Positions 1 to 62,305 of a stretch of DNA of 62,305 bases are shown here, in pieces (the stretch's first letter is position 1; each line of letters starts with the position of its first letter). The stretch is taken from assembly GCA_044868695.1 (NCBI GenBank), contig JBIOWP010000115.1:1-62305 (forward strand), written 5' to 3'. The translations under genes were made by a program, and so were the position numbers. The DNA is from a bacterium. GTDB taxonomy: Bacteria; Sysuimicrobiota; Sysuimicrobiia; Sysuimicrobiales; Kaftiobacteriaceae. The notes under the pieces were generated by a model. That model was not told the DNA's origin, ran no database searches, and was given only the letters and a program-made list of their open reading frames with translations.

Positions 1-71
1 TTCATGACTCTGCGGAAACGAAGGTGTCAATTCGCGTAGAATCTGTGAACGTCCTTCGGTTGATGACAGCA

Positions 72-1439
72 CTACTCGCCGGGACCGATGTGCGTCGTGA
101 CCGGGAGGACGACCGAGAAGCGAGACCCCCTGCCGGGGGCACTGTCGACTTCGATCGTGCCGCCGTGCTGCTCGGCAACCCAGCGGGCGATCGCCAGCCC
201 GAGGCCGGTGCCGGTGACGCCGCCCGCGTTCTTGCCGCGATAGAAGCGGTCAAAGATGTGGGGGAGATCGCCGGAGTCGATGCCGGATCCCGTGTCGGAC
301 ACTGAGAGACGGACGCGGCCGTCTTCTATCGCCGCCTCCACCCGCACCTCGCCGGGCGGCCGTGTGTACTTGCAGGCGTTGTCCACCAGGATCAATAGGA
401 GCTGTTTCAGATAGTCCGGGTGGCCCTCGATCACGGCGCCTCCGACGGCGTCGGCGACCGCGCTCGTGAACTGAATGCCTTCCGCCATCGTTTGCGCCTG
501 GCGGCAGACATCGCCGACCACCTCGCCGAGGAGCATCGGTATGCGTGTGATTTGGGCGCCCGCGTCTGCGCGCCCAAGCACCAGCAGCTGCGTGATCAGC
601 CGCGCCATCCGTCCAGCCTCGCCGCGAATGTCCGCGAGCGCCTGGGCGGAGAATGCCGGATCGTTGGGACCGACCCGTGCCAGCAGATCGAGGTTACTGG
701 TGATCAGGGTCAGCGGCGTGCGGAGCTCATGCGCGTAGTCAGCGAGAAACTGGCGGAGTCGCTGGTTGGACTCGTCGAGCTGCCGGTACGCGCGCTCGAG
801 TTCGCCGAGCATCGTATTGAACGTTCCGGCGAGCCGGCCGAGCTCGTCCGGCGGCCCGGCGTAGGCGACACGCTGGCCCAGGTCCCGGCCGCGTGTCACG
901 GATTCTGCGGCCGCGGCTACCCGTTCCACCGGCCGCAGCGCCGCTCTGGCGACGATCCACCCCGCCCCGGCGGCGAGGAGCAGCGCGGCGCCGACGACGC
1001 CGGTGAGCAGGCGCCGCAGCTGCCGCAGGGCGCCGTAAATGGTGACCGGCGAGCGGGCCACGATGATGGTGGCGTTGCCGGGAAGCGGTGCGGCGGTGAG
1101 GAACAGCGGGCGGCCGCCGACGCGATGCTCGACGACCTGGCCCGCGCGCATGCGATCGTCCAGGGGCAGCACGCGGTCACCGAGATTGCCTGATCCAGCC
1201 AGCGGCACGCCTCGAGGATCGACGATCTGCAGGAAGACGTCAGGCGCGGCAAAGACGTCGAGTTGGTAGGGTGGCTGCGGCCGGCTGGCGGAATAGGCCG
1301 CGGCCCGGCGTTCGACGTCTCGCTCTATCTCCGTCAGCAGGCCGTGACGGAGCAGCTTATACGTCGCCGCGCCCGCCAGGGCCAGAGTACAGCCGACCAG
1401 CAGCGTCACCAACAGCGCGAGCCGCGTCCGAATGTACAC
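72..1439 (-). CDS. HAMP-domain sensor histidine kinase
   Basis: Two TM helices, HAMP (DELGRLAGTFNTML), H-box AHELRTPL, N-box LVDNACKY, G-boxes DTGSGI/GTGLGL. Confidence 0.95.
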   Translation of the reverse strand: MYIRTRLALLVTLLVGCTLALAGAATYKLLRHGLLTEIERDVERRAAAYSASRPQPPYQLDVFAAPDVFLQIVDPRGVPLAGSGNLGDRVLPLDDRMRAGQVVEHRVGGRPLFLTAAPLPGNATIIVARSPVTIYGALRQLRRLLTGVVGAALLLAAGAGWIVARAALRPVERVAAAAESVTRGRDLGQRVAYAGPPDELGRLAGTFNTMLGELERAYRQLDESNQRLRQFLADYAHELRTPLTLITSNLDLLARVGPNDPAFSAQALADIRGEAGRMARLITQLLVLGRADAGAQITRIPMLLGEVVGDVCRQAQTMAEGIQFTSAVADAVGGAVIEGHPDYLKQLLLILVDNACKYTRPPGEVRVEAAIEDGRVRLSVSDTGSGIDSGDLPHIFDRFYRGKNAGGVTGTGLGLAIARWVAEQHGGTIEVDSAPGRGSRFSVVLPVTTHIGPGE

Positions 1440-1440
1440 G

Positions 1441-2100
1441 CTACGCCTTCAGCACGTATCCGACGCCGCGCACGGTCTGGATCACCCAAGGTTCGCCGAG
1501 CTTTTCGCGGAGGTAGCCGACATACACGTCGACGACCTTTGTATCGCCGCTGAACACATACCCCCAGACCGATTGAAGGAGCGCGTCCCGCGTCAGCACC
1601 TGGCGGGGATGACGAAGGAAGTGTCCCAGCAGGTCGAACTCGCGCGCGGTCAGCGTCACGGCCCGGCCCGCCCGCGTGACTTCCCGAGAGCCCATCTCGC
1701 AGGTGATGTCAGCAAACGTCAAACGCTCCGGCGTGCCTGCCGGCCGGCGGCGCATCACCGCCCGCACGCGGGCAATGAGCTCATCGAACGCAAACGGCTT
1801 GCTGAGGTAGTCATCGGCACCAAGGTCGAGGGCGAGGACCTTGTCTTCGACGTCATCTCTGGCGGTGAGCATGATCACCGGGACGTCGAGGTGCGTGCGC
1901 AGCCGCCGGCAGACATCGAAGCCGTTCACGTCGGGCATCCCGATGTCGAGCACGACGACGTCTGGGGGCTCCGCTCGCGCCAGTGCGAGGCCCTGCGCTC
2001 CCAGGGTGGCGACCCGCACGTCGAATCCCTCGTGCCGGAATCCGCGGTCGAGCAGGGAAAGCAGCTTGCGATCGTCGTCGACGAGCAGGATGCGTGGCAC
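1441..2100 (-). CDS. OmpR/MprA-family response regulator
   Basis: Receiver RILLVDDD...LDIGMP...KPF and winged helix ending QTVRGVGY; GTG at 2100 chosen as start (ORF track extends to 2175). Confidence 0.93.
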   Translation of the reverse strand: MPRILLVDDDRKLLSLLDRGFRHEGFDVRVATLGAQGLALARAEPPDVVVLDIGMPDVNGFDVCRRLRTHLDVPVIMLTARDDVEDKVLALDLGADDYLSKPFAFDELIARVRAVMRRRPAGTPERLTFADITCEMGSREVTRAGRAVTLTAREFDLLGHFLRHPRQVLTRDALLQSVWGYVFSGDTKVVDVYVGYLREKLGEPWVIQTVRGVGYVLKA

Positions 2101-2165
2101 CGCACTGTACAGCTTTGCGACCCGAGGGGAGGAGTCCCCTGCTCTTCGAAGAATCCAAGCAGCGT

Positions 2166-3074
2166 ATGTCCGCACGAACGACCGCCGCCCTGGCCCTGAC
2201 CGCGGTGGCCGCTCTTGTTGTGACGGCGTGCCAGCCGACCGTCAGCGTCTCCCGGGCCGGGATCGATCTGCAGTCCGAGCTGCCGCTCGCTCCGAAGGAT
2301 CCGCCGCTGCTGCCGGCGGACGCGCGCGGAGTGCCGATCCGTCCCTCCGCAGCGGAAGGATCACGGGTCTTCGCCAGAGCACAGTGCGTCGTCTGCCACG
2401 GCCCGCTGGGGTTGGGTGACGGGCCCGCGGCAGCCAACCTCAGGTCGCCGGGCAAGAACCTGCTCGTGGATTTCCTGGCGCTGCTTGGGATCCGGGCGAG
2501 AGGCGAGCAACTGCCCAGCCGGCCGGCCAACTTCCACAACGTGGTCGCGATGCGCCTCAACAGCCCGTTCAGCATGTACGAGACGGTCACCCGCGGTCGG
2601 CCGCATACGGCGATGCCGGCATTCGGGCCCAAACCGGCCTATGGGGCGGCGACCTTCGGGGTCCGGCTGACCGACGCGGAGCGGTGGCATGTGATCTTCT
2701 TCGAGTGGGCGTTTGCCACCACACCGCAGGAGGTCGCGCGCGGTCGGCAGATCTACGAGTCGCGCGCGATCGACGTCGGCGGGCGCGCCCTCACCTGCGC
2801 CTCGTGCCACGGGGTGAACGGTGACGGCCGCGGGCCGCAGGGGGCGGAGCTGTCCGGCAAGTTGTGGGCCTGGGCGAGGGGGCTGGGCCCGGGGGTCTTT
2901 ACCGACTTCAACCTCATGGCCCAGCGCAAGCCGACCGAGATGTTCCAGTCGATCGTGGACGGCCGCGGCGAGATGCCAGCCTACCGGGACAAGCTGACGG
3001 AAGACGAGATGTGGGCGCTGGTGAACTACATCTTTACATTCATGTACGAGTACCCGGCAGCGCCGGGCCGATGA
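2166..3074 (+). CDS. Di-heme c-type cytochrome lipoprotein, probable cytochrome c1 equivalent
   Basis: Lipoprotein signal ending VVTAC; CxxCH motifs CVVCH and CASCH, each followed by an MPA Met ligand; ATG at 2166. Confidence 0.88.
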   Translation: MSARTTAALALTAVAALVVTACQPTVSVSRAGIDLQSELPLAPKDPPLLPADARGVPIRPSAAEGSRVFARAQCVVCHGPLGLGDGPAAANLRSPGKNLLVDFLALLGIRARGEQLPSRPANFHNVVAMRLNSPFSMYETVTRGRPHTAMPAFGPKPAYGAATFGVRLTDAERWHVIFFEWAFATTPQEVARGRQIYESRAIDVGGRALTCASCHGVNGDGRGPQGAELSGKLWAWARGLGPGVFTDFNLMAQRKPTEMFQSIVDGRGEMPAYRDKLTEDEMWALVNYIFTFMYEYPAAPGR

Positions 3075-3075
3075 C

Positions 3076-3110
3076 GGAAACCCGGAAGCACGGAAACGGG
3101 AAAACGCGAC
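3076..3110. repeat. Degenerate 8-mer tandem repeat (ACGGAAAC-like)
   Basis: acggaaac ccggaagc acggaaac gggaaaac. Confidence 0.55.
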
Positions 3111-3147
3111 ACCACCGCGACCAAATTACTATAATGAAAGTACGTGC

Positions 3148-3840
3148 ATGGACGCTCAAACGCCGCAGGACATAGGACGCCGGAAGTTCCTCAAGCTGGC
3201 GGCGACGGTGCCGGCGCTGGGAGCGGCAGTGGCCCTGATCTCGCCGCTGTTGCGCTTTCTGAAGCCCAACGTCGAGAGGTTCAAGATCTACGCGCCGACG
3301 GTACTGGACACGCCCCGCGGGGAGCCGATTGCGGTGGCCACGCTCCGCGAGGTGGCCAACCCCTGGGACTTCAAGTACTTCGTGTTTACCCAGAAGTACC
3401 CGCAGTACACGCCGGAAGGATTCAAGGCCGCGAGCGTGCCCGGCGTGGTCGTGCGCCTGCCGTACAAGATCGCGCTGTACGATCCGGCGACAGGACGCGG
3501 CCCGCTGCGCTGGGCCCGCGACATCGGGAAGACGCCCCAGGTGACGGAGAGCGACCTGATTATCTTCTCGCGGATCTGCCCGCATCTGGGCTGCATCTAC
3601 AACTACGTGGCGAACTACAAGGAAGTGACCGCCGGGTACGGGGGGTACCTGCCGCCGCCGCCGCGCCAGCATGCCCTGATGGCCTGCCCGTGCCACCTCA
3701 GCATCTACGATCCGGCCGACCGCGACACCCCCGGCCGCGTCCTCTCCGGCCCCGCGCCGCGGCCTCCCCGGACCTTCCTCTTTGAGATCCGGGGCGAGAG
3801 TATCGTGGTGACCGACGTCGAAGCGGGAGGCATCGCCTAG
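3148..3840 (+). CDS. Rieske [2Fe-2S] subunit of Rieske/cytochrome b complex
   Basis: Tat motif GRRKFLK plus TM anchor; boxes CPHLGC and CPCHLSIY; C-terminal GPAPRP. Confidence 0.95.
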   Translation: MDAQTPQDIGRRKFLKLAATVPALGAAVALISPLLRFLKPNVERFKIYAPTVLDTPRGEPIAVATLREVANPWDFKYFVFTQKYPQYTPEGFKAASVPGVVVRLPYKIALYDPATGRGPLRWARDIGKTPQVTESDLIIFSRICPHLGCIYNYVANYKEVTAGYGGYLPPPPRQHALMACPCHLSIYDPADRDTPGRVLSGPAPRPPRTFLFEIRGESIVVTDVEAGGIA

Positions 3841-3845
3841 CATCG

Positions 3846-5030
3846 ATGCTCGAGCAAGTCCGCGAGTGGCTTCGAGAGCGCCGGCAGAAGCTGGACCTGT
3901 TCGACGAAACGCTGGTGGCCCGTCAGGACAACCCCCTCTACTTGATGGGGCCCATGCTCTACTACTTCTGGCTGCTCACCGTGGCCACCGGCATCGTCTT
4001 GATGCTGTGGTATGAGCCCACGACCACCGGCGCGTACACCTCGATCGAACGGATCCAGAACGACGTGGGACGGCTCGGAATCTCGTTCCTGGGCCGCCCG
4101 CTCGTGCTGGGGGGGTTGATCCGCGGCCTGCACAAGTACGGGGCGGACGCGCTGATCACCGTCATCTTCCTGCGCCTCTACCGGATGTACTTCCTGGGGG
4201 AGTACAAAAAGCCCGGTGAACTGTCCTGGATGCTGGCGTTTCTCGGACTGATCCTGGGGATGGTGTCCGGGATCACCGGGTACCTGCTCATCTGGAACCA
4301 GCGGGCGTTCTGGGCGGCGAAGGTCGTGCTGACGGTGCCGGTCTACTTCGACGAGATTCCCATCCTGGGACCGCTGAAGTTCGGCTCGATGATCGCCTTC
4401 CTGTTCCTGGGCGGGCCGGCGGTGGGGCAGGCCACCATCACACGGTTCTACGCCATCCATTTCGGCATCTCGCTGCTGCTGCTCATCCTGGTCGAAGTCC
4501 TATTCTTCCGCATGCGCCGGAAGCGCATGAACATGTCGCTGTTTCCGATCGCGCTGTTCACGGCCATGCTGATTATCATCTCGATCATCCTGCCGGCGGA
4601 AAGCGGGCGGCGCGCCGATCCCACCCGCACCCCGCTGCCGATCCTTTCAGACTGGTACTTCCTGGCGCTCTATCAGTACGTCAAGTACACGCCGCCGCTG
4701 TGGGCGGGTCTGGGTCCGGGACTGCTGATCGGATTCGGGATGCTGGTGCCGTTCCTGGACCGGAGTAGGGGTCGGCGGCCCCTGGAGCGGCCGTTCTTTA
4801 CCGTCGTCGGGGCGCTGGCGGTCGTCTACTTCCTTGTGTTCACGGCGCTGATCCTGTTCAACATCGCCGTCATCGAGCGAGACCCGTTCGTGATCATGCT
4901 GGTCACGCTGGTCGTGCTCGCGCTCGGGCTGATGTGGGAACTGCGGTACCGCAGGAAACAACGCCACCTCGCCGCCGCGGGTCCCCCCGCGAAGGCGCTG
5001 GCCGGGGCGGAGCGGCCGGCCCACGGATAG
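3846..5030 (+). CDS. Cytochrome b paralog 1 (b plus subunit IV fused); heme bL ligands only, Qo-like SDWY
   Basis: GGLIRGLH(96), TRFYAIH(205), GYLLIWNQ, ADPTRTPLPILSDWYF; bH His positions are Arg110 and Leu219/Phe220. Confidence 0.93.
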   Translation: MLEQVREWLRERRQKLDLFDETLVARQDNPLYLMGPMLYYFWLLTVATGIVLMLWYEPTTTGAYTSIERIQNDVGRLGISFLGRPLVLGGLIRGLHKYGADALITVIFLRLYRMYFLGEYKKPGELSWMLAFLGLILGMVSGITGYLLIWNQRAFWAAKVVLTVPVYFDEIPILGPLKFGSMIAFLFLGGPAVGQATITRFYAIHFGISLLLLILVEVLFFRMRRKRMNMSLFPIALFTAMLIIISIILPAESGRRADPTRTPLPILSDWYFLALYQYVKYTPPLWAGLGPGLLIGFGMLVPFLDRSRGRRPLERPFFTVVGALAVVYFLVFTALILFNIAVIERDPFVIMLVTLVVLALGLMWELRYRRKQRHLAAAGPPAKALAGAERPAHG

Positions 5031-5039
5031 GCCGCCGCC

Positions 5040-5288
5040 GTGAGGCAGATCAGCTTTCTCGCCGTATTTTTCCTGGCGATGTGGGCCATGTCGGCCGGCT
5101 GGGCGGCGATCCGGGCGACCTGGCAGGCGCCGGATATCGCGGGAGTCATCGAGATACTGGCATATGTCGCAGTGCTCGCCGCGTCGCTATTCTACCTCGG
5201 GTTCTGGATTTACGCCTGGGATCGGGCTGCCGGGCGCGTACGACGAACCATCGGGATCTACGAACGGTTTTTGAGGGGCAAATCGTGA
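5040..5288 (+). CDS. Small two-TM membrane protein, putative complex subunit
   Basis: 82 aa with two hydrophobic helices, 9 nt after the cytochrome b stop. Confidence 0.7.
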   Translation: MRQISFLAVFFLAMWAMSAGWAAIRATWQAPDIAGVIEILAYVAVLAASLFYLGFWIYAWDRAAGRVRRTIGIYERFLRGKS

Positions 5289-5295
5289 TGAGGAT

Positions 5296-5375
5296 GGGAC
5301 CAGGGACCCGGGACCAGGGACCCGAACAGATACCGTCGGTCTTATTCTGGTCCCAGGTCCCCGGTCCCAGGTCCC
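5296..5375. repeat. Palindromic heptamer tandem-repeat hairpin (GGGACCM x4 / NGGTCCC x4)
   Basis: gggacca gggaccc gggacca gggaccc ... tggtccc aggtccc cggtccc aggtccc. Confidence 0.9.
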
Positions 5376-5394
5376 GTAGTCCGGAGGGTTGACC

Positions 5395-5595
5395 GTGCGT
5401 TCCATCTATGCCGCAGGCATTGTGCTCCTCAGCGGGCTGTCGCTGCTGTTCGCAGCCGGCATCCTCTACGGCGAGGCGACCGACCGGTGGTCGCTCGGCG
5501 GCGGCTTGGTCGGAGCGCTGTTGATCGCGTACTCGGTGATCGTGCTCCTCCTGCGCAAGATGGGCTTCGTCGGCCCGCGGAAGGCTGAGCGATGA
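5395..5595 (+). CDS. Small two-TM membrane protein, putative complex subunit
   Basis: GGAGGG RBS at 5383-5388, GTG at 5395, two hydrophobic helices, stop overlaps the next ATG (ATGA). Confidence 0.72.
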   Translation: MRSIYAAGIVLLSGLSLLFAAGILYGEATDRWSLGGGLVGALLIAYSVIVLLLRKMGFVGPRKAER

Positions 5596-6794
5596 GCACC
5601 GCCGCCGCACCCGAATCCCTGGCGCGCCGGTACGCCCGGCTGATGACGACGCTGCTGCGCGGCACGCTAAAGTTGGACGTCTGGATCGGGAAGATCTACC
5701 CGACCGACTTCAATCCCCTCTACTACACTGGCGGCCTGTCCAACCTGTTCCTGCTCGTCCTGGTCTTGTCGGGTATCTTCCTGTTCTTCTACTATGAGGC
5801 GAGCTTGAGCAGCGCGTTCGCCTCGGTCCGCTATCTGACCGAAGGCGTCCCGTACGGCGGTGTCATCCGCGGTGTCCACCGGTATTCCGCCGACGGATTC
5901 ATCGTGGCCATCCTCCTGCACCTCTTCCGCAACTGGTTTACTGACCGCCATCTCTTCTCGCGCGATAACCCGTGGATCTCGGGAATGTTCCTGCTGCTGT
6001 TCGCCGGGTTCATCGGGTTCACCGGCTATCAGCTGGTCTGGGACGAGCGGGCGCAGCTGCTGACCGCGATGTTTGTGGCCATGCTGCGCAGCTTCCCTGC
6101 CGTGGGTGACGCGCTGGCGCGGTTGTTCCTGGGGGGAGCCGGCGTGGGGGAGACCACGCTGGTCCGCGTGCTCTTCTTGCACATCGGTCCGGCGTCCGCG
6201 CTGTACGCCCTGCTGTGGTGGCACTACCTCCGGCTGCGCCACCCCAAGATCTGGCCGCCGGGGGTGTGGGTACTGGGCTGCGTGGGGCTGGTGTTCCTGC
6301 TGGCGGGGGTGATCCCCGTGAGCAACGACGCCATTCCCCCGGCGTCGCCGGCCGCGCGCCCTTCCGGTTTTCCGATGGACGTCTTCTTCATGCTGCCGTT
6401 CTGGCTGTTGAACGTCTTCTCACCCGGAGCGGTCGTGTTCCTCTCGGTGCTGTTGTTCACCGGCGGACTGGCGGTCCCGTACTTCAGCCGCAGAGAGACC
6501 CCACAGGAGATGGACGTGCGACATGCCGGCGTGGCGCAGGTCATCGATGGCAACTGCACCGGCTGCGAGTTGTGCTACTTCGACTGCCCGTACAATGCCA
6601 TCGTCATGGTGCCGTCTCCCGGTCCGGGGTTGAGCAAGGCGGCGGCGAATCGCACGCTGCTGGCCGTGGTGGTGGAGTCCCGGTGCGTGGAGTGCGGGAT
6701 TTGTATCGGCGCGTGCCCGTTTGAGGCGCTGGAACTGCCGAAATTCCTGGAGCGGGATGTCCTCCGGCAGGTGAGCCAGGCGGTGCAGGCGTGA
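5592..6794 (+). CDS. Cytochrome b paralog 2 fused to C-terminal 2x[4Fe-4S] ferredoxin domain
   Basis: All four heme His (96, 110, 197, 211); PEWY position reads PMDVFF; CTGCELCYFDCP and CVECGICIGACP. Confidence 0.93.
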   Translation: MSTAAAPESLARRYARLMTTLLRGTLKLDVWIGKIYPTDFNPLYYTGGLSNLFLLVLVLSGIFLFFYYEASLSSAFASVRYLTEGVPYGGVIRGVHRYSADGFIVAILLHLFRNWFTDRHLFSRDNPWISGMFLLLFAGFIGFTGYQLVWDERAQLLTAMFVAMLRSFPAVGDALARLFLGGAGVGETTLVRVLFLHIGPASALYALLWWHYLRLRHPKIWPPGVWVLGCVGLVFLLAGVIPVSNDAIPPASPAARPSGFPMDVFFMLPFWLLNVFSPGAVVFLSVLLFTGGLAVPYFSRRETPQEMDVRHAGVAQVIDGNCTGCELCYFDCPYNAIVMVPSPGPGLSKAAANRTLLAVVVESRCVECGICIGACPFEALELPKFLERDVLRQVSQAVQA

Positions 6795-7249
6795 GCCGAA
6801 TTCCCAACGTGGTCGGGTTCATCTGCGACTGGAGCGTGGATCTGAAACCCCTCCTGGAGGCCGGCCGCCTGCGCGACCTCCCCCATGTCCGCATCATCCG
6901 GGTGCCGTGCTCGGGCTTCGTGCGTCCCTCCTGGCTGGAGGAGGCGCTCAATCGAGGCGCCGACGGTGTGTTTGTCACGGGCTGCCCGTACGGAGATTGT
7001 CTCAATCGCGAGGGGAACTTCCTGATGCGGGATCGCGTCGACCAGCTGACGCGCCGGCTGCAGCGCAGAAAGGTGGATCCGGCCCGGCTCGGGATGCTGG
7101 CGTTTGGGCTCCACGAGGGGGAGGCCTTCCTGGCCGAGGTCAGGGGGTTTGTCGACCGGATCGCGGCCCTGCCGCCGGCGCCGGCGCGGGCGGCGGCGCG
7201 TCCCGTCGCGGTCGTGCAGCCGGCCGGCGCGCCGGAGGGCGAACGCTGA
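6791..7249 (+). CDS. MvhD/FlpD-family [2Fe-2S] protein
   Basis: FICDWS, RVPCSG, GADGVFVTGCPYGDC...EGN; four Cys ligands; overlaps the upstream stop. Confidence 0.9.
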   Translation: MSRIPNVVGFICDWSVDLKPLLEAGRLRDLPHVRIIRVPCSGFVRPSWLEEALNRGADGVFVTGCPYGDCLNREGNFLMRDRVDQLTRRLQRRKVDPARLGMLAFGLHEGEAFLAEVRGFVDRIAALPPAPARAAARPVAVVQPAGAPEGER

Positions 7250-7356
7250 TGACGCCGCGCCCGCTGCGGGTCCACCTCGCCTACCTGCTCTTCTACGTCC
7301 TCTGGTTTTTGCTGCTCACATTCATCGCGTCGTTCGGGCTGATTGCAGAAGCCTAA
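7249..7356 (+). CDS. 35-aa single-TM peptide, putative small subunit
   Basis: TGATG coupling to the MvhD-like gene; MTPRPLRVHLAYLLFYVLWFLLLTFIASFGLIAEA. Confidence 0.6.
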   Translation: MTPRPLRVHLAYLLFYVLWFLLLTFIASFGLIAEA

Positions 7357-7411
7357 CGCGCTTGCTATTCTATGAAGGGTTTCCACTTCATCATCCATCA
7401 GGGAGGGCGCA

Positions 7412-7795
7412 ATGCAGAGACGGGTTGGGTTGGGAACGGTGATCCTGCTCGCGGCCGTGGTCGCCGCCGCATGTGGTGGGGGCGGCCAGCAGGGAGGCGG
7501 TCAGCCGGGCGGGACGGCCCCGGGGTCGGGGATCACCGTGTCTGAGAAGGAGTGGTCGATCGAATTCCCCAGCAAGACGCTGAAGGCGGGAACGGTCAAG
7601 CTGATGGTAAAGAATGACGGGACGATCGAACATAACTTCATCATCGAGGAGGCGAACGTCGAAGTCGACGCCATCCAGCCCGGGTCGTCCAAGGAAGTCA
7701 CCGTCACCTTGAAACCTGGGACCTACACAGTGCTCTGCAACATCGCAGGACACCTGGAAGCAGGGATGAAGACGACCATCACCGTCAGCGAGTAG
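7412..7795 (+). CDS. Cupredoxin (type-1 blue copper) lipoprotein
   Basis: Lipobox VVAAAC; copper ligands EHNF and CNIAGHLEAGM. Confidence 0.88.
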   Translation: MQRRVGLGTVILLAAVVAAACGGGGQQGGGQPGGTAPGSGITVSEKEWSIEFPSKTLKAGTVKLMVKNDGTIEHNFIIEEANVEVDAIQPGSSKEVTVTLKPGTYTVLCNIAGHLEAGMKTTITVSE

Positions 7796-7877
7796 GCGCC
7801 GTTCGGACGGGGTGCCCTCCGACCCGCGGCGCGCGGGTCCGGAGGGCGCCGCTGTTTCCTCTCGAACCCCCTAACGC

Positions 7878-8846
7878 ATGGACCTGACCGCCATCTACGC
7901 ACCTGTGCAGGGCGACCTCGACCGTTTGTCGGCGCTGCTGGAGCAGGAACTGGCGGCCGATGACCCCTTCGTCACCGAGCTGGTCCGCCATGTCCTGAGC
8001 ACGCGCGGAAAAATGATCCGGCCGGCGCTGGTCTGCCTGGCTGCCCAGGCCAGTGGGGGCGCGGGCGAGGCCCGGTTGTGGCTGGCGGAGGCCGTCGAGC
8101 TGATCCACGTCGCCTCGCTGATCCATGACGACATCGTCGACCAATCGGAGGTCCGCCGCGGGGTGGCCACGGTCAACGTCCAGTGGGGGAACCAGATTGC
8201 CGTCCTGCTGGGCGACTATCTCTTCGCGAAGGCCTTTGATCTGCTCAGCCGCATCCGCCACCCCGAAGTGGCCCCGACGCTTGCTGTGGCGACAGTCAAG
8301 ATGAGCCAGGCGGAGATCATGCAGATCAAGCATGGGGAGGAACCGCACGATGACGAGGAGACGTATTTTCGCATCATCGCCGGCAAGACGGCCCACCTGT
8401 TCTCCGCCGCCTGCCGCGCCGGCGGCCTGGTCGCAGGGAACGATGCGGCCGCGGAGGGGCTGGGAGCGTTTGGTCTCAACTGGGGGATGGCCTTCCAGAT
8501 CACCGATGATGCCCTGGATCTCACCAGCCGCGAGGACACGCTGGGCAAGCCGATCTACAGCGACATCCAGACCGGCAAGACGACTCTGCCCGTGATCCGC
8601 GCGCTGCACGAGGCGACGGCTTCGGATCGGGCGCGCCTGCTCAGCGCCCTCACGGGTTCAGCGCGCGACGGACAGGTCGAGGAGGTTCGAACCCTTCTGC
8701 AGCGCTACGGGGGCGTCGACTACGCGCTGGACGTGGCCGCGCGCTATTCCCGCCGGGCGGCCGATGCCCTCGACCCGCTCCCCCGTGGTCCGGCCCGAGA
8801 CAGCCTGCTGGCGCTCACCGAGTTTGTCGTCGTACGATCGCGCTGA
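7878..8846 (+). CDS. Polyprenyl diphosphate synthase (HepT/IspB-like)
   Basis: GKMIRP, LIHDDIVD, FQITDDALD, GKTTLP. Confidence 0.93.
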   Translation: MDLTAIYAPVQGDLDRLSALLEQELAADDPFVTELVRHVLSTRGKMIRPALVCLAAQASGGAGEARLWLAEAVELIHVASLIHDDIVDQSEVRRGVATVNVQWGNQIAVLLGDYLFAKAFDLLSRIRHPEVAPTLAVATVKMSQAEIMQIKHGEEPHDDEETYFRIIAGKTAHLFSAACRAGGLVAGNDAAAEGLGAFGLNWGMAFQITDDALDLTSREDTLGKPIYSDIQTGKTTLPVIRALHEATASDRARLLSALTGSARDGQVEEVRTLLQRYGGVDYALDVAARYSRRAADALDPLPRGPARDSLLALTEFVVVRSR

Positions 8847-8851
8847 CCTGC

Positions 8852-9826
8852 ATGCCTCCCGGCGTTGTAGCGGTCACGGGCGCCACAGGTTTCATCGGCT
8901 CCCATGTCGTGCGGATGCTCCGCCGCGCGGGAACGCCGGTGCGCGCCGTCGTCCGCCCCGAGACGAAGCGGTCGGAGCGACTGGCCGCCGTCCGCGCGCT
9001 GGGGGTCGAACTGGCATACGCGGACGTCGGCGATCTCGGCGCGCTTGAGCAGGCGCTGGAGGGCTGCGGCGCCGTGGTCCATCTCGTGGCGATCATCCGG
9101 GAACGGGTCGGTGCGACCTTCGATCTGGTCAACCGTCGCGGTGCCGCGGAGGTGGGCGCGGCGGCAAAGGCCGCCGGCGTTGGGCGGATCGTTCATCTCA
9201 GTGCGCTGGGCGCCTCCCCCCAGGCGCCGCGCTATCTGCAGTCCAAGTTCGCAGGGGAAGAAGCCATCCGCCAGTGCGGCGTGGCATCGGTCATTCTTCG
9301 TCCCTCGTTCGTGATCGGTCCGGGCGGGGGAGCGGCCGTGCAGTTTGCCGCCGTCGTGCGGCTGGGTCCCTGGTATCCCCTGGCCCTGCTGGGGGCCCCC
9401 AGCCGGCCGCTGGCGGCGCTGGCTATGCTCACCCCGATCGTACCGGTGCTGGGATCGGGGTCATACCGGTCGATGCCCCTTGACATCCGTGATCTCCTGG
9501 AGGTCATCCGGCAGGCGCTAACCCGCGAGGACACCCTTGGGGACGTGTTCGATCTCGGCGGTCCCGACATCCTGACCTACGACCGGCTCATTGACGAGGT
9601 CGCGGCGGTGCTGAGGGTGCGACGGTGGAAGGCGCACATGCCGCTGTCGTTTGCCCGGGCCCTCGTGCGGGAGTTCCGCAGCCTCCCCAACCCCCCCATC
9701 ACGCTGGACGAGTTTGAGGCCCTGCTCGTTGACAATGTGTGCGACAATACGAAGGCAGTTCGCACCTTCGGGCTCACGCTGAGGCCGTTTCGCGAAGCCA
9801 TGCGACACGCGCTCCAAGGAGATTGA
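8852..9826 (+). CDS. NAD(P)-binding atypical SDR (NDUFA9-like)
   Basis: VAVTGATGFIG, HLSALGA, YLQSK, LRPS. Confidence 0.85.
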   Translation: MPPGVVAVTGATGFIGSHVVRMLRRAGTPVRAVVRPETKRSERLAAVRALGVELAYADVGDLGALEQALEGCGAVVHLVAIIRERVGATFDLVNRRGAAEVGAAAKAAGVGRIVHLSALGASPQAPRYLQSKFAGEEAIRQCGVASVILRPSFVIGPGGGAAVQFAAVVRLGPWYPLALLGAPSRPLAALAMLTPIVPVLGSGSYRSMPLDIRDLLEVIRQALTREDTLGDVFDLGGPDILTYDRLIDEVAAVLRVRRWKAHMPLSFARALVREFRSLPNPPITLDEFEALLVDNVCDNTKAVRTFGLTLRPFREAMRHALQGD

Positions 9827-9828
9827 CG

Positions 9829-10224
9829 GTGGGACACGATCCAGCCGGGCCGGAATCGACGATCGGTGTGATCGGCCGGTTGCTCCAACATATCGCGGCG
9901 CTGGTGGAGGCGCGGGCCGATCTGACCCAGCAGGAAGTACGGGCGGCGCTGCGCGACGTCGCCATCGCGCTCTTCCTGCTGGTGGCGGCGCTGGCGCTCG
10001 TGCTGCTGATGGTGCCGGTGGCGGTGGCGGTGCTGATCCTGGCGCTGACCCAGGTGGTGCCGGTCTGGCTCGCGACGGCGATCGTCCTGGCGGCCATGGT
10101 GCTGGTTATCGCGGTGCTGGTCCTGGCGGCGCGGCTGCGCCTGCGACGGCGGCGGCTCACGTTTCTCAACGGCCTGCGTGAGGACTGGCGGCTCATCCGG
10201 CAGGCGCTGGAGCGGCAGCGATGA
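9829..10224 (+). CDS. YqjE/'phage holin 3_6'-like membrane protein
   Basis: Amphipathic N-terminal helix plus two TM helices; paired with a DUF3618-like gene. Confidence 0.65.
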   Translation: MGHDPAGPESTIGVIGRLLQHIAALVEARADLTQQEVRAALRDVAIALFLLVAALALVLLMVPVAVAVLILALTQVVPVWLATAIVLAAMVLVIAVLVLAARLRLRRRRLTFLNGLREDWRLIRQALERQR

Positions 10225-10514
10225 CCCCGCGCGGAGGCGATCCCACGGCGGCGGGCGCGCGGGTGGCCGAACTGCGCGAGGAGATCGCATCGGACCTGAC
10301 GGCGCTGCGCCGGACGTGGTCGCAGCGGTCACAGTGGGCGTACGGGGCGACCGGCAGTCTCACCGCACGGGCGTCCCGGCTCCGCGGCCTCCCGACCTGG
10401 GCGGTCGGCGCCATCGCCGGATTGCTGGCAGGCGTCTGGTCGGCGCTGCGAAAGCCCCGCGCGCGGAGTGAACGCGGCGGGCCGGTCCGGCGCTCTCGTA
10501 GCAGAGGTGTATAA
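10221..10514 (+). CDS. DUF3618-like hypothetical protein
   Basis: ELREEIASDLTAL coiled segment plus C-terminal TM; ATGA overlap. Confidence 0.55.
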   Translation: MTPRGGDPTAAGARVAELREEIASDLTALRRTWSQRSQWAYGATGSLTARASRLRGLPTWAVGAIAGLLAGVWSALRKPRARSERGGPVRRSRSRGV

Positions 10515-10533
10515 TCGAGCCAGGGGGTGACGC

Positions 10534-10722
10534 ATGCCCAACATCGGATGGCCCGAATTGGTCGTCATCCTCGTCCTTGCGCTGTTGATCTTCGGCCCCC
10601 AGCGGCTGGCCGGGATCGGCGGGGCGATGGGACGAGCAATTCGGGAATTCCGCGGCGCGGTGCGCGACGCGGAGAGCGAACTGGAGAAACCGCCGACCTC
10701 GCCTGAAAAGAAGAATTCCTGA
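10534..10722 (+). CDS. tatA: Twin-arginine translocase subunit TatA
   Basis: IGWPELVVILVLALLIFGPQRL...GRAIREFR. Confidence 0.95.
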   Translation: MPNIGWPELVVILVLALLIFGPQRLAGIGGAMGRAIREFRGAVRDAESELEKPPTSPEKKNS

Positions 10723-10743
10723 CCCGCTCGGTGAGGGAAACCG

Positions 10744-11472
10744 TTGGAAGACCGCCCAATGACGATCGTTGAGCACCTCGAGGAGCTGCGGGTGCGGCTC
10801 CTCGTTTCTTTGGGCGCCTTTGGCGTGGCGACCGCCCTCAGTTTCCTGCTTGTCGAACGCATCCTCCATCTGCTGCTGCAGCCGGTCGGCCGGGTCGTCT
10901 TCCTGGCCCCCACCGAAGCGTTCTTTGTCCGCCTGAAGGTCGCCGCCCTGTCCGGGGTCTTTCTGAGTCTTCCGGTCATCCTGTTCCAGGTCTGGCGGTT
11001 CGTCTCCGTGGGGCTCACCCCCACCGAGCGCCGGTATACGCTGTCCCTGCTGCCGGCCGCCCTGGTGTTATTTGCCGCTGGGGGGGCGTTTGCGTTTCTG
11101 GTCATCCTGCCCATCGGCGTCCGCTTCCTGCTGAGCTATCAGACCGAGAACCTGGTGCCGATGATTTCGGTCCAGGCCTACACCTCGTTCGCCACGGCCT
11201 TCGTCCTGGCGTTTGGGCTGCTGTTTCAGCTGCCGGTGGTCATCCTGTTCCTGGCCCGGATCGGGCTGGTCACCCCGGCCAGCCTGGCGGCGGGCCGGAA
11301 GTACGCCCTGCTGGCGATTGTCGTCGCCTCGGCCGTCCTCACGCCGGGCGGCGACGTCGTCTCCCAGATGCTGATGGCGGCGCCGACCTACCTGCTCTAT
11401 GAGGCGAGCATCTGGATTGCCCGCCTGGTCCACCCGCGACCGGTTCCGCAGGAATCGCCTGACACAAACTAG
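10744..11472 (+). CDS. tatC: Twin-arginine translocase subunit TatC
   Basis: EHLEELRVRL, PTEAF, FQLPV, LTPGGD, LYE. Confidence 0.96.
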   Translation: MEDRPMTIVEHLEELRVRLLVSLGAFGVATALSFLLVERILHLLLQPVGRVVFLAPTEAFFVRLKVAALSGVFLSLPVILFQVWRFVSVGLTPTERRYTLSLLPAALVLFAAGGAFAFLVILPIGVRFLLSYQTENLVPMISVQAYTSFATAFVLAFGLLFQLPVVILFLARIGLVTPASLAAGRKYALLAIVVASAVLTPGGDVVSQMLMAAPTYLLYEASIWIARLVHPRPVPQESPDTN

Positions 11473-11493
11473 TAGCCACTGGAGCAGCGAATA

Positions 11494-11545
11494 CGGTAGG
11501 CAGTCAGCAGTGGGCGGCAACTGCCTCCTGCATGCCGCCTGCTGT
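11494..11545. repeat. Degenerate heptamer repeat hairpin
   Basis: cggtagg cagtcag cagtggg cgg ... ctg cctcctg catgccg cctgctg. Confidence 0.5.
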
Positions 11546-11561
11546 TCTTACGGAGGTACTC

Positions 11562-11822
11562 GTGGTTCGTCGCACGCGTAGCCCCTGGTGGGTCCTGATC
11601 CTCGTCGTCTTTGTCGGGGCCCTCCTGGGCAGCGTCATCGCCGAAGCCGTCGCGCCCTATCCCGTGCTCTCCGTGCTCTCCCGGGACGTACGCGCGGGCA
11701 TCGACCCTCCGCTGACGGTAGACGTGCGCGTCCTGACCGTGACCGTCGGCGCCACGCTGCGCCTGAACCTGGCCATCCTCATTGGCGTCGTGATCGCGAT
11801 CTGGATCTTCCGGCTCCTGTAA
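11562..11822 (+). CDS. DUF4321-like membrane protein
   Basis: GGAGG RBS at 11552; TM...TVDVRVLTVTVGATLRLNLA; usual position before radC. Confidence 0.75.
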   Translation: MVRRTRSPWWVLILVVFVGALLGSVIAEAVAPYPVLSVLSRDVRAGIDPPLTVDVRVLTVTVGATLRLNLAILIGVVIAIWIFRLL

Positions 11823-11848
11823 TAGCTCAGTTGAGCTACTCCATACAT

Positions 11849-11877
11849 TTGAATCCCTCCGGGTCGGTTGCTATACT
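11849..11877 (+). promoter_or_regulatory. Sigma70-type promoter for radC-mre
   Basis: TTGAAT-17 nt-TATACT with extended TG. Confidence 0.6.
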
Positions 11878-11890
11878 TGGGGCGTTTCTC

Positions 11891-12565
11891 GTGACCATCA
11901 AAGAACTTCCCGCAGAACTTCGCCCGCGTGAGCGCCTGCGAACCAGTGGCGCGGGCTCCCTCTCTACGGCAGAACTGCTGGCACTGGTCATCGGGACCGG
12001 TACCCGCCAGACGACCGCCCTTGAACTAGGCGCGTCCTTGCTCGGCCGCTACGGGGCGGCGGGTGGGCTGGCCCGGGCGAGCGTGGAGGAACTGGCCACC
12101 CTCCCCGGGATCGGCGAGACCAAAGCGGCTAGGGTGCTGGCTGCCCTGGAGCTGGGCCGCCGGGTGCTGGAGCCACCGCCGCAGCGGCAGGCCGTGCGGA
12201 GTGCGGCGGAGGCGGCCGCGTTGTGCGCGTCGATGCGCACGCTCGACCGGGAGCACTTCCGGGCCATCTTGCTGAATACCCGGCACGAGGTGGTGGGCAT
12301 CGCCGATGTGTCGATCGGGGGCCTGGCCTCGGCCCCCGTGCACCCGCGGGAGGTGTTCAAGGAGGCCATCCGCCGCAGCGCCGCCGCGGTGATCGTCGTC
12401 CACAACCATCCGTCCGGGCACCCGGAGCCCAGCCGGGACGATGTTCTCATTACCGAGCAGCTGCGGGCGGCGGGGCGCCTGGTCGGGATCGAGGTCCTGG
12501 ACCACATTATCATCGGGGAACGGTCCTTCCTCAGTTTGCGCGAACAGCGGCAGGGATTTCCGTAA
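11891..12565 (+). CDS. radC: RadC (JAB domain) protein
   Basis: RPRERL, HhH GIGETKA, VHPREVF, HNHPSG, LDHIIIG. Confidence 0.95.
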   Translation: MTIKELPAELRPRERLRTSGAGSLSTAELLALVIGTGTRQTTALELGASLLGRYGAAGGLARASVEELATLPGIGETKAARVLAALELGRRVLEPPPQRQAVRSAAEAAALCASMRTLDREHFRAILLNTRHEVVGIADVSIGGLASAPVHPREVFKEAIRRSAAAVIVVHNHPSGHPEPSRDDVLITEQLRAAGRLVGIEVLDHIIIGERSFLSLREQRQGFP

Positions 12566-13684
<1,119 letters not shown>

Positions 13685-13697
13685 CCGGGATGGCGCG

Positions 13698-14519
13698 ATG
13701 ACCGAGCTCATTGCCGTCAGGCGGCGGCTTGCGATCTTCCTGGGACTGTTCCTGTTTGTGGTCGCCCTGCTCACCTCGCAGGCCCGCAGCCCTGACCGCC
13801 GGCAGGTGGGGGCGATCGGCACGGTGGTGCTGAGCGTGCTCCTGCCGCTGCAGGCCGGGATGGCGCGCGTCGCCGACGGGATGGGCCGCATGTGGGAGCT
13901 CTATACGGAAATCGGTCGGCTGCGGGTCGAAAATACCCGCCTGCGCGAAGAGCTGGATGTGCTGGCCCGGGAGACCTCCGCCCTGCGTGAGCGTGCGGAG
14001 GCCGCCCGGCGATTGGAGCGTCTGCTTGAGTTCCGGGGCCAGGTCGAGTACCGGTCGCTGGCGGCCCGCGTGATCGGGCGGGATGCGTCCCGGTGGTTCG
14101 GGACGCTGCTGATTGACCGGGGAAGCCGGGAAGGGATCCAGCGCAACGCGCCGGTGGTGACCGCCGATGGGGTCGTGGGCCGTGTGATCGAGGTGACGGC
14201 GACCGCGGCCCGCGTGCTGCTCATCGCCGACTCCCGGAGCGCCGTCGGCGTGCTCGTCCAGCGGTCGCGCGACCTGGCCGTGGTCGAGGGGCGCAGCGAG
14301 CGGATGCTGCACATGAAGTACCTGTCGCGTACGACGCAGGTCGAGTCCGGTGATCTGGTGATCACCTCCGGACAGGGAGGGATCTTCCCGGGGGGCCTCG
14401 TGGTGGGCCACATTACCCGGGTCGTCAAAGAGGAAGGCGAGCTGCTGCAGGAGGCCGAGGTGGAGCCGGCCGCCGCGCTGGACCGCCTCGAAGAGGTGCT
14501 GATCCTGCTGCCGCGCTAA
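13698..14519 (+). CDS. mreC: Rod shape-determining protein MreC
   Basis: TM, coiled coil, IDRGSREG, TSGQGGIFP; position after mreB. Confidence 0.95.
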   Translation: MTELIAVRRRLAIFLGLFLFVVALLTSQARSPDRRQVGAIGTVVLSVLLPLQAGMARVADGMGRMWELYTEIGRLRVENTRLREELDVLARETSALRERAEAARRLERLLEFRGQVEYRSLAARVIGRDASRWFGTLLIDRGSREGIQRNAPVVTADGVVGRVIEVTATAARVLLIADSRSAVGVLVQRSRDLAVVEGRSERMLHMKYLSRTTQVESGDLVITSGQGGIFPGGLVVGHITRVVKEEGELLQEAEVEPAAALDRLEEVLILLPR

Positions 14520-14525
14520 GCGTTG

Positions 14526-14578
14526 CAGGACTCGATAGACCCGAGAGACTCGATAGGCGATGTAGTCCATAGGTTCGC
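14526..14578. repeat. Degenerate 9-mer repeat in the mreC-mreD spacer
   Basis: caggactcg atagacccg agagactcg ataggcg. Confidence 0.5.
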
Positions 14579-14661
14579 AAGGATGTCGGGATGTGGATGG
14601 TGTGTTGAGGAGGGTGTGTGACGGGCAAACGGTGGCGTTTGCCGGGCTGTAGAAGGTTGCG

Positions 14662-15159
14662 GTGAGCCGGGCACTGGTCTACGTCGGCGTCCTGCTGGTG
14701 GCGGCGCTGGTGCAGGCCGCGTGGCTGGCGCGTGTGCAGGTGTCGGGGGCGGCGCTCGACCCGCTGTTGCCCTTCGTTGTGGGGATGGGAATCCTCCGGG
14801 GGGCGGAGAGCGGCGCCGTGGCGGGCGTGGCAGCAGGGTTGCTGCAGGACCTGCTGTCAGGCGGCGGTCCGCTGGGCGTTCACGGGCTCAGCAAGCTGGT
14901 CGTCGGGTTCGCCTCAGGGTTGTTTGAGCGCAGCATCTATATCGAGAACCCTCTCCTGCCCGCCATCGCCACCTTCGCGGGAACGTTGCTGGGCGAGGTC
15001 CTGCTCGTCATCGTCTCGCTGATCGTGGGCCTGGGCACGCCGCCCTGGCCCGCGGTCCTGGCCAAGATGATCGTGCAGGCGCTGCTCAACAGCGCGATCG
15101 CACCACTGCTGTTCCGCGGGATCCGGGCTATCGAAGACCGGCTCCAGCGGGAACATTAG
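14662..15159 (+). CDS. mreD: Rod shape-determining protein MreD
   Basis: Hydrophobic protein with GLLQDLLS; operon position. Confidence 0.92.
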   Translation: MSRALVYVGVLLVAALVQAAWLARVQVSGAALDPLLPFVVGMGILRGAESGAVAGVAAGLLQDLLSGGGPLGVHGLSKLVVGFASGLFERSIYIENPLLPAIATFAGTLLGEVLLVIVSLIVGLGTPPWPAVLAKMIVQALLNSAIAPLLFRGIRAIEDRLQREH

Positions 15160-15179
15160 CGCGAGGGAACAACGGGGCG

Positions 15180-16946
15180 ATGGATGTGAAGCAGCCGTCG
15201 AGGCGGCTGGTCAGTCTTGGGCTGATCATCGGGGTGCTTCTCGGCATCCTGGTTGTGCGATTGTGGCAGATCCAGGTGCTGCAGGGCGCCGCCTTCCTCC
15301 GCCAGTCCGAAGAGAACCGTGTCCGTGACTACACGCTCGCCGCCCCGCGCGGTATTATCTACGATCGCAAGGGCCGACCGCTCGTCACGAACCGGCCGTC
15401 GTTCACCGTCGCCGTCCTCCCTCTTGAACTCCAGGACCCGGACATCGTGGTTCCTCGCCTGGCCGCGATCCTCGGGGTGACGCCGGAGGAGATCACGGCC
15501 CGCATCGCCGGCAACCGCCCGCGGCCGTTTGAACCCGTCCGCATCAAGCGTGACGTTGGATCCAGCGTGGTTGCGATGGTTGAGGAAAACCGCCTCGACC
15601 TGCCGGGGGTCATCATCCTCTCCGAACCGGTGCGCTACTACCTGCACGGCAAGATGGCCGCGCCCGTGCTGGGGTATCTGGGCGAGATTGATCCTGAGGA
15701 GCTGGCGACCCGCCGCGGCGACCGCTATAAGCCCGGCGATCTCGTCGGCAAGGCCGGCGTGGAACGGGCCTACGAATCGATCCTGCGCGGCGAGGACGGC
15801 CGCCTGCGGATGGAAGTCGATGCACTGGGGCGTCCGCTCCGGGTGCTGTCGCGCGTTCCGGCGAGTCCCGGGCGCGCCATCGCGCTCACGATCGATCTGG
15901 ATGTACAGAAGGTCGCCTATCAGGCGCTGGTCGCCACCGGCCAGCCGGTCGGCGCGGCGGTCGTCATGGACCCGGCGACCGGCGAGGTGCTCGCGATGGC
16001 CAGCATCCCCTCGTTCGATCCGAACACCTTTGCCATCGGCCTCAGCCCCGCGGCCTGGCAGGCCATCACCACCGACCGCGCCAGGCCGCTGCTCAATCGC
16101 GCGATCGCCGCGACCTATGAACCGGGGTCGGTCTTCAAGCTGGTCACGGCGACGGCGGCGCTGGACCGCGGCATCGTCTCGCGCCGGACGATGTTTGACG
16201 CCCCGGGGTACTTTCAGCTGGGACAGTGGACGTTCGGCGACCTGCGGGCCTGGGGGCGGATTGATTTTCTCACCGGGTTCGCCAACTCGGTGAACGTCGT
16301 CTTCTACACACTCGGCTACCGTCTCGGCGGCGAGGAGCTGGCAAACCACGCGCTGATGATGGGATTGGGAGAGATGACCGGTATCGACCTGCCCGGTGAG
16401 ATCAACGGCACCATCCCCAGTCCTTCCACCAAAGAACAGCTGGTGGGGGAGCCGTGGTACCCGGGCGACAGCGTTAACATGTCGATCGGGCAGGGCGCGG
16501 TGACGGTCACGCCCATCCAGGTGGCGCGGATGGTCGGTGGTATTGCCACCGGTGGACAGCTGGTGCAGCCCCGCCTGCTGCTGGTGAGTTACGACCGGGA
16601 CCGCACACCTCACCGCATGGCCCCTGTGCTGCAGCGCGTGGTGCCGTACGACGACGCCTCGTTGACCATCCTGCGCGAGGGGATGCGCGCGGTCGTCGAG
16701 CGCGGCAGTGGGTACGCCGCCCGGATCCCGGGGCTGGCCGTGGCCGGAAAGACCGGCAGTGCGGAGAACCCGCGCGGCCGGCCGCACGCGTGGTTCGCCG
16801 GATATGCTCCGGCCGCCGCTCCCCGGCTCGTCGTCGTCGCGTTCGTGGAACACGGCTTCCGGGGCGGGATCGCGGCGGCGCCGGTGGCGCGGGCCCTCTT
16901 TCAGGCCGCGCTGCCGCGCGCGGCGGGCGGGGAGACGGACCGATGA
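15180..16946 (+). CDS. mrdA: Penicillin-binding protein 2
   Basis: APRGIIYDRKG, SVFK, SVN, KTG motifs. Confidence 0.96.
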   Translation: MDVKQPSRRLVSLGLIIGVLLGILVVRLWQIQVLQGAAFLRQSEENRVRDYTLAAPRGIIYDRKGRPLVTNRPSFTVAVLPLELQDPDIVVPRLAAILGVTPEEITARIAGNRPRPFEPVRIKRDVGSSVVAMVEENRLDLPGVIILSEPVRYYLHGKMAAPVLGYLGEIDPEELATRRGDRYKPGDLVGKAGVERAYESILRGEDGRLRMEVDALGRPLRVLSRVPASPGRAIALTIDLDVQKVAYQALVATGQPVGAAVVMDPATGEVLAMASIPSFDPNTFAIGLSPAAWQAITTDRARPLLNRAIAATYEPGSVFKLVTATAALDRGIVSRRTMFDAPGYFQLGQWTFGDLRAWGRIDFLTGFANSVNVVFYTLGYRLGGEELANHALMMGLGEMTGIDLPGEINGTIPSPSTKEQLVGEPWYPGDSVNMSIGQGAVTVTPIQVARMVGGIATGGQLVQPRLLLVSYDRDRTPHRMAPVLQRVVPYDDASLTILREGMRAVVERGSGYAARIPGLAVAGKTGSAENPRGRPHAWFAGYAPAAAPRLVVVAFVEHGFRGGIAAAPVARALFQAALPRAAGGETDR

Positions 16947-18037
16947 GCCGCCGGCTGCTGCGGTACCTGGACTGGCCGCTGCTCGCCGCCACCCTCGTGC
17001 TCGTGGCCGGGGGGGCGGTGGTTCTGTACAGTGCGGTCCAGAACACCGCCGATCCGTGGGCCTTCGTGCGGGCGCGGGTGGTGCACGGCGTGATCGGCCT
17101 CCTCGTGCTGGCGGTCATGGCCGCCGTAGACTACCAGACGATCGCGCGGGTGTGGCGTCCGCTCCTCGCCACCACGCTTGTCCTGCTGGCCGCGGTACTG
17201 GTGATCGGGCGAACATCCGGGGGCGCGCAGCGCTGGATCCTGCTGGGGCCGCTCGGCGGCTTCCAGCCCTCAGAGGTGGCGAAGCTCGCGCTCATCATTA
17301 CGCTCGCCAAGCACCTCGATGGGCACAGGGAGCTGGGGTCCGTCCGCGCGTTCTTTCCGGTGCTGGTCCATGCGGCGGTGCCGATGGCGCTGATCATGCG
17401 GCAGCCGGATCTCGGGACGGCGATGGTGCTCGCGGCGATTGTGATGGGGATGCTGTTCGTCTCAGGCGCGCCCCTGCGGGTCCTGGGCGCCTTGGGGGCC
17501 GGCGCGGCCGCCCTCGCACCGCTGGCGTGGGGGATGCTCCACGACTACCAGCGCCAGCGGCTGCTGGTGTTCATCGATCCCACCGCCGATCCCCTTGGAG
17601 CAGGCTACGCCCTCATCCAGTCCAAAATCGCGGTGGGCTCGGGCCAGGTCCTTGGGAAGGGGTTGCTCCACGGCACGCAAAACCTGCTGCATTTCATTCC
17701 CGAGCAGCACACCGACTTCATCTTTACCGTGATCGGGGAGGAGTTGGGGTTCGCCGGGGCGTTGGTGACGCTGGGGTTGTTCGCGCTGTGGCTCTGGCGT
17801 GGTCTGGCCATCGCCGCTGCGGCCAAGGACCGTCTCGGGCAGGTGATCGCGGCCGGCGCCGTGGCCATGATCGCGTTCCATGTGTTTGTCAACGTCGGGA
17901 TGACGGTGGGGCTCATGCCGATTACCGGGATCCCGCTGCCGTTCGTCAGCCACGGGGGCAGCGCCCTGACGATGATGATGGGCGCTGCGGGCCTGTTGCT
18001 CAACGTCGGGATGCGTCGGAAAAAGATTCTGTTCTAA
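16943..18037 (+). CDS. rodA: Peptidoglycan glycosyltransferase RodA
   Basis: GAQRWI, QPSEVAK, PEQHTDFIF, PITGIPLPFVS. Confidence 0.96.
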   Translation: MSRRLLRYLDWPLLAATLVLVAGGAVVLYSAVQNTADPWAFVRARVVHGVIGLLVLAVMAAVDYQTIARVWRPLLATTLVLLAAVLVIGRTSGGAQRWILLGPLGGFQPSEVAKLALIITLAKHLDGHRELGSVRAFFPVLVHAAVPMALIMRQPDLGTAMVLAAIVMGMLFVSGAPLRVLGALGAGAAALAPLAWGMLHDYQRQRLLVFIDPTADPLGAGYALIQSKIAVGSGQVLGKGLLHGTQNLLHFIPEQHTDFIFTVIGEELGFAGALVTLGLFALWLWRGLAIAAAAKDRLGQVIAAGAVAMIAFHVFVNVGMTVGLMPITGIPLPFVSHGGSALTMMMGAAGLLLNVGMRRKKILF

Positions 18038-18061
18038 CGACAAGCATTCGAAGGAGTCGTC

Positions 18062-19711
18062 ATGGCTAAGGAGATTATCGCGAACGTCGAACCGTACGAG
18101 ACCCGGGTGGCCGTGCTCGATGACGGGGCTCTGGTCAATTTCTTTCTCGAGCGTGGGGAACCACTGGCCGGCAACATCTACAAGGGCCGGGTCGCCAACG
18201 TCCTGCCGGGGATGGAGGCGGCGTTTGTGGACATCGGCCTGGAGCGCAATGCCTTCCTCCACGTCGGCGACATCCGCTCCCAGCGCCTGGCCGGGGAGGA
18301 AGTCGAGGAGTCCTTCGGCAGGGGCGCGATCGCCGAGCGCCTGCGCGTAGGTCAGGAAATCCTGGTGCAGGTGACCAAGGAGCCGATGGGCAGCAAGGGG
18401 GCCCGCGTGACGACGTATGTCGCCCTGCCGGCGTACTTCCTCGTCCTGATGCCGACGGTGAACTACGTCGGCGTGAGCCGGCGGATCGAGCACGACCAGG
18501 AGCGCCGGCGGCTCCGCCAGCTGGCCGACAAGCTCCGTCCCAAAGGTATGGGGGTGATCGTCCGCACGGCCGCCGAGGGCGCGACCGAGAAGGAGCTGGC
18601 CGACGACATTCAGTTCCTGCTCCAGATGTGGACCCGGGTGGAGGAACGCTCGCGCAGCAGCCGGGCGCCGGCGCTCGTGTACCAGGACCTGCGGCTGATC
18701 CGCCGGATCGTCCGCGATTTGTTCACCGAGGACGTGACCCGGTTCCTCGTGGACTCCGCAGAGGAGTTTCACCGGGTCCAGGATCTGCTGAATTCGTTCG
18801 CGCCGAAACTGAAGCCGCGGCTGCAGCTGTACCGGAGCCCGGAGCCGGTCTTCGAGCACACCGGCGTGGAGCGTGAGCTGGAAAAAGCGCTGCGCCGGAA
18901 AGTCTGGCTCAAGTCCGGCGGGTATGTTGTCGTCGATCGCACCGAGGCGCTGACCGTCATCGACGTCAACACCGGCAAGTACGTCGGCAAGACCGATCTG
19001 GCGTCGACCATCCTGCGTACCAACCTGGAGGCCGTAGGGGAGATTGTCCGGCAGATCACCCTGCGGGATATCGGTGGGATCATCCTCGTGGATTTCATCG
19101 ATATGGAGAGCGAGCAGCACCGCAAGAAAGTCATGGCGGCGCTGCACGAGGCGGTCCGGCGCGACCGGTCCAAACTGCACATCATCGATCTCACCGGCCT
19201 GGGACTGGTCGAGATCACGCGCAAGCGCGTGTATCAGGACCTCGAGGAAGTCATGCGCACGCCCTGTCCGTATTGCGAGGGTCGGGGGCGGGTCCTGTCC
19301 GCGGACGCCATGGGGATGAAGGTCCGGCGCGAGCTGCGCAAGGCCGTCAAAGCAGCCAAGGCGGCCGCGCTGCTCGCGGACGTTCACCCCGATGTGCATG
19401 CGTTCCTGTTCCGCGAGGGCGACGGCTGGATGCGCCAGCTGGCGGAGCACAGCGGCCGGCGGGTACGGGTCCGCCCCCAAGAGGGGATGCACATCGAGCG
19501 GCTGAGGATCGTCGAAGGGCCGTCGCTGGAGGAACTGGAGCGCGCCCCGGTGCGGGAGGACCGCCGAGAGCAGGTCTACTGGTTGGACTTCGGTCCGGCC
19601 GAGACCGTCGGGATCGGGGAGGTTGACGAGGAAGAGGAGCTGGCCCTGGCGGCCGCCGGCCGGAAAGACGGGCTCGGAGCAAAGCTGCGCCGGTTGCTGC
19701 GCAAGACGTAA
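18062..19711 (+). CDS. rng: Ribonuclease E/G family
   Basis: GNIYKGRV, AAFVDIG, IDVNTG, DFIDM, CPYC. Confidence 0.93.
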   Translation: MAKEIIANVEPYETRVAVLDDGALVNFFLERGEPLAGNIYKGRVANVLPGMEAAFVDIGLERNAFLHVGDIRSQRLAGEEVEESFGRGAIAERLRVGQEILVQVTKEPMGSKGARVTTYVALPAYFLVLMPTVNYVGVSRRIEHDQERRRLRQLADKLRPKGMGVIVRTAAEGATEKELADDIQFLLQMWTRVEERSRSSRAPALVYQDLRLIRRIVRDLFTEDVTRFLVDSAEEFHRVQDLLNSFAPKLKPRLQLYRSPEPVFEHTGVERELEKALRRKVWLKSGGYVVVDRTEALTVIDVNTGKYVGKTDLASTILRTNLEAVGEIVRQITLRDIGGIILVDFIDMESEQHRKKVMAALHEAVRRDRSKLHIIDLTGLGLVEITRKRVYQDLEEVMRTPCPYCEGRGRVLSADAMGMKVRRELRKAVKAAKAAALLADVHPDVHAFLFREGDGWMRQLAEHSGRRVRVRPQEGMHIERLRIVEGPSLEELERAPVREDRREQVYWLDFGPAETVGIGEVDEEEELALAAAGRKDGLGAKLRRLLRKT

Positions 19712-19747
19712 GTGTGATAAAATACGCCAGGCGCGCGGGGGTCAAGC

Positions 19748-20059
19748 ATGTACGCAGTCATCGAAACGGGCGGCAAACAATATCGGGTGGAGGAAGGGCT
19801 CACCCTGAAGGTCGAGCGGCTGCGGGCCGAGCCGGGGGCGTCCGTCACCCTCGACAAAGTGCTGCTGGTCACCGACGGGAAAGCGACGAAGATCGGGACC
19901 CCGATGGTCACGGGCGCCAAGGTTGTGGCGACGGTCGTCGCCCACGGCAAGAGCAAGAAGGTTCTCGTCATGAAGTACAAATCGAAGGTGCACTACCGCC
20001 GCCGGACCGGGCACCGGCAGCAGTACACGACGCTTCGCATCGACAAGATCGAAAGCTAG
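19748..20059 (+). CDS. rplU: 50S ribosomal protein L21
   Basis: [14 protein letters not shown]...GHRQ. Confidence 0.99.
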
Positions 20060-20071
20060 GCGGAGGATCGC

Positions 20072-20332
20072 ATGGCGCATAAAAAGGGCATGGGCTCGTC
20101 CCGCAACGGGCGGGACAGCAAGAGCAAGCGGCTGGGGATCAAACGGTTTGGGGGCCAGGTCGTGACCGCCGGCAGTATCCTGGTGCGGCAGCGGGGGACC
20201 AAGGTGTGGCCGGGGACCAACGTGGGCCTGGGCCGGGATCACACGCTGTTCGCACTCGTGGACGGGGTGGTGGCGTGGGAGCGGCGCGGCCGCGACGGCA
20301 GGCAGGTCAGCGTCCATCCTGGCATCGCCTAG
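20072..20332 (+). CDS. rpmA: 50S ribosomal protein L27 (short form; no prp gene)
   Basis: [16 protein letters not shown]. Confidence 0.99.
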
Positions 20333-20344
20333 TACACGAGTTGA

Positions 20345-30233: not shown

Positions 30234-30742
30234 CACACGCGAGGCTGGCGCGGCAACTGTCGGCGTACCTGGATGGGGAGCTCACCGAGCCGGATGCGGA
30301 CGCGGTCCGCACTCATCTGACCCAGTGTTCCGTCTGCCGTGAGGAGCTGGCGCGGCTGCGGGCGGTGAAGGCGCTGCTGGCCCGGCTCCCTGAGCGTGAG
30401 GCGCCGCAGGAGCTGCTGGCGGCCCTGCGCACGTATCCGTCCCGGCCCGTCGCGAGGCTGGTCGCAACCGTCCGCGATGTCCTGCGTGGTGCGGTCCGGC
30501 GGCCGGGGGCGGCCGTGGCCGCGGCCGCGCTGGTGCTCTTGCTGGTTGCCTTCCCGCTGGTGCGCGGCCGGGTGGAACGTCTGCGGGCGGCCGGAGTCGG
30601 CGCCGACCTGATCGTGCGCGAGCACGTCCTGGTGGCGGCGGACGAGCCGTTTCCCGATCGCGCCTACCTGGGATTGCTCGCTGGCGATGCCAGCGTCGCG
30701 CTGGCGGGTGCCCCGCGGGAGGAGGCCAAGGAGGCGCGATGA
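30230..30742 (+). CDS. Zinc-binding anti-sigma factor (zf-HC2)
   Basis: LSAYLDGEL...HLTQCSVC plus TM. Confidence 0.9.
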   Translation: MTHARLARQLSAYLDGELTEPDADAVRTHLTQCSVCREELARLRAVKALLARLPEREAPQELLAALRTYPSRPVARLVATVRDVLRGAVRRPGAAVAAAALVLLLVAFPLVRGRVERLRAAGVGADLIVREHVLVAADEPFPDRAYLGLLAGDASVALAGAPREEAKEAR

Positions 30743-31764
30743 TCCGTCCTCATCTCATCGGCGCGGTGTCCCTCGTCGTCACGTTGGCTGTTCCAGGGCT
30801 CGGCGCGCCGGCGCGGCCTCCGCTGCCCTCTGCCGCTGCGGTCGTGGCCGCGATGCTGGCCGCGCCCGCCCAAGTGGACTATGAGGGCACGAAGGTATTG
30901 AGCGCCGTTCGAGGCGAGCGCGCGGAAACCGTCACGGTCCTGGAGTCGTACAAACGGATGGGGAAGCTGCGGCTGGAGTTCCTCTCACCCGAATCCGTCG
31001 CCGGCCGCCTCATCGTGGATAACGGCGTGTCGTCCTGGCAGTATGAGCCATCGCAGCATCTTGTCATGATGGGCCCGTCGTTCGTGCGCCCGGGTGGCGG
31101 CCCGGCACGCGGGGGGGAGATTCGCCGGGCCTCTCTCATTGCCGTGCTGGGGATCGAAGAGGTCATCGGACGGCAGACCATTGCTATCGCGATCGAGCCG
31201 CGGGCCGGAGGATCGAGCCGGCGATATTGGGTTGACCGTGTGACGGGCGTGATCCTGCGGATGGAGGAACGGGATGAGACCGGCCAGATCGTCTTTACGA
31301 GTTTTTTCACCCGGATCAGTTTTGGGCTGAACCTCCCGGCGGCGCTGTTCCGGTTCACCGCTCCATCCGGCGCGCGGGTGATTTCCTTCCCTGCGACCGG
31401 CCGTGCCATCACAAGCCCGGAGGCGCTGACTCGTACGGCCGGTTTCGGGGTCACGCTGCCCCCGTCGCTGCCCTACGGGTATCGTTTCCGCCACGGCGGT
31501 ATCTCGCACCACGGGGCGCTGGCCGCGTCATCCGCTACCTATACTGACGGTGTCCGGGCACTGACGGTGGTCCAGACGCCGTCGTCCCGGATGGCATTTC
31601 CTCAGGTGGGGACGTCCGTCCCCTTGGAGGCCGGCGCCGCGCGGACCCTGGATCTGGGATACTTCCGGATCCTGGTGTGGCGGGCGCGCGGCACCAACAT
31701 CGCCCTTGCGGGAAACCTTTCCACCGCGGCGCTCGTGCTCATCGCAGACGAAATCAATCGCTAA
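30739..31764 (+). CDS. MucB/RseB-like periplasmic sigma regulator
   Basis: Signal peptide, LolA-like fold (YWVDRVTGVIL), YTDG motif; follows the anti-sigma gene. Confidence 0.8.
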   Translation: MIRPHLIGAVSLVVTLAVPGLGAPARPPLPSAAAVVAAMLAAPAQVDYEGTKVLSAVRGERAETVTVLESYKRMGKLRLEFLSPESVAGRLIVDNGVSSWQYEPSQHLVMMGPSFVRPGGGPARGGEIRRASLIAVLGIEEVIGRQTIAIAIEPRAGGSSRRYWVDRVTGVILRMEERDETGQIVFTSFFTRISFGLNLPAALFRFTAPSGARVISFPATGRAITSPEALTRTAGFGVTLPPSLPYGYRFRHGGISHHGALAASSATYTDGVRALTVVQTPSSRMAFPQVGTSVPLEAGAARTLDLGYFRILVWRARGTNIALAGNLSTAALVLIADEINR

Positions 31765-31769
31765 AGACC

Positions 31770-31899
31770 GAATCTATTGAATCTATAGAATCTATCGAAT
31801 CCATTGAATCTATTGAATCCATAGAATCTATTGAATCAACAGATTCAACAGATCCAAGAGATCCAATAGATCCAAGAGATTCAATAGATCCAATAGATT
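31770..31899. repeat. Long 9-mer tandem-repeat palindrome (GAATCYATH x7 / GATYCAANA x6)
   Basis: AT-rich array followed by its reverse complement; same unit as 25900-26036. Confidence 0.92.
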
Positions 31900-31913
31900 G
31901 AGAGGGGTCCGTC

Positions 31914-32198
31914 GTGCACCTGCGTGAATTCCAGAAGACGATCGAGGTGATCTACGGCGCGCGCGACCGGCAGCGTGGGAAGGACGGGACGTTTCGCTGG
32001 CTGGTCGAGGAAGTGGGCGAGCTGGCCCGCGCGATGCGGGACGGCGATCCCGAGGCGCTGCGCGAGGAAATCTCTGACGTCCTGGCCTGGACCGCCAGCG
32101 TCGCATCCTTGTGCAGCGTCGACGTCGAGCAGGCGGTGGCCCGGTACGCGCATACTTGCCCGAAGTGCCATCACGCTCCCTGCACGTGCGCGGCCTGA
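31914..32198 (+). CDS. MazG-like nucleotide pyrophosphohydrolase
   Basis: EEVGELA...EEISDVLAW; C-terminal CPKC..PCTC. Confidence 0.88.
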   Translation: MHLREFQKTIEVIYGARDRQRGKDGTFRWLVEEVGELARAMRDGDPEALREEISDVLAWTASVASLCSVDVEQAVARYAHTCPKCHHAPCTCAA

Positions 32199-32209
32199 CT
32201 CCGCCCATC

Positions 32210-33193
32210 ATGTCGTCTGCGGCGTCTCTCCCTCCATCGGTCCTTGCCCTCCACCGCAAGGCAACTGTCGTTGACCTCCATAACGACGTCATCCTGGACG
32301 TCCAGGCCGGCAAGCGCGATATCGCCGTGCGATCTCCGGTCGGACACAGCGACCTGCCGCGGCTGCGGGAGGGCGGCGTAGACGTTCAGGTGTTCGCGCT
32401 CTTCGTTCATCCACAGCAGGCGGATCGCGGCTACGCGCGGGTGGTCGAGCTGCTGGATGCCTGTGACCGGCTTGCGGCGGCGAACGCGTCGACCCTCGCT
32501 CTGGCGGAGGCCGTTGCCGAGATCGAGCAGGTGGGCGCGTCCGGCCGGCTGGCCGTCGTGCGGGCGGTGGAAAACGGCTCAGCGCTCGGCGGGGACCCAG
32601 GCAGAGTCGAGGTCCTGTTCCGCCGCGGGGTGCGGATGATGAGCCTCACGTGGAACAACAGCAACGGGTTGGCCGACGGCGCCCTGGAGGCCGTGCACGG
32701 GGGGCTTACGGAGCTGGGCCGGGCCGTGCTCAGCCGGATGCAGCAGCTCGGCATGGTGGTGGACGTCTCGCACCTCTCTGAGAAGAGTTTCTGGGATGTC
32801 CTGGCTGCGACCGGGGGCCCGGTGGTCGCGACCCACTCCAACGCCGCCGGGCTCACTCCCCACCCGCGCAACTTGACGGATCAACAACTCCGCGCGCTGG
32901 CGGAGCGCGGCGGCGTGGTGGGGGTCAACTACTATCCCACGTTCACCGGCGGAGCGTCTCTGGGGCGGATCCTCGATCACGTCGACCACCTGGTCGTGGT
33001 GATGGGTCCGGACCACGTCGCGCTGGGATCCGACTTCGATGGGTTCACCGGGCAGGTCAACGATCTCGAGGATGCGAGCAGGCTCCCCAACCTGACCGCC
33101 GGGCTGCTCGCCCGCGGCCACGCACCCGGGACCGTCAGGAAGATTCTTGGGGAAAACGCCCTTCGCGTGTTCCGACAGGTGTGGGGACGCTAG
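32210..33193 (+). CDS. Membrane dipeptidase (peptidase M19)
   Basis: DLHND, LTWN, DVSH, THSN, GSDFDG. Confidence 0.92.
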   Translation: MSSAASLPPSVLALHRKATVVDLHNDVILDVQAGKRDIAVRSPVGHSDLPRLREGGVDVQVFALFVHPQQADRGYARVVELLDACDRLAAANASTLALAEAVAEIEQVGASGRLAVVRAVENGSALGGDPGRVEVLFRRGVRMMSLTWNNSNGLADGALEAVHGGLTELGRAVLSRMQQLGMVVDVSHLSEKSFWDVLAATGGPVVATHSNAAGLTPHPRNLTDQQLRALAERGGVVGVNYYPTFTGGASLGRILDHVDHLVVVMGPDHVALGSDFDGFTGQVNDLEDASRLPNLTAGLLARGHAPGTVRKILGENALRVFRQVWGR

Positions 33194-33200
33194 ACGCACG

Positions 33201-33301
33201 AACTGCCGGGAACGAGGGAACAGGGGAATGAGGGAACGCGGGACAGCCAATGAACCGTGTTTATGTCCTTGTTCCCGCGTTCCCCTGTTCCCGCGATCCC
33301 G
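33201..33301. repeat. GGGAAC-type repeat hairpin between convergent genes
   Basis: gggaacga gggaaca ggggaatg agggaacg ... tgttcccg cgttcccc tgttcccg cgatcccg. Confidence 0.85.
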
Positions 33302-34142
33302 TCGGTGGTGAGTCACTCGTACCCTTAATAGCAAGTATTGCCTCCCTTATGATTGTGGCCGCCAGCACCGCGGTGCGCCCCGTGGGATCATGCGGAGGCG
33401 AGACCTCGACGACGTCCAGTCCCACGACGTTCAACAGGCCGAGCCGGCGGACGAACGCAAGCAGCTCCGGTGCCCGCACGCCGTCCGGTTCGGGGTTGCC
33501 GGTGCCGGGCGCGTCCGACGGATCCAGCACGTCGATGTCGAGCGTGACGTAGACCGGGCGCGGCTCCATCCACGCCCAGACATCAGCGGGGAGGGCGATC
33601 CGGGGGCCGCTGAACCGCAGCGCGCGCGCGGCGTCGAACTCTTCGGCGGTTCCCGCTCGGACCCCCAGCTGCACGACAGATCCTGCCTCGAGAACGTCCA
33701 GCACGCGCCGGACGACGGTCGCATGCGAGACGGCCCGGCCCTCGTAGGCATCCCGCAGGTCGGTGTGGGCGTCAAGCTGCATCACCACGAGCGACGGATG
33801 CCGGCGGTGCAGCGCCTGGACCGCGCCCAGGGTGACGGTGTGTTCGCCGCCCAGCACCAGTGGAACGGCGGCCGGGTCGAGGGCCAGGAGACGGTCTCTC
33901 ACGGCATCCACGACCCGCTCGGGTGTAAGGCCGGTAGTGTCGACATCTCCCAGGTCGGTGACGGCGACGCGTTCGAGGTCCCGGCGCAGCACCGGGCTGT
34001 AGGTCTCGATACTCTGCGATGCCCATCGGATGGCGTCGGGTCCGTGCCCGCTCCCGGCGCGGAAGGTGGAGGTGGCGTCGAAGGGCACCCCGACGATGAC
34101 CACTTCGGGTGACGTGGCCGGACGCGACGACAGAAACGTCAT
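33261..34142 (-). CDS. speB: Agmatinase-family ureohydrolase
   Basis: GGEHT, DAHTD, DIDVLDP, EVSPPHD. Confidence 0.93.
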   Translation of the reverse strand: MTFLSSRPATSPEVVIVGVPFDATSTFRAGSGHGPDAIRWASQSIETYSPVLRRDLERVAVTDLGDVDTTGLTPERVVDAVRDRLLALDPAAVPLVLGGEHTVTLGAVQALHRRHPSLVVMQLDAHTDLRDAYEGRAVSHATVVRRVLDVLEAGSVVQLGVRAGTAEEFDAARALRFSGPRIALPADVWAWMEPRPVYVTLDIDVLDPSDAPGTGNPEPDGVRAPELLAFVRRLGLLNVVGLDVVEVSPPHDPTGRTAVLAATIIREAILAIKGTSDSPPTGSREQGNAGTRT

Positions 34143-34969
34143 GCGCCGCCCAGGTGAGGGAGGCGCAGCGCCGCGGCGTGGGTGTCGGCCGAGTACAGGC
34201 GCGCGGCCACGCCGGCCAGCCGGGAGGAAATCGTGTCCGGAGCCAGCGCGACCGGATTGTGGCGCTTGCTGGCATACGAAAAGCTCCACAACACTCCTGG
34301 GTAGGCCGGCACGGGCGCCCAGTACGTGCCCACGAGCGGGAACGTGGTGCGCAGGTGCCGCCGGACCATCGCCGTCAGGTCCCTCTGGTACAGGAGCGAG
34401 CCGCTCTGCGCCGCCAGCACGCCGTCGTCGGTCAAGATGCGCGCGCACGAGGCGTAGAACTCCGGGGAGAACAGCGCCACGCCGGGCCCTTTCGGGTCCG
34501 TCGAATCGACGAGGATGACGTCGAACCGATCGGCCGTCGTCCGCACGAACTCAATCCCATCACTGATCAACAGCCGGACCCGAGCGTCATCAAAGGCGTT
34601 CCCGCTGATCGCCGGCAGGAACCGGCGGCAGACGTCCACCACGTCCCGGTCAATCTCCACCATCGTGGCGTGGGTGACCTGGTGCTTGAGCACCTCTTCC
34701 AGGCTTCCGCCGTCGCCGCCACCGATCACCAGGACGCGGCGAGGCGATGGATGCGTGACGAGCGGGAGGTGGGCCAGCATCTCATGGTAGGTGTACTCGT
34801 CCTGCTCGGTCGTCTGCACGGCGTCATCGAGGACGAGCATACGGCCGAACAACCGGCTGGTCGCCACCTGGATGTGCTGGAACGCGGACCGCCCGTCGTA
34901 GAGGATGTCGTCGATCTGCGTGGCCTGGGCGAACCCCGGACCGACGATGTCCACGATCCACTCCGGCAT
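34139..34969 (-). CDS. speE: Polyamine aminopropyltransferase
   Basis: YHEMLAH, IGGGDGG, VEID, DSTDP. Confidence 0.95.
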   Translation of the reverse strand: MPEWIVDIVGPGFAQATQIDDILYDGRSAFQHIQVATSRLFGRMLVLDDAVQTTEQDEYTYHEMLAHLPLVTHPSPRRVLVIGGGDGGSLEEVLKHQVTHATMVEIDRDVVDVCRRFLPAISGNAFDDARVRLLISDGIEFVRTTADRFDVILVDSTDPKGPGVALFSPEFYASCARILTDDGVLAAQSGSLLYQRDLTAMVRRHLRTTFPLVGTYWAPVPAYPGVLWSFSYASKRHNPVALAPDTISSRLAGVAARLYSADTHAAALRLPHLGGA

Positions 34970-34974
34970 GCTCG

Positions 34975-35454
34975 CTAGCCTCCGGGCCCGCGCGGATCCG
35001 GCCAGAAGACCACGGCGGCGATGACGCACCCAATCCGCTGGACCACGTGCTCTTTGACCGCGACGCGGATCTCGTCTGCCGCCAGATCCCGGACGGCCAT
35101 CGCTTCTTCCACCATCCTCCGGACGATCGCCTCTGCGTTCTCCCCGGTGCCCGTGTGGTCGTACTCCATAATTACACCGTAGCTCCCGCGGGAAAACCCC
35201 AGGCCCACCGCGGCGGAGATGCGTTCCCCCGGGGTATGGCTGGCGATGCGAGCGTACACCGCAGGCGTCAGGGTCCCGGGAACGAATAGAGGTACAGGGA
35301 TGACGGAGACGCCTGCCGGCAAAATGCTGGTCACGCGGAGGAAGTTGAGATTGGCGATTCCGGCATCCATCAGGGCCCGGTCGAAGGCCGTCAGCTCGGT
35401 GAGACCCTCGCCGCTGCCGGCCACGACGGACACCGCCCTGGGTCGTTCCCACAT
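34975..35454 (-). CDS. pdaD: Pyruvoyl-dependent arginine decarboxylase
   Basis: AFDRALMDAGIANLNFLRVT-SILP autocleavage site, GVIMEY. Confidence 0.88.
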   Translation of the reverse strand: MWERPRAVSVVAGSGEGLTELTAFDRALMDAGIANLNFLRVTSILPAGVSVIPVPLFVPGTLTPAVYARIASHTPGERISAAVGLGFSRGSYGVIMEYDHTGTGENAEAIVRRMVEEAMAVRDLAADEIRVAVKEHVVQRIGCVIAAVVFWPDPRGPGG

Positions 35455-35548
35455 GCCGATGTCACCTCCGTCGCCTGGCACTATTCCATCCACCCGAGAG
35501 CGCTCCTGCCCATCCCGTGCCTCCGGCTGCGAGGCGCGCTGGACGCTG

Positions 35549-37207
35549 GTGCGCCGCGGGCTCGCGTTGATCGTGTCCCTCATCGTTGTCGCCCATGCGC
35601 TGCCCGCCCATCCCGCTCCCGCCGCCCCTGCCGTGCCGCCCGTCCCGCTGGGGGTCCGGGCCGCCGAGGGAGCCGACTTCGGAGCGCTGCGTGGCATGGG
35701 GGCCACAGCGGTCAAGCTGGTCGCCAACTGGTCGGAGATTGAGGCGCGACAAGGCACCCTGCAGTGGGACGTCCTCGATGGAGCGGTAAGCGCCGCGCGG
35801 GCCGCCGGTCTGCGGGTCGTCCTGGTCCTCTCGTATACGCCGAGGTGGGCCTCGCCGGCCACCGGCGCGGAACTGTCGGATCCGTCTATCTATGCCCGCC
35901 AGCCGCCGAAGCGGGCCGGCGATTGGGATGCGTTTGTCACCGCGGCGGTCTCACGATACAAGGACCAGGTGCGGGACTGGCAGATCTGGACGGCGCGCGG
36001 CCTGCCGCTGTTCCGCGGCACGACCCGCCAGTACCTGGACATGCTCCAATCCGCCCGCGTGATCATCAAAGTGAATGACCCCGGCGCGCGCATCATCCTC
36101 TCCACGCCGTTTGGCTTGGACCTGACGGATCTCCGGCGGATGGTGACAGATGCCGCGGATGACTTTGACGTGATCTCGCTGGCACCGCGGGGGATTCCGC
36201 CTGACACGCTGCTGCGTGCGCTGGGCACGATCCGGGATCGCGTGCTGGCTCGAACGCCCAAGGCGCTGTGGATCGAGTGGGATCCGTACTCGTACGGCCA
36301 GCGAGCAAGTTGGCCGGGCCATCTCGTCAAGCTCCAGGCCGTGGCCAGAGCGTTTGGCGTGGAGTACCTCTTCTGGACCGACGCCACGGCCATCACCCAG
36401 GTCGTCCTCGGCGCGCTTGCAGGCACCCTTGGGCGGAAGCCGTACGCCGGGTACGTGATGCGGCAGCGTGCGCTGCTGCTGGTCTTCGGCGATGCCGATC
36501 CGTCGGTCGTGGCGTGGAGCGCGGAGGGCGAGGCGAGCGTGACCGTTGACGGAGAGCAGGTCAAGGCGTACGGCCCCACCGGAGATCCCCGGCCCGTGGC
36601 CGGTGACGGGGAGAAACGGACGGTGACGCTTGGGACCGATCCGCTGGTGCTGACCGGCGTCGCCAGCGCAGTGGCCGGCGAGGCCAGACAGGCCGCGCAG
36701 TCCGGCTACCCGTTGCTGCCCGCCGCCGCCGACTTCAGCCAGGCGGCCGAGGTCTCGGCCCGCCTGGGCAAGACGAACGTGGAGCGCGGGCTGTACAACA
36801 CGCCGTACCGCGCGCGGAACGACGCGACCACCGTGATTGACGTCGACGGCGCCGAGGCTGTGCGGGCCGACTCGGCGGCGGAACGCATCTACCTGCGCTT
36901 TGACGTCGACGACACGTATCTGTACTTCGTGGATGGCCGCGCGACCGTCGAGATCACCGTCGAAGTACGCGGTGCCTCGGCGCCGGAGCAGCTGGGGTTC
37001 AATCTGTGGTACGACTCGATGAGCGGCTACCGGTTCACACCCTGGCAGAAGGTCGAGGCGTCCCAGGGCTGGGTGGCCTATACGTTCCGCCTGACCGACG
37101 CCGCCTTTGCCAATACCTGGGGCTGGGACTTCGCCATCAACGCCGCCGGCAACCGCGCTGAGGATCTCGTGGTTCGAAGCGTGACGGTGAAGAAGGTGAC
37201 TCCCTGA
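35549..37207 (+). CDS. Secreted clan GH-A-like protein with beta-sandwich C-terminus, probably catalytically degenerate
   Basis: Signal peptide, WSEIE, YTPRWAS, RYKDQVRDWQIW followed by TAR instead of NEP; start uncertain. Confidence 0.65.
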   Translation: MRRGLALIVSLIVVAHALPAHPAPAAPAVPPVPLGVRAAEGADFGALRGMGATAVKLVANWSEIEARQGTLQWDVLDGAVSAARAAGLRVVLVLSYTPRWASPATGAELSDPSIYARQPPKRAGDWDAFVTAAVSRYKDQVRDWQIWTARGLPLFRGTTRQYLDMLQSARVIIKVNDPGARIILSTPFGLDLTDLRRMVTDAADDFDVISLAPRGIPPDTLLRALGTIRDRVLARTPKALWIEWDPYSYGQRASWPGHLVKLQAVARAFGVEYLFWTDATAITQVVLGALAGTLGRKPYAGYVMRQRALLLVFGDADPSVVAWSAEGEASVTVDGEQVKAYGPTGDPRPVAGDGEKRTVTLGTDPLVLTGVASAVAGEARQAAQSGYPLLPAAADFSQAAEVSARLGKTNVERGLYNTPYRARNDATTVIDVDGAEAVRADSAAERIYLRFDVDDTYLYFVDGRATVEITVEVRGASAPEQLGFNLWYDSMSGYRFTPWQKVEASQGWVAYTFRLTDAAFANTWGWDFAINAAGNRAEDLVVRSVTVKKVTP

Positions 37208-37281
37208 AGGAGGGACCGTCCCGCCGTCCCGAACTGTGTCATCGCCATCATCCACGCATGACGGAAGGGGAGGGAAGCGCG

Positions 37282-38586
37282 ATGCACAAAGAGGCTCGCA
37301 TCAGCACGGCATCCGCGCTGGCCGCTGCCGTTCTGGCGGCGCTGGTCGCCGGGACGATACCGGCCCTGGGCGCAGCCGGCGGGCCGGCGGTGGCCCAGCA
37401 GGCGGTCCCGGCGTCAATCAAGGTCGGGGCGCTGTTCGACACGACCGGCCCGACGTCCGACGTCGGCGTCGACTACTCGCGCGCCGTCCTGGACCACGTC
37501 CGGTACATCAACGAGGTCGAGGGCGGGGTCCGCGGCAGGGTTAAGATCGACCTGGTCTGGTCGGACTACGGGTACCGGATCCCGGACGCGCTGTCCCTGT
37601 ACCGGAAGTACCGGGACGTCGATGGGGTCAACGCCATCGTCGGCTGGGGGACCGGCGACACGGAGGCGCTGAAAGACCAGGTGTCGGCCGATCAAATTCC
37701 GTTCATCTCAGCCAGCTACTCCTCACACCTCAACGATCCGTCCCGGACGCCGTACAACTTCTACCCGGTCAGCAGCTACTCCGACCAGCTGCGCGCCGTC
37801 CTGAAGTATCTGAAGGAACAGGCGGACCAGGAACGGATCAGCCGCCCCAAGATCGTGTTCCTCTACCCGGACCACCCCTATGGGCGCGCGCCCATCCCGG
37901 CCGGCAAGGCCTACGCGCAGGAACTGGGATTCGAGGTCGGGGCCGATCAAATCGTGGCGCTGACCGCCCTGGAAGCCCGCTCCCAGATCGCCGCGGTGAA
38001 GGCGTTCGGCGCCCAGTTCGCGTGGATCGGGGGCACGACGAACTCCGCGTCGGTCATCGTCCGCGATGCCCGGGCGGCCGGGTTGACCACGCGCTTCGTG
38101 GTCAACGTGTGGGGGTTCGACGAAAACATGATCAAGCTGATCGGCAAAGATGCCGATGGCGTGCTGGCCTCCACGCCGCACGTGTACTTCGGCGAGCCCG
38201 CGGCAGGCATGGCCAAGATGTTCGACGCGCTGCAGCGCTTCCACAACAGGCAGCCGTCCTTCACCTGGGGGACCACACAGACGCCGTTCATCGCGTCGTA
38301 TGTGCGCGGCTGGCTGAACGTGTACCTCCTGAAGCGGGGACTGGAAATCATCGTCGACAACTGGGACACGTACTCGCGCCTCGGAGGGTTCAGCGGACCG
38401 TCGGTGCGCTCGGCTCTGGAAACGCTGAAGAACTGGAATCCCGATGGGCTGGCGCCGGCCGTGTCCCTGGCACGCGATGATCACAGGCCGTCGACGACCA
38501 CCCGTATTGTCACCGTGCGCGACGGGCGCGTCGTGGTGCTGAAGCAGGTGACCATCGAACGGCGCCGGGACTGGTTGGGCTTCTAA
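37282..38586 (+). CDS. Liv-type ABC transporter substrate-binding protein
   Basis: Signal peptide, DTTGPTSDVG, GWGTGDTEAL, YNF..SYSDQ. Confidence 0.9.
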   Translation: MHKEARISTASALAAAVLAALVAGTIPALGAAGGPAVAQQAVPASIKVGALFDTTGPTSDVGVDYSRAVLDHVRYINEVEGGVRGRVKIDLVWSDYGYRIPDALSLYRKYRDVDGVNAIVGWGTGDTEALKDQVSADQIPFISASYSSHLNDPSRTPYNFYPVSSYSDQLRAVLKYLKEQADQERISRPKIVFLYPDHPYGRAPIPAGKAYAQELGFEVGADQIVALTALEARSQIAAVKAFGAQFAWIGGTTNSASVIVRDARAAGLTTRFVVNVWGFDENMIKLIGKDADGVLASTPHVYFGEPAAGMAKMFDALQRFHNRQPSFTWGTTQTPFIASYVRGWLNVYLLKRGLEIIVDNWDTYSRLGGFSGPSVRSALETLKNWNPDGLAPAVSLARDDHRPSTTTRIVTVRDGRVVVLKQVTIERRRDWLGF

Positions 38587-38593
38587 ATCCTCG

Positions 38594-38619
38594 GAGGGGG
38601 AGGGCGAATTCCCTCCCCC
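38594..38619 (+). other. GC-rich stem-loop after the binding-protein gene (possible mRNA stabiliser or REP-like element)
   Basis: GGGGGAGGG-CGAATT-CCCTCCCCC. Confidence 0.45.
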
Positions 38620-38725
38620 TTCCGACTCCTCCCCCTCCCCATGCTGTCCCTCGGGCGCGACGTTGGCGATGGTCGGACTCGGCAAAGCCGGTCCTGCGCA
38701 TGAAACCTGGGGGCTACTGAGGCAC

Positions 38726-39523
38726 ATGCTCACTGTCAACAATATCGAGGTGGTCTACTGGGGCACCATCCTGGTGTTGAAGGGCGTGTCCCTGAATGTG
38801 TCCGACCGGACGATCACGGCCCTCATCGGAGCGAATGGGGCCGGGAAAACCACAACGCTGAAGGCCATCACGGGCTTGATCCGGCTTGAGCGCGGGGAGG
38901 TTACCCGCGGCAGCATCGAGTTCGCGGGCCGGAGGATCGAAAATCACTTGCCGGAAGAGACGGCGCGCTCGGGCGTCGTCATGGTGCGGGAGGGACGCCG
39001 GCTCTTCGAGGAGCTCACCGCTGAAGAAAATCTCTTGGTCGGGGCGGGGACGCGCCGGGACGGGCCGGGCGCAGGCCGCCGGGCCCGGATGGATCTCGTC
39101 TACCAGTACTTCCCCCGGCTGGCCGACCGCCGTGGGGTGCGGGCCGGATACCTGTCGGGCGGGGAGCAGCAGATGCTGGCGATCGGGTGCGCGATGATGG
39201 CGAATCCCACGCTCCTGCTGCTCGATGAGCCCAGTCTCGGGCTTGCGCCGCTCGTGGCGCACGAGATCTTTGGCCTGATCCACCGCCTGAACGCCGACGA
39301 GGGGATGACCGTGCTCCTGGTGGAGCAGAACGCGAAGATGGCTCTCGAGCTCGCGTCCTACGGCTACGTCATGGAGAACGGCAAGATCATGCTGGACGGT
39401 CCAACCGCGAAACTGCGCGAAGATGCCGACGTGGAGGAATTCTACCTCGGCATCCGGGGCGCGGAGCGGCGGAAGTTCACGGAGATCAAGAGCTACAAGC
39501 GCCGCAAGCGGTGGCTGGCCTGA
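38726..39523 (+). CDS. ABC ATP-binding protein (LivF-like)
   Basis: GANGAGKTT, LSGGEQQM, DEPSLGLAP, C-terminal SYKRRKRWL. Confidence 0.93.
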   Translation: MLTVNNIEVVYWGTILVLKGVSLNVSDRTITALIGANGAGKTTTLKAITGLIRLERGEVTRGSIEFAGRRIENHLPEETARSGVVMVREGRRLFEELTAEENLLVGAGTRRDGPGAGRRARMDLVYQYFPRLADRRGVRAGYLSGGEQQMLAIGCAMMANPTLLLLDEPSLGLAPLVAHEIFGLIHRLNADEGMTVLLVEQNAKMALELASYGYVMENGKIMLDGPTAKLREDADVEEFYLGIRGAERRKFTEIKSYKRRKRWLA

Positions 39524-39531
39524 CTACAACC

Positions 39532-39622
39532 ACGGGATCGGGGATACGGGAGCAGGGATCCGACAATACCCAACTTGGGAGCGGTCTTAATCACGAATTA
39601 CCTGCTCCCGGCTCCCGTGATT
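39532..39622. repeat. Heptamer repeat hairpin at the convergent junction
   Basis: cgggatc ggggata cgggagc agggatc ... ctcccgg ctcccgt. Confidence 0.6.
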
Positions 39623-40663
39623 TCAGTAGTTAAAGGGCCACAGGTCGAGTTTCCGCTTCAGCTTCTTGAGCAGCATCGCCAGGCCGCCGGGCTCCCACAC
39701 CAGCAGCGCGATGAGGGTGACGCCGAAGAGGATTTCCCGCAGCGGCGTCGCGATCTTCCCAAACGCCGGGAGGATGTCCAGGACCGCCGGTGTGATGATC
39801 TTCAATCCCTGGGAGAGCGTGACCACGAACGCGGCGCCCAGGTGCGGGCCCCAGATGCTGGTCAGTCCCCCGATGACGATCATGGCCACGTAATCGATCG
39901 ATGCCGCGATGTTGAACTGCTCGGTGGTGATCAGCCGAGTATAGTGGGCCCACAGGCTGCCCGCGACACCCGCGTAGCAGGCGGCGATGCCGAAGGCCAG
40001 CGCTTTGTAGTACAGCAGGTTAATCCCCAGCACCTGCGCGGCGTAATCGCGGTCACGCACCGCCATCAGCGCGAGGCCGATCCGGCTGCGGACGAGGTTG
40101 GCTGCACACGCGCCGGCGGCGACCCAGAAGATCAGCAGGACGTAGTAGAATTGCCGTTCGGTTCTGATCACCCACCGGCCGATCGACGCCGGGGGCACTG
40201 AGATCGCCCCGACGCCGCCGGTGGCATGGATGATGGCGTACTCGGTGAGAAACTGGAACGCCAGCGTGGCAATGGCCAGGTAGAGTCCTTTGATACGCAG
40301 GGACGGCAACCCCACGATGACGCCGAACAGGAAGGTGATGGCCGCGGCCAGCGGCAGCCCGGCGGCGAACGGCAGGCGCAGGGTCTGGGTCAGGACCGCC
40401 GTCGAGTAGGCGCCGATGGCCATGAAGGCGGCATGCCCGAGGGAAATTTGCCCGGTGAAACCGGTCAGCAGCGCCAGGCCGCATGCTCCGATCGCCAGGA
40501 TGCCGATCGTGTTGAGCAGGAAGATATACCGTCCGAGCCACACCGGCGCCAGCAGCATGCCGGCGACGAGGACGGCGAACCCTGCGCGCAGGAACACAGT
40601 GTCCAGAATCGCCATGTCCCCGGCGTACGTGGTCTTGAAGTCTCCCGCCGGCCGTACACTCAT
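39623..40663 (-). CDS. ABC permease (LivM-like)
   Basis: GQISLGHAAF, GLYLAIATLA, AVRDRD, IGGL. Confidence 0.93.
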   Translation of the reverse strand: MSVRPAGDFKTTYAGDMAILDTVFLRAGFAVLVAGMLLAPVWLGRYIFLLNTIGILAIGACGLALLTGFTGQISLGHAAFMAIGAYSTAVLTQTLRLPFAAGLPLAAAITFLFGVIVGLPSLRIKGLYLAIATLAFQFLTEYAIIHATGGVGAISVPPASIGRWVIRTERQFYYVLLIFWVAAGACAANLVRSRIGLALMAVRDRDYAAQVLGINLLYYKALAFGIAACYAGVAGSLWAHYTRLITTEQFNIAASIDYVAMIVIGGLTSIWGPHLGAAFVVTLSQGLKIITPAVLDILPAFGKIATPLREILFGVTLIALLVWEPGGLAMLLKKLKRKLDLWPFNY

Positions 40664-41541
40664 AGACGCTCGATGTGCTCGGTCCCGAACAATCCATAGG
40701 GGCGCACGAACAGGACCAGGAGGATCACGACGAAGGCCGTGATGTCCTTGAACCCGTAGATCACGGTGGCATCGATGTACCCGCCGATGATGGTCTCGAT
40801 CACGCCGATCGTCAGGCCTCCGAGGATCGCGCCGGGGATGCTGTCGAGCCCGCCGAGGATTACGGCGGCCAGGGCCTTCAGCCCCACGAAGCCGAGCGCA
40901 AAGTTTACCCCCAGCCACAAGCCCAGCAGGATTCCGCCCACAGCCCCGGCGACGGCCGCGAACGCCCACGCGTAGGCAAACACCCGGCGCAGGCTGACCC
41001 CCAGCGTGCTCGCGGTCAGCTGCTCGTTCGCCGCGGCCCGCATCGCGATCCCGACGAGCGAGTAGCGGAAGAACAGCCAGAAGACCAGCAGCAGAACTGC
41101 GGCGGTGGCGGCGCTGTAGACGCCCACCGTCTGCATGGGGATCCCCGCGATCCTCACGATGCCGGAGGGCACGACCGCGGGGAAGTTCCGCGTACTGCCG
41201 CCCCAGAGGCCCACCATCAGTCCCCGGACCACGTAGCCCAGGGCCAGGGTCACGATGATGACCGATAGGAGTGGCTGCCCGAACAGGGGGCGCATGATGG
41301 CCCGTTCGATCACGAAGCCCAGCGCCGCGGCGGCCACCAGCGTCAGGAGAACCGCCAGCGGGAACGGGACGACCTGGGTCAGCGCGATGGCCGTGTACCC
41401 GCCGAAGAGGACCAGCTCCCCGTGCGCCAGGTTCAGGATCTTCGTGGACTTGTACAGGAGGGCAAAGCCGAGCGCGATCAGCGCGTAGATACTGCCGACG
41501 GCCATCCCGTTGACGAGGCCGCTCAGGAGGAACTCCCTCAC
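40660..41541 (-). CDS. ABC permease (LivH-like)
   Basis: YALIALGF..LNLAHG, GIAMRA, GGLDS, RPYGLFG. Confidence 0.93.
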   Translation of the reverse strand: MREFLLSGLVNGMAVGSIYALIALGFALLYKSTKILNLAHGELVLFGGYTAIALTQVVPFPLAVLLTLVAAAALGFVIERAIMRPLFGQPLLSVIIVTLALGYVVRGLMVGLWGGSTRNFPAVVPSGIVRIAGIPMQTVGVYSAATAAVLLLVFWLFFRYSLVGIAMRAAANEQLTASTLGVSLRRVFAYAWAFAAVAGAVGGILLGLWLGVNFALGFVGLKALAAVILGGLDSIPGAILGGLTIGVIETIIGGYIDATVIYGFKDITAFVVILLVLFVRPYGLFGTEHIERL

Positions 41542-43490
41542 GGCACATCCACGATCCGCACCGCCATCTTCATCTCGCGGGACGTCCCATCTTCATACCG
41601 TACCTGCAGCGTGGCGTCGAAGGTCTGACCGCCCGTGCAGAGGGCGTGGATCAGGTCCCGATAGCGTTCGGTGATGAACCCCCGGCGGAGCTTGCGGGTG
41701 CGGGTGAGCTCGTCGTCGTCGGGGTGAAATTCCTTGTACAACGACACGAAGCGCCTGACCCGCCACTCAGGCCGCAGGCGCTGGTTCACGTCTGCCACGA
41801 TCCCGCGGAGCAGCTCGACCACCTGAGGTTTCTGAGAGAGGTCGGTGTAGGACGTGTAGGGGAGCCCCCGGTCCTCCGCCCACTTGCCGACGCTGCGCAT
41901 CTCGATGTTCAGGATGGCGGCCATCGTCACCCCATCGGGAGCGCACACCACCATGGCCTCCTGCACATACGGCGTGAACTTCAGCATCGCCTCAACGACC
42001 CACGGGCTCATCTTGCTGCCGTCCCGCAGGGTGATCACGTCGGACATGCGGTCGAACATGATGATGTCGCCCGTGGGATCGGCGGTGCCGTAGTCGCCGG
42101 TGTACAGCCAGCCGTCGCGCAGGGCGGTCGCGGTGGCCTCGGGATTCTCATAGTAGCCGGCAAACACGCTGGGGCTCCGGCTGATGATTTCTCCGTCCGG
42201 CGTGATCCGGATCTCGGTGTTCGCGATCGGCGCGCCCATCGTCCAGAAATGCACGTGGCCGCTGCGGTGCACGCACGAGATGCCTGCGATCTCGGTCTGG
42301 CCGTAGATCTGCTTGAGGTTCACGCCCAGCGAGTGAAAGAATTTGAAGTAGTCCGGGCCCAGCGGCGATCCGCCGTTCCACGCCACGCGCATCCGGAGGA
42401 ACCCGATCTTGTCCAGGATGGGGCGGTAGACCAGCCAGTAGGCCAGCCGCCCCAGCGCCCGCGTCCACGCCGGGATCGGGGCCTGCCGCGCCCTGAGATC
42501 GACGATCCGGCCCCCCACCCCCAGGGCCCACTCATACACCCACCGGCGCAGCCGCCCGGCGTCGAGGATCCGCACGCTGACCGCGGTATGCAGGCCTTCG
42601 TAGATCCGCGCGGGCGCGAAGGTGAAGTGCGGGCCGATCTCGCGAAAGTCGCGCTGCGCCGTCTCCGGTTCCTCAGGAAAGTTCACGGTGAACCCGACCA
42701 GCAGGTGCAGCGTAGTGGAGATCATCTGTTCGCCGATCCAGGCGAACGGGAGGTAGGACACGAATTCATCGCTGGGCGCGATGTGCGGCTCTACAGCCCG
42801 GAAGTTGGTGCCCTGGGCCATGAGGTGGCGGTGGGACAGCATCGCCAGCTTGGGGAGCGCGGTCGTGCCCGATGTCTGGCAGAAGATGGCGGTGTCGTCG
42901 GCACGGCCATCGCCGACCAGCCGGTCGAAGAGCCCGGGCTCCGCCGCGTCGCGGTCCTTGCCGAGACGCTGCACGTCACCGAAGCGGATCAGTTTGGGAT
43001 GCTGGTACTGCCACATCCCCCGCCAGTCTTCCACGATGATGTGCTCGACTTTCGGCAGCAGGGACTCCAATTCCAGGACCTTGTCGGCCTGCTCCTGATC
43101 TTCGCAGAACACCACCCGGGCGTCTGAAAAGTCAATGAGCTGCGCCAGCTGACCGGACAGGCTATCCTGGTAGAGTCCGTACGTGATCCCCCCGACGCTC
43201 TGTGCTCCCATGGCTGCGTAGAACAGTTCGGGCCGGTTGTCGCCGATGATCGCGAGCACCTGCCCGCGCGCAAACCCCAGCGCGGTGAGCCCTAGGCCGA
43301 AGGCGCGTGCCTGGGCGGCATACTCGCGCCAGCTGATCGGTCGCCAGACACCCAGCTCTTTCTCCCGGAACGCCACGCGGTCGCCGAACCGTTCGGCATT
43401 CCGGCGAAGGAGCCTGGGAAACGTATCGGCGGTCGGGTCAGAGACGGGCTCCCTGACCACCTGCGCGGGCCGGTCGAGCACCGTGGCCAT
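41538..43490 (-). CDS. Long-chain acyl-CoA synthetase-like AMP-binding enzyme
   Basis: TSGTTALPK, YGQTE, WLYTGD, ELTRTRKLRR. Confidence 0.9.
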   Translation of the reverse strand: MATVLDRPAQVVREPVSDPTADTFPRLLRRNAERFGDRVAFREKELGVWRPISWREYAAQARAFGLGLTALGFARGQVLAIIGDNRPELFYAAMGAQSVGGITYGLYQDSLSGQLAQLIDFSDARVVFCEDQEQADKVLELESLLPKVEHIIVEDWRGMWQYQHPKLIRFGDVQRLGKDRDAAEPGLFDRLVGDGRADDTAIFCQTSGTTALPKLAMLSHRHLMAQGTNFRAVEPHIAPSDEFVSYLPFAWIGEQMISTTLHLLVGFTVNFPEEPETAQRDFREIGPHFTFAPARIYEGLHTAVSVRILDAGRLRRWVYEWALGVGGRIVDLRARQAPIPAWTRALGRLAYWLVYRPILDKIGFLRMRVAWNGGSPLGPDYFKFFHSLGVNLKQIYGQTEIAGISCVHRSGHVHFWTMGAPIANTEIRITPDGEIISRSPSVFAGYYENPEATATALRDGWLYTGDYGTADPTGDIIMFDRMSDVITLRDGSKMSPWVVEAMLKFTPYVQEAMVVCAPDGVTMAAILNIEMRSVGKWAEDRGLPYTSYTDLSQKPQVVELLRGIVADVNQRLRPEWRVRRFVSLYKEFHPDDDELTRTRKLRRGFITERYRDLIHALCTGGQTFDATLQVRYEDGTSREMKMAVRIVDVP

Positions 43491-43493
43491 CGG

Positions 43494-44285
43494 TCAGTGC
43501 GCGGGAGGCGTCGCGGTCTCGCCGATGTAGGCCCGGATGACGTCCGGGTTGCGCTGGACGTCCCGCGGCAGCCCCTCGGCGATCTTCTTGCCGTAGTCCA
43601 TGACAACGATCCGGTCGCAGAGGTCCATGACGACGCCCATGTCGTGCTCGATGAGGATGATCGGCACCGAGCGGACATCTTTCAGCTCGAGGATGTAGCG
43701 GGCCATGTCGGCCTTCTCATCGACGCTCATCCCGGCCATCGGTTCGTCCAGGATCAGGGCCCGCGGCTCAAGCGCAAGGGCGCGTCCCAGCTCCACCTTC
43801 TTCTGGATCCCGTACGGTAGGTCGGCCACCAGATGGTGGCGGACCGCTTCGATTTCGAGGAAGTCGACGATCTCTTCGACGGCGGCGCGGTGTGCGACGT
43901 GCTCGCGCCGCGCCGGGCCCGCGTAGATCCCGCAGGCCAGCACGCTCGCCGTCATCCGGATCACACGGCCGGTCATGATGTTGTTGAGCACGCTCATGCC
44001 CGGGTACAGCGCGATGTTCTGAAATGTGCGGGCAATCCCCATGACCGCCCGCGCGTGGGGGGCGAGGTGTGTGATGTCGCTTCCGCGGAACCGGATGGTG
44101 CCCCGCTGGGGGCGGTAGAAGCCGTTGATGCAGTTGAGGACGCTGGTCTTCCCGGCGCCGTTGGGCCCGATGATCCCGAGGATTTCCCGGCTCCCAAGGT
44201 CAAACGTCACGCCCGCGACGGCCTGAATCCCGTGGAAGCTCAGGTGGAGGTCATCGACGTGCAGCACGGGCTCGGTGCGGGTCAT
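43494..44285 (-). CDS. ABC ATP-binding protein (LivG-like)
   Basis: GPNGAGKTS, ARTFQN, LPYG, DEPMAG, IEHDM. Confidence 0.93.
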   Translation of the reverse strand: MTRTEPVLHVDDLHLSFHGIQAVAGVTFDLGSREILGIIGPNGAGKTSVLNCINGFYRPQRGTIRFRGSDITHLAPHARAVMGIARTFQNIALYPGMSVLNNIMTGRVIRMTASVLACGIYAGPARREHVAHRAAVEEIVDFLEIEAVRHHLVADLPYGIQKKVELGRALALEPRALILDEPMAGMSVDEKADMARYILELKDVRSVPIILIEHDMGVVMDLCDRIVVMDYGKKIAEGLPRDVQRNPDVIRAYIGETATPPAH

Positions 44286-44368
44286 CGCGGACTAAATACG
44301 GGCCGCCGGCGAGGGCTTCCTTCACAGGAGGAGCGCGCGCAGGGGCGGAAGAGGGAGGAACGCGGGGG

Positions 44369-45616
44369 GTGAAGCCGGTCCACGAGGCATACGATCCCGC
44401 CGAACAGCAGCCGCCGTCCCAGCGCGCGCTCGCCCAGGACGCGGCCCTGCGCCGCATCGCGGCGCGAGCGGCGACGGCGTCCCCGGCCGTCCGCGCCGTC
44501 CTGGCCGCCGCCGGGGTGAACCCGGACGCGCTGACGCTGGCAGACCTTCCGCGCCTTCCCGTGCTGAAGAAAGGGTCGCTGCCCCGCGTCCAGGCGGACG
44601 CGCCCCCGTTTGGCGGCTGGCTCGCAAAGCCGCTGGCCGATGTCCGCCGCATGTTCGTGTCGCCCGGCCCCATTTACGAACCAGAAGGACGCACGCCGGA
44701 TTACTGGGGGTTCGCGCCGGCGCTGTTCGCGGCGGGGTTTCGGGCCGGCGATGTGGTCGTGAATACCTTTTCCTATCATCTCACCCCGGCCGGTGCGATG
44801 TTCGACGGCGCCCTGGACGCGCTCGGGTGCGTGACCGTGCCGGGCGGAGTGGGGAACGTGGAGATTCAACTCCGGGCGATCCTGGACGTGCGCGCCCGCG
44901 GGTTCATCGGCACGCCCAGCTTCCTGGCGACGGTGCTGGGCAAGGCCGCCGAACAGTCGGCGGAGACGCCCCTGGAAGTCGCGTGCGTGTCCGGCGAGCC
45001 GCTGCCCCCGTCACTCCGAGACGACCTTGAACGCCGCCGGCGCATGCGCATTAGCCAGGCGTATGCGACCGCAGACCTCGGGCTGATCGCGTTCGAGTGC
45101 CCGGAACGCACCGGACTGCATGTGGCCGAGCGCGTGATCGCGGAGATCGCGGATCCGGTCTCCGGCTCCCGTCTCCCCGACGGGGACACGGGAGAAGTCG
45201 TGGTTACGTTCCTCAGCGACCTGTACCCCCTGCTGCGCCTGGGCACCGGTGACCTCTCGCGCATTGCCCCGGGTGGCTGCCCCTGCGGCAGGACATCCGC
45301 CAGGCTGGAGCGGATCTTCGGCCGGGTGGGGGACGCCGTGAAAGTTCGGGGCGTGTTTCTGTATCCTCACGACATTGAGCGCGCCATCGCACGGCATCCG
45401 GAGGTGACACGGTATCAGGCGGTGATCACCCGGGCCGACCATCAGGACGCGCTGACCGTCCGCGTCGAAGCGCTCGCTCCGGGAGCGCGTTTGACTGCCG
45501 CGGTGGCCGACAGCATCCGGGACACCACGCGGCTCCGGGCCGCCGTCGAGGTGCTGCCGTCCGGCACGATCGGGCCTGAGGCGAAGACGCTGGTCGACCT
45601 GCGGACATGGGACTAA
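44369..45616 (+). CDS. Phenylacetate--CoA ligase (PaaK)-like protein
   Basis: SPGPIYEP, FSYHLTPAG, YATADLG, GTGDLS, KVRG. Confidence 0.85.
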   Translation: MKPVHEAYDPAEQQPPSQRALAQDAALRRIAARAATASPAVRAVLAAAGVNPDALTLADLPRLPVLKKGSLPRVQADAPPFGGWLAKPLADVRRMFVSPGPIYEPEGRTPDYWGFAPALFAAGFRAGDVVVNTFSYHLTPAGAMFDGALDALGCVTVPGGVGNVEIQLRAILDVRARGFIGTPSFLATVLGKAAEQSAETPLEVACVSGEPLPPSLRDDLERRRRMRISQAYATADLGLIAFECPERTGLHVAERVIAEIADPVSGSRLPDGDTGEVVVTFLSDLYPLLRLGTGDLSRIAPGGCPCGRTSARLERIFGRVGDAVKVRGVFLYPHDIERAIARHPEVTRYQAVITRADHQDALTVRVEALAPGARLTAAVADSIRDTTRLRAAVEVLPSGTIGPEAKTLVDLRTWD

Positions 45617-45623
45617 GGGGACG

Positions 45624-45962
45624 ATGAACGACTGTCTGTTCTGCAAGATCGTATCCGGGCAGATTCCCTCGGACCGGGTGTATGAGGACGACCAGGTAAT
45701 CGCCATCCGGGACATCAACCCGCAGGCGCCCGTCCACGTTCTCATCCTGCCGAAGCAGCACATCGCCTCGGTGATGGAGTTGACCGACAGCAGACTCCTG
45801 GGGCGGATGATGGTCGCGGCGGCGCACGTGGCCAGGCAGGCGCGGATTGCGGACCGCGGATTCCGGCTGGTGACCAACACGGGGCCGGAAGGCGGCCAGG
45901 CCGTTCCACATCTGCACCTGCACCTCCTGGGCGGCCGCCAGATGGAGTGGCCCCCTGGGTAG
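45624..45962 (+). CDS. HIT nucleotide-binding protein
   Basis: CLFCKI, HLHLHLLGGR. Confidence 0.95.
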   Translation: MNDCLFCKIVSGQIPSDRVYEDDQVIAIRDINPQAPVHVLILPKQHIASVMELTDSRLLGRMMVAAAHVARQARIADRGFRLVTNTGPEGGQAVPHLHLHLLGGRQMEWPPG

Positions 45963-45978
45963 GCGAAAAACGGCGCCT

Positions 45979-46008
45979 TTGAACGCTTTCCCGGTTCTGT
46001 TGTATAAT
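45979..46008 (+). promoter_or_regulatory. Sigma70 promoter of rpsU
   Basis: TTGAAC-18 nt-TATAAT. Confidence 0.65.
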
Positions 46009-46090
46009 GACACAGGTTTGGTCCATCCGATCCGCGGCTGGATGTCTTGGCGGGTGTCCGGGTCCGGATGGCCGGAGAGGGGGTGGGGGG

Positions 46091-46264
46091 ATGACGGAGG
46101 TCCGCGTCGGCAAGGATGAGAGTCTGGATAGCGCGCTGCGGAGGTTCAAGCGGCAGGTAAAACGATCGGGGATTCTTACTGACGCCAAGCGGCACGAGCA
46201 CTACGAGTCGCCCAGCGCCAAACGGCGCAGAAAGCTGGCACGCCGGAGGCGGCGCGGGTTGTAA
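46091..46264 (+). CDS. rpsU: 30S ribosomal protein S21
   Basis: [21 protein letters not shown]...[12 protein letters not shown]. Confidence 0.97.
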
Positions 46265-46341
46265 GGACGAGCGTGGCAGGAGGGCGGTCCAGTGAGAAGG
46301 GGGACGGCAGTCCCCCTTCTGTGATTCTTCACGGGTGACGC

Positions 46342-46800
46342 ATGACGATGACGCTCGCAGACCGGCTGGCAGCAGACTTGCGCAAGGCGATGGTGGCGGG
46401 AGACGCCCTCCGCGTCTCCACCATCCGCCTGGTCCGCGCGGCGATGCAAAACGCAGCGATCGAACGCGGCCGTGAGCTCAGCGACGAGGAGATCATCGGG
46501 GTGCTGGGGCGCGAGATGAAACGGCGCCGCGAGGCGATCGAGGCGTTCGAGAAGGGCGGGCGGGAGGACCTTGTCCGTAAGGAGACCCTCGAGCTGGCCA
46601 TCCTGACCGAGTACGTTCCCGCTCCCCTGTCCCCCGACGAACTCCGCGCCATCGTTTCCGAGGCCGTGGCGCAGGCGAACGCGAAAGATGTCCGCGACAT
46701 GGGGCGGGTCATGGCCCTGGTGATGCCGAAGGTGAGAGGGCGGGCCGACGGCAGCGCGGTGAACCAGATGGTGCGCGCGCTGCTGTCCACGACGCGTTGA
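46342..46800 (+). CDS. GatB/YqeY domain protein
   Basis: KRRREAIEAF..GGREDL, DMGRVM, GRADG. Confidence 0.93.
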   Translation: MTMTLADRLAADLRKAMVAGDALRVSTIRLVRAAMQNAAIERGRELSDEEIIGVLGREMKRRREAIEAFEKGGREDLVRKETLELAILTEYVPAPLSPDELRAIVSEAVAQANAKDVRDMGRVMALVMPKVRGRADGSAVNQMVRALLSTTR

Positions 46801-46804
46801 ATAG

Positions 46805-47308
46805 ATGAAAGGTCAATTCGGGAAGACGCGAAAGCCGGTGAAGCGCGCGCAGAGCGCCGGCGGAGTGGTGTTCCGTCTCGACGGACCCGGCGAGCCCCAG
46901 GTCCTGCTCCTTCGGCACACCAGCGGCAAGTGGATGCTGCCCAAAGGAACGATTGAGGAAGGCGAAACCCCGGAGGCCGTCGCCCTGCGCGAGGTCCGTG
47001 AGGAAACGGGCATCTCCAACGTCCGCGTCGTCGCAGATCTTGGAGAGGAACGCTATTACTTCTTCTGGCGGTCCGAGGACACATACTACGACAAGACCGT
47101 CCGGTATTTTTTGCTCGAGTTCCTGGGTGGCGAAGAGGCGCGTCCCCAGGCGGAGGAGGGGTTTGTGGCCTGCGAGTGGGTGCCGCTGGATGAGGCCATG
47201 GACCGCATCAAGTATAAGGAAACGCGCGAGGTCGTCCGCCGGGCCAGGGACGCGCTGACCCAGCCCGGTTTCGCGGCCTCCTCGGTGTCAGGACGCAAGC
47301 CGGAGTGA
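46805..47308 (+). CDS. NUDIX hydrolase
   Basis: LPKGTIEEGETPEAVALREVREETG Nudix box. Confidence 0.93.
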   Translation: MKGQFGKTRKPVKRAQSAGGVVFRLDGPGEPQVLLLRHTSGKWMLPKGTIEEGETPEAVALREVREETGISNVRVVADLGEERYYFFWRSEDTYYDKTVRYFLLEFLGGEEARPQAEEGFVACEWVPLDEAMDRIKYKETREVVRRARDALTQPGFAASSVSGRKPE

Positions 47309-47311
47309 CCG

Positions 47312-48598
47312 ATGCTGCCTGAGGATCCCGACCGGCTGGCCCGCGCGACACTCGACAAGTACACCCGGTACGTTAACGCCGGGCTCGCCAAGCTGTACCG
47401 CTTCGCCAACATCATGACCGTGGAATGGGACGCGAGCGGCGCCGTCATCCGCGACGCACACGGGAAGGAGTACATCGACTGTTCCGGCGGACCGGCGGTG
47501 TTCAACGTCGGCCACCGGCACCCGAAAGTGGTCGCCGCGGTCAAGGCGCAGCTCGACCGCATGCCGATGTCGGTGCGCGCGATGCCGCGCGGTCCCGAGG
47601 CCGATCTCGCCGAACTGCTGGCGCAGATTACGCCCGGCGACCTGCAGTACACTTTCTTTGCCAATAGCGGCGCGGAGGCCAACGAGGGAGCGCTCAAGCT
47701 CGCGCGTCTGGCCACCGGCCGGCCGCACATCGTGGCCGCCGAGGGAGCGTTCCACGGCAAGACGATGGGCGCGCTCTCAGCGTCCGGACGCGAGACGTAC
47801 AAGACCCCGTTCCAGCCCCTGGTGCCGGGGTTCACGCACGTGCCGTTTGGCGACCTGACGGCGCTGGCCCGCGCCGTCACCGACCAGACCGCCGCGGTGA
47901 TCCTGGAGCCCATCCAGGGAGAAAACGGCGTCATCATCCCTCCGGATGACTATCTGCCGGGCGTGCGGGATCTGTGCACGCGCCACGGCGCGCTGCTAAT
48001 CCTGGATGAGGTGCAGACCGGACTGGGCCGGACGGGAAAGATGTTTGCCTGTGAGCACTGGAGCGTGGTGCCCGACGTCTTGACGATGGCCAAGGCGTTG
48101 GGGGGCGGCATCGTGCCGATCGGCGCGCTGACCGGCCGCCCGGCGCTGTGGAAGGCGCTGGAGCGCAACCCCTACCTCCACTCGTCGACGTTCGGTGGCA
48201 ATCCTCTCGCGTGCGCGGCGGGGATCGCCACGATCCGCGTGATCCAGGAGGAACGCCTGGTCGAACGGGCCGCCGACCTCGGCGTCTATCTGCTCGCCCG
48301 CCTGCAGGACGTGGCCCGCGCGCATCCGGGCGTGGTCAAGCAGGTCAGGGGCAAGGGGCTGCTGGTCGGCGTGGAGTTTGCCGACCCCGACATCGTGTTG
48401 CTGGTCACGGCGGAGGCGCTCCAACGGGGCGTCATCGTCTTCTACAGCCTCAACAACCCATCGACCTTCCGCATCGCCCCTCCGCTCGTCATCACGAAGG
48501 CGCAGCTCGACCATGCGGTCAGCGCGCTGGAGGAGGCCATTGGCGCCGCCGAGGGGATGCTGGCCGAGATGACGCGGGAGGCACCCGCTTCCCCGTAG
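47312..48598 (+). CDS. Class III aminotransferase (putrescine/acetylornithine type)
   Basis: [39 protein letters not shown]. Confidence 0.9.
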
Positions 48599-48611
48599 GG
48601 CTCAGCCTTAT

Positions 48612-48640
48612 TTGACAGCGGCAGGAGGATGATCTTAAAT
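48612..48640 (+). promoter_or_regulatory. Probable sigma70 promoter of the alaS leader
   Basis: TTGACA-17 nt-TTAAAT. Confidence 0.55.
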
Positions 48641-48662
48641 AGGGACAACGCGAATAACTGGC

Positions 48663-48869
48663 CTGCGTTGACGGGACTCGCCACCCCGGAGCAGCCCGGC
48701 GCCACCGTTACCGGCACACAAGAGCCCCAGCGAACTGCCGTTGGAACGTTGGACGGTTGGATCCAACTTTTCAACTCTCCAACGCTCTAACGTGCAGTTA
48801 GAGTGGGGAACAAGGGTGGTACCGCGGGAGCGCACCTCTCGTCCCTACCGACGAGGGGTGCATATTTTT
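48663..48869 (+). promoter_or_regulatory. Alanine T-box riboswitch with ultrashort Stem I and intrinsic terminator
   Basis: GCGTTGA-CGGG-ACTC(GCC)AC-CCCG-GAGC; CCGTTA element; AAGGG-TGGTACC-GCG (48817-48823); terminator GCACCTCTCGTC/GACGAGGGGTGC plus ATATTTTT. Confidence 0.85.
48739..48792. repeat. 8-mer repeat hairpin inside T-box Stem III
   Basis: cgttggaa cgttggac ggttggat ccaac ttttcaac tctccaac gctctaacg. Confidence 0.8.
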
Positions 48870-48879
48870 GAGGTGACGC

Positions 48880-51540
48880 ATGGGTGAACCGCGCCGCGAT
48901 TGGAAGAGCGTGGCCGACCAGTTTCTGGACTACTTCCGCGCCCGGGACCACACGGTGGTGCCGAGTTCCTCCCTGATTCCCGCGGGCGATCCCACGCTGC
49001 TGTTCGTCAACGCCGGCATGGTGCAGTTCAAGGATGTCTTCCTGGGGCGTGAGCGGCGTGGTTACCGCCGCGCAGCCACGCTGCAGAAGTGCATGCGGGT
49101 GCAGGGCAAGCACAACGATCTCGACAACGTCGGCCCCAGTCCCCGGCATCACACGTTCTTCCTGATGCTCGGCAACTTTAGTTTCGGCGACTACTTCAAA
49201 CGCGACGCCATCGCATACGCGTGGGATCTCGTGACCCACGGATACGGAGTCGATCCCGGCCGCCTCGTCGCGACGGTGCATACCAGCGACGACGAGGCGG
49301 CCGCCGGGTGGCGCGGCATCGGCGTGGGCGCGGACCGGATCTTCCGCATGGGGGATGAGACGAACTTCTGGATGATGGCGGACGTGGGGCCGTGCGGGCC
49401 CAACTCCGAACTGCACTACGACTGGGGGCCGTCGCACTGCTCCTGCCATCGGCCCGACTGCGGGGTGGCGCTGGACAACGGCTGCCTGCGGTGGCTGGAG
49501 ATCTGGAACCTCGTGTTCATCCAGTTCGACCAGCAGGCCGACGGGACCCGTGTGCCGCTGCCGCACCCGGGCGTGGACACGGGGATGGGACTGGAGCGGA
49601 TGACGTCTGTGCTGCAGGGCGTCAACGATGACTACCGCACGGATTTGTTTACCCCCCTGATGAGCCGGATCCAGCGCGCGCTCGCTCACGATGACCGCGA
49701 GCGGGCACGGCATGACGTCGCCTACCGTGTCATGGCCGACCACGGGCGCGCGATGGCGTTCTTGATCGCCGACGGGATCATGCCGGGGAACGAGGGCCGC
49801 AGCTACGTGCTCCGGATGATCATGCGGCGGGCGATGCGGTTCGGCCGGTCGACCGGGATCGGCCAGCCGTTCCTGGCGGAGATCGCGGGCGCCGTCGTTG
49901 ACGAGATGGGGAGCACCTACCCGGAGCTCCACCGGCAGCGATCGCTCATCCAGACCGCCGCCCGCCAGGAAGAGGAGCGCTTCGCGCAGACGCTGAGCAC
50001 CGGTCTGGCGCGCCTCGAAGAACTTCTCGCCGCGGCTCGGGGGAGACCGGAACGCATGCTGCCGGGCGATGAGGTGTTTCGCCTCTACGACACCTATGGG
50101 TTTCCCCTCGAGATGACTCGGGACGTGGCGCGGGAGCGGGGCTTCTCCATCGACGAGGAAGGATTTGCCCGGGCCATGGATGGACAGCGCGAGCGCGCGC
50201 GGGCCGCGCGTGCGTTCGGGGGCGCCGCCGGCGATCGCCGCTACGATCAACTGGGGAGCGGGGACCTGGCGTCGGAATTCGTAGGCTATGCGAAGCACCG
50301 GGCGCGTGCGCACATCATCGCGCTGTTCGTCGACGGGGAGCGGGCTGACCAGGCCGCCGACGGGGCGCAGGTCGAGGTCGTGCTGGACCGCACGCCGTTC
50401 TACCCGGAAGGCGGGGGGCAGGTCGGCGATATGGGGACCCTGACGGCGTCCGGCGGTGTCGTCGAGGTGACCGACACGCGCCGGCCGGTCGGCGGCGTGA
50501 TCGTGCACCGCGGACGGGTCGCGCGCGGGACGGTGCGCGCCGGCCAGGTGGTCCGTGCGGAGATCGACGTGCCGCGGCGCTGGGATATCATGCGGAACCA
50601 CACCGCGACCCATCTGCTGCACAAAGCGCTGCGGGAGGTGCTGGGCGAGCACGCAACGCAGTCCGGCTCGCTCGTGGCTCCCGACCGCCTACGGTTTGAC
50701 TTTGTCCACCTGGCGGCGCTGTCACCAGAGCAACGCCAGTCGGTCGAGGCGAAGGTGAACGAACAGATTCTTGCCGACCTGCCGGTCCGCGTCCGCTGGA
50801 TGAGCTACGACGAAGCGCTGCGGTCCGGCGCCACGGCGCTGTTCGGCGAGAAATATGGCGAGCAGGTGCGGGTGATCAGCATTGATGGCTACAGCCGTGA
50901 ACTATGCGGCGGGACGCACCTGTCCCGTACCAGCCAGATCGGGCTGTTCAAGATCACCGCGGAGGGCAGCGTGGCCGCCGGCGTGCGCCGGATTGAGGCC
51001 GTGACCGGGCGGTCCGCCTACGCCGCCGTCGTGAAGCAGGATGCCGCCCTGGGCGCCCTGGCGAAGGCCCTGGGAGTGGATCCAGACAGTGTGTCCGATC
51101 GCGTGAAACGGTTGGAGGATCGGATCAAGGAGCTCGAGCGTGAGCTGCGGGCGGCCGCGGCCGGCGGGTCCGTCGAGCCGGATCATCGCGTGACCCTGCG
51201 CGATGGAACGACGGTCGTGGCGAAAGCCGTAGAGTCCGCAGACCCGGCACACCTGCGCCAGTATGCCGACCGGTTGGGCCAGCGCGCCGGCGAGCGGGTG
51301 ATTACCGTCGTGGGGTCCCTCGCCACCGGACAGATCATCGTGATCACGTCGGATCCCGCGACACACGCCGGCAAGTTCGTGGACGCGCTGGCGCGGCGGT
51401 ATGGCGGGGCCGGCGGCGGGCGAGACAAGATGGGACAGGGCGGGATCAAAGACCGGACCCGGGTGTCCATCCTGGTCGCCGACGTGGTCGACGAGGGCGT
51501 GCTGGATGAGATTCTGCGGACGTCCCGAAGCCAGCCATGA
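48880..51540 (+). CDS. alaS: Alanine--tRNA ligase
   Basis: LLFVNAGMVQFK, GNFSFGDYFK, DTGMGLER, NHTATH, ELCGGTH. Confidence 0.98.
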   Translation: MGEPRRDWKSVADQFLDYFRARDHTVVPSSSLIPAGDPTLLFVNAGMVQFKDVFLGRERRGYRRAATLQKCMRVQGKHNDLDNVGPSPRHHTFFLMLGNFSFGDYFKRDAIAYAWDLVTHGYGVDPGRLVATVHTSDDEAAAGWRGIGVGADRIFRMGDETNFWMMADVGPCGPNSELHYDWGPSHCSCHRPDCGVALDNGCLRWLEIWNLVFIQFDQQADGTRVPLPHPGVDTGMGLERMTSVLQGVNDDYRTDLFTPLMSRIQRALAHDDRERARHDVAYRVMADHGRAMAFLIADGIMPGNEGRSYVLRMIMRRAMRFGRSTGIGQPFLAEIAGAVVDEMGSTYPELHRQRSLIQTAARQEEERFAQTLSTGLARLEELLAAARGRPERMLPGDEVFRLYDTYGFPLEMTRDVARERGFSIDEEGFARAMDGQRERARAARAFGGAAGDRRYDQLGSGDLASEFVGYAKHRARAHIIALFVDGERADQAADGAQVEVVLDRTPFYPEGGGQVGDMGTLTASGGVVEVTDTRRPVGGVIVHRGRVARGTVRAGQVVRAEIDVPRRWDIMRNHTATHLLHKALREVLGEHATQSGSLVAPDRLRFDFVHLAALSPEQRQSVEAKVNEQILADLPVRVRWMSYDEALRSGATALFGEKYGEQVRVISIDGYSRELCGGTHLSRTSQIGLFKITAEGSVAAGVRRIEAVTGRSAYAAVVKQDAALGALAKALGVDPDSVSDRVKRLEDRIKELERELRAAAAGGSVEPDHRVTLRDGTTVVAKAVESADPAHLRQYADRLGQRAGERVITVVGSLATGQIIVITSDPATHAGKFVDALARRYGGAGGGRDKMGQGGIKDRTRVSILVADVVDEGVLDEILRTSRSQP

Positions 51541-51947
51541 GAGTGCTCGCCCTTGACGTCGGTGAGCGCCGCATCGGCGTCGCGGTGTCCGACCCCGATG
51601 GAACGATTGCCATGAGCGACGGCGTCATCCTCCGCCGCAGTTGGCGCCAGACCCTCGCCGATGTCCGCGCCCGGGCCGCGTCGCACCAGGCCGGCCGCAT
51701 CGTCGTCGGTCTCCCGCTGCGGATGGACGGGACGGAGGGAGACGCGGCGGCGGCCGTGCGCATATTTGTTGATCGCCTGCGCGCGGCCGTGCCGCTGCCG
51801 ATCGACCTGCAGGACGAGCGATTGTCCACCGCGGAGGCTGAGCGCGCGATGATCGCCGGAGACGTACGCCGCAGCCGCCGCCGGGTGGCGCGGGATGCCG
51901 TGGCCGCTGCCATCTTCCTGCAAACCTACCTCGACCGCCGGCGTTGA
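51537..51947 (+). CDS. ruvX: Holliday junction resolvase-like RuvX/YqgF
   Basis: LALDVGERRIGVAVSD, VGLP, DERLST. Confidence 0.95.
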   Translation: MRVLALDVGERRIGVAVSDPDGTIAMSDGVILRRSWRQTLADVRARAASHQAGRIVVGLPLRMDGTEGDAAAAVRIFVDRLRAAVPLPIDLQDERLSTAEAERAMIAGDVRRSRRRVARDAVAAAIFLQTYLDRRR

Positions 51948-51972
51948 CACTGTTTGGCACCGGTGCTACGCT
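51944..51972 (+). promoter_or_regulatory. Sigma70 promoter for DUF1292-mltG
   Basis: TTGACA-17 nt-TACGCT with extended TG. Confidence 0.55.
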
Positions 51973-51987
51973 CACACCGAAACACGC

Positions 51988-52029
51988 CGTGATTCGTGAA
52001 TCGCGATTCGTAAATCGCACGAGAATCAC
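51988..52029. repeat. Heptamer tandem repeat
   Basis: cgtgatt cgtgaat cgcgatt cgtaaat ... aatcac. Confidence 0.6.
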
Positions 52030-52048
52030 ACATCACCGGGGTGCTTGA

Positions 52049-52369
52049 GTGGCAGAGCGTGGCGACGCCATCACGCTGCTCGATGAGAACGGCAAGACCC
52101 ACGAGTTCAATCTGGTGGATGTGGTCGAGGTTGATGGCCGGCGGTATGCCATCCTCCAGCCGTCGGACGAGGACGATCCCGCCGTCGTGTTCCGGGTCGA
52201 GGACGAGACGCTGGTCGCGGTTGAGGATGAAGCCGAGTTCCGCAGGGTCGCGGCGGCCATTGAGGAGACCGCGGAGTACGACGACGTAGAGATCGTCGAG
52301 GACGATGAGGACGACGCGGACAGTGCTCACTCCGACGACGAGGAGAGCGGCGGCAGGCCGGTGATGTAA
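52049..52369 (+). CDS. DUF1292 acidic protein
   Basis: ITLLDENG...YAILQP; conserved position between ruvX and mltG. Confidence 0.85.
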   Translation: MAERGDAITLLDENGKTHEFNLVDVVEVDGRRYAILQPSDEDDPAVVFRVEDETLVAVEDEAEFRRVAAAIEETAEYDDVEIVEDDEDDADSAHSDDEESGGRPVM

Positions 52370-52384
52370 CCCGCCGCCGGTGGC

Positions 52385-53428
52385 GTGAGCCTTCCCCCGT
52401 CTGGCCCCCCCTGGCTGCGCCGTGCCCCGCCCGGTGCCTGGATGCTCCGGGCGGCGGCCGTCGGGATTGCCGTCATCACCGCCGGCGTGGCCGTGGCCGC
52501 CGCTATTGTCCGCCCCGCCGATCCCGCAGGTCGCCCGCGCGTCGTCATCATCTCTCCCGGAGCATCTTCCACAGAGATCGGCCGGCTGCTGCAGTCCGCG
52601 GGCGTAGTGCGCCGAGACGCCGACTTCGTGCTGGCTGTTCGCGCGCGCCGCCTGACCCGCTCCCTGCAGGGCGGGGAGTATCTGCTGTCCCCGTCCATGA
52701 CCCTGCTGGAGGTCGTGGACACCGTCGCTCGGGGGCAGGTCATCCTGCATCCCGTGACGATCCCGGAGGGTTTTACGAGCGCTGAGATCGTGGATGCGCT
52801 GGCCGACCTCACGTTGGGCGATCGCGCCCGCCTGACCGAGATCGTGTTCCACGGCGCGAATCTGTACCCCCAGAGGTTTCTGGCACAGGTGCCCACGCGG
52901 TCCCTGGAAGGGTATCTCTTTCCCGACACGTACCGGCTGCCCCGGGGGCTCGAGGAACGCGAACTCCTTCGCGCCATGATCGATCGATTCGAGCAGATCG
53001 TCGTGCCGCTGTGGGAGGCGCAGGGCAGGGGCCGCTCGCTGCATGACGTGGTCACGATGGCCTCGCTGATCGAGCGGGAGGCACGTCGGCCGGAGGAGCG
53101 GGCGCTCATTGCGGGGGTGCTGTCCAACCGACTGCGCCGCGGGATGCGGCTGGAGGTCGACGCCACCGTCTTGTACGCGCTCGGCCGCCACAAGTCTGTG
53201 GTGACGTACAAAGACCTCGAGGTCAACTCACCCTACAATACTTACAGGCGCGCCGGTCTCCCGCCGGGGCCGATCGCCAGCCCGGGTGTGGAGGCCATCC
53301 AGGCCGCGCTGGCGCCCGCGGCTACGGAGTACCTCTTCTACGTCGCGCGGGCGGACGGCTCGCACGTGTTCAGCCGGACGTACCGGGAACACCTGGCGGC
53401 TATCCGCCGCTACCGGCCCGCGCCGTGA
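52385..53428 (+). CDS. mltG: Endolytic transglycosylase MltG
   Basis: TIPEG, LEGYLFPDTY, ASLIERE, SPYNTY, GLPPGPI. Confidence 0.96.
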   Translation: MSLPPSGPPWLRRAPPGAWMLRAAAVGIAVITAGVAVAAAIVRPADPAGRPRVVIISPGASSTEIGRLLQSAGVVRRDADFVLAVRARRLTRSLQGGEYLLSPSMTLLEVVDTVARGQVILHPVTIPEGFTSAEIVDALADLTLGDRARLTEIVFHGANLYPQRFLAQVPTRSLEGYLFPDTYRLPRGLEERELLRAMIDRFEQIVVPLWEAQGRGRSLHDVVTMASLIEREARRPEERALIAGVLSNRLRRGMRLEVDATVLYALGRHKSVVTYKDLEVNSPYNTYRRAGLPPGPIASPGVEAIQAALAPAATEYLFYVARADGSHVFSRTYREHLAAIRRYRPAP

Positions 53429-53943
53429 TGCCTCGGTGGCTGGTGCCCACCCGCTACGCGGCGTCCGTGCTGGCGCTGGATCCCGCCGCCCTCGTGGCGG
53501 AGGGTATCCGCGGTGTCATGCTCGATCTGGACAACACCGTGGTGGCGTGGAACGCCGCGGCGCCATCGGAGGCCGTGCGGGCGTGGGTCGGCCGGCTTAC
53601 GTCGGCGGGGCTGCGGGTATGTATCGTCTCCAATAACTTTACGGGGCGGGCGAGGGCCATCGGTGATGCCCTCGGCGTGCGGGTCGTGTCGGCCGCCGTC
53701 AAACCCGTCCCCTGGGCGTTCCGCAGGGCGCTGGCCATCATGGGGACGCCGCCGGCCCATACCGCGTTCGTCGGAGATCAGCTCTTCACCGACGTGCTCG
53801 GCGGAAATCTCCTGGGCATGGTGACCATCCTGGTGGATCCGCTGTCGACGCAGGAGTTTCCGACGACCAGGATAATCCGCCGCATCGAACGGCTCATCAG
53901 GGCGCGGGTGATCCGACGCGTGCCCGGGTCCGCCGCCAGATAA
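53425..53943 (+). CDS. YqeG-family HAD IIIA phosphatase
   Basis: DLDNT, VSNN, KP, GDQLFTD. Confidence 0.92.
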   Translation: MMPRWLVPTRYAASVLALDPAALVAEGIRGVMLDLDNTVVAWNAAAPSEAVRAWVGRLTSAGLRVCIVSNNFTGRARAIGDALGVRVVSAAVKPVPWAFRRALAIMGTPPAHTAFVGDQLFTDVLGGNLLGMVTILVDPLSTQEFPTTRIIRRIERLIRARVIRRVPGSAAR

Positions 53944-54054
53944 CCGGCCGCGGCCGTCCTCACCGTGGCATCTGTCTTGCTGCGTTCTGCCTTCTGCGTT
54001 CAGCAGACTCCTTCGGTGCCCCCGAATGGATGTTCCTCATCATGGAGGTGGAGC

Positions 54055-55137
<1,083 letters not shown>

Positions 55138-55240
55138 CGCGACGACACGACCGAGCACGCGCGCGGCCTGGACAGGCGTTAGGACGGGCATAGCGAAGTG
55201 GTGAGCGCCTATGGCCGGCCCTGCGCCTGACGATGGTCAT

Positions 55241-56125
55241 ATGAACCGATTCATCGCCGCAGTTGTGCTGCTGGCCGCCCTGCTCTATGCGGCGCCTGCG
55301 GCCGGCGGATCGCTCCTCGCGACCGGACGTGAAGCACACCTGGCCGGCCGCCATCAAGAGGCCGCCCTCGCGCTGCGCGCGTACCTGGACCAGAATCCGC
55401 GCGATGCGAGCGCCTGGGTGTGGCTGGGGGCATCCTACTATCAACTCGGGTACGTTCGGGATGCGGCGTCGGCCTTCGAACACGCGATGGCGCTGCAGCC
55501 GTCGGGGGACATTGCACTGTGGCTGGGCGCCGCGTACGCTGCCTCCGGCCGCGAGGCCGATGCCCGGGCGGCATTCGTCCGGGCCACCCGCAGCCCCAAA
55601 CCCCAGACCGCGTTGCTCGCGCAGCAGTGGCTGCGCGCCGCCTCGGGCCGTGAGGTTCCCGTGCTGGACGGGGAGATGGTGCCGGCGGCCTATGCGCATG
55701 TCGTGCGCTGGTACAACCCGCGGCTGGATGCCTCGCAGGTCGACGCCATCATCCGCAGCGTCCTACATTACGGCACGGCCTACCGCATCGACCCGCGCCT
55801 CATCATGGCGCTCATCGCCATCGAATCCGGTTTCCGGATCCAGGTGCAATCCCCGGCAGGGGCGTACGGCCTCGGACAGCTGATGCCGGACACCTGGCGC
55901 GCCATGGGCGTGGACCCGGCGGATCCGGTGGGGAACATCTACGCGACCGCCCGCGTCCTGCGCGCTCACCTGGACCGGTTCGGCGGAAATCTGCAGCTGG
56001 CTCTGGCCGCGTACAACGCGGGACACAACGCCGTGACCCGGTACAACGGCATCCCCCCCTTCCGGGAGACGCAGTGGTATGTCTACAACGTGCTGCGGCT
56101 CTTCCGCCACCTCGCCGGCGGGTAA
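55241..56125 (+). CDS. Secreted TPR plus lytic transglycosylase (SLT) protein
   Basis: Signal peptide, TPR repeats, IESGF, GLGQLMP, AAYNAG, ETQWYV. Confidence 0.88.
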   Translation: MNRFIAAVVLLAALLYAAPAAGGSLLATGREAHLAGRHQEAALALRAYLDQNPRDASAWVWLGASYYQLGYVRDAASAFEHAMALQPSGDIALWLGAAYAASGREADARAAFVRATRSPKPQTALLAQQWLRAASGREVPVLDGEMVPAAYAHVVRWYNPRLDASQVDAIIRSVLHYGTAYRIDPRLIMALIAIESGFRIQVQSPAGAYGLGQLMPDTWRAMGVDPADPVGNIYATARVLRAHLDRFGGNLQLALAAYNAGHNAVTRYNGIPPFRETQWYVYNVLRLFRHLAGG

Positions 56126-56245
56126 CACTGTCGGGTCTGGCACGGAAGTTGCTTCAAATCTCCATCGAAGTGGTGGCGGATGGGCGGGCGCCGGTCATTT
56201 GTCTCTTGCAATTTGCCCGGCAGTTTGTTAGAGTTCTGAGTCAGT

Positions 56246-56340
56246 CCTCGCGAAAAGGCAAACCCAGGGCGACCTGGGGGCGCAAAGCTACGGGACCTGC
56301 CGGGGAACCACCGGAAGGTCGGCCGGGCTGCCGAACGAGG
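56246..56340 (+). promoter_or_regulatory. c-di-GMP-I (GEMM-I) riboswitch
   Basis: P1 CCTCG/CGAGG; GGCAAA-CCCAGG-GCGA-CCTGGG-GGCGCAAAGC; 3' GCTGCCGA; downstream TCCCTCC/GGGAGGGA hairpin covers the RBS. Confidence 0.9.
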
Positions 56341-56383
56341 CGTTTTCTGTCCCTCCTCCGGCGGCCCAAGGGGAGGGATTTTC

Positions 56384-57175
56384 ATGGGACGTAGAGGCAG
56401 CACGGTCCATCCAGTCCGGGAGGCTGCTCCCGCGGATGACGCCGCCACGCTGTTCCAGTCCTACCGCGCCACGCGCGGCCCTGAGCTCCATGCCCGCCTC
56501 ACGACGCTCTTCATGCCCCTCGTCCACCAGGTCGCACGCCGCTACGCCCGGTCGGGGATCCCGGTGGATGACCTTCATCAGATCGGCTATATCGGCCTCA
56601 TGCACGCGGTGACCAACTTTGATCCCGGCCGCAGCGTCAAGTTCGAAACGTATGCGCGGCACCTGATTGCGGGCGAGATCCGGCACTACCTGCGGGACCA
56701 GGGGACGACGGTCCGCCGGCCGCGGTGGCTGTACGAGATGGACCACCGGATCAGCCGCGCCGTGACCGAGCTCACGCAGCGGGTCGGCCGGCCGCCCACC
56801 ACCGCGGAGATCGCGCGCGCCACTCACGTCTCCGAGGACGAGGTCGCGGAGGTCCTGCAGGCGCGCGAGTCGCTGCGCCTCGTCTCACTCGACGAGGAGC
56901 GCGAAGGGGACGACGGCGCGCCGATCGCACAGCGGGACCGCATCACCACCAAGCACGCCGCTGGGTCGCTCCCCGTTGAGGACCGCGTGCTGATCAGCGA
57001 TGCCATCGAGCGGCTCTCAGGGCTGCAGCGCAAGGTGATCTATTACCTCTTCTATATGGACCTGACACAGACCGAAGCGGCTCGAAAGCTTGGGATTTCC
57101 CAGAAGCACGTGTCGCGCGTGATGCACGCCGCCCTCCGGCGGTTGCGGGAATCGCTCCACCCGGAGGCGGTGTGA
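56384..57175 (+). CDS. SigB/SigF-family alternative sigma factor
   Basis: DDLHQIGYIGL..FDPGR, GEIRHYLRD, TQTEAA..LGISQKHVSR. Confidence 0.92.
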   Translation: MGRRGSTVHPVREAAPADDAATLFQSYRATRGPELHARLTTLFMPLVHQVARRYARSGIPVDDLHQIGYIGLMHAVTNFDPGRSVKFETYARHLIAGEIRHYLRDQGTTVRRPRWLYEMDHRISRAVTELTQRVGRPPTTAEIARATHVSEDEVAEVLQARESLRLVSLDEEREGDDGAPIAQRDRITTKHAAGSLPVEDRVLISDAIERLSGLQRKVIYYLFYMDLTQTEAARKLGISQKHVSRVMHAALRRLRESLHPEAV

Positions 57176-57207
57176 TGGCGCGCATTGAGGTGGGGGGAGG
57201 ACAGGAA

Positions 57208-57489
57208 GTGAAAACCGAGGAGCGAGTCGTGGCACCAGATCTCCCAATCTACCCGATCCGCACCGTCGCCAGGCTCACCGGCGTCGACGCGCGGCGGATC
57301 CGGGCGTGGGAGAGCCAGTATGGACTGCTCCGGCCCGCGCGTACGCGCGGGGGACATCGCCTGTTCAGTCAGCGGGACCTGGAGCTGATCCGGCGGATCA
57401 AGCGCCTGATCGACGAGGAAGGCCTGCGCTTGCAGGGCGTCCGCCTGCTGCTCGAGGCGGAGTCCGCGCACAACGGCGAGCGCGAGTAA
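57208..57489 (+). CDS. Short MerR-family HTH regulator
   Basis: YPIRTVARLTGV..IRAWE, RTRGGHRLFS. Confidence 0.9.
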   Translation: MKTEERVVAPDLPIYPIRTVARLTGVDARRIRAWESQYGLLRPARTRGGHRLFSQRDLELIRRIKRLIDEEGLRLQGVRLLLEAESAHNGERE

Positions 57490-57504
57490 CTCGGAGGAGC
57501 GTCC

Positions 57505-57882
57505 ATGGCGGGGAGTGTCAAGGAACTTTTGCGGGCGCTGGTGGGCGGGATCGAAGGGCTGGTGGGTGCGGTGGTGGTCGGGATGGACGGTGCCACCATC
57601 GAGGCGCTCAAGGTCGATCCCAACTTCTCCGTTGAGGAGATTGCCCAGGAAGGCGCCGTGGCGGGCAAAGTGCTCGACTACATGTGCCAGAAAGTGGACG
57701 GCGGGCCGATCGACCACATCATGCTGGTGGCCGAGCGGTACATCGTCCTCCTGGCCATGGCGGGCCAGGACTATTACGTGGGCATCGTGATCAACCCGCG
57801 CGGGAACGTCGGCAAAGCCCGGCTGCAGCTGCGGCGCTTCATGCCGGAGATCGCGTCGGTCCTCAACGCGGGTGTCATCTAA
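57505..57882 (+). CDS. Roadblock/LC7 (MglB-like) protein
   Basis: GAVVVGMDG, GNVGKARLQL. Confidence 0.82.
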   Translation: MAGSVKELLRALVGGIEGLVGAVVVGMDGATIEALKVDPNFSVEEIAQEGAVAGKVLDYMCQKVDGGPIDHIMLVAERYIVLLAMAGQDYYVGIVINPRGNVGKARLQLRRFMPEIASVLNAGVI

Positions 57883-57931
57883 TCTCGTCGGCAGACGGTG
57901 ACGGCTGAATTGGTGACGAAGGGGTGGACAG

Positions 57932-58306
57932 ATGCAGGCGCTTGAGACGGCGGCCGGAGGGCTGCGCGGCATCCTGGATGGGCTGCTCAAGGTTGAGGGC
58001 GTCACGGCGGCGCTCGTGGTCGGCCGCGATGGGTTCGTGATCGAGGCGGCGGCCGCCGGCGCGCTGGACACGGAATCCGTGGGTGCGATCGCGGCCAGCA
58101 GCCTGGCGGCATCGGATGCGATGGGCGAGGCGTTGAAACTTGGAGCACTGGGATCCATCTTGCTGGAATACGAGTCGGGACCGGTGGCGCTCACACCCGC
58201 CGGGCCTGAGGCCGTGCTGGCGGTGGTCGGCGACCAGAGCGCCAACCTCGGCCGTGTGCGCGTCGAGATGCGCAAGGTCCGCCAGGCTGTCGCCAACCAG
58301 CTCTAA
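57932..58306 (+). CDS. Roadblock/LC7 (MglB-like) protein
   Basis: AALVVGRDGFVIE, ANLGRVRVEM. Confidence 0.88.
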   Translation: MQALETAAGGLRGILDGLLKVEGVTAALVVGRDGFVIEAAAAGALDTESVGAIAASSLAASDAMGEALKLGALGSILLEYESGPVALTPAGPEAVLAVVGDQSANLGRVRVEMRKVRQAVANQL

Positions 58307-58309
58307 CGA

Positions 58310-58403
58310 CCGTTGAACCGTTGAACCGTTGAAACGAAGCGACGTTCGGACAGGGGGACACGCCGTCTCGCTTCAACGTTCCAACGCTCCAACGTTCCAA
58401 CGG
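58310..58403. repeat. 8-mer tandem-repeat hairpin
   Basis: ccgttgaa x3 ... ttcaacgt tccaacgc tccaacgt tccaacgg; same unit family as 48739-48792. Confidence 0.85.
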
Positions 58404-58420
58404 GTAAGCGGGAGCCATCG

Positions 58421-60892
58421 ATGACAACTGAACTGGCTGAATACAAGCAGCGGCTGAAGATTTCTTCCCAGGACACCACGCTCGAGCGCGCGGTGACGTT
58501 CCACCGCGCCCGGGTCATGGAGGCCCGCGGGCAGTTCGACGACGCCGTGGCGGCGTACAAGAAGGTGCTCGAGTACGCGCCCGATGACGCCGTCGCCTAC
58601 GTGCGTCTGGCGTCCCTGTACGTCCAGCGCGGCGTGCCGCGCGCGGCGGTCATGGTGTACGTGGCCCTGGCCGAGATGTACGTCGCCAACGAGCGCTGGG
58701 AGAAAGCCGCGCACGCGTATGAGAAGTCGGTGGAACTAGCGCCCGACGACGCCGAGATCCACACCGCGGTGCGGGATGTGTATATCAAGCTCGGCCGGCT
58801 GCGGGAAGCGTCCAAGGTCCAGGAGCGCATCGACCGGATGGTCAACGTGCCGCGGCGAGGCGGCACCCAGGATGTGACCGACCAGGTGCTGCCGCGGATG
58901 CCGGCGCGGCCGAGCGGCCCGCCGAACGGCGAGCCGCCCGCGCCTGTGGCGCCGCCGCCTGCGGCGCAGTCGCCGGCCGCGCCCGCCGCACCCAAGACCG
59001 TTCCCCCGAAGGCCGAACCGCCGAAGGCGCCGCCCCGTCCCGAGGCGCCGCCCGCCGGGGACGGCAAAGGCCGCCCGACCGTGGAGCGCCCGCAGCCGCC
59101 GGTAAGGGGCCGTCCTGTTCCCACACCGGCCCGGCCGCAGCCCACCCCGCCGGCGAAGGAGCCCGAGCCCGCGGGGCGAGGCCGGCCGCGCCCGCGATCC
59201 GAGTCGCTGGGCCAGATCCTGCTTGACGAAAAGACGGTGACCCGGGAGCAGCTGGACAAGGCGATCCAGATGCAGCAGCGCTCCGGCGGCCACCTCGGCC
59301 GCATCCTGGTGGAGCAGGGCGCGCTCACCGAGCAGCAGCTCGCCAAAGTGCTCTCGGTCCAATGGGGCCTCCCGTACGTCGAGCTGGCTTCAGTCGAGAT
59401 TGACGCCGACGTCGTGAAGGTCGTTCCCCACTACCTGGCGCAGCGGCACAAGGTCCTGGCGATCGAGAAGACCAGGAAGAAGTTGAAGCTGGCCATCGCC
59501 GACCCGTTGAACGTGGTGGCCTTCGACGACGTGCGCCTGGTGACCGGCCTGGAGATCGACGCGGTCGTCGCCGCCGAGGAAGACATTGTGGCCGCCATCG
59601 GCCGCTACTACAGCGGCGGCGTCGACCTGGAAGAGGCGATGCGTCAGGCGGTCAGCACCGACGTGGAAGTGCCCGAAGCCGCCGTCGAGGACTTCTCCGT
59701 TGAGAAGCTGCGCACGCTGACCGAAGAGGCGCCGGTCGTCCGGCTGGTCAACCTCATCATCAGCCAGGCCATCGGCGACGGCGCCAGCGACATCCACATC
59801 GAACCTCACCGGCGGAGCGTCCAGGTCCGGTACCGCATCGACGGTCTGCTGCATGACGTGATGACGCCGCCGAAGTCGCTGCAGCAGGCGATCGGGTCGC
59901 GCATCAAGATCATGGCCAACCTCGACATCGCCGAGCGCCGGCTGCCGCAGGACGGACGTATCCATATCGTCATCGAAAACAAGGAGTACGACCTGCGTGT
60001 GTCCACTCTCCCGACGGTCTTCGGCGAGAAGGTCGTGATGCGCATCCTGGACCAGTCCAGCACCCGGCTGGGACTGGGGAAGCTGGGCTTCACGCCGGCG
60101 ATGCTGGAAGTGTGGGAGGGGCTGGCCGAAAAACCGTATGGGATGATCCTTGTCAGCGGCCCGACCGGCAGTGGCAAGACCACGACGCTGTACTCGACGC
60201 TGTACAAGATCAACACCACCGACCGCAACATCGTGACGGTCGAGGACCCGGTGGAGTACCAGCTGCCGCGGGTCAACCAGGTGCAGGTCAACCCCAAAGC
60301 GGGCCTGACGTTTGCCAACGGCCTGCGGTCATTCCTGCGCCAGGACCCCGACATCATCATGGTCGGAGAGATCCGCGACAAAGACACGGCCGAAATCGCG
60401 ATTCAAGCGTCGCTGACCGGCCACCTGGTCCTGTCGACCATCCACACCAACGACGCGCCCAGCGCGACGACCCGGCTGATCGACATGGGTGTGGAGCCAT
60501 TTTTGATCAGCTCCTCGGTGATCGGCGTCCTGGCGCAGCGCCTGGCGCGGACGATCTGTGCCCACTGCAAAGAGGCGTTCACCCCGCCCGTGGAAGCCCT
60601 GCACCGCCTTGGGCTCAAACCCGAGGAGGGCGAGGAGATCGTGTTCTACCGGGGCAAGGGGTGCGACCGCTGCAAGGGGTCAGGCTACAAGGGCCGGCTC
60701 GGTATCTTCGAACTGATGGTGATGAGCGAGGCTATCCGGGAACTCGTCCTGAAGGGGGCCTCGGCGGCCCAGATCCGCGACCAGGCCATCGCCGAGGGGA
60801 TGAAGACGCTCCCCGATGATGGTATCCTCAAGGTACTGGAAGGCGTCACCACGGTCGACGAGCTCCTGCGCGTGGTCTACGTCGAGCACTAG
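58421..60892 (+). CDS. pilB: PilB/GspE extension ATPase with N-terminal TPRs, Pro-rich linker and MshEN-like domain
   Basis: TPRs in about aa 20-140, LGQILL/LGRILV repeats, GASDIH, PQDGR, GPTGSGKTTT, RQDPD, CAHC/CDRC. Confidence 0.92.
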   Translation: MTTELAEYKQRLKISSQDTTLERAVTFHRARVMEARGQFDDAVAAYKKVLEYAPDDAVAYVRLASLYVQRGVPRAAVMVYVALAEMYVANERWEKAAHAYEKSVELAPDDAEIHTAVRDVYIKLGRLREASKVQERIDRMVNVPRRGGTQDVTDQVLPRMPARPSGPPNGEPPAPVAPPPAAQSPAAPAAPKTVPPKAEPPKAPPRPEAPPAGDGKGRPTVERPQPPVRGRPVPTPARPQPTPPAKEPEPAGRGRPRPRSESLGQILLDEKTVTREQLDKAIQMQQRSGGHLGRILVEQGALTEQQLAKVLSVQWGLPYVELASVEIDADVVKVVPHYLAQRHKVLAIEKTRKKLKLAIADPLNVVAFDDVRLVTGLEIDAVVAAEEDIVAAIGRYYSGGVDLEEAMRQAVSTDVEVPEAAVEDFSVEKLRTLTEEAPVVRLVNLIISQAIGDGASDIHIEPHRRSVQVRYRIDGLLHDVMTPPKSLQQAIGSRIKIMANLDIAERRLPQDGRIHIVIENKEYDLRVSTLPTVFGEKVVMRILDQSSTRLGLGKLGFTPAMLEVWEGLAEKPYGMILVSGPTGSGKTTTLYSTLYKINTTDRNIVTVEDPVEYQLPRVNQVQVNPKAGLTFANGLRSFLRQDPDIIMVGEIRDKDTAEIAIQASLTGHLVLSTIHTNDAPSATTRLIDMGVEPFLISSSVIGVLAQRLARTICAHCKEAFTPPVEALHRLGLKPEEGEEIVFYRGKGCDRCKGSGYKGRLGIFELMVMSEAIRELVLKGASAAQIRDQAIAEGMKTLPDDGILKVLEGVTTVDELLRVVYVEH

Positions 60893-60963
60893 CCCGCCTG
60901 GGACGCCCCAGCCATCTCCCACGACATGCTCGTCCGGCCGGGGGAGTAGGGGGTTGCCCGTCG

Positions 60964-62305
60964 ATGTCAGATGAGAGGTCCAGCCGTCACGCTGCGCCGG
61001 CCGGTGCAGGGCGCCGCCGGCGGCAGCTCGGGGACCTGCTGCTTGCCGAACAACTGATCACACCCGACCAGCTGAGCCGCGCCCTGGAGATCCACCGGGC
61101 GACCGGGGAGCGGTTGGGCCGCGTGCTCCTGGATATGGGGATCGTTGACCAGGAGCACATCGCGCGCCTGCTCAGCCAGCAGATCGGCATCGAGTTCGTG
61201 CACCTCACCGGCCAGCCGACGCCCGAGGAGATCCTCCAGATGCTGCCGGCCACTCATGCCAGCCGGCTTCAGGCGGTGCCCATTGCCAAGGACGATGGGG
61301 TGCTGACCGTGGCGATGGTGGATCCCCTCGATGTCGTCGCCATCGACGACATCCGGCGGTTGACCGGTCTGGATGTCAAAGTCGCCGTCACCACCGTCCG
61401 CGACTTCCAGTACGCGCTCAATCAATATCCCGCGCTCGACGCTACCGACGAACTGGTACGCGACCTCCCGCGCCCCCAGGTCATCGACCAGGAGATGTCC
61501 CTCGATCGCCTGCGGCGGCTCGCCGACGAGCAGCCGGTCGTACGGCTGGTGAACCGCCTGGTCGAGGAGGCTGTCCGCAAACGCGCCAGCGATATCCACG
61601 TCGAGCCGCAGGAAAAGCACATCCGCGTCCGCTACCGCATCGACGGCGTGCTGCTCACCCGGGGCTCGCTGCCCGACTATGTGCAGGCACAGGTGGTGTC
61701 CCGGGTCAAGATCATGGCAAACATGGACATCGCCGAGCGGCGCGTGCCGCAGGACGGCAGCTTCCAGACCCGGGTGGACGGGCGGGCGATCGACGTCCGC
61801 GTGTCCACGATCCCATCGTTCTACGGCGAGAAGGCCGTGCTGCGGCTGCTGGACAAGTCCGCGCCGATCTATGATCTGGACAAGCTGGGGCTGTCGGCGT
61901 CCAACATCGAGCGGCTGCGCCGGGTGATCCGCCGGCCTCAGGGCATCTTCCTGCTCACCGGACCCACCGGGAGCGGGAAGACCACGACGCTGTACGCGAT
62001 TCTCAACGAGCTGAACAGCGAGCAGGTCAATATCGTGACCGTGGAAGACCCGGTGGAGTACCAGATCGCGGGGATCACGCAGATGCAGGTGAACGTGCGG
62101 GCGGGGGTGACGTTTGCGTCGGCGCTGCGGCACTTCCTGCGGCAGGACCCCGACATCATCATGGTGGGGGAGGTGCGTGACCAGGAGACGGCGCGGATCG
62201 CGATCCAGGCGGCGCTGACGGGGCACCTGGTGCTGAGCACGCTGCACACCAACGACGCGCCGGGCGCGATCACGCGGCTGCTGGATATGGGGATCGAGCC
62301 GTACC
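60964..62305 (+). CDS. Second PilB/GspE ATPase with MshEN-like N-terminus (partial, runs off the window)
   Basis: My translation from ATG 60964: MSDERSS...QLGDLLL...RLGRVLLDMG, ASDIH, PQDG, GPTGSGKTTT, RQDPD; absent from the ORF track because it has no stop in the window. Confidence 0.9.
   Translation, partial: MSDERSSRHAAPAGAGRRRRQLGDLLLAEQLITPDQLSRALEIHRATGERLGRVLLDMGIVDQEHIARLLSQQIGIEFVHLTGQPTPEEILQMLPATHASRLQAVPIAKDDGVLTVAMVDPLDVVAIDDIRRLTGLDVKVAVTTVRDFQYALNQYPALDATDELVRDLPRPQVIDQEMSLDRLRRLADEQPVVRLVNRLVEEAVRKRASDIHVEPQEKHIRVRYRIDGVLLTRGSLPDYVQAQVVSRVKIMANMDIAERRVPQDGSFQTRVDGRAIDVRVSTIPSFYGEKAVLRLLDKSAPIYDLDKLGLSASNIERLRRVIRRPQGIFLLTGPTGSGKTTTLYAILNELNSEQVNIVTVEDPVEYQIAGITQMQVNVRAGVTFASALRHFLRQDPDIIMVGEVRDQETARIAIQAALTGHLVLSTLHTNDAPGAITRLLDMGIEPY

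Follow-up and report, generated by a model that had tools for sequence, protein, structure and literature searches.

The analysed window, 62,305 nt of bacterial DNA (GCA_044868695.1 JBIOWP010000115.1:1-62305) whose phylum we judge by its relatives to be Sysuimicrobiota, contains around positions 3,846-6,794 a gene cluster for a Rieske protein and two unlike cytochromes b, in the following called b1 and b2. The four histidines of a dihaem cytochrome b, two each in helices B and D for hemes bL and bH, are all found in b2 but not in b1. What was observed directly is which heme ligands each protein has, how far they are conserved, which domains are present and how the genes are linked. Given this, we see about even chances that the genes specify a single Rieske/cytochrome b complex of non-canonical type, whose membrane core combines the two unlike cytochromes b. 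No description of such a two-cytochrome-b design was found in the literature searched.

Gene cluster, linkage and distribution

Table 1. Features of the cluster (positions counted from the first letter of the window)
Feature	Position	Strand	Evidence
Dihaem cytochrome c, probable lipoprotein	2166..3074	+	PF13442 7.2e-19, PF00034 8.8e-18
Divergent Rieske [2Fe-2S] protein	3148..3840	+	CPHLGC (144-149), CPCH (180-183)
b1, eight-helix cytochrome b (b6 + subunit IV fused), 394 aa	3846..5030	+	PF00033 4.8e-27, PF00032 4.8e-07
sm1, 82-aa ORF, two predicted membrane helices	5040..5288	+	ORF list; hydropathy segments 6-24, 33-51
Long GC-rich hairpin of GGGACCN heptads, between sm1 and sm2	5296..5375	.	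Fold + arm search
sm2, 68-aa ORF, two predicted membrane helices	5389..5595	+	ORF list; hydropathy segments 8-26, 36-54
b2 membrane part, six-helix cytochrome b, four heme ligands	5592..6518	+	PF00033 4.7e-30; b6 alignment
b2 C-terminal 2x[4Fe-4S] ferredoxin domain	6519..6794	+	PF00037 1.6e-10, PF12838 7.2e-09
MvhD/FlpD-type protein	6791..7249	+	PF02662 4.3e-28; 98.2 bits vs cut-off 22.3
Small cupredoxin, probable lipoprotein	7412..7795	+	PF13473 4.2e-09, PF00127 1.7e-05

The reading frame of the dihaem cytochrome c is open from 1983, with Met62 (at 2166) as likely start, followed by a signal peptide whose lipobox reads 'VVTAC'; CxxCH occurs twice, at residues 135 and 272. A homolog is found 5' of the Rieske gene in most Sysuimicrobiota loci. 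The Rieske protein shows a twin-arginine signal (RRKFLK) and, by hydropathy, a single N-terminal hydrophobic helix (segment 14-38), and all six ligand and disulfide residues are conserved in 72/72 homologs. With 15.7 bits (E 0.014) it stays under the Pfam Rieske cut-off of 20.3 bits, and we therefore consider it a divergent member of the family. The cupredoxin at the other end of the cluster, a candidate electron carrier to the oxidase, has a C-x4-H-x4-M copper motif and a lipobox; only some Sysuimicrobiota loci have it.

Translational coupling divides the genes into two groups, i.e., Rieske-b1-sm1 and sm2-b2-MvhD, which in the window are separated by the strong hairpin; this counts against a single complex. 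The stop of sm2 overlaps the start of b2, whose stop in turn overlaps the start of the separate MvhD gene. Homologs of sm1 are found at the same position in many Sysuimicrobiota loci but are weakly conserved (33-66% identity), and a Pfam search with sm1 gave no match; sm2 homologs in related loci share 41-80% identity. The hairpin folds with an MFE of -63.2 kcal/mol (z -3.6), and its arm has four matches in the window, all inside the hairpin itself (expected 0). The arm also occurs in soil contigs, there with other flanks, while none of the 16 related loci that were folded has a comparable palindrome.

The gene order Rieske-b1-b2-MvhD is found again in Sysuimicrobiota, Melainabacteria, one Anaerolineae MAG and one Fimbriimonadaceae MAG. 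Among loci with at least 2600 bp of downstream flank, b2 and MvhD lie 3' of b1 in 59/59, and a Rieske gene is located 5' of b1 in 71/72 loci with at least 900 bp of upstream flank. This is also reflected in the metagenome loci when viewed from b2, i.e., b1 is found upstream in 42/42 and MvhD downstream in 70/70. Matches of b1 type are present in 81/94 genomes of the window's phylum and in 89/151 sampled genomes of the class holding a Melainabacteria relative. Five phylum members without b1 were tested and all of them are also without b2; four of the five carry a different cytochrome b of 357 aa. That is, the co-occurrence of the reciprocal losses in homologous operons, which a preliminary description of this DNA had proposed as a check, is found throughout (59/59, 42/42), and b1 and b2 are lost together.

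Within the genome (95% complete), b1 and b2 are the only two cytochrome b genes. Since it holds a single heme-copper oxidase, and neither a cytochrome bd nor an NrfD-type alternative complex III was found in it, the cluster is the only visible quinol-to-cytochrome c route. Two Melainabacteria loci show the cluster genes behind those of a cbb3-type oxidase, i.e., in a respiratory context. We also searched for a natural b1-b2 fusion protein and found none, which counts, as weak evidence, against the pairing.

For MvhD, Cys12, 40, 65 and 70 are kept in 63/63 homologs (with one masked X at Cys40). We take the four-Cys cluster to be [2Fe-2S], as in methanogen MvhD. The gene was found in a single copy in the genome, the protein has no hydrophobic segment according to hydropathy, and no cytoplasmic partner enzyme is conserved beside it in the related loci compared; the latter counts against our main reading.

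Ligands and conservation of b1 and b2

Every residue and coordinate named in the preliminary description for the two cytochromes b is present in the translations. For b1, the codons of the heme-bL ligands His96 and His205 lie at 4131 and 4458, respectively, while Arg110 and Leu219/Phe220 occupy the sites of the heme-bH ligands; SDWY is found at 268-271, YLMGP at 32-36 and WMLAF at 128-132. The protein has four histidines in total (96, 205, 384, 393), of which its membrane part holds only two. Aligned to the solved cytochrome b6 1vf5_A (E 5.9e-31), His86 and His187 fall on His96 and His205, respectively, while His100 is matched by Arg110 and His202 by Phe220. Both Pfam models of the family exceed their cut-offs on b1, i.e., PF00033 with 95.5 bits (cut-off 27.2) and the C-terminal domain PF00032 with 30.4 bits (cut-off 20.7).

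We assessed the conservation of b1 in 76 aligned sequences (the window plus 75 loci). Arg110, His96, His205 and SDWY are each found in 76/76, and position 219 is never consistently His (F35/Y29/L9/H2/M1). The loss of bH-packing glycines claimed earlier holds for the helix-C site at position 131, where Gly is rare (A35/L17/S11/G8/F5), but not for helix A, whose first glycine (Gly35, within YLMGP) is kept in 75/76 sequences. In a cross-phylum alignment of 23 sequences, Arg110, Glu217, His96, His205 and SDWYFL are invariant, as is Arg93, which precedes His96. A library of 50%-identity representatives gave 22 b1-like sequences (E <= 3.8e-38, covering the position-110 column), all with Arg (21) or Lys (1) in that column. 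Arg110 together with SDWY is also present in 51/51 sequences of a further set, such that at least four phylum-level labels are covered.

That b1 is a decaying or mis-sequenced normal cytochrome b, i.e., an accident of assembly, is therefore rejected, and we give this reading next to no credence. The preliminary description had named bH histidines in b1 homologs as the sign of such decay or error, but Arg110 is found in all 76. The wide occurrence of b1-type matches within the phylum and the sampled class (see above) and the intact reading frames stand against it as well. Three soil runs, which belong to two studies, hold nearly identical contigs; in these, b1 codons 96, 110 and 205 are unchanged and the changes listed for codons 217, 219 and 221 are synonymous, i.e., strain variants in independent runs are silent at the codons checked. 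Nothing was found in favor of decay or mis-sequencing.

Without a bis-His site for heme bH, b1 alone is unable to complete a Q cycle, and being unable to hold heme bH would also exclude a Qi site of the known kind in b1. The invariance of the bL ligands and R93, on the other hand, argues that heme bL is probably used in b1. Residues D17, F19, D20, E21, R110, R113, Y120, K121, E125, E217, R227, D305 and R315 on the cytoplasmic face are invariant across phyla. This is unusual conservation for a heme-less side and would be compatible with the Fe-S arm docking there.

The translation of b2 shows His96/110/197/211, YYTGG at 44-48, WISG at 128-131 and PMDVFF at 261-266. All four histidines, correctly described before, are conserved in 69/69 aligned b2 sequences each and are in place in the alignment to cytochrome b6 6rqf_I (E 6.8e-29). 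PF00033 scores 105.3 bits (cut-off 27.2) and PF00032 finds no match in b2. Its helices E-F align to those of b1 (hhalign E 1.1e-43), and the b2 model can be superposed on the cytochrome b of bc1, with an alignment of about 290-305 columns. With 29% identity over 214 residues, b1 and b2 are not close paralogs.

In the preliminary description, PEWY of the Qo motif is replaced by PMDVFF in b2. The motif is not simply lost: the profile alignment places M-D-V-F on S-D-W-Y of b1, the Asp is kept in 67/69 sequences and the consensus reads x-D-[VW]-F. Given this acidic residue, b2 may have an outer-side quinone site of its own, which counts against our best reading. Qi-site residues were not recognised in b2, which counts against the same reading. 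In contrast to b6f with heme ci/cn, the heme ci cysteine (b6 FYCLGG position) is absent in both proteins, i.e., b1 has YLMGP and b2 YYTGG; the respective b2 column holds T54/H15 of 69.

The earlier account of b2 got its four histidines right, but missed the kept Qo acid as well as the 2x[4Fe-4S] tail and the coupled MvhD gene. The whole b2 (5592-6794) comprises 400 aa. Its tail has the CxxCxxCxxxC motif twice, without variation at any of the eight Cys in 23/23 sequences, and matches FwdF polyferredoxin among PDB sequences. Following an even number of helices (six) from a cytoplasmic N-terminus, as in b6 topology, the domain should be cytoplasmic; it is modelled with low confidence (pLDDT 41-60), which counts against our best reading.

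Proposed electron path and competing readings

That b1 and b2 share a complex, how they meet in it, which way the electrons flow and which acceptor comes last is what we infer from these data. As the low-potential electron of b1 could leave only to a neighbouring heme, a core of unlike b1 and b2 is the best reading. Quinol, probably derived from a low-potential quinone, would be oxidised at the Qo site of b1. One electron would pass via the Rieske protein and the dihaem cytochrome c lipoprotein to the cupredoxin or a cytochrome c, which would hand it to the one heme-copper oxidase. The other would reach heme bL of b1 and, with bH missing there, hop over a bc1-like dimer interface to heme bL of b2, from where it would cross the membrane to heme bH of b2. 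It may then leave to a quinone bound at the cytoplasmic side, or via the fused 2x[4Fe-4S] domain and the MvhD [2Fe-2S] cluster to a cytoplasmic acceptor. Given the Fe-S tail and the coupled MvhD, the low-potential chain may thus end in cytoplasmic Fe-S, instead of or beside Qi.

The most far-reaching form of this reading is a complex III that is naturally, anciently and obligately heterodimeric and whose core holds three b hemes. Quinol would be oxidised on the heme-poor subunit only, the low-potential electron would have to cross from bL to bL, and a ferredoxin domain plus MvhD would lead it to a cytoplasmic acceptor. We hold this form tentatively and consider it rather unlikely as a whole. 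If true, Qo bifurcation would make cytoplasmic reductant, instead of or besides a Q cycle, in what would be, going by our genome searches, the common respiratory complex of Sysuimicrobiota and many Melainabacteria.

We also predicted the b1+b2 complex. The runs gave ipSAE values of 0.60, 0.61 and 0.54 (median 0.60), while the best of 3 controls reached 0.00. At least 93% of the contacts agree between runs, and the partner pLDDT is at least 75. The tool rates this as 'weak support'. When it was calibrated, the mark was reached by 58/80 solved complexes and 2/110 mismatched pairs, and at an ipSAE of 0.60 or under there are only 7 of the 80 solved complexes plus both mismatches that passed. The alignments were made in this analysis, and such a score is expected for any two cytochrome b homologs. 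Since solved cytochrome b dimers exist, the pass may reflect the predictor's memory of these.

That grade would also suit two separate, merely co-regulated enzymes, (Rieske-b1)2 and (b2-MvhD)2, which we regard as an unlikely but serious alternative. Here, (Rieske-b1)2 would act as a quinol:cytochrome c oxidoreductase of simplified type that runs no Q cycle, using bL as a transient store or handing both electrons in turn to Rieske. The latter is a short-circuit, i.e., a Qo site that passes both electrons to the Rieske cluster, which known complexes suppress. Furthermore, a b1 homodimer would give bL no acceptor despite its invariant ligands and R93. (b2-MvhD)2 would be an independent wire from the quinone pool to a cytoplasmic redox partner, akin to the Rieske-less PDWF-FeS cytochromes b or to a NarI-type dihaem anchor. 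This fits the two coupled sub-groups of genes with the hairpin between them, the Asp kept in the b2 Qo motif and the Atlas clusters of cytochrome b with Fer4 in Pseudomonadota. Rieske-less b2-like proteins are also described in Proteobacteria and a spirochaete, such that b2 need not depend on b1 (PMC4122944). Of the earlier claim that neither copy can run a Q cycle alone, the part on b1, which is without a bH site, is supported; modules like b2 can work without b1. On the other hand, two merely co-regulated enzymes fit poorly with the strict co-occurrence and joint loss of b1 and b2, and the hairpin is missing in all 16 related loci that were folded.

The same b1:b2 core might instead use the Fe-S arm as electron entry, which we consider improbable. 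Electrons from a cytoplasmic donor, i.e., reduced ferredoxin or another, would then run via MvhD and 2x[4Fe-4S] to bH of b2 and on to quinone, similar to the cyclic flow that ferredoxin drives into cytochrome b6f; the arm could also poise the b hemes. MvhD connects Fe-S proteins electronically in methanogens, and no acceptor enzyme is encoded next to it here. The potentials of [4Fe-4S] clusters are typically below those of b hemes, such that flow toward the hemes would be favored. Melainabacteria complex I is moreover described as being without NADH module and possibly ferredoxin-dependent, in a passage on these lineages (PMC6349859). Against electron entry, the low-potential electron of b1 would then need a quinone-reducing site in b2, where none was recognised, and no [NiFe] hydrogenase was found in the genome as donor.

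Relation to known systems

The cluster shares with bc1/b6f complexes a Rieske protein with CPHLGC/CPCH boxes encoded beside cytochrome b, a c-type cytochrome, and a PEWY/PDWY-type Qo motif, present as SDWY in b1; in such complexes, this motif lies in the ef loop of the cytochrome b facing the Rieske head. Furthermore, the counterpart of b1 in alignments is b6 together with subunit IV, and that of b2 is b6. The bc1/b6f complexes are homodimers in which each cytochrome b has a Qi (or Qn) site for quinone reduction. In contrast to their single cytochrome b gene, the cluster has two unlike genes, i.e., b1 without bH ligands and b2 with six helices, a degenerate Qo motif and fused Fe-S, as well as an added MvhD.

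Whether electrons cross between the halves of complex III in normal turnover has been argued for decades. To our knowledge, such crossing has been tested only with engineered mutants. These bc1 dimers of R. capsulatus and R. sphaeroides (fused B-B, BS-B, cross-inactivated halves) combine a Qo half with a bH/Qi half and thereby make bL-bL crossing obligatory, as would be the case here. Cross-inactivated forms reportedly sustain growth. In the work on such dimers, bL-to-bL transfer is given as millisecond-scale and catalytically relevant (PMC4330944). Those are, however, laboratory mutants of a homodimer, while the putative b1-b2 pair would be asymmetric by nature and since ancient times, with its halves encoded by two genes and with an extra Fe-S exit or entry. 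If natural crossing were the sole exit, this would settle that the bL bridge can carry the full catalytic flux. The pair would then also be a ready-made asymmetric system for structure and kinetics.

A Rieske/cytochrome b core with a cytoplasmic Fe-S module is also found in Kuenenia stuttgartiensis (Kuste4569-4574, Kustd1480-1485). There, Qo bifurcation is proposed to push an electron to cytoplasmic NAD(P)+, and the complexes are modelled as asymmetric with one cytoplasmic module per dimer (PMC12954380). As presented in that account, they have a single b6-like kind of cytochrome b with both hemes and, in addition, heme cN; subunit IV is separate, the cytochromes c are multihaem, and there is an FAD/NAD(P) reductase. 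The cluster studied here has in contrast no flavoprotein, two unlike cytochromes b and a ferredoxin-like plus MvhD arm. With this arm, it would be a second case, next to the anammox proposal, of Qo bifurcation possibly wired to cytoplasmic redox chemistry.

Fusions of b2-like cytochrome b, FeS and MvhD are already known since 2014. The 'PDWF-FeS clade' (Kao and Hunte 2014), with members in Magnetospirillum magneticum, Turneriella parva and Alicycliphilus denitrificans, combines cytochrome b, a 4Fe-4S domain and an MvhD module, has a Qo motif of xDWF kind and, in the clade's description, no Rieske reported in the cluster (PMC4122944). Going by description alone, b2 resembles it in the 4Fe-4S fusion, the MvhD association and x-D-[VW]-F. 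There, MvhD is described as part of the same protein, while here it is a separate overlapping gene, a Rieske gene lies 5' in 71/72 loci and the heme-poor b1 is always upstream.

A natural lineage with a lost heme-bH ligand is given by the Pyrobaculum cytochrome b, where one bH histidine is missing, which the authors read as heme loss (PMC4122944). According to their passage on this archaeal genus, only the fourth His is gone, and there is no mention of another cytochrome b as partner. In b1, both bH ligands are gone and an invariant Arg/Glu pair (R110, E217) is found instead.

In Melainabacteria and Sysuimicrobiota, the cluster genes are now labelled plain petB/petC or 'cytochrome b'. Such genes are used, in the cyanobacterial lineage, in arguments on the origin of b6f and aerobic respiration (PMC6349859). 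A published cytochrome b survey excluded, ahead of its analysis, sequences in which one or more of the four histidines were missing (PMC4122944), a filter that would hide the b1 family.

Gene cluster and its distribution

The genes of the cluster and its surroundings are collected in the table below; b1 and b2 denote the two cytochromes b, sm1 and sm2 the small ORFs between them. Stop and start codons overlap at the sm2/b2 and b2/MvhD junctions, and the gap between the Rieske gene and b1 is 5 bases. The Rieske protein is very divergent (15.7 bits vs. a Pfam cut-off of 20.3) and its gene may be overlooked by automatic annotation; its CPHLGC and CPCH boxes are kept in 72/72 relatives. The MvhD protein has four invariant cysteines and is presumably cytoplasmic, since it has no hydrophobic segment.

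Features of the cluster and its flanks (window positions)
Feature	Position	Strand	Domains
Histidine kinase and OmpR-type response regulator	72-2175	-	HAMP, HisKA, HATPase_c (kinase)
Dihaem cytochrome c, probable lipoprotein	ORF 1983-3074, likely start 2166	+	
Rieske protein	3148-3840	+	
Cytochrome b1	3846-5030	+	PF00033 (95.5 bits); PF00032
sm1, small two-helix ORF	5040-5288	+	
Hairpin between sm1 and sm2	5296-5375		
sm2, small two-helix ORF	5389-5595	+	
Cytochrome b2	5592-6794	+	PF00033 (105.3 bits); several 4Fe-4S families (residues ~310-385)
MvhD/FlpD protein	6791-7249	+	PF02662
Cupredoxin	7412-7795	+	
Polyprenyl synthetase and NmrA-like NAD(P)-binding protein	7878-9826	+	

The two-component system is divergently oriented directly upstream of the cytochrome c gene and is a possible candidate for a regulator of the cluster. 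Downstream, the polyprenyl synthetase and NmrA-like genes show the same placement in many Sysuimicrobiota loci, a conservation by which they may be linked to quinone side-chain synthesis. The hairpin is near-perfect, with GGGACCN heptad repeats and an MFE of -63.2 kcal/mol. We rejected it as a conserved operon divider, as no comparable palindrome was seen in 16 related loci folded; its arm also occurs with other flanks in contigs from three soil runs, so the hairpin may belong to a dispersed repeat.

Of the related loci with enough downstream flank, 59/59 show the order Rieske-b1-(small ORFs)-b2-MvhD, and a Rieske gene precedes b1 in 71/72 loci. This order is also seen in MAGs titled Melainabacteria/Vampirovibrio, Anaerolineae and Fimbriimonadaceae (40-45% identity). 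A metagenome search based on the b2 alignment retrieved close relatives only (57-83% identical); it served the linkage counts and is uninformative on distant b2-like genes without b1. Within Candidatus Sysuimicrobiota, the window's phylum and previously known as CSP1-3, a b1-type match is found for 81 of 94 genomes (79/92 when the unpublished genomes G017 and G025 are excluded). Five phylum members without b1 were profile-searched for b2: none has it, and four of them carry an unrelated 357-aa cytochrome b. These four (loci L163-L166, genomes G029, G033, G034, G027) represent one genus of the phylum, and their 357-aa protein scores about equally, ~136 bits, on the b1 and the b2 profile.

Of 151 genomes sampled from the class to which a Melainabacteria relative belongs, 89 show a b1-type match and 88 of these 89 at least one further cytochrome b match; where both matches are listed (22 genomes), the second cytochrome b is encoded on the same strand, ~1-2.2 kb further downstream. 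In two Melainabacteria/Vampirovibrio loci (L064:1651-5274, L075:1224-5304), Rieske-b1-b2-MvhD is immediately preceded by cbb3-type oxidase genes (COX1; a FixO + cytochrome c fusion) and a cytochrome c gene, all with the same orientation. This Melainabacteria 'complex III/IV' operon is annotated merely as petB/petC in the part of PMC6349859 consulted.

In the window's genome (95% complete), b1 and b2 are the only cytochrome b genes and one heme-copper oxidase is encoded. Neither cytochrome bd nor an NrfD-type subunit was found there, nor, in a search for the quinone type and for cytoplasmic partners, MqnA or a [NiFe] hydrogenase, blanks that are not proof of absence at this completeness. CCG-domain proteins are encoded elsewhere in the genome only, not at the cluster. 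In the Vampirovibrio MAG G095, too, b1 and b2 are the sole cytochromes b, whereas four further genomes that do not belong to the phylum encode others besides.

Heme ligands and quinol-oxidation motifs of b1 and b2

All residues on which the preliminary description had based its proposal of reciprocally half-functional paralogs, and thus of a candidate asymmetric Rieske/cytochrome b heterodimer, are present in the translations. When aligned to solved cytochrome b6, His96 and His205 of b1 fall on the ligands of the low-potential heme bL (bp), and Arg110 and Phe220 on those of the high-potential heme bH (bn). The membrane part of b1 has these two histidines only. Among 76 b1 sequences (the window plus 75 loci), Arg110, His96, His205 and the S-D-W-Y motif of the quinol-oxidation (Qo) site are invariant, and position 219 is F, Y or L apart from two His and one Met. 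Likewise, Arg110, Glu217 and SDWY are kept in 51/51 metagenome loci. Among 1.8 billion library representatives (clustered at 50% identity), the b1-like matches with E <= 3.8e-38 that cover the bH column (22) show 21 Arg and 1 Lys, and weaker matches are the usual cytochromes b with all four histidines and PEWY/PDWY-type motifs. Other cytochrome b lineages in which residues different from histidine occupy one bH position or both were seen as well (representatives P0144-P0146, P0152, P0208, P0259, P0275; Arg with PDWY or ADWY, Phe/Leu, Arg, Gln).

In three soil runs from two studies, the contigs match the window at the key b1 codons, and the soil-contig differences listed at codons 217, 219 and 221 are synonymous. 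Decay or a sequencing error as the origin of the b1 pattern, named in the preliminary description as grounds for giving up its proposal, is excluded by these contigs together with the counts among relatives; we assign it practically no probability. The b1/b2 pattern is real, conserved and widespread.

Glu217, also invariant, lies opposite Arg110 and is one helical turn away from the helix-D position whose ligand is lost; judged by homology to b6, the two residues may form an ion pair that occupies the former heme pocket. The cytoplasmic face of b1 (residues 17-21, 110-125, 217-227, 305-318) is invariant across phyla in the N-terminal L-D-L-F-D-E-T as well as in R110, R113, Y120, K121, E125, E217, R227, D305 and R315. 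For a subunit that has neither a heme nor a known quinone site there, such conservation is unexpected; by the same homology, the surface is possibly a docking site. Several b1 homologs from outside Sysuimicrobiota (L063, L064, L069, L072, L075, L077, L081) have 440-570 aa with additional hydrophobic C-terminal segments and no CxxCH; these segments may be the counterpart of the separate sm1/sm2. The b1 of Vampirovibrionales has an insertion of ~30 residues in the cd loop.

All four heme ligands of b2 align with those of solved cytochrome b6, and its four histidines are invariant in 69 b2 sequences. The preliminary description overlooked that b2 is a fusion, in which six helices (A-D, E, F) precede a domain that contains the CxxCxxCxxxC motif twice, with all eight Fe-S cysteines invariant. 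We place this domain on the cytoplasmic side, because the N-terminus of cytochrome b is cytoplasmic and the number of helices is even. In Pfam, the C-terminal cytochrome b domain (PF00032) is matched by b1 only, not by b2; helices E/F of b2 align on those of b1 with an hhalign E-value of 1.1e-43. The 'PMDVFF' of b2 corresponds to the Qo motif in degenerate form, i.e., M-D-V-F aligns on S-D-W-Y, and its Asp is kept in 67/69 sequences. The AlphaFold2 model of b2 (mean pLDDT 74.5, pTM 0.72) superposes on bc1 cytochrome b over ~290-305 columns; its ferredoxin domain has a pLDDT of 41-60 and the model thus has no bearing on the distance to heme bH.

The identity of b1 and b2 is just 29%, for which reason we rejected a recent duplication. 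A FastTree tree of 174 N-terminal domains, i.e., 23 b1 and 22 b2 rows plus 129/150 representatives (one b2 row with masked X was left out, as were 21 representatives for which the region comprised <170 residues), gave a b1 clade of 43 rows (support 98) and a b2 clade of 25 rows (support 100). Both clades are sisters with an SH-like support of only 80, which is a lead only in a sample drawn with b1 as query. No natural b1-b2 fusion was found among proteins of 691-2000 aa searched with b1, a blank of weak evidence; at E <= 1e-20, the search matched a single protein, a fusion of cytochrome b and cytochrome c with 775 aa (29% identity).

Proposed electron path and alternative arrangements

Together with its Rieske partner, b1 is fully equipped for the oxidation of quinol and the reduction of heme bL. 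As it has no second heme, there is no known route out for the bL electron; in a b1 homodimer, it could merely shuttle between two bL hemes. We favour one complex with a b1:b2 heterodimer core, to which we give about an even chance, because b2 with its bL, bH and Fe-S tail is the sole acceptor that always accompanies b1 and because bL-bL transfer is known from bc1 dimers. According to excerpts of the respective studies, the bL hemes of such dimers are near enough for millisecond transfer (PMC4330944), and cross-inactivated bc1 dimers sustain growth (PMC4152375). Electrons would pass from Qo(b1) via bL(b1) and bL(b2) to bH(b2). From there, they could either reduce quinone at a cytoplasmic-side site, which would make a one-sided Q cycle, or leave via the two [4Fe-4S] clusters and MvhD to a cytoplasmic acceptor. 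As far as sequences can tell, it is plausible that electrons are obliged to cross between the subunits and have an outlet through Fe-S clusters. That the Fe-S arm of an unchanged b1:b2 core is instead the electron entry seems distinctly improbable to us.

The two cytochromes b could also belong to separate homodimeric enzymes. The genes do form two coupled groups, and b2-like cytochrome b-FeS-MvhD proteins without a Rieske protein exist (excerpts of PMC4122944; Atlas clusters, Pseudomonadota). On the other hand, b1 and b2 strictly co-occur and are lost together, and heme bL of b1 would be a dead end, such that we consider two enzymes rather unlikely. Complex prediction for b1+b2 (custom alignments) yielded ipSAE values of 0.60, 0.61 and 0.54 compared to 0.00 for the best of three controls, with at least 93% contact agreement among runs and a partner pLDDT of at least 75. 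This is rated 'weak support': the mark is attained by 58/80 solved complexes and 2/110 mismatches, and only 7 of the 80 solved complexes plus both passing mismatches have an ipSAE <= 0.60. Since cytochrome b dimers are already solved, the score probably reflects mostly the likeness to them.

Comparison with known systems

The window's system is like Rieske/cytochrome b complexes in its working but departs from them in that not every cytochrome b has four histidines, and probably also in not being a homodimer. b2 matches what is described for the PDWF-FeS clade (cytochrome b + FeS + MvhD proteins of PMC4122944), save for the Rieske protein in the window's cluster. The nearest functional proposal is that for two anammox Rieske/b complexes, with a cytoplasmic NAD(P) reductase (excerpts of PMC12954380), the nearest experimental analogue an engineered asymmetric bc1, and the nearest natural heme loss a Pyrobaculum cytochrome b with one ligand missing (excerpts of PMC4122944). 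The 'heterodimeric cytochrome b' in the consulted part of PMC6606698 means cytochrome bd and was rejected as a precedent.

In the freely accessible main-text literature searched, no natural Rieske complex with two cytochromes b is described, and PMC3509893 contains nothing relevant to such a design. Nor are missing bH ligands described for these lineages in the main texts searched, and the main texts of two Sysuimicrobiota/CSP1-3 papers mention neither complex III nor Rieske nor bc1. 'SDWY' is absent from the main text of PMC4122944. Before analysis, this cytochrome b survey discarded sequences in which at least one of the four histidines is missing, a filter which would hide b1.

Follow-up and report, generated by a model that had tools for sequence, protein, structure and literature searches.

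The window, by which we mean the whole stretch of 62,305 nucleotides that was analysed, carries near its start a run of forward-strand genes that opens with a dihaem cytochrome c (2166-3074, +; PF13442, E 7.2e-19; PF00034, E 8.8e-18). Its two CxxCH motifs lie at residues 135 and 272, in the numbering of a long ORF that is open from a GTG at 1983. As the alignments of relatives begin at about residue 62, the start is likely the ATG at 2166, after which the N-terminus resembles a signal or lipoprotein sequence. The next gene (3148-3840, +) encodes a Rieske iron-sulfur protein whose leader is of the twin-arginine type (RRKFLK) and whose motifs are CPHLGC (residue 144) and CPCH (residue 180). It had no Pfam match at an E-value of 0.01 or better and its match to TIGR01416 (E 4.9e-12) lies under the cut-off of that family; the Rieske motifs are nonetheless present, and the gene is directly upstream of a cytochrome b gene, b1, as it is in relatives. 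Cytochrome b1 itself (3846-5030, +) matches PF00033 (E 4.8e-27) and PF00032 (E 4.8e-7).

Between b1 and a second cytochrome b gene are two small ORFs, sm1 (5040-5288, +; 82 aa) and sm2 (5389-5595, +; 68 aa), each with two predicted membrane helices, each conserved among relatives and neither matching any Pfam family. The sm1 product has a K/R-rich tail, and tblastn matches to it at an E-value of 0.01 or better were found in the loci of 41 relatives (the weakest are short, with E-values of about 0.005), as well as in some Deinococcales and Obscuribacter loci; sm2 was matched in 42 relatives' loci. A long hairpin made of GGGACC repeats separates the two ORFs (5294-5377, +; RNA fold -61.9 kcal/mol, z -3.47).

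The stop codon of sm2 overlaps the start of the second cytochrome b gene, b2-Fd, as ATGA. This gene (5592-6794, +) encodes 400 residues, of which 34-216 match PF00033 (E 4.7e-30), and it consists of a membrane part with helices A-F and four haem histidines (5592-6529, +) and a 2x[4Fe-4S] ferredoxin domain fused after helix F (6530-6794, +), the window base 6530 being in codon 313. It is followed by a gene for an FlpD/MvhD-type protein of 152 residues (6791-7249, +), whose GTG start codon shares GTGA with the b2 stop, and by one for a type-1 copper-like cupredoxin (7412-7795, +; PF13473, E 4.2e-9; PF00127, E 1.7e-5). The cupredoxin is probably a lipoprotein and likely serves as periplasmic acceptor for the high-potential branch discussed below; its gene lies downstream in many Sysuimicrobiota loci and is absent from some. 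Two further downstream genes, NmrA-like and polyprenyl synthase, were rejected as partners because their synteny is confined to Sysuimicrobiota, and we saw no partner gene conserved after MvhD across phyla when the ORFs were read by eye.

Haem ligands and Fe-S modules of the two cytochromes b

The C-terminal domain of b2-Fd matches Fer4 families over residues 309-385 (PF00037, E 1.6e-10; PF12838, E 7.2e-9) and has the two CxxCxxCxxxCP motifs (residues 322-333 and 365-376) that define a 2x[4Fe-4S] bacterial ferredoxin, namely C322-x2-C325-x2-C328-x3-C332-P and C365-x2-C368-x2-C371-x3-C375-P. A preliminary description of this DNA had read two such motifs as fused to cytochrome b2, and both the translation and the profile matches confirm this. 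Across 44 close and 6 distant relatives all eight cysteines are conserved (one of them at 98% in the close set), as are the haem histidines 96, 110, 197 and 211. The domain is collinear with HdrA's C-terminal ferredoxin domain (NF040770 571-641, 7bkb_A 593-662, 5odc_A 576-646). [quoted passage not shown] In place of the Qo motif, b2 has x-D263-V-F265, and x-D-[VWI]-F is found in 47 of 48 sequences. It lacks the haem cn cysteine; where b6 has Cys35, b2 has Tyr.

Cytochrome b1 has a different ligand set. It has eight predicted helices, the bL ligands His96 and His205, and a PEWY-type Qo motif, S268-D-W-Y271, while Arg110 and Leu219 occupy the positions of the bH ligands and Glu217 is invariant. 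Across 78 b1 sequences from all lineages, the column of b2 His110 holds Arg in 71, Lys in 7 and His in none, and that of b2 His211 holds Tyr in 39, Phe in 29, Leu in 6, His in 2, Met in 1 and Trp in 1; His96, His205, Glu217 and SDWY are each present in 78/78. The same pattern came from an independent HMMER alignment of b1 to cytochrome b6 (1vf5_A), and a further 74 b1 loci have His-Arg/Lys-His-Glu wherever the position is covered. The helix D His is retained in 2 of the 78 sequences and 4 of the additional 74. Cytochrome b6 is also the closest solved chain to the N-terminal domain of b1 (E 5.9e-31, and 6.8e-29 for b2), and the b1 residue at the position of the haem cn cysteine is Met. Judging by these residues, b1 would bind the outer haem bL only and no bH. 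With four histidine ligands on b2 and two on b1, the pair would bind three haems, and a low-potential electron produced at the b1 Qo site would have no Qi route of its own.

The MvhD protein matches FlpD (PF02662, E 4.3e-28) at 98.2 bits against a cut-off of 22.3 and has no predicted membrane segment. In 48 sequences Cys12, Cys65 and Cys70 never vary, and Cys40 is kept in at least 90%; these four residues align with cysteines of the solved MvhD 5odc_D (E 5.8e-22), and the canonical CxWC lacks its second Cys. A [2Fe-2S] cluster is predicted on Cys12, Cys40, Cys65 and Cys70. An overlapping MvhD-like gene with four Cys ligands, as first noted from the letters, is borne out by the GTGA overlap, the profile match, the conserved cysteines and the lack of a predicted membrane segment. 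Complex prediction for b2 and MvhD scored 0.79 in three of three runs (the best of three controls scored 0.00), and the runs share at least 76% of contacts, with a partner pLDDT of at least 79. This passes the mark for such predictions; of 80 solved complexes 58 do so, and of 110 mismatched pairs 2, counts that apply only roughly to b2-MvhD, for which our own alignments were used and small molecules were included. In the model, the cluster loops of MvhD (residues 36-48 and 66-75) would pack against b2 365-376, the second Cys motif, and MvhD would also contact b2 117-119 and 215-219, the loops directly after the bH ligands His110 and His211. Because HdrA-MvhD complexes are among the solved structures, this result may reflect likeness to them. 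At 100 loci with enough downstream sequence, an MvhD homologue is adjacent to b2-Fd in 99 and fused to it in 1 (by eye), and ferredoxin domain and MvhD together are collinear with the C-terminus of HdrA2 (profile positions 571-772). Based on the fusions, the adjacency, the stop/start overlap and this collinearity, we conclude that MvhD belongs with the b2 Fe-S domain.

The genome is 95.08% complete, and within it MvhD is the only FlpD protein and b1 and b2 are the only cytochrome b genes. The preliminary description saw no NiFe hydrogenase or HdrABC genes in the window, and this holds genome-wide, with no PF00374 match (NiFe large subunit) and no HdrA-like partner. The real matches to the HdrA2 profile are MvhD and the b2 Fe-S domain, the others being short FAD-motif matches with E-values above 1e-6, and tblastn with an HdrA-MvhD protein from another locus (L070) gave nothing further. 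CCG (HdrB/D-type) domains are present on three other contigs, outside the window. FlpD/MvhD proteins otherwise work with HdrA and a hydrogenase or formate dehydrogenase, but this 95.08% complete genome gave no HdrA-like gene and no PF00374 match, and of an HdrABC, with its HdrA flavin domain and an HdrB CCG protein encoded alongside, only the C-terminal ferredoxin and MvhD parts have a match. The Rieske/b1/b2-Fd system appears to be the organism's only quinol-oxidising respiratory complex.

Distribution and co-occurrence

The same succession of genes, from Rieske and b1 through the two small membrane ORFs to b2-Fd and MvhD, recurs in Sysuimicrobiota (CSP1-3), Deinococcales MAGs, a MAG labelled Symbiobacterium (L104), Melainabacteria and others. 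Where 3200 nt or more of upstream sequence is available, 71 of 79 b2-Fd loci have Rieske and b1, and the other 8 are fused solo forms; conversely, all 57 b1 loci for which 3300 nt or more is available downstream have b2-Fd and MvhD. Within the phylum, both halves occur in 80 of 94 genomes and neither in 11, and the 3 discordant genomes are all fragmented MAGs; leaving aside two unpublished genomes (G017 and G025), both halves occur in 78 of 92. The datasets listed as containing this DNA were seven soil-metagenome DNA sets from three studies, two of which may be the source sample; no RNA dataset was among those listed.

The solo forms are single chains that combine cytochrome b, ferredoxin and MvhD (L048, L049, L050, L051 and L052, and by ORF length L142-L152). 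Their genes adjoin those for haem-copper oxidase subunits (COX1, COX2-like) and SCO1, with no Rieske and no b1, so b2-type proteins are able to work on their own. One paralogue (L053) has Fer2, FAD and NAD domains, an FNR-type module, in place of the ferredoxin-MvhD part. In a tree of 41 rows, b1 forms one clade (100/100), with b2 and the solo forms across a long branch, and lineage groupings are broadly similar in the two halves. With midpoint rooting, the solo forms branch from within the b2 clade and so look derived.

A proposed asymmetric complex and its rivals

From the domains, the ligand pattern, its conservation and the co-occurrence of the genes we infer a heterodimer, an order of carriers, a direction of flow and a kind of acceptor. 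We propose that the genes at 2166-7795 specify a single Rieske/cytochrome b complex whose b1/b2 core is asymmetric and which has an Fe-S wire to a cytoplasmic acceptor, a reading to which we give about an even chance. In this complex b1 would supply a quinol-oxidising Qo site (SDWY) and bL, and b2 would supply a bL and the only inner haem, bH, continuing past helix F into the cytoplasmic 2x[4Fe-4S] domain, onto which MvhD with its predicted [2Fe-2S] would dock. Menaquinol would be oxidised at the b1 Qo site, the high-potential electron passing through the Rieske protein, the dihaem cytochrome c and the cupredoxin to an oxidase, and the low-potential electron from bL of b1 to bL of b2, then to bH of b2, the two [4Fe-4S] clusters and the [2Fe-2S], from which it would reach a soluble cytoplasmic acceptor. 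That acceptor might return the electron to quinone, closing a Q cycle through the cytoplasm, or it might be NAD(P)+ or ferredoxin, in which case quinol would drive the production of reductant. The ligand pattern of b1 argues against a homodimer with equal halves, and passages of two reports describe bL-to-bL transfer sustaining catalysis in engineered bc1 fusion proteins (PMC4330944, PMC4152375). A search among longer proteins for a b1-b2 fusion returned seven matches, all with cytochrome b and cytochrome c domains and none with Fer4, and the missing fusion is weak evidence against the heterodimer.

The preliminary description had electrons leaving bH for Fe-S centres instead of a Qi quinone. 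The cytoplasmic placement, the modelled contacts near the bH loops, the lack of Hdr and hydrogenase and the bH-less b1 all favour the connection itself; outward flow and the acceptor stay at the level of a proposal. More tentatively, the complex could be a heterodimeric bc without a Qi half, which sends all low-potential electrons through the three-cluster arm to ferredoxin or NAD(P)+ and is the sole complex III of aerobes in several phyla. If this is true, a bifurcating complex III spans phyla that include the non-photosynthetic sister group of cyanobacteria.

Input of cytoplasmic electrons, already raised as an alternative in the preliminary description, is a live rival, even if we think it rather unlikely in the form that follows. 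The heterodimer would be the same, with a working Qi site on b2 and the Fe-S arm as an inlet, so that a ferredoxin or NAD(P)H enzyme feeds the [2Fe-2S], the 2x[4Fe-4S], bH and finally quinone, a hard-wired counterpart of the ferredoxin-dependent cyclic flow in b6f. Energetics speak for it, as electrons would run downhill from Fe-S through haem to quinone. Ferredoxin-type clusters are usually lower in potential than bH and the step from bH to a cluster opposes the membrane potential, so outward flow would need energy from the high-potential branch. Precedent points the same way: electrons in Mvh-Hdr go from MvhD into the ferredoxin domain, and FNR-type modules such as that of the L053 paralogue, whose Fer2, FAD and NAD domains make a typical reductase, usually run inward from NAD(P)H. 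Many of the carriers are Melainabacteria, Deinococcales and Symbiobacterium (by label), which we take to be heterotrophs and which would then have little need for reverse electron flow; such presumed heterotrophs include carriers with cbb3-type oxidase operons. The basic residues just past His211 of b2, Arg214 and His217, would allow for a Qi site on b2, but the modelled MvhD covers residues 215-219, where that site would be. An inlet also leaves the loss of bH in all 78 b1 sequences unexplained, no donor enzyme is encoded nearby, and the haems of b2 are invariant even in the solo forms, so that crossing of the membrane seems essential.

It is also conceivable, if improbable, that b2-Fd and MvhD form a separate homodimer, as the solo fused forms must, that is merely co-transcribed with the rest and moves electrons between a cytoplasmic carrier and either a periplasmic copper or haem acceptor (the cupredoxin or an oxidase) or a quinone site. 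The solo forms that sit beside COX1, COX2-like and SCO1 genes and lack Rieske and b1 are consistent with such a unit, as are the position of the cupredoxin gene after MvhD and the "PDWF-FeS" clade, for which the relevant part of Kao and Hunte 2014 (PMC4122944) gives no Rieske gene in the cluster. It would leave a bL-only b1 with no exit for the second electron, however, and given enough sequence b1 and b2 are never found apart (57/57 and 71/79, with the other 8 being solo forms, which look derived from their nested position in the midpoint-rooted tree).

We consider very improbable a role in cofactor supply, in which the arm would act like CcoG, as a cytoplasmic cupric reductase that makes Cu(I) for neighbouring copper enzymes. 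The module is always near copper genes (cupredoxin, cbb3-type, COX1/COX2-like with SCO1, and in L050 also a P-type ATPase), but bc complexes adjoin oxidases anyway. CcoG (TIGR02745) was found in none of four operon-carrying genomes, three of them with adjoining cbb3-type genes, which says little as CcoG is not universal, and this role explains neither the bH-less b1 nor the MvhD module. That MvhD serves an HdrA/hydrogenase complex encoded elsewhere, its place after b2 being incidental, would suit the usual Hdr, Mvh and Fdh company of FlpD/MvhD and its PDB matches, each of which is the D subunit of such a hydrogenase or a related protein, but is close to refuted by a 95% complete genome with no HdrA or NiFe large subunit, the pairing or fusion with b2-Fd at 100 of 100 loci, the stop/start overlap and the predicted interface.

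Relation to known complexes

To our knowledge, every bc1 or b6f complex studied to date is a symmetric dimer in which the low-potential electron goes back to quinone at Qi. The proposed complex resembles them in its Rieske protein, c-type cytochrome, cytochrome b fold and PEWY-type Qo motif (SDWY in b1). It differs in having two distinct cytochromes b rather than a homodimer, with both bH ligands missing from b1, and in a b2 that lacks helices G and H and the haem cn cysteine and gains a 2x[4Fe-4S] domain and MvhD. The operon family looks like a natural asymmetric bc complex, one half of which would only oxidise quinol, the other having the sole inner haem and an Fe-S exit or entrance. If confirmed, it would offer a test bed for transfer between monomers and for Rieske/cytochrome b-driven reduction of NAD(P) or ferredoxin, so far proposed for anammox bacteria; it would change the annotation of complex III in Sysuimicrobiota, Melainabacteria and related MAGs, and it would bear on the origin of the ferredoxin-linked n-side chemistry of b6f.

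QmoABC of sulfate reducers likewise links quinol with cytoplasmic redox chemistry through a complex in which a dihaem cytochrome b of the membrane is attached to Fe-S domains and which also has an MvhD-like domain, but its cytochrome b is of the NarI/HdrE type, it has HdrA-like flavoproteins and it has no Rieske protein. In the HdrA-MvhD unit of Mvh-Hdr and Fdh-Hdr (5odc, 7bkb), a ferredoxin domain is followed by MvhD as it is here, the two being collinear with HdrA2 571-772; at our locus there is no FAD/thioredoxin-reductase domain, HdrBC or hydrogenase, and the ferredoxin domain sits on a membrane cytochrome b.

In our literature search we found neither a two-b operon linked to Rieske nor a b1 lacking bH described; supplementary figures and tables of cytochrome b surveys may list b1-type or b2-type sequences, and the main text of the Sysuimicrobiota paper (PMC11604079) mentions no cytochrome b, complex III, bc1, Rieske or MvhD. 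The relevant section of a 2017 paper describes cytochrome b "subfamily H" as large proteins whose function is not known. For the anammox complexes Kustd1480-1485 and Kuste4569-4574, a passage in PMC12954380 cites the proposal that the low-potential electron goes to NAD(P)+ and not to a Qi quinone. As described there, they share with our locus a Rieske/cytochrome b complex with an additional cytoplasmic redox module, but they have a putative NAD(P) oxidoreductase and multihaem cytochromes c where ours has a flavin-free ferredoxin and MvhD, a dihaem cytochrome c and a cupredoxin.

What appears to be new here is the two-b form, tied to Rieske and with a b1 that lacks bH; fused forms have been known since 2014 as "PDWF-FeS", a cytochrome b clade that, in the part of Kao and Hunte 2014 concerned, joins cytochrome b to 4Fe-4S and MvhD or to a ferredoxin and flavin reductase (PMC4122944). 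The fused solo form appears both there and as a table entry in PMC8756737. According to its description of sequence selection, the 2014 study dropped any cytochrome b missing one of the four His, so b1-type sequences would have been filtered out (PMC4122944). Our solo loci (L048-L053, L142-L152) show the PDWF-FeS architecture, with x-D-[VWI]-F as the Qo equivalent. The clade as described in that source consists of single polypeptides with no Rieske gene in the cluster, whereas the window has a separate MvhD, a Rieske operon and a second, bH-less cytochrome b and so falls outside this definition; the tree still places the solo fused forms within the b2 group.

Gene order and the two cytochromes b

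All genes of the tight row lie on the forward strand, beginning with a cytochrome c with two CxxCH motifs, as expected of a dihaem protein (ORF from 1983, likely start 2166). It is followed by a Rieske protein with a twin-arginine leader and the motifs CPHLGC and CPCH (3148-3840), a 394-residue cytochrome b with both the N- and C-terminal Pfam domains (b1, 3846-5030), two small ORFs of two helices each (sm1, 5040-5288; sm2, 5389-5595), a second cytochrome b fused in one 400-residue gene to a 2x[4Fe-4S] domain (b2, 5592-6794), an FlpD/MvhD protein (PF02662, 6791-7249), and a cupredoxin that ends the row (7412-7795). The sm2 stop overlaps the b2 start as ATGA, and the b2 stop overlaps the MvhD start as GTGA. 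The preliminary description had pointed to two CxxCxxCxxxCP motifs on b2, an overlapping MvhD-like gene with four Cys and no signal peptide, and a window free of NiFe and HdrABC genes, and these observations proved correct in every detail: the motifs occupy residues 322-333 and 365-376, and MvhD scores 98.2 bits (cut-off 22.3) and also has no membrane segment.

When 78 b1 sequences, drawn from all lineages, are aligned to b2, both ligands of the outer haem bL, His96 and His205, are His in every one of them. At the columns of the b2 ligands of the inner haem bH, b1 has Arg (71) or Lys (7) and never His opposite His110, and Tyr (39), Phe (29), Leu (6), His (2), Met (1) or Trp (1) opposite His211. 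Glu217 of b1, two residues ahead of the latter column, is invariant, as is the Qo motif S268-D-W-Y271-F. A separate HMMER alignment of b1 with cytochrome b6 (1vf5_A, E 5.9e-31) places Arg110 opposite the helix-B bn ligand and Phe220 opposite that of helix D. We conclude from these alignments that b1 is predicted to bind a single haem, lacking the inner one, and that its quinol oxidation site looks intact; the Arg/Lys-Glu pair probably fills the former bH pocket. A reverse scan from b1 gave 74 new loci among the best 80 of 298 relatives; all have the pattern His-Arg/Lys-His-Glu wherever the position is covered, and b2 with its ferredoxin domain (b2-Fd) and MvhD follow in all 57 with at least 3300 nt downstream. 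Kao and Hunte 2014 (PMC4122944) state that they discarded every cytochrome b in which even one of the four ligand positions is not His, and such a four-His filter would be the reason why surveys missed the b1 type.

The Fe-S domain of b2 and its association with MvhD

Five of the b2 helices A-F come from a hydropathy scan, and the amphipathic helix B (His96, His110) was added by homology. Three stretches are rich in K/R: one ahead of helix A with 6 such residues, the D-E connection with 3 and nothing acidic, and the segment following F with 5. The E-F loop has one K/R. As the orientation of cytochrome b in the membrane is known and serves to side the loops, this pattern and the helix count put the b2 N-terminus and Fe-S domain at a predicted cytoplasmic location, on the bH side, where the preliminary description would have it. 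Tyr stands in b2 at the position of Cys35 of b6, which there binds haem cn.

Four lines of evidence, namely adjacency, fusion, collinearity, and complex prediction, agree that MvhD belongs with this Fe-S domain. Of the 112 distinct loci that b2-Fd matches over nearly its full length, 100 extend 500 nt or more downstream; an MvhD homologue lies within 400 nt of b2-Fd in 99 of them, and the hundredth (L147) has a single fused ORF. Cytochrome b, Fer4, and FlpD also occur as one protein of 569-758 aa in Kiloniellales, Myxococcota, Anaerolineales, and Chloroflexota MAGs, and tblastn gave similar-looking ORFs of 511-718 aa in Deltaproteobacteria, Nitrospinota, Aquificaceae, and Opitutales loci. The ferredoxin domain and MvhD have the same order as the HdrA2 C-terminus (profile positions 571-641 and 646-772), and are collinear with the HdrA-MvhD protein of a Desulfobacteraceae locus (L070) as well.

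For complex prediction we supplied b2-Fd (a 48-row alignment), an MvhD alignment, two haems, and two clusters. The pair scored 0.79 in all three runs against 0.00 for the best of three controls, passing a mark that 58 of 80 solved complexes and 2 of 110 mismatched pairs reach and that is a rough guide here, with our own alignments and small molecules included. Contact agreement among runs was at least 76% and partner pLDDT at least 79. This pass may reflect likeness to HdrA-MvhD, because structures of the latter have been solved. In the model, the MvhD loops bearing Cys40, Cys65, and Cys70 pack on b2 residues 365-376, and MvhD also contacts residues 117-119 and 215-219, just past the bH ligands His110 and His211. 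With clusters assigned to Cys sets by the usual ferredoxin fold, that on Cys365, 368, 371, and 332 would face MvhD and the other the membrane, which suggests a wire in the order bH, cluster, cluster, [2Fe-2S].

Three relatives (L049, L050, L052) carry 150-250 further C-terminal residues after MvhD, made up of a membrane helix and one more domain, about 150 residues long. A similar membrane protein follows the fused gene as a separate ORF in L048:7538-8089, L053:5376-5876, and L145:8495-9145; the first and last of these have no Pfam family.

Proposed electron routes through a b1/b2 pair

In a b1 homodimer the second Qo electron would stop at bL, because b1 has no bH. The two bL haems of cytochrome bc dimers adjoin, and a b1/b2 heterodimer is the simplest reading. 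Engineered fusion complexes are reported to sustain catalysis and growth by bL-to-bL transfer (PMC4330944, PMC4152375). Quinol would be oxidized at Qo on b1, and the low-potential electron would pass from bL of b1 to bL and then bH of b2, where the next acceptor would be a Qi site on b2 or else the Fe-S arm, that is, the ferredoxin domain and MvhD. We favor the arm because the low-potential path is concentrated, family-wide, on the arm-bearing subunit, because both haems and all clusters are invariant, and because the modelled MvhD covers the surface where Qi would lie. To the statement as a whole, a b1/b2 heterodimer with the arm as its main electron route, we give an even chance. The earlier proposal that electrons leave bH to Fe-S centres is thus partly supported: it is strengthened by the bH-less b1 and stays unproven. 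If the reduced carrier returns its electron to quinone inside, the proton balance would equal that of a normal Q cycle; if the acceptor is ferredoxin or NAD(P)+, reductant would be made from quinol, paralleling what has been proposed for two anammox complexes (PMC12954380).

The arm could instead be an inlet into bH and Qi, which we consider unlikely but worth weighing. In a Burkholderiales MAG, L053:3427-5379 encodes a 650-aa fusion of cytochrome b to Fer2, FAD_binding_6, and NAD_binding_1 in place of Fd-MvhD. This protein is a paralogue of the fused single-chain forms, sister in our tree to the cytochrome b-Fd copy of the same locus (97/68), and by eye its gene adjoins that copy and oxidase-like genes. 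Modules of this kind usually serve as electron inlets, the potentials of ferredoxin-type clusters are normally lower than that of bH, and many carriers of the operon bear the labels of groups known as heterotrophs. Reading ORFs by eye, we found no acceptor gene conserved after MvhD. That b2 forms a separate complex is less probable still. The fused forms show that neither Rieske nor b1 is needed for a b2-type protein to work, which counts against the arm as an outlet of the heterodimer, and our search found no b1-b2 fusion; on the other side, Rieske and b1 lie upstream of b2-Fd in 71 of 79 loci with at least 3200 nt upstream, the other 8 being fused solo forms, and no sampled locus has b1 without b2. 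The solo forms, the paralogue, the potentials, the heterotrophs, and the lack of an acceptor gene or a fusion are why we retain these rivals. We regard a copper-related service role of the arm as very improbable. CcoG/FixG (TIGR02745) is found in none of four operon-carrying genomes (G000, G094, G095, G096), and cbb3-type oxidase genes adjoin the operon in three of them.

A hidden Hdr partner for MvhD is scarcely to be expected in the host MAG (2.59 Mb, 95.08% complete), where neither HdrA nor a NiFe hydrogenase large subunit was found, the HdrA2 profile matching MvhD, the b2 ferredoxin domain, and short FAD motifs with E above 1e-6, and tblastn with the L070 HdrA-MvhD protein likewise giving no HdrA; CCG domains lie on three contigs other than that of the window. 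The genome has a NuoF, one FlpD gene, a single gene for haem-copper oxidase subunit I (located on a different contig), and no cytochrome b genes besides b1 and b2; the complex encoded by this operon appears to be its sole complex III.

Relatives, distribution and surroundings of the operon

As recorded by Kao and Hunte 2014 (PMC4122944), the 'PDWF-FeS' clade comprises cytochrome b-4Fe-4S-MvhD and cytochrome b-ferredoxin-flavin reductase fusions without Rieske, whereas the operon studied here is Rieske-linked and has two cytochromes b. One fused cytochrome b-Fe-S protein of this kind is tabulated among eNOR neighbours in Chloroflexi (PMC8756737). In our tree (41 rows, midpoint-rooted), all b1 group in a single clade (100/100) on a long branch away from b2 and the solo forms, and the solo forms are one clade (100/99) inside b2, sister to melainabacterial b2 (98/97). 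Papers on Melainabacteria or Sysuimicrobiota, some discussing complex III and others omitting it, make no mention of the Fe-S arm, and the relevant terms are absent from the portion examined of a 2021 Chem Rev review. We take the operon to encode a Rieske/cytochrome b complex whose core probably pairs two unlike cytochromes b and whose Fe-S arm is predicted to be cytoplasmic.

The operon is old and widespread, and the labels of the MAGs that carry it cover at least five phyla. Among the best 80 of at least 576 relatives in an alignment-based scan, the order Rieske, b1, small-ORF gap, b2-Fd, MvhD was found again in Sysuimicrobiota, in Deinococcales MAGs (43% identity to b2), in a MAG labelled Symbiobacterium thermophilum (45%), and in many Melainabacteria, Obscuribacterales, and Vampirovibrionia (35-40%), plus other MAGs. 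Close relatives are MAGs labelled CSP1-3/Sysuimicrobiota group, often Armatimonadetes or ANGP1, and the Symbiobacterium and Obscuribacter loci have COX1 and FixO/cytochrome c (cbb3 type) upstream. Among 94 phylum genomes, which are related and not independent samples, the b2 C-terminal half occurs in 81 (47 of 54 high-quality ones) and that of b1 in 82; 80 have both, 11 neither (8 of one genus), and the 3 discordant ones are all fragmented MAGs. Without the unpublished G017 and G025, the counts are 79 for b2, 80 for b1, and 78 for both, of 92. All eight genomes of that genus, of the same order (G027-G034), have neither half, five being 92-97% complete, and the whole complex seems absent from it.

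Inside the operon, the sm1/sm2 gap holds a long hairpin in which GGGACC(A/C) repeats are followed by complementary units (5294-5377; RNA fold -61.9 kcal/mol, z -3.47). It may act as an attenuator or a processing site, or be a repeat element. Directly 5' of the operon and divergent from it, translations read by eye resemble a histidine kinase (72-1439, reverse strand) and a response regulator (1441-2175, reverse strand). After the cupredoxin come a polyprenyl synthase (7878-8846; PF00348, E 3e-69) and an NmrA-like NAD(P)-binding protein (8852-9826), a synteny seen in many Sysuimicrobiota loci and not in other phyla. About 3 kb downstream of the operon with its Tat-exported Rieske protein lies an ORF that by eye is TatC-like (10744-11472).
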